In this document: piece by piece, positions 1-19,799 of the stretch | How positions within the stretch are numbered: position 1 is the stretch's first letter | How the letters are laid out: every line of letters begins with the position of its first letter | Assembly: GCA_016839605.1 (NCBI GenBank) | Contig: JAEOTX010000002.1 | Location: 1 to 19,799, forward strand | From: Candidatus Thorarchaeota archaeon | Lineage (GTDB): Archaea; Asgardarchaeota; Thorarchaeia; Thorarchaeales; Thorarchaeaceae | DNA length: 19,799 bases | Direction: 5' to 3' | Position numbers and translations under genes: made by a program | Notes under the pieces: generated by a model | Told to the model about the DNA's origin: nothing | Databases searched by the model: none | Seen by the model: only the letters and a program-made list of their open reading frames with translations

Positions 1-1295
1 CCGTTTCAATGGAATGGGATATCGATGACGGTCTTACTGATCAGAAAGGAATCGCTATTGACTTAGGTACTACAACAATTGTAGCCTACCTGATTGATAT
101 GGAGAGTGGGATCCAAGTTGGACAATCCGCATCTCTGAATCCTCAGGTCATTTATGGCGAAGATGTCATGTCGCGAATAGCTTATGCGCAAAGAGAGGAG
201 GATGGCGCGAAGACTCTCAAGGACGTTGTCTTGCAGAGGCTGGATGAACTCATTATAGATCTGGCATCATCATCTGATACGGACATTCGAGATATCACGA
301 GATTGTCAATTGTTGGCAATCCTGCAATGCATCACTTGCTATTGGGATTGGATACTGCATCTCTGGGAAGGTCACCATTTGAACCAGTAATACGAGATGC
401 TCTATTTACAAACGGAGAAGTCCTAGGACTCAAATCCGGTCCTGAAGCAAGTGCGTATATTGCCCCCAATATAGCAGGATTTGTAGGCGGGGATACCTCA
501 GCCTTCATTCTGTCCCAGCGATTGGATGCCACTGAGGAGATTGTGCTTGGCATTGATATTGGAACGAATGGCGAGATTGTTCTCTCAGTGCGAGGTGAGT
601 TGTTCTGTTGCTCCGCTGCAGCTGGCTCAGCTTTTGAGGGGGCGACAATAAAACATGGAATGAGGGGGCAAGAAGGGGCAATAGAGCATCTGGTAATCAC
701 GAATCCGGAAGAGGCGCCCGAATTATTCGTCATTGGTGAAGCATCACCCAGGGGGTTATGCGGATCAGCAATTGTAGATGTTGCGGCGCAACTGAAAGAA
801 TCCGGGATTGTAGAGTCAGGAGGGCAGATGCTAGAGTCAAAAAGAGTGTTGGAAACCAGAGATGGTAGAGCATACCTCATTTCTGACCCTGAAGAAGGCA
901 ACGCGGAACGGAGAATCGTCTTCACTCAAAAAGATGTTAGACAGGTTCAACTAGCAAAAGGAGCTATTCTCGCAGGAGCAAGCATTTTGATGGACTCTGC
1001 GGGAATAGGAGTTCCAGATATCGACAGATTACTACTAGCAGGTGCATTTGGGAACTACATTGATCCAGTGAATGCACTTGCAATAGGGCTTCTCCCACCA
1101 ATTGCATTAGAGAAGGTAATTCCTGTTGGAAATGCAGCTGGAGAAGGAGCAAAAAGGATGCTCTTGTCATCCAAAGAAAGAGCTCTGATCGAGAAGATAG
1201 TGAAGAGTGTCAACTACATTGAATTAGCACGACACAAGAGCTTTGAGAAGATCTTCATTCGAGCTACAGTGTTAGATGCAAAAATGCCCATCTAG
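1..1295 (+). CDS. ASKHA-domain (DUF4445/RACo/RamA-like) ATP-dependent reductive activator of corrinoid proteins, probably 5'-truncated
   Basis: Two ASKHA phosphate loops, AIDLGTTT and GIDIGTNGE, plus NPQVIYGEDVMSRI, GLCGSAIVD, TQKDVRQVQLAKGAI, LAGAFG and GNAAGEGA. The frame is open to the window edge upstream of ATG 9, and the usual N-terminal Fe-S domain is absent, so the gene likely begins before base 1. Confidence 0.9.
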   Translation, partial: VSMEWDIDDGLTDQKGIAIDLGTTTIVAYLIDMESGIQVGQSASLNPQVIYGEDVMSRIAYAQREEDGAKTLKDVVLQRLDELIIDLASSSDTDIRDITRLSIVGNPAMHHLLLGLDTASLGRSPFEPVIRDALFTNGEVLGLKSGPEASAYIAPNIAGFVGGDTSAFILSQRLDATEEIVLGIDIGTNGEIVLSVRGELFCCSAAAGSAFEGATIKHGMRGQEGAIEHLVITNPEEAPELFVIGEASPRGLCGSAIVDVAAQLKESGIVESGGQMLESKRVLETRDGRAYLISDPEEGNAERRIVFTQKDVRQVQLAKGAILAGASILMDSAGIGVPDIDRLLLAGAFGNYIDPVNALAIGLLPPIALEKVIPVGNAAGEGAKRMLLSSKERALIEKIVKSVNYIELARHKSFEKIFIRATVLDAKMPI

Positions 1296-1305
1296 CAGCG
1301 TCAGC

Positions 1306-1331
1306 ATAATGAAACATATATGTTAGATTAT
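1306..1331. promoter_or_regulatory. Imperfect 26-bp palindrome, candidate operator overlapping a TATA-like element
   Basis: ATAAT-GA-AACATATATGTT-AG-ATTAT, with 22 of 26 positions self-complementary, in the intergenic gap upstream of the corrinoid protein gene. Confidence 0.4.
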
Positions 1332-1424
1332 TTGAGAAGCCCCTAGAGGATGTAGTGAGAAATCTGACTGCTCCAGAAGAGCACAGATGATAGGCTATAA
1401 TCGAACAGGAAAGGTGCAAGCCCT

Positions 1425-2048
1425 ATGAATGAACTCACTCAGGCATTAGCGGAGCTCGAAGAGAATAGCGTCCAAGAAATGGTCGAGAAACAGATTGCAG
1501 AAGGCAAAGATCCAATCAAGATTCTCGAAGATCTAAAGGACGGAATGGATATCGTAGGCAAACGATTCTCAGAGAACGAGTACTTTCTAGTTGAACTGGT
1601 TATGTCTGCGGACATCTTCAACAAGGCATTGGAGATTTTGGAGCCAAAGCTAATAGAAACTCAGTCAGGAGTGGAGAAGGGCAAGGTCGTCATAGGAACT
1701 GTCAAGGGTGACATACATTACATAGGAAAGAACCTCGTTATCGCATTTCTCAAGTCCAATGGATTTGAGGTCTATGACCTGGGAGAGGATGTTGCACCAG
1801 AAGCCTTTGTTGACAAATTAAAAGAAACAGGTGCCGCAATCCTGGCTTTGAGTGGATTGATTACAACCACGCATGACGTTATGCGTGAAACGGTCAATGC
1901 ATTGGTGACTGCAGGCATCCGTGACAACGTCAAGGTCATGATAGGCGGATGTGATGTCAATCAAGAGGTTGTGGATCATACTGGAGCAGATGGTTTTGGA
2001 AGGGATGCAGTCAGTGCAGTGGAGATAGCCAAGAAGTTCTTGACCTAA
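1425..2048 (+). CDS. Cobalamin-binding corrinoid protein (MtaC/MttC/MtbC-like methyltransferase cognate)
   Basis: N-terminal helical cap (GMDIVGKRFSENEYFLVELVMSA). B12 motifs DxHxxG (GTVKGDIHYIGKNLV), SxL (LSGL) and GG (MIGG). AGGTG SD upstream. Adjacent to the RACo gene. Confidence 0.93.
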   Translation: MNELTQALAELEENSVQEMVEKQIAEGKDPIKILEDLKDGMDIVGKRFSENEYFLVELVMSADIFNKALEILEPKLIETQSGVEKGKVVIGTVKGDIHYIGKNLVIAFLKSNGFEVYDLGEDVAPEAFVDKLKETGAAILALSGLITTTHDVMRETVNALVTAGIRDNVKVMIGGCDVNQEVVDHTGADGFGRDAVSAVEIAKKFLT

Positions 2049-2099
2049 TCTACTTTGATTTCATGCGAAACGGCCAAATGGTAGTTCTCCTAGGGTGTT

Positions 2100-2984
2100 G
2101 TGATTCAGTTGCCTGGAGATGAGATAGCAAAGCCATTGGATATTAGTTGCACTAGAACTTGCGATTGTCCTCCAAAACATATCAACTGCTTGACTGCGAA
2201 AGAGTGGATGCAGAACCAGATTGCTGTTTGGGAATTCTACTATGAAAAACGAGACATCCGAAACAAGAAGCTGCATCCCGCAGTCTTTCCAATTGCACTT
2301 CCGAAGAAATGCATTGAGCTCTTTACACATCGAGGAGAGCTTGTCATTGACCCATTTGTGGGCAGTGGAACTACCCTGCTAGCTGCAAAGGACACAGGGA
2401 GAAACGCAGTTGGGTTCGATTTGAAGCAGGATTATGTTGAGCTTTCAAACGAAAGGATGAAACCTCTTCAGAAAAACAACGGTATGCAGCTGGCAATATG
2501 CGATGAGGCGCATAATTTGAATGAGTATTTGAATGAGGAAACTGTATCTCTCTGCATCACTTCACCGCCCTATGCCAATTTGCTAAATCGAAAGAGACGA
2601 AACAAGAGCATCCGTGGCAACCTCAGAAAAGACGAACACTATCTCGAAGTACAACAATATTCAGACGACCCAAGAGACCTCGGAACTATGGATGTGAAGA
2701 AATACGCAGAAACGATTGGTACAATCTTTGAGAGAATTCTCCCACTAATGCGTCATAGAGGTCACTGCGTGATCAATATCACCGACTATTGGTGGAAGGG
2801 TCAGAGAATACCAGCACACGTCTATGTGATAGAAGCGCTTCAGAAAGTGGGCTTCGAACTCAGGAACACAATCATCTGGGATAGGAGGAATATCGTGAAC
2901 AAAGCAGGGATTTTCGGCTGGCCCAGCAATTATATCACTCTCTCAACAACATTTGAGTACTTGCTGCATTTCTGGAAACCGTAG
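2100..2984 (+). CDS. Site-specific amino (N4-cytosine/N6-adenine) DNA methyltransferase, orphan, permuted motif order
   Basis: HPAVFP...DPFVGSGTT (motifs X and I, SAM binding) precede the catalytic motif IV TSPPY, followed by LRNTIIWDR and FEYLLHFWK. SPPY favours N4mC. The exact start is uncertain (GTG 2100 or TTG 2109). Confidence 0.88.
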   Translation: MIQLPGDEIAKPLDISCTRTCDCPPKHINCLTAKEWMQNQIAVWEFYYEKRDIRNKKLHPAVFPIALPKKCIELFTHRGELVIDPFVGSGTTLLAAKDTGRNAVGFDLKQDYVELSNERMKPLQKNNGMQLAICDEAHNLNEYLNEETVSLCITSPPYANLLNRKRRNKSIRGNLRKDEHYLEVQQYSDDPRDLGTMDVKKYAETIGTIFERILPLMRHRGHCVINITDYWWKGQRIPAHVYVIEALQKVGFELRNTIIWDRRNIVNKAGIFGWPSNYITLSTTFEYLLHFWKP

Positions 2985-2992
2985 GATGCCCT

Positions 2993-4072
2993 TCATATTC
3001 CAAGTGCTGAGAAGACTAAATCTTGGACCTTCTGAGTGTTTTCTTTCACCTCAGCCCATATACTGTCATCATCCTCGAAAGGCGGAGTCTGCGTGGGAGG
3101 TTTATATTCATGACCAGTGAGAACAGACATCACTACACCCGCTCCACATCGAAAGACGTTCCTATTGTAGCCACCACCTGAAACGACACCAAGACGACCA
3201 TTTGCCCACCTATGAGCAGCAGAATGGATTTTCTCCGCGACATAGCGAATCGTGTCCATTGTCAGATTCATGTGAGTCAGAGGGTCATCATAGTGTGCAT
3301 CAAACCCAGGAAGGAAGAGAATGAATTCCGGTTGAAAGAATTGGAGGAGGGGAGGTACAATCTCATCGAAAGCATATCGATATACAGCATCTCCCGAGTC
3401 CATCGGAAAGTGCATGTTAACATTGTAACCGCGACCTGATCCATGCCCGATGTCCTCTATGAAGCCATCATGCGGATACATCCACTCAGGGTCTTCATGG
3501 AATGAGATTTGCATGACTCCAGGATCATCATAGAAGTATGTCTGAGTTCCGTTTCCGTGGTGAACATCGAAATCAGCAATCAGTATCCGCTCGTATCCTT
3601 GATCTTTGAGATGGTAGACTGACGCTGCAACGTCATTGAAAATACAAAATCCTCCTCCGGTTTCGAAACGGGCATGATGAAACCCGCCAGTTGGACTGTA
3701 GATGTGATCTGCTTCTTTCGAGTGAATGGCGTGGATACCAGTCACAGTTGCGCCACTAGTGATTCTGGCATTATCGTATATCCCCTTGAAACCCGGAGTG
3801 TCAATATCGATTTCGCCCTCTCCAGTTTCGGATATTCGCCTAACCTTATCCAAATATGCTTGTGAGTGAATCCGATTAAGAAGAGAGTTCGATAGAGGCT
3901 TCGGTTTGATGATCTTTACATTGGGATATTCAAGGAATCTGGTTTCCTGAAGAAAGTCCCTGACCATTTGAAATCGTCCTACACGAATCGGATGTTTGGA
4001 GCCAAAGTCAAAGGTCTCTAGTTCGGGACTCCAGGTAAATCCAACATTGCATTTGGGGAGGGAAGGACTCAT
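2993..4072 (-). CDS. Zn-dependent histone deacetylase superfamily protein (AcuC/class I-like)
   Basis: GGFHHA, GGFCIFND, DFDVHHGNGTQ, SFHE, GFDAHYDDPL and GGGY; all catalytic and metal ligands are present. Confidence 0.93.
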   Translation of the reverse strand: MSPSLPKCNVGFTWSPELETFDFGSKHPIRVGRFQMVRDFLQETRFLEYPNVKIIKPKPLSNSLLNRIHSQAYLDKVRRISETGEGEIDIDTPGFKGIYDNARITSGATVTGIHAIHSKEADHIYSPTGGFHHARFETGGGFCIFNDVAASVYHLKDQGYERILIADFDVHHGNGTQTYFYDDPGVMQISFHEDPEWMYPHDGFIEDIGHGSGRGYNVNMHFPMDSGDAVYRYAFDEIVPPLLQFFQPEFILFLPGFDAHYDDPLTHMNLTMDTIRYVAEKIHSAAHRWANGRLGVVSGGGYNRNVFRCGAGVVMSVLTGHEYKPPTQTPPFEDDDSIWAEVKENTQKVQDLVFSALGI

Positions 4073-4092
4073 TATGGGGTTGTTTTGAGCAC

Positions 4093-4107
4093 ATGCTTAT
4101 ATGCTTA
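4093..4107. promoter_or_regulatory. Candidate shared TATA box for the divergent deacetylase and propeller genes
   Basis: TTATAT at 4097-4102 lies about 25 nt upstream of the minus-strand ATG at 4072 and about 40-45 nt upstream of the + strand start. It sits inside the direct repeat ATGCTTA-T-ATGCTTA. Confidence 0.35.
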
Positions 4108-4141
4108 CACGAGCAGAACTTCACAAGGTGCTTGTTCGAAG

Positions 4142-5578
4142 GTGAGATTGCGCGAAGTCGCAAGGGTGCCTGTTTCTGCTAACGCATACAGTCTGTATGT
4201 TAGGCAGCAAAAGGACGCCCGAGCGCAGGTCTTTTCATTGGACTATGGAGAAAGACTGCGGATTTACGACACAACGGGGTCTCTAAAGACATCTAGGGGA
4301 TACAGCAGCAAGGTTCGTTGCATAGCTGTTGCAGATGTTGAGAGTAGTGGAGAGGATGCCCTCGTTGGAGGAGCTGGAAAAAGAGTTCTAGTTGTGGACC
4401 AGAAAGGCCGTGTCCTATGGAAGAATGACCTCGAGAGCACAGTCATCGCCTGTGATGCTCGAGATGTTGATGGGGATGATGCGGCGGAAGTTGTTGCTGC
4501 TCTCCAAAACAAGCGAGTCATTCTCTGGAACCATGAGCAGACTGCGCTGTTCAGTCGCACAGTAGAACAGGCGATTTCAGACGTCTGGTTGGAGGATATC
4601 ACAAACGACTCAGAGCTTGAGGTAGTTATAGCACAACGAAAAGGTACTGTATTGATTCTCTCTGCAGCGGGCTATGAACTAAAGCGACTTGAGTTAGGCA
4701 ACGCGATAACTGTCTTTGGCGTCTTGACTTTTGGTAAAAGAAAGCTTTTCGTCACAGGAAATCATTCTCCACAGCTCCAGATATGGGACATCGATGGAAA
4801 TGCGGTTTCATCTATAATGCTTCCCGCTCCGCCAAAGGCATTAGCTACTGGAATTCCAGATGATGTTTCTGATATCGCGTATCTGGTTGTGAGTACACGT
4901 AACCGGAAGCTCATCTTCTGGGAGGCTCAAGACACAGTCAAAGTCAAGAAGTCAGAAAAGGCCACTCTTCAAGAGATAGAGTCAACAAAGATGACTCTCT
5001 ATCGACGAGTAATTAAATGTGGAAATTGTGGAGCACCAACCTCACCTGAAGCCTTAGAATGTACATCATGCGGAGCGAAGCTAGAAATGCTTGATGAGTA
5101 CGTGATTGAGGAGTACATGCAAGATAGCATAGAATCAATCACATCCAAGCACAGCAGAATTCAGCTTAAGGAATTGGACAGAATTCTCAGGAAGACACTT
5201 CCTAGACCTGCAGCGTACAATCTGAGAAGAAGCATCCAAACAATGATCAAGAAGGGTCTACTTGACGGTCATTTTGACGGAGATGTCTTTGTACGAACAG
5301 TGGAAAAGAAACCTAAGAGAAAAGAATCCCCATCAAAGGCGGCGACAAATGCTGCTGTCAAGCTTGCAAAGGATCTACTAGACAAGCAGGATGGCTTTGA
5401 TATCGAACTTGTAGAAAATGAAACAGGTATACCGCGCCAAATCCTGCGCAGAACTCTGATCATACTCCTTGGTGAAGGATTGATTGAAGGGATTCTCATG
5501 GGCAATGTCTTCACTTTGGCTAAGGAACAGAACATTCGGAAATTTCTGAACATCTTTCAAAAGGAACTAGAGGCGTAA
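4142..5578 (+). CDS. Beta-propeller (FG-GAP-like repeats) + Zn ribbon + tandem PCI-like winged-helix protein
   Basis: Repeats ADVESSGEDALV, RDVDGDDAAEVV and EDITNDSELEVV, and WD-like QIWDIDG. Zn ribbon CGNCG...CTSCG. Two C-terminal repeats, MIKKGLLDGHFDGDVF and LLGEGLIEGILMGNVF. The start was moved from the track's 4085 to GTG 4142 (or TTG 4148) because 4085-4141 overlaps the likely promoter. Confidence 0.7.
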   Translation: MRLREVARVPVSANAYSLYVRQQKDARAQVFSLDYGERLRIYDTTGSLKTSRGYSSKVRCIAVADVESSGEDALVGGAGKRVLVVDQKGRVLWKNDLESTVIACDARDVDGDDAAEVVAALQNKRVILWNHEQTALFSRTVEQAISDVWLEDITNDSELEVVIAQRKGTVLILSAAGYELKRLELGNAITVFGVLTFGKRKLFVTGNHSPQLQIWDIDGNAVSSIMLPAPPKALATGIPDDVSDIAYLVVSTRNRKLIFWEAQDTVKVKKSEKATLQEIESTKMTLYRRVIKCGNCGAPTSPEALECTSCGAKLEMLDEYVIEEYMQDSIESITSKHSRIQLKELDRILRKTLPRPAAYNLRRSIQTMIKKGLLDGHFDGDVFVRTVEKKPKRKESPSKAATNAAVKLAKDLLDKQDGFDIELVENETGIPRQILRRTLIILLGEGLIEGILMGNVFTLAKEQNIRKFLNIFQKELEA

Positions 5579-5597
5579 ATCGAAAGGAGGCAGTGTT

Positions 5598-8444
5598 ATG
5601 GATATCAGCAAACGAATTGTAGTAACATTTGTAGTCGTGTCACTGGTGCCAATTCTAATTATAGCAGGTCTATCAGCTACCACGGTATTTGATACTTCCA
5701 ATGAAAATGCTGCAGATGCTTCTGAAGCGCTAAGAACTGAAGAATTGGCCAATCTACTGAGGATATCAGAAGACACTGCAACCTTCATACAAGAAAGAAT
5801 GCAGCAGTATTTTGATGGAGTCTATATGATGGAAAGGTACTGTGAGGACCTTTTCAATGGCAGAATCAATGCCACACCCCAGTACTCCTATTTCTGGGAC
5901 CCTTCGTTGGAGTGGCTTCATAGTGGTCGAAATATACCAGGGAGAAATCCAGCTACATACGATGAAGCATACGACTCGAATGACATCTCCTTCGATGTCA
6001 GCTGTTGGTACATGCCAACTGATGATTACCAAACACCGAATGATCCATGGGATTGGAGTCCTACAACTCAAAACCTCATAGAACTCTCAAGTAATATGGA
6101 CAATATCTACCGTTCATTACATGAGGCCAGTGAGGACTATATTTGGTTATACATGGGATTCTCTCCGGATATCAGTGACACGCGGCTCTTCAGGAACTAC
6201 CCCTATGACAATCTATTCTACTTCGAAGACTGGTACGAACCGGGCGACTATGATCCTACAATAGAAGAGTGGTATCTCAACGCGGCATCCATCCTAGATG
6301 ACAGCATTGCATTCACAAGTCCTTATGGAGACCCCTCAACGGGTCTTGTCATATCAATGGGGCGGCCCGTAAGATTCGACAATGGAACCCTCATTGGTGT
6401 TGTTTCAGCCGACGTGACACTTGATACGATTATGGCCAATGTATTAGGAATCGAGGTTCTTGACAGTGGATATGCCTATCTATTGGAGTCGGATGGTGGT
6501 CTTATTGCTCACCCGGAGCTAGTCACAGAGGGTCAGACTCTGAACGAGGCGGAATTTGCAGGGGCCAGTTCATCGGAGATTGCTGCATTTACTGCTCTTC
6601 TTCCTGCAATGCTCTCAGCAGAAAGCGGGCAGGATACATTTCAGAAACGAGGAGAGGAATGGTATGTCACCTATTCAAAGGTGAATGTGACAGGATTCGT
6701 TCTTGCCATTGTCGTGCCTACCGCAGAGGTGGTAGGACCAGCTACAAATATCCTCAGCTTAGTTCTGGGTCAAACATTCATACTCACAATATTACTGGGT
6801 GCAATGCTCGCAGGAGTAGCTGTGGGTGTTGCCTTCATTTCCTACAGAAGAGGCAATGCAGTAGTTGAACCAATCAAAGAAATGACACGTCTAGTGACAA
6901 AGATGGCAGGACAAGACTTCACTCGTGGCGTATCTACAGCAGGAGCAATGTATGAAGAAGTTGGGACCACAGTTGACGCGTTGCTGAACTTCCAGGAAGC
7001 TATCAGGTTTGGAAATCAAGCTTTCATTCGTGGTGACCTGAATAGAGCCCTTGCAAACTACCAGAATTTGCTCGAAATTAGTCGGAGTCTCCGCATCGAA
7101 ATTGGTGAGCAGACTATGTATCTGAATATCGGAAACGTGTTTCGTCAGCGCGGAGACACTGGGAACGCAATGGACTACTACGAGCAAGCTCTTGCTCTGG
7201 CAAAGAAGATACTTGAGAAAGCCCGCGAAGATGGCGCAGAAGAAACTGATGCATTACTTAGAGTCGCCTCAGCCTATCACAACATGGCACTTGTCGAGAT
7301 GGACAAGAACAAGCCCGAAAAAGCTATGGAATTGCTGGAGGATGCTTTGGCAATCGACCTCACGCTAGGAAATCAAAGAGGCCTTGCTAAGCGCTTCGAC
7401 GCACAGGGACTTGTCCTGGTAAGAGAAGGTAGATACAGCCAAGCCCTTTCAAAGTTTGAGGAGGCACTCAAGACTGCCGCAGCTGAAGGCTACGAAAGAA
7501 GCATGGCATACATTCACTATCACAAGGGTGAGCTCTTTCAGGTGCAAGGGAAACTGAAGAAAGCTGAAGATGAATACAATGATGCAATCAGCCTCGGTGA
7601 GATCACTGAGGAGTTTTGGCTGGTCGTCTATGCAATGCAGAATCTAGCTGATGTCCTGGATCAGCGAGATAAACCGAGTCACGAGCTGAGGCGCAAGGCA
7701 GAGAGATTGAAACGTTCAATCATGTTCAAGAAGAGTGTCATTCTTGTCATTGACTACTCTGGGAGCATGCAGGCTCAGAACAGGATCAGAGCTGCAGTTC
7801 AAGGTGCTAAGGAGATCGTTGAGAGTCAAGTCAATCCACAGGATGAAGTGAGCATCATTGTCTTCAACTCATCATATCGAGAGATTCTCTCACTCACGAG
7901 AAAGGGAGAGTATGAGCGCCCAAGAGACAGTCCGATAATTCGTGCCCTAGATTCCCTTAGACATCCCAATTATGCAACCGCATTCTATGATGCCTTAGGC
8001 AGGGCTCTAGAGGAACTTGATAGAATCCAGACAAGCGAACATAGATGGGTAATCGCCTTGACCGATGGTCAGGACAATAGCTCCGAAAAGTATTCACTGG
8101 ATGCATTGGAGGGAATCTTTACCGAAGAAGATAGACATCGAAGGAAGAGACCACTGACAATAGAGGGATTCATACGGGACAATCATCTCGATGTCAACCT
8201 GATTATCATCGGTGTGGGGGATGAGCTGAAGGCCCCCATTGAAGCTAGGGTGAGATCGCCGGCCACAGGACGAAGAATGACATTCGAGGAATTGCTGGAC
8301 TCGGTATGTGACTACATTCCTCAGGGACAATATCTCTCAGTTGTTGACAGCATAGACGTCCGGAGTGACATTGAGAAAGCATTCCAGGAGGTCGGAGTGA
8401 TGATGGCTCAATTGGAAGTGGGAGGAAGTACGGTAGATTTCTAG
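5598..8444 (+). CDS. Membrane receptor: TM - dCache - TM - HAMP - TPR repeats - vWA domain
   Basis: TM1 IVVTFVVVSLVPILIIAGL. Cache signature YDPTIEEWY...FTSPYGD...GVVSADVTL...SGYAYLLESDGGLIAHP. TM2 FILTILLGAMLAGVAVGVAFI. HAMP EPIKEMTRLVTKMAGQDF...EEVGTTVDAL. TPRs such as YLNIGNVFRQRGDTGNAMDYYEQAL. vWA MIDAS VIDYSGSM...TAFYDAL...LTDGQDN. GGAGG SD at 5586-5590. Confidence 0.88.
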   Translation: MDISKRIVVTFVVVSLVPILIIAGLSATTVFDTSNENAADASEALRTEELANLLRISEDTATFIQERMQQYFDGVYMMERYCEDLFNGRINATPQYSYFWDPSLEWLHSGRNIPGRNPATYDEAYDSNDISFDVSCWYMPTDDYQTPNDPWDWSPTTQNLIELSSNMDNIYRSLHEASEDYIWLYMGFSPDISDTRLFRNYPYDNLFYFEDWYEPGDYDPTIEEWYLNAASILDDSIAFTSPYGDPSTGLVISMGRPVRFDNGTLIGVVSADVTLDTIMANVLGIEVLDSGYAYLLESDGGLIAHPELVTEGQTLNEAEFAGASSSEIAAFTALLPAMLSAESGQDTFQKRGEEWYVTYSKVNVTGFVLAIVVPTAEVVGPATNILSLVLGQTFILTILLGAMLAGVAVGVAFISYRRGNAVVEPIKEMTRLVTKMAGQDFTRGVSTAGAMYEEVGTTVDALLNFQEAIRFGNQAFIRGDLNRALANYQNLLEISRSLRIEIGEQTMYLNIGNVFRQRGDTGNAMDYYEQALALAKKILEKAREDGAEETDALLRVASAYHNMALVEMDKNKPEKAMELLEDALAIDLTLGNQRGLAKRFDAQGLVLVREGRYSQALSKFEEALKTAAAEGYERSMAYIHYHKGELFQVQGKLKKAEDEYNDAISLGEITEEFWLVVYAMQNLADVLDQRDKPSHELRRKAERLKRSIMFKKSVILVIDYSGSMQAQNRIRAAVQGAKEIVESQVNPQDEVSIIVFNSSYREILSLTRKGEYERPRDSPIIRALDSLRHPNYATAFYDALGRALEELDRIQTSEHRWVIALTDGQDNSSEKYSLDALEGIFTEEDRHRRKRPLTIEGFIRDNHLDVNLIIIGVGDELKAPIEARVRSPATGRRMTFEELLDSVCDYIPQGQYLSVVDSIDVRSDIEKAFQEVGVMMAQLEVGGSTVDF

Positions 8445-8451
8445 GAGGTGA

Positions 8452-9915
8452 ATGAAGTTGTCAAAGATGGCAAAGACCAAGAAGAAAGGCAGTTTCCGCA
8501 GGAATGTCATACTAACCTTCGTAGCAATTTCAATCATTTCGCTAGCAGCTACTGGAGGAATCTCATACTTCTTTGTAGATCTAATCGGAGACTTCACCAC
8601 GTCAGAGAGTACGACGGCACTTGAATCCCAGATTCAGACTAACATGGATCTCACAGCGGAAAAGACAGCAGTAGTAATCAATCAGAAATTGACTAATGCT
8701 GAATCGATGATAGCTGCATTGGCTGAAGAGGCCGAGAGGCTTCTCAGTGATGAGTCAACATACATACCACGGAGAACATACTATGATTACTTCTTCGAAT
8801 ACGGAGCGCCTGGAGAATATCCAGATGACACAGTGTACGATTCCAATTATGACCTCAATGTTTCATGGACTTACAGCAGCTGGTATGCGCCGCCTTCTGC
8901 TCTCGCGGATTATCAGAGCTTTGAAAATGAGAAACTCAGAAGAATTTCAAACCTTGATTTCATGTTCCAAGCTGTGCATCAGCAGTTAGACTTTCGATGG
9001 CTCTATGTTGCCTTTGAAAGCGATAGCATGTTCATCAATTATCCGGGGAGTCTCTTAGGAGGCACCGACCTTGAACGCACAGCAGACCCATGGTACGCTA
9101 CAGGAGACGAATGGTATACTGAGATTAGAGACCGGAGTGGTGTGGGTGGCAATATGGTCTTCGTTGAGCCATATTACGATCCTATAGATGGAGTCCTTCT
9201 GATATCAATTGGAAGGACAATACACTTCGCCAATGGCACCTTAATAGGAGTTGTTGCGGGAGACATCACAATCGAAGATATCAACCAGAGGATTCTGGAT
9301 GTCACTGTTCTTGATTCGGGATACGCGGCATTAGTTGAGGGAACATTTGGTGGTGTAGTTGCTCATCCAGATGTCGTGGATGACGACTACCTCGCAGGCC
9401 TACCTGCACTGACTGCAGTTGAAAGCAATCAGGATGGTAGTTCAGCTCTAACTTCAGAACAGGTAGACCAAGTGACATCAGGAGCAACTGGATATCTCCA
9501 ATATACGAAAGATGGCGATGACTATCTGCTCGCATATACAGCAGTAGAAAAAGCAGGCTACATATGCATTATAGTTGTCCCAATTGATGAGGTCCTTGCA
9601 GCAATCCCAGCTCTTGAAGCTCGGATTGACACTGCAACTTTGCAAGCTACAATGTTCATCCTCACCATAACAGTAGCTGGGATATTGATTGCTGCAGGTG
9701 TGGCAGTTGTTATTTCAAATCAGATCACAGGACCCCTACAATACATGATGGATTTAGCAACAAAGAACGTTGCAGCGATGATAAAGCAAGAGCCTCTTGA
9801 CTCACTCGACTTGCGTGTGGATGCAACGTACACTTCCAAGGATGACGAGATTGGAGAGCTAGCTCGAGCATTCCAAGGAATGCTGGACTCAATCAAGGAT
9901 GATGAGTCTCAATAA
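8452..9915 (+). CDS. Membrane protein: TM - dCache - TM - HAMP, with no cytoplasmic output domain
   Basis: Paralogous to the upstream gene (FVEPYYDP, FANGTLIGVVAGDITI, VLDSGYAALV, VVAHP). HAMP ends DDEIGELARAFQGMLDSIK followed by five residues and a stop. SD GGAGGTG at 8444-8450 suggests the true start is TTG 8458 or ATG 8467. Confidence 0.85.
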   Translation: MKLSKMAKTKKKGSFRRNVILTFVAISIISLAATGGISYFFVDLIGDFTTSESTTALESQIQTNMDLTAEKTAVVINQKLTNAESMIAALAEEAERLLSDESTYIPRRTYYDYFFEYGAPGEYPDDTVYDSNYDLNVSWTYSSWYAPPSALADYQSFENEKLRRISNLDFMFQAVHQQLDFRWLYVAFESDSMFINYPGSLLGGTDLERTADPWYATGDEWYTEIRDRSGVGGNMVFVEPYYDPIDGVLLISIGRTIHFANGTLIGVVAGDITIEDINQRILDVTVLDSGYAALVEGTFGGVVAHPDVVDDDYLAGLPALTAVESNQDGSSALTSEQVDQVTSGATGYLQYTKDGDDYLLAYTAVEKAGYICIIVVPIDEVLAAIPALEARIDTATLQATMFILTITVAGILIAAGVAVVISNQITGPLQYMMDLATKNVAAMIKQEPLDSLDLRVDATYTSKDDEIGELARAFQGMLDSIKDDESQ

Positions 9916-9933
9916 CAATAGGAGGTGTAGAAA

Positions 9934-11760
9934 CTGACCGTTAACGACTGGTCTATAGAGAAGTCGAGGTTAATCTATGGCCTCAAAAGCAACGATCTTC
10001 ATTTCCTAGACATCAATGACCAAGGCGACTTAGTCATCAGCCTCCATGACAAGACAATCTCCATCAATGATATTGTGCGACAAGTTGAGTCAACAAATGG
10101 AACTAGAACAGGTTATGCATCATCATTTACCTTGCGACTCCCTCAGCTCATATCATATCAAGTCAGAAAGCTGATAGCTACTTTTCTCAAAGTAATCAAG
10201 AAAACGGATTACAAAGGCGAGTTCAGTGCAGTCTATCCGGTCAAGGTGAATCAACGGCGCGACAATGTAGTTCAAGTCCTTCATACGAATCCTGACTATG
10301 GACTCGAAGCAGGTACGAAAGCTGAACTGTTTCTCGTCAAATCAGTGGTGGAGAAGGAGAAACATCGGCTCATAATCTGCAATGGAGCCAAGGATCCTGA
10401 ATATCTCAATACAATACGGGAGTGTATTGAGGAAGGCTACAACATTGCGATATCCATAGAGTCACTTCATGAAGCTAAGCTCATTGTTGACAGATTCAGG
10501 CCAGAAAATAGCAACATGGTTCTCAGAATCAAACCGTACTTAACTGTCAGGGGACATTGGTCACATTCTGCAGGACGCGACTCAAAATTCGGGCTTAGTA
10601 TCCATGACCTATTTGATGTAGTCGACCTGCTAAAGAAGAAAGGGTTCCAAGACTCAGTCTCTACAATTCTGGGTCATGTGGGATCTCAAATCACGGCAAT
10701 TGAGGACTTTTTCGGGTTTTCTGAGTTCATGACAAGGACGTTCATGGAGCTTCGGGAAAAGGGATTTTCGAATCTCAAGACAGTCGATTTTGGTGGAGGA
10801 CTCCCAATTGATTATACCAGCTCGTATGCGTCAAACCTGATGGAGCTATATGCAGAATCATTGGTGAAGGGCATACAGAATGAGCTGCCAAACTGGCCTG
10901 ATGGCCCTTATCCAAACATAATGGTCGAATCAGGACGTGGACTAACAGCTCTCGGATCTCTGGTACTGATCAAGGCTTTGGAAGTACGGTCTGTGTTTCC
11001 GAAGCTAGAGGATAGAGATGAGTCCAGCATGGCTCAATACCATGAAGTGGTGAAGGAGATAGCAAGTGCTGCATCTGTCAGTGAGCTCGCTGAGATTTGG
11101 AACGATTTCCAGACAGGGAAGAGTGGTCAGGCTGAGTCACTCAATGCACTCAGAGAGAGAGAGGCAATGATTGGTCAGGTCAGAGCAGAGATACGACAAC
11201 AGCTCGCGCAGCTTGGTGCAACTGGCTTGAGGTCTGATGCCTTGAGTGATAGTGTATGGCATCCAGACCATATTGTGATAGGCAACTTCAGCGTTTTCAA
11301 CAGTGCCTGCGATTATGTCCTCGTGAAGCAGCATTTCCCCGTTATTCCTATTCAGGACCTCCATCTTCATCCTGAAACTACTGTGCGTTTAGTCGACATA
11401 ACTTGCGATTCAGATGGCGAGATTTCGCAGTTTCATAGGAAAGGCACTGGAGAGATATGGTTCACTAGAGATTACAGACCAGTCACAATGCCCATCGGCC
11501 AGATGGGGCAGGGCATCCCAGTGGGGTCAATCGCTAACACTCCAGGCTCATATTTCGCAATTGCTCTTACAGGAGCGTACCAAGATGTCATTGAGATGAA
11601 TCACAACCTCCTTGGAGACCTTCCCGATGTAGAACTCATATTAGACAAGGACAGCCATTGGCAGGTCAGATGGATGACAGACGCAGAGAGCATGGAGGAC
11701 ATCCTAAAGGAAATGGGATACATTGGATTCGATATAGATGAAGATCCATACATGACATGA
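9934..11760 (+). CDS. speA: Biosynthetic PLP-dependent arginine decarboxylase (fold-type III), 608 aa from a CTG start
   Basis: YPVKVNQ (PLP Lys), GLEAGTKAEL, ICNGAKD, SKFGL, HVGSQI, DFGGGLPIDY, ESGRGL, NFSVFNS, DITCDSDG and GAYQD..MNHNLLG. The in-frame extension upstream of 10075 (TVNDWSIEKSRLIYGL...FLDINDQGDLVI) matches the SpeA N-terminus, and SD GGAGGTG lies at 9921-9927. Confidence 0.88.
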   Translation: MTVNDWSIEKSRLIYGLKSNDLHFLDINDQGDLVISLHDKTISINDIVRQVESTNGTRTGYASSFTLRLPQLISYQVRKLIATFLKVIKKTDYKGEFSAVYPVKVNQRRDNVVQVLHTNPDYGLEAGTKAELFLVKSVVEKEKHRLIICNGAKDPEYLNTIRECIEEGYNIAISIESLHEAKLIVDRFRPENSNMVLRIKPYLTVRGHWSHSAGRDSKFGLSIHDLFDVVDLLKKKGFQDSVSTILGHVGSQITAIEDFFGFSEFMTRTFMELREKGFSNLKTVDFGGGLPIDYTSSYASNLMELYAESLVKGIQNELPNWPDGPYPNIMVESGRGLTALGSLVLIKALEVRSVFPKLEDRDESSMAQYHEVVKEIASAASVSELAEIWNDFQTGKSGQAESLNALREREAMIGQVRAEIRQQLAQLGATGLRSDALSDSVWHPDHIVIGNFSVFNSACDYVLVKQHFPVIPIQDLHLHPETTVRLVDITCDSDGEISQFHRKGTGEIWFTRDYRPVTMPIGQMGQGIPVGSIANTPGSYFAIALTGAYQDVIEMNHNLLGDLPDVELILDKDSHWQVRWMTDAESMEDILKEMGYIGFDIDEDPYMT

Positions 11761-11828
11761 TTCAGGTCAGAGTATTGTACAGTTCTCAATGCTTAAGACT
11801 AGGCAGGGTCAATTTCATTTGAACACAT

Positions 11829-12632
11829 ATGACACGACCATTAGAGGCCAAGCTAGAACTTGTGAAGGAATCACTCAGAGGAAAAAGTATCCTAATAGCG
11901 TTCAGTGGTGGTGTTGACAGCTCAACCCTCGCCCTCATCGCACGAGATGTGGCAACGAAGGCAGTACTCCTTACAATGAATACTGTCACTTATTCCGAAT
12001 CTGAGCTTGAGGTCGCAAAGCGTGTTGCATCAGAGTTGGGGCTGCAGCATGATGTCATATGGCATGACTGGCTGGCTGAGGAAGAGCTTATAGAGAACCC
12101 ACGAAACCGATGTTATCAATGTAAGAAGAAATTGGCAGAACGATGGATCCAAGAAGCAGAGAAACGGGGACTCGATACTGTCATTGAGGGCACCACAGCT
12201 AGTGATATTGACGGATATCGACCAGGAGAGCAAGCGCTTCGAGAAACTAGTGTTCAATCACCATTGCTTGCAGCAGGAATCACAAAAGATGAGGTTCGAG
12301 AGATTGCCCGTGAAAACAGCCTGTCAGTATCTGATAGTCCCTCTATGGCGTGTCTAGCCACAAGATTCCCCTATGGGACCAAAATAACCAACAAGAAACT
12401 CGAGATGGTAGCAGGTGTTGAGAACTTTGCCCGACTTCATTTTGGAGTGAGGAATGTGCGCGCTCGGTTCCATGGAGATCTAGTACGTATGGAAGTGGGT
12501 CGAGATGAACGCTCGAAGCTATTTGATGAGAAGAAGCTTGACGAGTTCCAGAAGTTTGCAGCAGGCCTGGGTTTCACCTTCGTGACTTTCGACGTATTTG
12601 GATACAGGACTGGAGCTATGGATGAAGTCTGA
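11829..12632 (+). CDS. larE: ATP-dependent sulfur transferase LarE (PP-loop superfamily)
   Basis: AFSGGVDS PP-loop, NPRNRCYQCKK, YRPG, SPLLAAGITKDEVR, PSMACLATRFPYG and GYRTGAM. Confidence 0.9.
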   Translation: MTRPLEAKLELVKESLRGKSILIAFSGGVDSSTLALIARDVATKAVLLTMNTVTYSESELEVAKRVASELGLQHDVIWHDWLAEEELIENPRNRCYQCKKKLAERWIQEAEKRGLDTVIEGTTASDIDGYRPGEQALRETSVQSPLLAAGITKDEVREIARENSLSVSDSPSMACLATRFPYGTKITNKKLEMVAGVENFARLHFGVRNVRARFHGDLVRMEVGRDERSKLFDEKKLDEFQKFAAGLGFTFVTFDVFGYRTGAMDEV

Positions 12633-12671
12633 TGCCATTATGCCCTTGATTAAGCAAATTGTCTGTAATGC

Positions 12672-12920
12672 TCACGTAATTTCTAGTTCGATATCTTCTC
12701 CTGTCCATTGCTTAACCAAGACATAGAGGTGCTTTATCTGATCAGGTTTAAGGCGTGGCATCTTTTCAGATATCCACTTCCTCATCATAAACGAGTTCAG
12801 ATACTGCTCACGCAGCTTCTTTGTAGCATTAGACAAAGGAAACCCTCCTGGCGTAATTCCTTTTCTGAAATCATATGTAGTATTCAAACTTGTTACATAA
12901 ACCTTTGCGAAGAGTTTCAC
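12672..12920 (-). CDS. Small basic hypothetical protein (82 aa)
   Basis: Its GTG start overlaps the TAG stop of the upstream peptidase (TAGTG). It fills otherwise empty space. No recognisable motif. Confidence 0.55.
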   Translation of the reverse strand: MKLFAKVYVTSLNTTYDFRKGITPGGFPLSNATKKLREQYLNSFMMRKWISEKMPRLKPDQIKHLYVLVKQWTGEDIELEIT

Positions 12921-14101
12921 TAGATACAGATTAGCTCCTTCTGAGGGCGCGAAATTAACTCACACCCTTTTCGTGTGATGAGGATGTCCTCTTCCAAGCT
13001 GATTTGTCCGTAATTCTCAGTCGTCACATAAAGCTCCAAGGTGAAAACATTCCCCACCTCAACAACACCCATTGGTGTAGCGCCATATCTTTCCCATCGA
13101 GGTCCCAGTAAAGCGCCGCCATCATGAGCTTGCCGTCCTACTTGATGTCCCAGTGCATGCTGGTATTCCTCATATCCACGGTCTTTGACAAACTCACGCG
13201 CAATGGCGTCGACTTCATACCCTAAAGCACCGGGTCGTATCCAGTCAGCTGCGGCTTGAATCGCATCTCGAACAGTTTCGAAAGCGTGTTGTACTTGCTC
13301 GGGTACATCCTCAGGTTTCCCAAAGAAGAACATCCGCTGGATGTCTGAGCAATAATCCTGATATCTTACACCAAAGTCGAAGTGGAGCAGATGCCCCTCT
13401 TTTGTCATGTTTGAAGTTGGCCCTGAGTGCCCGAACTGCTTGTAGGGGCCAGCATCCACTGCTGGATTATGATCCTTATCCCAGGCGAAGCCTACACCAT
13501 GTCGGTTCATCGCCTCGTGAAACTTGCTTTGAATCTCAATCTCGGTCATTCCGACCTTAAGGAATGTCTGGGCTTCTTCGAAAATGGACTCAGTAATTTG
13601 AACTGCTTTCTTGATGCGCTCAATCTCTGTTGGGATCTTTCGCCCACGTAGCTTGCTAACAATATTCTCAGAGCTCACTAGGCGATTCTTGAAGTCCGAG
13701 TCAGCAAGATACTCTTGCAAGATGAGATACATTCCATGAGAGAGTCCATCAGCAGCAACATCGTTCTTACTAAAATTGATAGCAATCTTTGATGGCCCTA
13801 ATTGGTTAAGCTCTTTGATGAGAACTTCTTTGATGCTCTTCGTGTAAGGAACAACTCTGCTGAAAAGCCCTGTTGCCTCTGTGGCATCTGCATCAAAATT
13901 CCCAACGATTGCAAGTGGTTTACCATTCATTGGAAACAACAATGCCGACTGCCAGACGAATTCTCCACCATATATGAGATCGAGAACTGGGTCAGCCATT
14001 TGTGAAGTCTCTCGAATCCAAACAAGCCACAGGTCAGCGTCAACCTCTTTGAGTATACCCCCTACTTGCTTCACCTTTTCAAGCTGTAAATCGTTTTCCA
14101 A
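12920..14101 (-). CDS. Xaa-Pro aminopeptidase/prolidase family (M24) metallopeptidase
   Basis: LRGRKIPTEIERIKKA, and metal ligands in FDFG, SDIQR, HALGHQVG, HDG, FTLE and LEEDILIT. Confidence 0.92.
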   Translation of the reverse strand: MENDLQLEKVKQVGGILKEVDADLWLVWIRETSQMADPVLDLIYGGEFVWQSALLFPMNGKPLAIVGNFDADATEATGLFSRVVPYTKSIKEVLIKELNQLGPSKIAINFSKNDVAADGLSHGMYLILQEYLADSDFKNRLVSSENIVSKLRGRKIPTEIERIKKAVQITESIFEEAQTFLKVGMTEIEIQSKFHEAMNRHGVGFAWDKDHNPAVDAGPYKQFGHSGPTSNMTKEGHLLHFDFGVRYQDYCSDIQRMFFFGKPEDVPEQVQHAFETVRDAIQAAADWIRPGALGYEVDAIAREFVKDRGYEEYQHALGHQVGRQAHDGGALLGPRWERYGATPMGVVEVGNVFTLELYVTTENYGQISLEEDILITRKGCELISRPQKELICI

Positions 14102-14126
14102 TTTCTCATCACCCTTTTACAAGAGT

Positions 14127-15236
14127 TCAGTCATTCGGACTGATGACGGCCTTGACCGACTCATGGCGTTCCTGCGTTTCTAAAGCCTCTTGAGTCTGGT
14201 CTAGTAAAAACTTGTGAGTCACGACGTCTTCAAACGGAAACTCGTCATAGTTGTCAGCTATTGTACGAACTGCTTGATACACATGTGTGGTTTCCGAACC
14301 CCAGACTGTTCGAATATCAAGATGTTTCCGGTTCATGAGGTGAGGATTCATTTCTACTGTCCCACTATCTGTGTATTGACCACAGATTGTGTAAGTTCCA
14401 CCTTCTCTAACAAGTTCAACTCCCTCAGGCACGGCTAGCGCATTCCCAGTGGCCTCATATACAATGTCGGGGCCATGACCATTCGTGATTTCACGTAGGA
14501 AATCGTGACGCTCTTTCAACGAGGTCTCTCTGATGTTCAATGTATGAGTTGCCCCAAACTTCTCTGCTAACTTGAGTCGATGTGATTCCATATCGATTGA
14601 AGTGATGGTTGATGCTCCATTGATCTTTGCAAGAGCTAGAAGCATTAGCCCTACCGGACCAGCACCTTGAATCGCGACATTTGATCCCCACTTCAGTGGG
14701 CTCCGGATGACAGTATGCACCGCTGTTGGCATTGCACATCCCACAGCTCCAGCCCCATCAAAGCTTACATGATCAGGAATCTGAATCACATGTGTTCCAG
14801 GAGTGACATACACATACTCACTGTAGGCTCCGATCAGATGAGGCCATTTCGTCGAATCCATAGTTATGCCATACACCTCCCTATTTGGGCACTTTGTGGG
14901 AGCCTTGGCAATCAGACAAAACCAGCAGGAGTAACAGGTCTTCGTCACATCATGGATGGTGACTCTGTCTCCGACCTTGATCTCGTGGCCATCTACGTTT
15001 CTGATCTTCTTTGGTCCTATAGCCTCGACCGTTCCTACCATCTCGTGACCTGGAATTAATGGATATGGCACTCCAGCCAATTTCCCATGCCACAGGTGAA
15101 CATCGGTTCCGCAAACGCCAGCATTTGCCACTTTCAATAAAGCAGCACCGGGTTTTAGTTCCGGTATCTCAAACTCTCTAATTTCTACAGGAGCGTTTGG
15201 CTCAGGGATTACGGCTGCACGACTCGTTTTCGGCAT
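14127..15236 (-). CDS. Zn-dependent medium-chain alcohol dehydrogenase (MDR family)
   Basis: GVCGTDVH, PGHE, structural Zn site CYSCWFC...C, GCAMPT and Rossmann GAGPVG. The acidic residue in IDME suggests NAD preference. Confidence 0.93.
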   Translation of the reverse strand: MPKTSRAAVIPEPNAPVEIREFEIPELKPGAALLKVANAGVCGTDVHLWHGKLAGVPYPLIPGHEMVGTVEAIGPKKIRNVDGHEIKVGDRVTIHDVTKTCYSCWFCLIAKAPTKCPNREVYGITMDSTKWPHLIGAYSEYVYVTPGTHVIQIPDHVSFDGAGAVGCAMPTAVHTVIRSPLKWGSNVAIQGAGPVGLMLLALAKINGASTITSIDMESHRLKLAEKFGATHTLNIRETSLKERHDFLREITNGHGPDIVYEATGNALAVPEGVELVREGGTYTICGQYTDSGTVEMNPHLMNRKHLDIRTVWGSETTHVYQAVRTIADNYDEFPFEDVVTHKFLLDQTQEALETQERHESVKAVISPND

Positions 15237-15374
15237 TTTATCTCATTCCTCAATGGTATTTGGGTCTAGGCAGAAGACTGCAAAACCCCGATTTAACACT
15301 GAGGCTTTGACCAATACCGCATTTGTGAGAAATGCTAAAGAGCAGTCGTTTAGGTGGAAAATCAAGGGATATGA

Positions 15375-15776
15375 ATGGGAGAAGTCTTCAAGCTCTACCT
15401 TCATGAGATTCAGCCCAGTCAACTCTACATCAGCAAAACGAAGCTAGATTCTGTAATCAATAGAAGGAATCTGGGAGACCTCAGTATGTATGACCCAATT
15501 CCAATCAAGGAGATAGATGGAGAGCTTGTATCAACTGATGGGCATACACGCGGAGTCGCTTGGCTATTGGAAGGCTATGAAGAGGTCGAAGTTGAATGGG
15601 AAACTGTTGAGATGGACTGGGAGGAATATGGGGTTTACGTCCAATGGTGCAAAGATGAGGGAATATACTCTATTGAAGATCTCAAGGAGCGAATCATTAG
15701 TCACGAAGAATACAAGGTGCGATGGTACGATAGGTGTAAGGCATTTCAAAAAGAATGGGCGAAACGAAAACAATGA
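15375..15776 (+). CDS. Stand-alone ParB/sulfiredoxin-like domain protein
   Basis: IQPSQLYIS...PIPIKEIDGELVSTDGHTR matches the ParB/Srx P-I-x-h...DGHxR signature. Confidence 0.65.
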   Translation: MGEVFKLYLHEIQPSQLYISKTKLDSVINRRNLGDLSMYDPIPIKEIDGELVSTDGHTRGVAWLLEGYEEVEVEWETVEMDWEEYGVYVQWCKDEGIYSIEDLKERIISHEEYKVRWYDRCKAFQKEWAKRKQ

Positions 15777-15813
15777 GGGCTAAGCAGCGCTTTCTAAATG
15801 CATGTTCTCAACG

Positions 15814-15826
15814 ATGAAGTTATAAG
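15814..15826 (+). promoter_or_regulatory. Candidate archaeal BRE/TATA promoter of the tusA-dsrE-iscS-iscU cluster
   Basis: Purine-rich ATGAAG followed by TTATAA (15820-15825), about 45 nt upstream of ATG 15871. SD AGGTGA at 15857-15862. Confidence 0.45.
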
Positions 15827-15870
15827 GAATTAACTATGGTTTATTTCTTGATGGTTAGGTGAAATCCTCC

Positions 15871-16113
15871 ATGTCTAGTAACGAACCAGTTGAAACTCTT
15901 GATTGCATAGGACTATATTGCCCACAGCCTCTTTTCCAGACGAAGGAAGCAATAGATAGTATTGAGGCAGGTGATATACTTGAGTTACTGGCAGATGATC
16001 CTGCTGCTGAAGAAGACATCAAACGATTCTGTAAAAGAACAGGTCACATACTCCTTAGTTTTGAGAGATTGGAGGACGGAACGCAGAGATTCCTGATTAA
16101 GAGAAGGGAATGA
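15871..16113 (+). CDS. tusA: Sulfur carrier protein, TusA/SirA family
   Basis: LDCIGLYCPQP (CPxP motif) and LADDPAAEEDIKRFC. The start was placed at ATG 15871 because GTG 15859 lies within the SD. Confidence 0.92.
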   Translation: MSSNEPVETLDCIGLYCPQPLFQTKEAIDSIEAGDILELLADDPAAEEDIKRFCKRTGHILLSFERLEDGTQRFLIKRRE

Positions 16114-16120
16114 ATGAATA

Positions 16121-16474
16121 ATGAGTAGTATACTTTACGTGCAAACTAGTGACGATCCAGAACGTCAATATTCTCCGCTTGTTCTAGCTCAGAGTGCTAA
16201 AGCCATGGACATCAAAGCGGAGGTCTACTACCTCGGTCAAGGTCTGAGAATACTCCAACCAGGAGCAGCCGAGAAGATTAAGATTGGCGACTTTCCAAAT
16301 GTTGCTGAAATGATTCAGAAATCAATTGAGATGGGCATAACAGTCTATGTCTGTGAAGCCTCGAAACAGCTGCTCGGATGGGAAAAAGTCGAGCTAGTGG
16401 AGGGGTGCAAGATAGTCGGTGCAGCCACACTGAATGACTTGGTCCTAGACGCAGATGCCACAATGTGGTTCTAG
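16121..16474 (+). CDS. DsrE/DsrF-like family protein
   Basis: PLVLAQSAKAMD, YLGQGL, VYVCEAS (conserved Cys) and IVGAATLNDLVLDAD. Lies next to tusA. Confidence 0.85.
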   Translation: MSSILYVQTSDDPERQYSPLVLAQSAKAMDIKAEVYYLGQGLRILQPGAAEKIKIGDFPNVAEMIQKSIEMGITVYVCEASKQLLGWEKVELVEGCKIVGAATLNDLVLDADATMWF

Positions 16475-16484
16475 GTGAGTCAGG

Positions 16485-17663
16485 GTGGGCGACGTTAAAG
16501 AGGTGTATCTGGACTACCAAAGCTCCAAACCTGTGGATCCGCGTGTCATTGACGGCATGCTACCCTATTTTCATGAGCGCTTTGGAAATGCTTCAGCTCT
16601 GCACCATGTGGGGGACGTAGCCACCGAGGCCCTTGATGAGAGTCGACGAGCTATTGCAGATTACATCAATGCAGACCATGATGAAATCGTATTCACATCA
16701 GGCGCAACCGAAGCAAACAACCTAGCCTTGATTGGCTATGCTATGAAAAGCAAAAGAAAGGGAAACCACATAATCATCTCTGAAGTGGAGCACATCTCCA
16801 TTAGGAATATTGCGAAATATCTAGAGAGACAGGGATTTGAGATTTCAAGAGTTCCTGTTGACAAATATGGCAGAGTGAATTTGAGGAAACTTGAACGAAG
16901 AATCAGGGATGATACGATTCTGATCTCAGTTCAATTTGCCAACAATGAGATAGGAACGATCCAACCGGTAGCTGAGATTGGAACGCTTGCGGAAGAACGA
17001 GGTATTGCGTTCCACTCGGATGCAGTAGCAGCTGAGGGCTTAGTGTCCTTTGACGTGAAACGAGATAAAATCCATCTAATGTCATTGTCATCAAATGACC
17101 TCTATGGCCCTCGAGGGCTTGGTGTTCTTTACATGAAGAAACGCTACAGAGTGAATCCAATTCTGATAGGTGGAGGTCAGGAGAGAGGGCTACGGTCAGG
17201 CACAGAGGACATTGCGAGCATCATAGGAATGAAGTTGGCAATTGATATCATGAAGAAAGAGATGTCCACCGAGGTGAAACGGTTCGAAGGCTATCGTAAG
17301 AAGCTGATAGACACAGTCCTGGCGGAGATACCAGACAGCTACCTAAATGGCCATCCTACTGAAAGGCTTGCTAGCAATGCACACTTCAGATTTGATGGTG
17401 TTGAGGGCGAAGCATTGTTGCTCTCCTTCAAAGACAAAGGCATATCAGTTTCTACGGGGTCAGCTTGTACCTCAAAGACGCTAGAGCCATCACACACCTT
17501 GATTGCTACTGGCCTCATTCATGAGGAGGCCCATGGCTCATTGCAGCTTACTCCAGGAAGATTCAACGAAGACGAAGACATCGATCGTGTCCTTGAAGTA
17601 TTGCCTGATGTGCTTGCCAGAATTAGAAAGATGTCTCCGATTTACAATCCAAAAACACGGTGA
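16485..17663 (+). CDS. iscS: Cysteine desulfurase IscS/NifS homologue with the PLP lysine replaced by Asp
   Basis: YLDYQSS, FTSGATEANN, EH, NNEIGTIQP, GGGQERGLRSGTE and STGSACTS (Cys328). SSNDLYGPRG replaces the canonical SxHKxYGPKG. Confidence 0.92.
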   Translation: MGDVKEVYLDYQSSKPVDPRVIDGMLPYFHERFGNASALHHVGDVATEALDESRRAIADYINADHDEIVFTSGATEANNLALIGYAMKSKRKGNHIIISEVEHISIRNIAKYLERQGFEISRVPVDKYGRVNLRKLERRIRDDTILISVQFANNEIGTIQPVAEIGTLAEERGIAFHSDAVAAEGLVSFDVKRDKIHLMSLSSNDLYGPRGLGVLYMKKRYRVNPILIGGGQERGLRSGTEDIASIIGMKLAIDIMKKEMSTEVKRFEGYRKKLIDTVLAEIPDSYLNGHPTERLASNAHFRFDGVEGEALLLSFKDKGISVSTGSACTSKTLEPSHTLIATGLIHEEAHGSLQLTPGRFNEDEDIDRVLEVLPDVLARIRKMSPIYNPKTR

Positions 17664-17669
17664 TGAAGA

Positions 17670-18452
17670 ATGAAATCAACTCAATACAGCGAGAAAACTC
17701 TTGACCACTTCAGAAACCCGCGAAATGTGGGTGTTCTTGAAGGTGAGAACGTTGCAAGTGGTCGTGTGGGGAATCCGACCTGTGGAGACCTCATGGAGGT
17801 CTTCATCAAGGTAGAAGATGAGAAAATTGTCGATGCCAAGTTCAGAACTTTCGGGTGCGGTTCAGCTATTGCTACGAGTAGCATGACAACTGAGATGGCA
17901 ATTGGCATGACTCTGGAGGATGCATTGGAGCTGACAAGGGATGATGTAGCAACGGAACTTGATGGTCTACCTCCAATCAAGATGCATTGTTCAAACCTTG
18001 CGGCAGATGCGCTTCATGAGGCAATAAAGGCATATCGTGCAAGGGACAGTCCAGACGAGGTAGCTCCAAAGACAGCCGACTACGAGGACCCAACCTGTGT
18101 CATTATTGGGCAAGATGATTATCTTGACAAGGGCGTTTTCTTAGATGTGAACGACCTAGAGGACTTCACTGATCAGAGAGTGTTGGTATTGCATACCGGT
18201 GATGAGTCTGTAGAATCAGCCTTGGAACTCACATCTCAAACAGATCGTGTAGTTCTCCTAACCCCGGAAAAAGAAATCGTGACAAATGACACGCTCAAGA
18301 CTGAACTCGAGCGATCCAGTGTAAAGGTGATTACTGAATCACGACTATTGGAGATCCGCGGTGAGTTTGAGGTAGAGAAGGTGCTAGTTCACAATCTCGA
18401 TGAGGATGAGCAGTACGAGCTATTTGTAGACGCTGTTGTCATAATCGATTGA
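17670..18452 (+). CDS. iscU: IscU/NifU-N Fe-S scaffold fused to a degenerate thioredoxin-reductase-like Rossmann domain
   Basis: YSEKTLDHFRNPRNVG, GNPTCGD, FGCGSAIA and LPPIKMHCSNLA, followed by about 115 aa resembling the TrxB NADPH domain. Confidence 0.88.
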   Translation: MKSTQYSEKTLDHFRNPRNVGVLEGENVASGRVGNPTCGDLMEVFIKVEDEKIVDAKFRTFGCGSAIATSSMTTEMAIGMTLEDALELTRDDVATELDGLPPIKMHCSNLAADALHEAIKAYRARDSPDEVAPKTADYEDPTCVIIGQDDYLDKGVFLDVNDLEDFTDQRVLVLHTGDESVESALELTSQTDRVVLLTPEKEIVTNDTLKTELERSSVKVITESRLLEIRGEFEVEKVLVHNLDEDEQYELFVDAVVIID

Positions 18453-18500
18453 TACTGACTATCCGGTAGATACAATTGACCTGTCTGCCACACTAACCGC

Positions 18501-18959
18501 ATGCGGATAGTGAGAGAAGCCACTGATTCAGACAGAGAGCTCCTTGTGAATCTCTTCATTTCGGAGGTGGAAGACAACATTGATCTTGCAGAAGGCTTTG
18601 CTTCAGATCTATTACGCTTTCAGACAATTCTATGTCTTGAAGGAGGAATGGTGATCGGTACCGTTAGCTGGGACATCAGGGGCGGGCTCGATGACGGCGT
18701 GGTTGAGTTGATTGGACTGGGAGTCAATCCAGAGTATAGAAGACAAGGCGTAGCTAAAGAGCTCGTACAGACCCTGATTCATGACGTGTCAAAGCACTAC
18801 TCAAACAATGATCACAATCTGCGTGTCATCTATCTCTTCATGGAGAAAGGCAACGAGGAAGGAAGAGCTTTCTACAAGTCTATTGGGTTCAAAGAGGTTG
18901 CAGATGTGCCAGACCTCTACCCGCATGATGATGCAGCAATATGGACTCTGCGTCTGTGA
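18501..18959 (+). CDS. GNAT family N-acetyltransferase
   Basis: IVREAT, motif A LGVNPEYRRQGVAKEL and motif B NEEGRAFYKSIGFKEV. Confidence 0.92.
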   Translation: MRIVREATDSDRELLVNLFISEVEDNIDLAEGFASDLLRFQTILCLEGGMVIGTVSWDIRGGLDDGVVELIGLGVNPEYRRQGVAKELVQTLIHDVSKHYSNNDHNLRVIYLFMEKGNEEGRAFYKSIGFKEVADVPDLYPHDDAAIWTLRL

Positions 18960-18970
18960 GGGAAGAAAGC

Positions 18971-19799
18971 GTGGTATACATAGAGAAAGGGTTCCCCAGT
19001 GATATAATTGATGAGATTGCTTGGAGTGAGAGCAATTCGAGGAAACCGATTTATCACATGCACAAATGGTTTGCGCGCAGGGTAGGAAGCACCTTCAGAA
19101 CCATTATGCTGGGTCTCTTTCATGATGAAGATCCCATGAAGAGGTTCTACGAGGATATCACATTGGAGACTGCAAACGGCGAGTATCCAATTCTCTTGGA
19201 CCCATTTATGGGAGGTGGCACCACAATTGTCGAAGGACACAGACTCGGATGTAGGACAATTGGTGTAGATATCAATCCGATGGCATGGTTCATTACAAAG
19301 AAGGAGCTTGAATCAGTCGACATCACTCAATTTGAAAACGCATTCAGCAAGATTAGAGAAACAGTTGAGTCTAAGATTCTGTCATTCTACAAAACCAGGT
19401 GCACTGAAGGCCACCAAGCAGATACTATGTACACGTTCTGGGTAAGAAGTATAGACTGCCAATCATGTGGCAATGAAGTTCCGCTGTTCAAGTCGTTTCT
19501 CATCTCAAAACAGAAGAACAAAATCAAGACCTTCTTCTGTCCCTCATGTAATGTCATTGTAAAAACTGACAAAGCCCAATGTCATTGCGGCATGGACCTT
19601 TCAACTGGCTATGCTACAAATAAGAGCTATATGTGTCCAAGCTGCAAACACTGTGGTGATTTGACTGAATCGTGGCTAGCTAGAAATACACCGCCTGTTG
19701 AAAGGCCCTACGCGCTTGAAATTTACTGTAAGGAATGCGGGAGAGAATACAAGACCCCGAGCAAAACCGACCTCAAACGAGTCGCTGATGCAGAAAGAG
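18971..19799 (+). CDS. DUF1156-type adenine-specific DNA methylase with Zn ribbons, 3'-truncated by the window (not in the ORF track)
   Basis: Manual translation from GTG 18971 is open to the window end: MVYIEKGFPSDIIDEIAWSESNSRKPIYHMHKWFARRVGSTFR...LLDPFMGGGTTIVEGHRLG...GVDINPMAWFITKKE...WVRSIDCQSCGNEVPL...CPSC...CHCG...CPSC...CKECG. Confidence 0.88.
   Translation, partial: MVYIEKGFPSDIIDEIAWSESNSRKPIYHMHKWFARRVGSTFRTIMLGLFHDEDPMKRFYEDITLETANGEYPILLDPFMGGGTTIVEGHRLGCRTIGVDINPMAWFITKKELESVDITQFENAFSKIRETVESKILSFYKTRCTEGHQADTMYTFWVRSIDCQSCGNEVPLFKSFLISKQKNKIKTFFCPSCNVIVKTDKAQCHCGMDLSTGYATNKSYMCPSCKHCGDLTESWLARNTPPVERPYALEIYCKECGREYKTPSKTDLKRVADAER

Follow-up and report, generated by a model that had tools for sequence, protein, structure and literature searches.

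The window analyzed here (the whole stretch of 19,799 nucleotides, from a Thorarchaeota MAG of the Asgard archaea) encodes two adjacent membrane sensors, P0001 and P0002, whose Cache domains are homologous to those of the alpha2delta and CACHD1 proteins, somewhat beyond the likeness of generic dCache_1 domains. In the reading that we consider likely, the two proteins are paralogous sensors of a conserved Asgard receptor system, and are cousins, not an ancestor, of the alpha2delta module; the data show the architecture, conservation, synteny, homology and fold, from which topology, pairing, ligand and output are inferred. Alpha2delta is an animal calcium-channel subunit and a drug-target module, of which the window sensors would be archaeal cousins. 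An earlier note on this DNA, in which the locus was proposed as an archaeal relative or parts list of the alpha2delta architecture, is partly supported.

The receptor pair and its operon

The long receptor P0001 (948 residues; positions 5598-8444, forward strand) comprises a first transmembrane helix (TM1), an enlarged dCache_1 ectodomain, TM2, a TPR array and a VWA domain with a complete MIDAS, and carries no enzymatic output domain. Its ectodomain (residues 31-385; 5688-6752, forward strand) was recognized by Pfam dCache_1 at 68.3 bits (cutoff 45) and shows a double-Cache fold in the AF2 model (pLDDT 88), in which ∼70 extra residues separate the long helix from the distal module. The second hydrophobic segment occupies residues 382-417, and the TPR array (residues about 470-700; 7005-7697, forward strand; Pfam TPR_12, TPR_1 and TPR_2) is predicted to be cytoplasmic. 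The short receptor P0002 (487 residues; 8452-9915, forward strand) consists of TM1, a dCache_1 domain (49.1 bits, cutoff 45), TM2 and a HAMP domain (9724-9897, forward strand; Pfam HAMP, 25.7 bits), after which the protein ends, with no output domain. The HAMP domain was present in all 26 of 26 members of its family. The motifs quoted in the earlier note were all found in the translations: ISFDVSCWYMPTDDY, LSSNMDNIYRSLHEASEDYIWLYMGF, LFRNYPY and DYDPTIEEWYLNAAS in P0001, and VSWTYSSWYAP, ISNLDFMFQAV, RWLYVAFE and MFINYPG in P0002.

Orthologues of P0001 at 60% identity or more occur in over 100 Thorarchaeota clusters. Long forms, and the pair of long and short forms, were detected in 8 Asgard families (of 30 sampled), and the short form adjoined the long form in every case seen.

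The pair belongs to a conserved Asgard operon, in the order propeller, long receptor, short receptor and speA. The upstream gene (P0003; 4085-5578, forward strand) encodes a beta-propeller, a zinc ribbon (both assigned by Pfam) and a C-terminal helical part, and is separated from P0001 by a 19-nt gap with a GGAGG box. Downstream lies a SpeA-like arginine decarboxylase (9934-11760, forward strand; NCBIfam PRK05354, 334 bits; Pfam Orn_Arg_deC_N), whose probable start is the CTG near 9934, located 7 nt after a GGAGGTG. The intergenic gaps within the operon are 7-19 nt, with GGAGG boxes. In three distant Thor genomes the P0003 orthologue lies directly 5' of the long receptor and speA (611-617 residues) is kept 3' of the receptors; the entire order, together with a divergent HDAC-like gene, is common to all three. 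A literature search found no paper describing this Asgard propeller / long / short / speA receptor system.

Relationship of the sensor domains to alpha2delta and CACHD1

The sensors were compared with solved chains of alpha2delta-1 (PDB 7mix_D, 8x90_B, 8hlp_F and 3jbr_F) and CACHD1 (8s7c_A and 9eq6_A). CACHD1 matched P0001 by sequence at 8e-11; against the PDB, the P0001-family profile gave 47 bits to CACHD1 and 32 bits to alpha2delta-1, and the P0002-family profile 34 and 33 bits, respectively. The resemblance to alpha2delta-1 goes beyond chance, because HMMER aligns the same family region to the solved chains: residues 126-234 of the P0002-family profile align weakly to residues 150-255 of alpha2delta-1, and residues 123-254 of a P0002 homologue from Asgard family f24 align to residues 150-283 at 52.6 bits. 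The motifs IW.Y.GF, F.NYP, YD....xWY..AAS and PY.D, and an Asp in a GxxxxDv stretch, are common to the window sensors and alpha2delta/CACHD1. The first dCache_1 of alpha2delta-1 and CACHD1 shares with P0001 the double-Cache fold and an extra N-terminal piece, which is accompanied by a weak VWA_N match. In other respects the architectures differ. The window sensors have a single Cache domain per chain (two, nested, in alpha2delta/CACHD1), lack a VWA insertion behind the WY motif, and, unlike alpha2delta, sit between two transmembrane helices, coupled to cytoplasmic domains.

The strongest competing explanation, although unlikely, is that both sensors are ordinary dCache_1 domains and that their likeness to alpha2delta/CACHD1 is the published family-wide homology, known from the Cache domains common to chemoreceptors and calcium-channel subunits and from the 2022 work on dCache_1AA, so that it would not be particular to Asgard. 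By sequence the window sensors indeed scored higher with bacterial sensors: with either protein or either family profile as the query, PctA/B/C and Mlp24/Mlp37 ranked ahead of CACHD1 and alpha2delta-1. At E ≤ 1e-10 the P0001 profile matches about 2,100 representative clusters, a scale on which CACHD1 would lie near 1e-7 (by our own scaling of its PDB E-value). The Pfam family VWA_N, which has been described as the N-terminal half of a dCache_1AA domain (PMC8915833), reached P0001 only at 16.2-19.3 bits over HMM positions 71-124 (6027-6203, forward strand), far under the cutoff of 34.7, and no match was reported on P0002; among Thor members it was found at E ≤ 1 in only 2 of the 24 long forms and 7 of the 26 short forms. 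The same model nevertheless gave no match in any of 14 control genomes, although dCache_1 is present in 7 of them, and the Asgard short-form homologues from f24 passed the cutoff (34.7-42 bits) over nearly the whole length of the model (up to HMM 9-125). One of these, which is homologous to P0002 along its full length (28% identity), has CACHD1 as its best PDB match (66 bits, versus 55 for PctA). VWA_N also reached 24 bits on a dCache-HAMP-cNMP-SpoIIE protein of unknown taxon, which would suit a merely generic likeness.

Structural comparison by VIA was similarly divided. For the P0001 sensor, alpha2delta-1 was the top match (Z 20.6-22.8 over 274-298 residues, mostly at 24-25% identity), while bacterial domains gave Z of about 20 over 219-235 residues at 17-21% identity. 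The Z scores lie within ∼1 of each other, one low-resolution chain excepted, and are in effect tied; alpha2delta-1, however, aligns ∼60 more residues of this sensor than any bacterial domain, at higher identity. For P0002, the bacterial domains were ahead of alpha2delta. The test proposed in the earlier note thus gives a mixed answer: in the window's own proteins the resemblance is weak, and PctA/Mlp domains outscore CACHD1 and alpha2delta by sequence, whereas at the level of the family (f24) it rises above the generic dCache_1 background. With respect to the Cache part, the term "archaeal relative" holds, given the Asgard host, the enlarged VWA_N-like half and the structural match of P0001.

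Bacterial relatives and the ligand motif

The bacterial dCache_1AA comparison set included PctA, PctB and PctC (5ltx, 5lt9 and 5ltv), Mlp24/Mlp37 (6iop, 5ave and 3c8c) and CtaA (6pxy). By sequence these sensors matched best (with the P0001 profile, at 52-62 bits), and they share with the window sensors the fold (Z about 20-22), the TM-sensor-TM topology and the Tyr, Trp, Tyr, Tyr and Asp positions of the ligand motif. In contrast, the motif Arg is missing from the window sensors, the ectodomain is longer (∼355 residues versus 215-250 in solved dCache_1AA domains), and the output is TPR plus VWA (P0001) or nothing (P0002) instead of a chemoreceptor signaling domain, kinase or cyclase.

In P0001 the motif stretch reads YDPTIEEWY (residues 218-226; 6249-6275, forward strand), in which Glu223 replaces the carboxylate-binding Arg. 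Among its orthologues E223 is kept in at least 90%, Y218, W225, Y226 and D272 do not vary, and Y243 hardly does. The corresponding stretch of P0002, WYATGDEWY (residues 214-222; 9091-9117, forward strand), has Asp219 at the Arg position, and most P0002 orthologues have PYDPRGExWY. Alpha2delta, unlike the window sensors, retains the Arg.

Amine-sensing Cache domains comprise dCache_1AM (the Methanosarcina mazei kinase 3lib, and PctD) and TlpQ/McpU; in the PDB, the P0002-family profile scored highest against 3lib (52 bits). In TlpQ/McpU, amines are bound by a pocket lined with acidic residues (PMC6234866); amine sensors that evolved from amino-acid sensors are recognizable by a lost Arg position, while the amine-binding Tyr and Asp are retained (PMC10589655). 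P0001 and P0002 resemble these sensors at the positions compared, having lost the carboxylate-binding position, kept the amine-binding Tyr/Asp and gained acidic residues in the predicted pocket. Published archaeal dCache_1AM domains are confined to Halobacteriota, whereas the window sensors are from Asgard.

Distribution and phylogeny of the family

Full-length homologues of the long form were also found in eukaryotes, namely two jakobids and Platysulcus. All labelled Asgard long forms constitute one well-supported clade spanning many families, in which the pair and its neighbors are kept throughout. A different kind of Cache protein, with a VWA inserted, occurs in Asgard family f22 (G119 C48, L050:742-2526; G136 C109, L051:1735-3522). 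Its VWA (residues 221-388) directly follows YDPRTRPWY, with the Arg kept; it is collinear with alpha2delta-1 (residues 152-484 versus 176-533, 68 bits), the Thor sensor profiles match its Cache halves in collinear order (73-81 bits), and a second Cache protein is encoded next to each. A search of the present genome and its family for such a protein found none. In the sensor tree the inserted protein belongs neither to the long-form clade (support 99) nor to the short-form clade (support 94), and the alpha2delta-type design, with the VWA after YDPRxRPWY, would therefore represent a separate branch in other Asgard lineages. This tree was quick and unrooted and contained no eukaryotic alpha2delta sequence, so the status of cousin rests on the Asgard VWA-inserted proxy. 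If the ectodomains form, as we propose, an enlarged dCache_1 subgroup whose extra N-terminal piece shares ancestry with the "VWA_N" half of the first alpha2delta/CACHD1 Cache, the sensors would be cousins of the module and not its ancestor.

A less probable alternative still is that bacteria or eukaryotes were the source of the enlarged Cache subgroup and that Asgard archaea acquired it by horizontal transfer, as did protists and giant-virus-like genomes in separate events, in which case the likeness would say nothing about eukaryote origins. Transfer from bacteria is the published explanation for the Cache domains of archaea and eukaryotes (PMC8915833), the distribution of the family in Asgard is patchy (8 of 30 sampled families), and its eukaryotic holders are few and scattered. 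Moreover, one member carries the label of a Deltaproteobacteria MAG, and a 25-member clade resides on contigs of 30% GC, on which the IF-2/eIF5B-type factor reaches only 32-37% identity with any Asgard counterpart. The single multi-family Asgard clade argues against such a history, as do the nesting of the "Delta" protein inside that clade and, in the sensor tree, of the eukaryotic and clade A forms among Asgard lineages.

The VWA domain of P0001

The VWA domain (7737-8441, forward strand; residues 714-875 by Pfam VWA_2 at 48.7 bits and VWA at 32.1 bits) carries a complete MIDAS (D719-x-S721-x-S723, T794 and D823), the residues of which do not vary between Asgard, eukaryotic and clade A members. 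The domain is C-terminal, and its topology would make it cytoplasmic, since it lies past the second hydrophobic segment; both points agree with the earlier note, which had nevertheless placed it in an adjacent gene, whereas it is part of P0001 itself. Among the 60 PDB matches listed for its profile there was no alpha2delta or CACHD1 chain, only ordinary MIDAS VWAs, and the domain is of this ordinary type, unrelated to the VWA of alpha2delta. Among prokaryotic modules, the profile matched 5a8j (50.7 bits), a 373-residue chain titled only "VWA2", which we take to be the Sulfolobus archaellum regulator ArnB, and BatB (3ibs, 47.8 bits). Bat proteins combine VWA with TPRs. Like these modules, P0001 would use a MIDAS VWA as a protein-binding module in a prokaryotic cell; unlike in P0001, theirs is not fused to an extracytoplasmic Cache sensor. 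The inserted f22 protein suggests that the VWA of alpha2delta is to be placed with ITIH-like or other extracellular VWAs.

That the locus was a forerunner or parts list of alpha2delta, its two Caches and VWA being later fused and rearranged into an extracellular eukaryotic protein, is very improbable: the Asgard origin, the presence of Cache and VWA in one polypeptide, the predicted pairing of the two Cache proteins and the jakobid and Platysulcus homologues would fit, but the VWA profile has no alpha2delta or CACHD1 chain among its 60 listed matches, the domain is predicted to be cytoplasmic and is set apart from the Cache by a transmembrane segment and TPRs, both sensors lack the Arg that alpha2delta retains, a ready-made VWA-inserted protein exists in a different Asgard clade, and the eukaryotic long forms keep the non-inserted layout of P0001, so that this lineage did not turn into alpha2delta.

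Proposed function of the receptor pair

P0001 and P0002 probably constitute, with their operon, an enzyme-free heteromeric amine sensor. P0001 would be a Cache sensor whose sole intracellular part is a protein-docking arm, formed by the TPR array and the metal-dependent VWA, and P0002 a Cache-HAMP sensor devoid of any output. The ligand of both would carry an amine and lack a carboxylate, with agmatine or a polyamine as the foremost candidate, because Arg is replaced by Glu or Asp and the amine-binding Tyr/Asp are kept. The signal would cross the membrane to the TPR-VWA arm, from which cytoplasmic partners, possibly including the co-encoded propeller protein, would be recruited or released. 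Signaling of this kind would link the ligand to the co-transcribed arginine decarboxylase, although the adjacency of speA is only a circumstantial clue to ligand and output.

The two receptors are predicted to pair through the usual Cache/TM dimer interface. Complex prediction gave an ipSAE of 0.81 (runs 0.81, 0.78 and 0.81) versus 0.01 for the best control, a result that does not separate a P0001/P0002 heterodimer from two homodimers and that may stem from likeness to solved Cache homodimers. Of 80 solved complexes, 58 reached this mark, as did 2 of 110 mismatched pairs. The runs shared at least 90% of their contacts, and the pLDDT of the partner was at least 81.

Gene organization and architecture of the receptor pair

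The long receptor P0001 (5598-8444, + strand; 948 aa) and the short receptor P0002 (8452-9915, + strand; 487 aa) occupy the middle of a four-gene unit, preceded by a gene for a beta-propeller/zinc-ribbon protein (4085-5578) and followed by a SpeA-like arginine decarboxylase gene (assigned by Pfam and NCBIfam). The intergenic gaps are only 7-19 nt, and a GGAGG box precedes each gene. An HDAC-family gene (2993-4072, - strand) lies divergently upstream of the operon, and the entire order, including this divergent gene, is kept in three distant genomes of Thorarchaeota, where the orthologues share only 66-68% identity. The HDAC Pfam family includes acetylpolyamine amidohydrolases, and the divergent gene would thus fit a polyamine theme.

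P0001 comprises an N-terminal hydrophobic segment, a dCache_1 domain, a second hydrophobic segment (residues 382-417), a TPR array (residues ~470-700) and a VWA domain, while P0002 has the order TM-dCache_1-TM followed by a HAMP domain only. Both sensors are members of dCache_1 (Pfam PF02743; 68.3 and 49.1 bits, respectively, against a gathering cutoff of 45 bits), as are all 24 P0001-family and all 26 P0002-family members. In the AF2 models and hydropathy profiles, both display the layout of this family, i.e., a long N-terminal helix, two PAS-like modules and two flanking TM segments, and they match solved dCache domains at VIA Z scores of 20-22. Searches with Pfam and NCBIfam detected no MCPsignal, HisKA/HATPase, GGDEF, cyclase or other enzymatic output domain in either protein. 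No further dCache_1 gene was found in the source genome, a Thorarchaeota MAG of 3.08 Mb in 259 contigs (~80% complete).

The pair fits an enzyme-free Asgard type, in which a long form (TM-dCache-TM-TPR-MIDAS VWA) adjoins an output-less dCache-HAMP short form; its operon context (propeller/zinc-ribbon gene upstream, SpeA downstream) is likewise present in the window. Orthologues at 60% identity or more form well over a hundred clusters for each protein, labelled mostly as Thorarchaeota, and adjacent long (~900 aa) and short (~490 aa) copies occur in 8 of the 30 sampled Asgard families. The long-form family is large, and ~80 of its representatives (780-1120 aa) have this layout in common. None of the papers searched describes such an enzyme-free paired receptor with docking domains only, and it has no published name; it would be a mode of transmembrane signalling absent from those papers. 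The window pair represents a widely conserved set of transmembrane receptors with only protein-docking domains inside the cell, and its operon would tie it to polyamine synthesis.

The speA-like gene has a probable CTG start near 9934, 7 nt past a GGAGGTG box, while the ORF list gives a GTG at 10075 (window 9916-10075). The upstream start adds 47 codons (LTVNDWSIEKSRLIYGL...), which resemble a SpeA N-terminus and give a length like that of the 611-617 aa orthologues. The propeller gene (4085-5578), for which the listed TTG start is uncertain, encodes blades of the FG-GAP/PQQ type together with a CxxC...CxxC zinc ribbon (aa ~311-333) and, at the C-terminus, a helical part.

Relationship of the sensor domains to alpha2delta and CACHD1

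The alpha2delta subunits are gabapentinoid drug targets. The earlier note had likened both sensors to the Cache region of alpha2delta/CACHD1 on the basis of quoted peptides; all of these are found in the P0001 and P0002 translations, and that observation stands. In a single-sequence search, the P0001 sensor matched CACHD1 (E 8e-11) and alpha2delta-1 (E 4e-4). The P0001-family profile scored 47 and 32 bits against these two proteins, respectively, and the P0002-family profile about 33-34 bits against each.

One reading of such scores is that nothing beyond generic dCache_1 kinship is involved, since the bacterial sensors Mlp24, Mlp37 and PctA/B/C scored higher (52-62 bits) with the P0001-family profile than CACHD1 and alpha2delta-1 did, and since the P0001 profile, run against a library of 1.8 billion, matched 2,146 representative clusters at E <= 1e-10, whereas CACHD1 would rank near E 1e-7 there (our own scaling of the PDB E-value). 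Pfam VWA_N, which represents the N-terminal half of a VWA-interrupted dCache_1 domain (PMC8915833), matched P0001 at 16.2-19.3 bits, below its cutoff of 34.7 bits, and gave no match to P0002 at E <= 1. Judged by sequence scores, the window proteins taken alone lie within the bacterial background.

The generic reading was revised in light of the VWA_N control genomes, a group of Asgard short forms and the aligned lengths of the structures. Fourteen control genomes, seven of which contain dCache_1, gave no VWA_N match at E <= 0.01. Among 400 Asgard genomes, it matched in 15, all belonging to three families. In one of these families (f24), five short-form genes scored 34.7-42 bits, at or above the Pfam cutoff, with the fullest cover spanning HMM positions 9-125. 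One of the f24 proteins is a full-length P0002 homologue (28% identity), whose best PDB match is CACHD1 (66 bits), ahead of PctA (55 bits); alpha2delta-1 scores 53 bits, its residues 150-283 aligning to 123-254 of the homologue.

The structural comparisons extend this likeness. For the P0001 sensor model (AF2, pLDDT 88), alpha2delta-1 chains were the top VIA matches (Z 20.6-22.8; 274-298 residues at ~3 A, mostly at 24-25% identity), whereas bacterial domains gave Z ~20 over 219-235 residues at 17-21% identity. The Z scores are nearly tied, yet alpha2delta-1 covers ~60 residues more, which correspond to the enlarged part of the ectodomain. For the P0002 sensor, bacterial domains were ahead on Z (21-22), with alpha2delta-1 at Z 20.6 over 280 residues. 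The likeness of the Asgard sensors to alpha2delta/CACHD1 is real, and the relationship is closer than that of generic dCache_1 domains, as indicated by the control genomes, the f24 short forms and the longer structural alignment.

This relationship falls short of membership. The window sensors and alpha2delta/CACHD1 share an enlarged Cache fold that takes in the VWA_N piece, a resemblance insufficient in itself for assignment to that class. Neither P0001 nor P0002 reaches the 34.7-bit VWA_N cutoff expected of a member, and both window proteins are collinear with an uninterrupted dCache_1, and the VWA of P0001 is located at 714-948, past TM2 and the TPRs. Moreover, alpha2delta/CACHD1 carry two nested dCache_1 domains in one extracellular chain, whereas each window protein has one dCache_1 with two TM segments of its own.

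The VWA domain of P0001

The P0001 VWA (residues 714-875 by Pfam) contains the MIDAS residues D719, S721, S723, T794 and D823, which are invariant across the Asgard, eukaryotic and other long-form members. Its family profile matched mussel PTMP1, ANTXR1/2, ITIH, collagen VI, integrin I-domains, BatB and chain 5a8j ('VWA2'). No alpha2delta or CACHD1 chain occurred among the 60 profile matches listed (to 31.5 bits) or in a single-sequence search at E <= 10. By its position after TM2 and the TPRs, the domain is predicted to be cytoplasmic. The proposal in the earlier note that the locus supplies a 'parts list' for alpha2delta consequently fails on the VWA, which matches ordinary VWAs and is placed in the cytoplasm by topology. 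The part concerning the sensors survives in modified form: in their Cache domains, the two proteins are Asgard cousins of the module found in alpha2delta/CACHD1, to which the VWA is unrelated.

VWA-inserted Asgard proteins and the origin of the alpha2delta module

Another Asgard family (f22) encodes proteins in which a VWA is inserted into the Cache domain itself. Adjoining ORFs of ~595 and ~430 aa were observed in two genomes (G119 and G136) and, by score, also in G107 and G214. The VWA-inserted proteins of ~595 aa (L050:742-2526 in G119 and L051:1735-3522 in G136) each have a second Cache protein next door. Their order is a VWA_N-like region (153-195), a VWA (221-388) and the remainder of dCache_1 (399-545), and the VWA begins directly after the motif YDPRTRPWY (...YDPRTRPWYIGAITGAKDAVIIMDISGS...). 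Residues 152-484 align with alpha2delta-1 176-533 in a single collinear stretch of ~330 residues (68 bits), and CACHD1 is matched at 77 bits. Proteins of this type were not found in the window's genome, nor in any of the 85 genomes of its family (E <= 0.001).

After excision of the VWA, a sensor tree of 85 rows was computed (quick IQ-TREE run under LG+G4, unrooted), in which the Asgard VWA-inserted protein serves as a proxy for the eukaryotic alpha2delta/CACHD1 sequences, which are not among the rows. The long forms and the short forms constitute separate clades (support 99 and 94, respectively), and a third group (96) unites the VWA-inserted proteins and their own partners (98) with other architectures. 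Both window sensors are thus cousins of the alpha2delta-like branch.

The Cache likeness to alpha2delta is, in principle, already published (PMC8915833). In that work, every eukaryotic dCache_1 protein has an inserted VWA, eukaryotic dCache_1 is attributed to a transfer out of Bacteria at about the time of LECA, and the VWA insertion of alpha2delta is dated to the last eukaryotic common ancestor; the word Asgard is absent from the paper. In full-text searches, no paper linking Asgard archaea to Cache domains, alpha2delta or CACHD1 was found. Asgard archaea possess an entire subgroup of Cache sensors that carry the alpha2delta-type extension; in one of its branches a VWA occupies the very same site, and this same-site insertion renders the origin of the alpha2delta module directly testable by phylogeny. 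One tentative and rather doubtful scenario is that the VWA_N-type Cache arose in Asgard archaea and was inherited by eukaryotes by descent, the window pair being an extant sister lineage to the precursor of alpha2delta. If so, the alpha2delta-type VWA insertion would already have been present in Asgard archaea (f22), rather than being a LECA event with a bacterial donor, and the enzyme-free long receptor would be a further inheritance, one that survives in jakobids and Platysulcus.

Ligand pocket and predicted pairing

A complete Y-x4-R-x-W-Y ... Y ... D motif defines the dCache_1AA amino-acid sensors (PMC8915833), and it is incomplete in both window proteins. The corresponding residues are Y218, E223, W225, Y226, Y243 and D272 in P0001 (YDPTIE223EWY) and W214, D219, W221, Y222, Y241 and D271 in P0002 (WYATGD219EWY), the orthologues of which mostly read PYDPRGExWY. 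In both families, the position of the Arg, which holds the ligand carboxylate in amino-acid sensors, is a conserved Glu/Asp, while the amine-holding Trp, Tyr, Tyr and Asp positions are kept. Amine sensors arose from amino-acid sensors by losing the Arg position (PMC10589655); this loss, with retention of Asp and aromatic residues, is found here as in the dCache_1AM group, the comparison being confined to these positions of the AM motif. TlpQ and McpU use acidic pockets to bind histamine and putrescine (PMC6234866). These features, along with the presumably co-transcribed arginine decarboxylase, suggest, as a best guess by analogy, that the ligand may be an amine, for instance agmatine or a polyamine.

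P0001 and P0002 are predicted to pair. Their modelled complex attained an ipSAE of 0.81 (0.81, 0.78 and 0.81 in separate runs; best control 0.01). Of 80 solved complexes, 58 attain this mark, as do 2 of 110 mismatched pairs, although such a pass does not distinguish a heterodimer from two homodimers. At least 90% of the contacts were common to the runs, and the partner pLDDT was at least 81. The predicted interface, formed by TM1, the long helix, residues ~165-178 and TM2, is that of a canonical Cache-receptor dimer, and the pass may therefore stem from resemblance to homodimers of known structure. The output would be exerted by the TPR-VWA arm, which might recruit or release cytoplasmic partners, the co-encoded propeller protein being the obvious candidate. 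The locus is a conserved, enzyme-free receptor operon, probably heteromeric and amine-sensing.

Long receptors outside the labelled Asgard archaea

The labelled Asgard long forms constitute one clade (support 100). This clade also contains P0412 (MBC8392621.1), a long receptor from a MAG labelled Deltaproteobacteria, and its nested position suggests mis-binning or recent transfer.

Outside this clade are three long receptors from EukProt: P0328 of Stygiella incarcerata, P0392 (ANDGO_00932, which we take from its locus tag to be an Andalucia godoyi gene model) and P0275 of Platysulcus tardus. Receptors of the window type thus occur, at full length, in a few protists. The Stygiella copy, the one analyzed with Pfam, has the non-inserted dCache-(HAMP)-TPR-VWA layout. 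A word-index search with this protein returned only three proteins. Contamination is an unlikely source, the next-nearest match being the other jakobid-labelled copy, ANDGO_00932, at only 39% identity. If genuinely nuclear, the EukProt long forms would be exceptions to the published insertion rule.

Clade A, a long-receptor group of 25 members, mostly with the motif YDPRCRxWY, also lies outside the labelled Asgard clade and has adjacent short partners (on L022 and L023, both ENA metagenome scaffolds, and on the contigs of P0336 and P0299). Its contigs have 30% GC and bear translation genes as well as eukaryote-like ones. They contain many ORFans, aminoacyl-tRNA synthetases and an IF-2/eIF5B-type factor, along with Thg1, ankyrin, large E2, SNARE, Sec1 and TTL genes. 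An unsampled Asgard lineage was rejected as their source, the IF-2/eIF5B-type factor being uniformly 32-37% identical to those of all Asgard families, with no close homologue among 301 genomes. A single-protein scan of viral contigs gave no match, and tRNA scans of the clade A contigs were empty. The source is not a sampled Asgard archaeon and may be a giant virus or a protist. If the other two groups of the sensor tree serve as its root, the eukaryotic and low-GC long forms fall, tentatively, among those of Asgard archaea.

The flanks of the window contain a RACo-type corrinoid activase and a B12-binding protein (9-2048) on one side and, on the other, a TusA / DsrE / cysteine desulfurase / NifU sulfur-relay cluster (15859-18452), which is syntenic in other Thor genomes.
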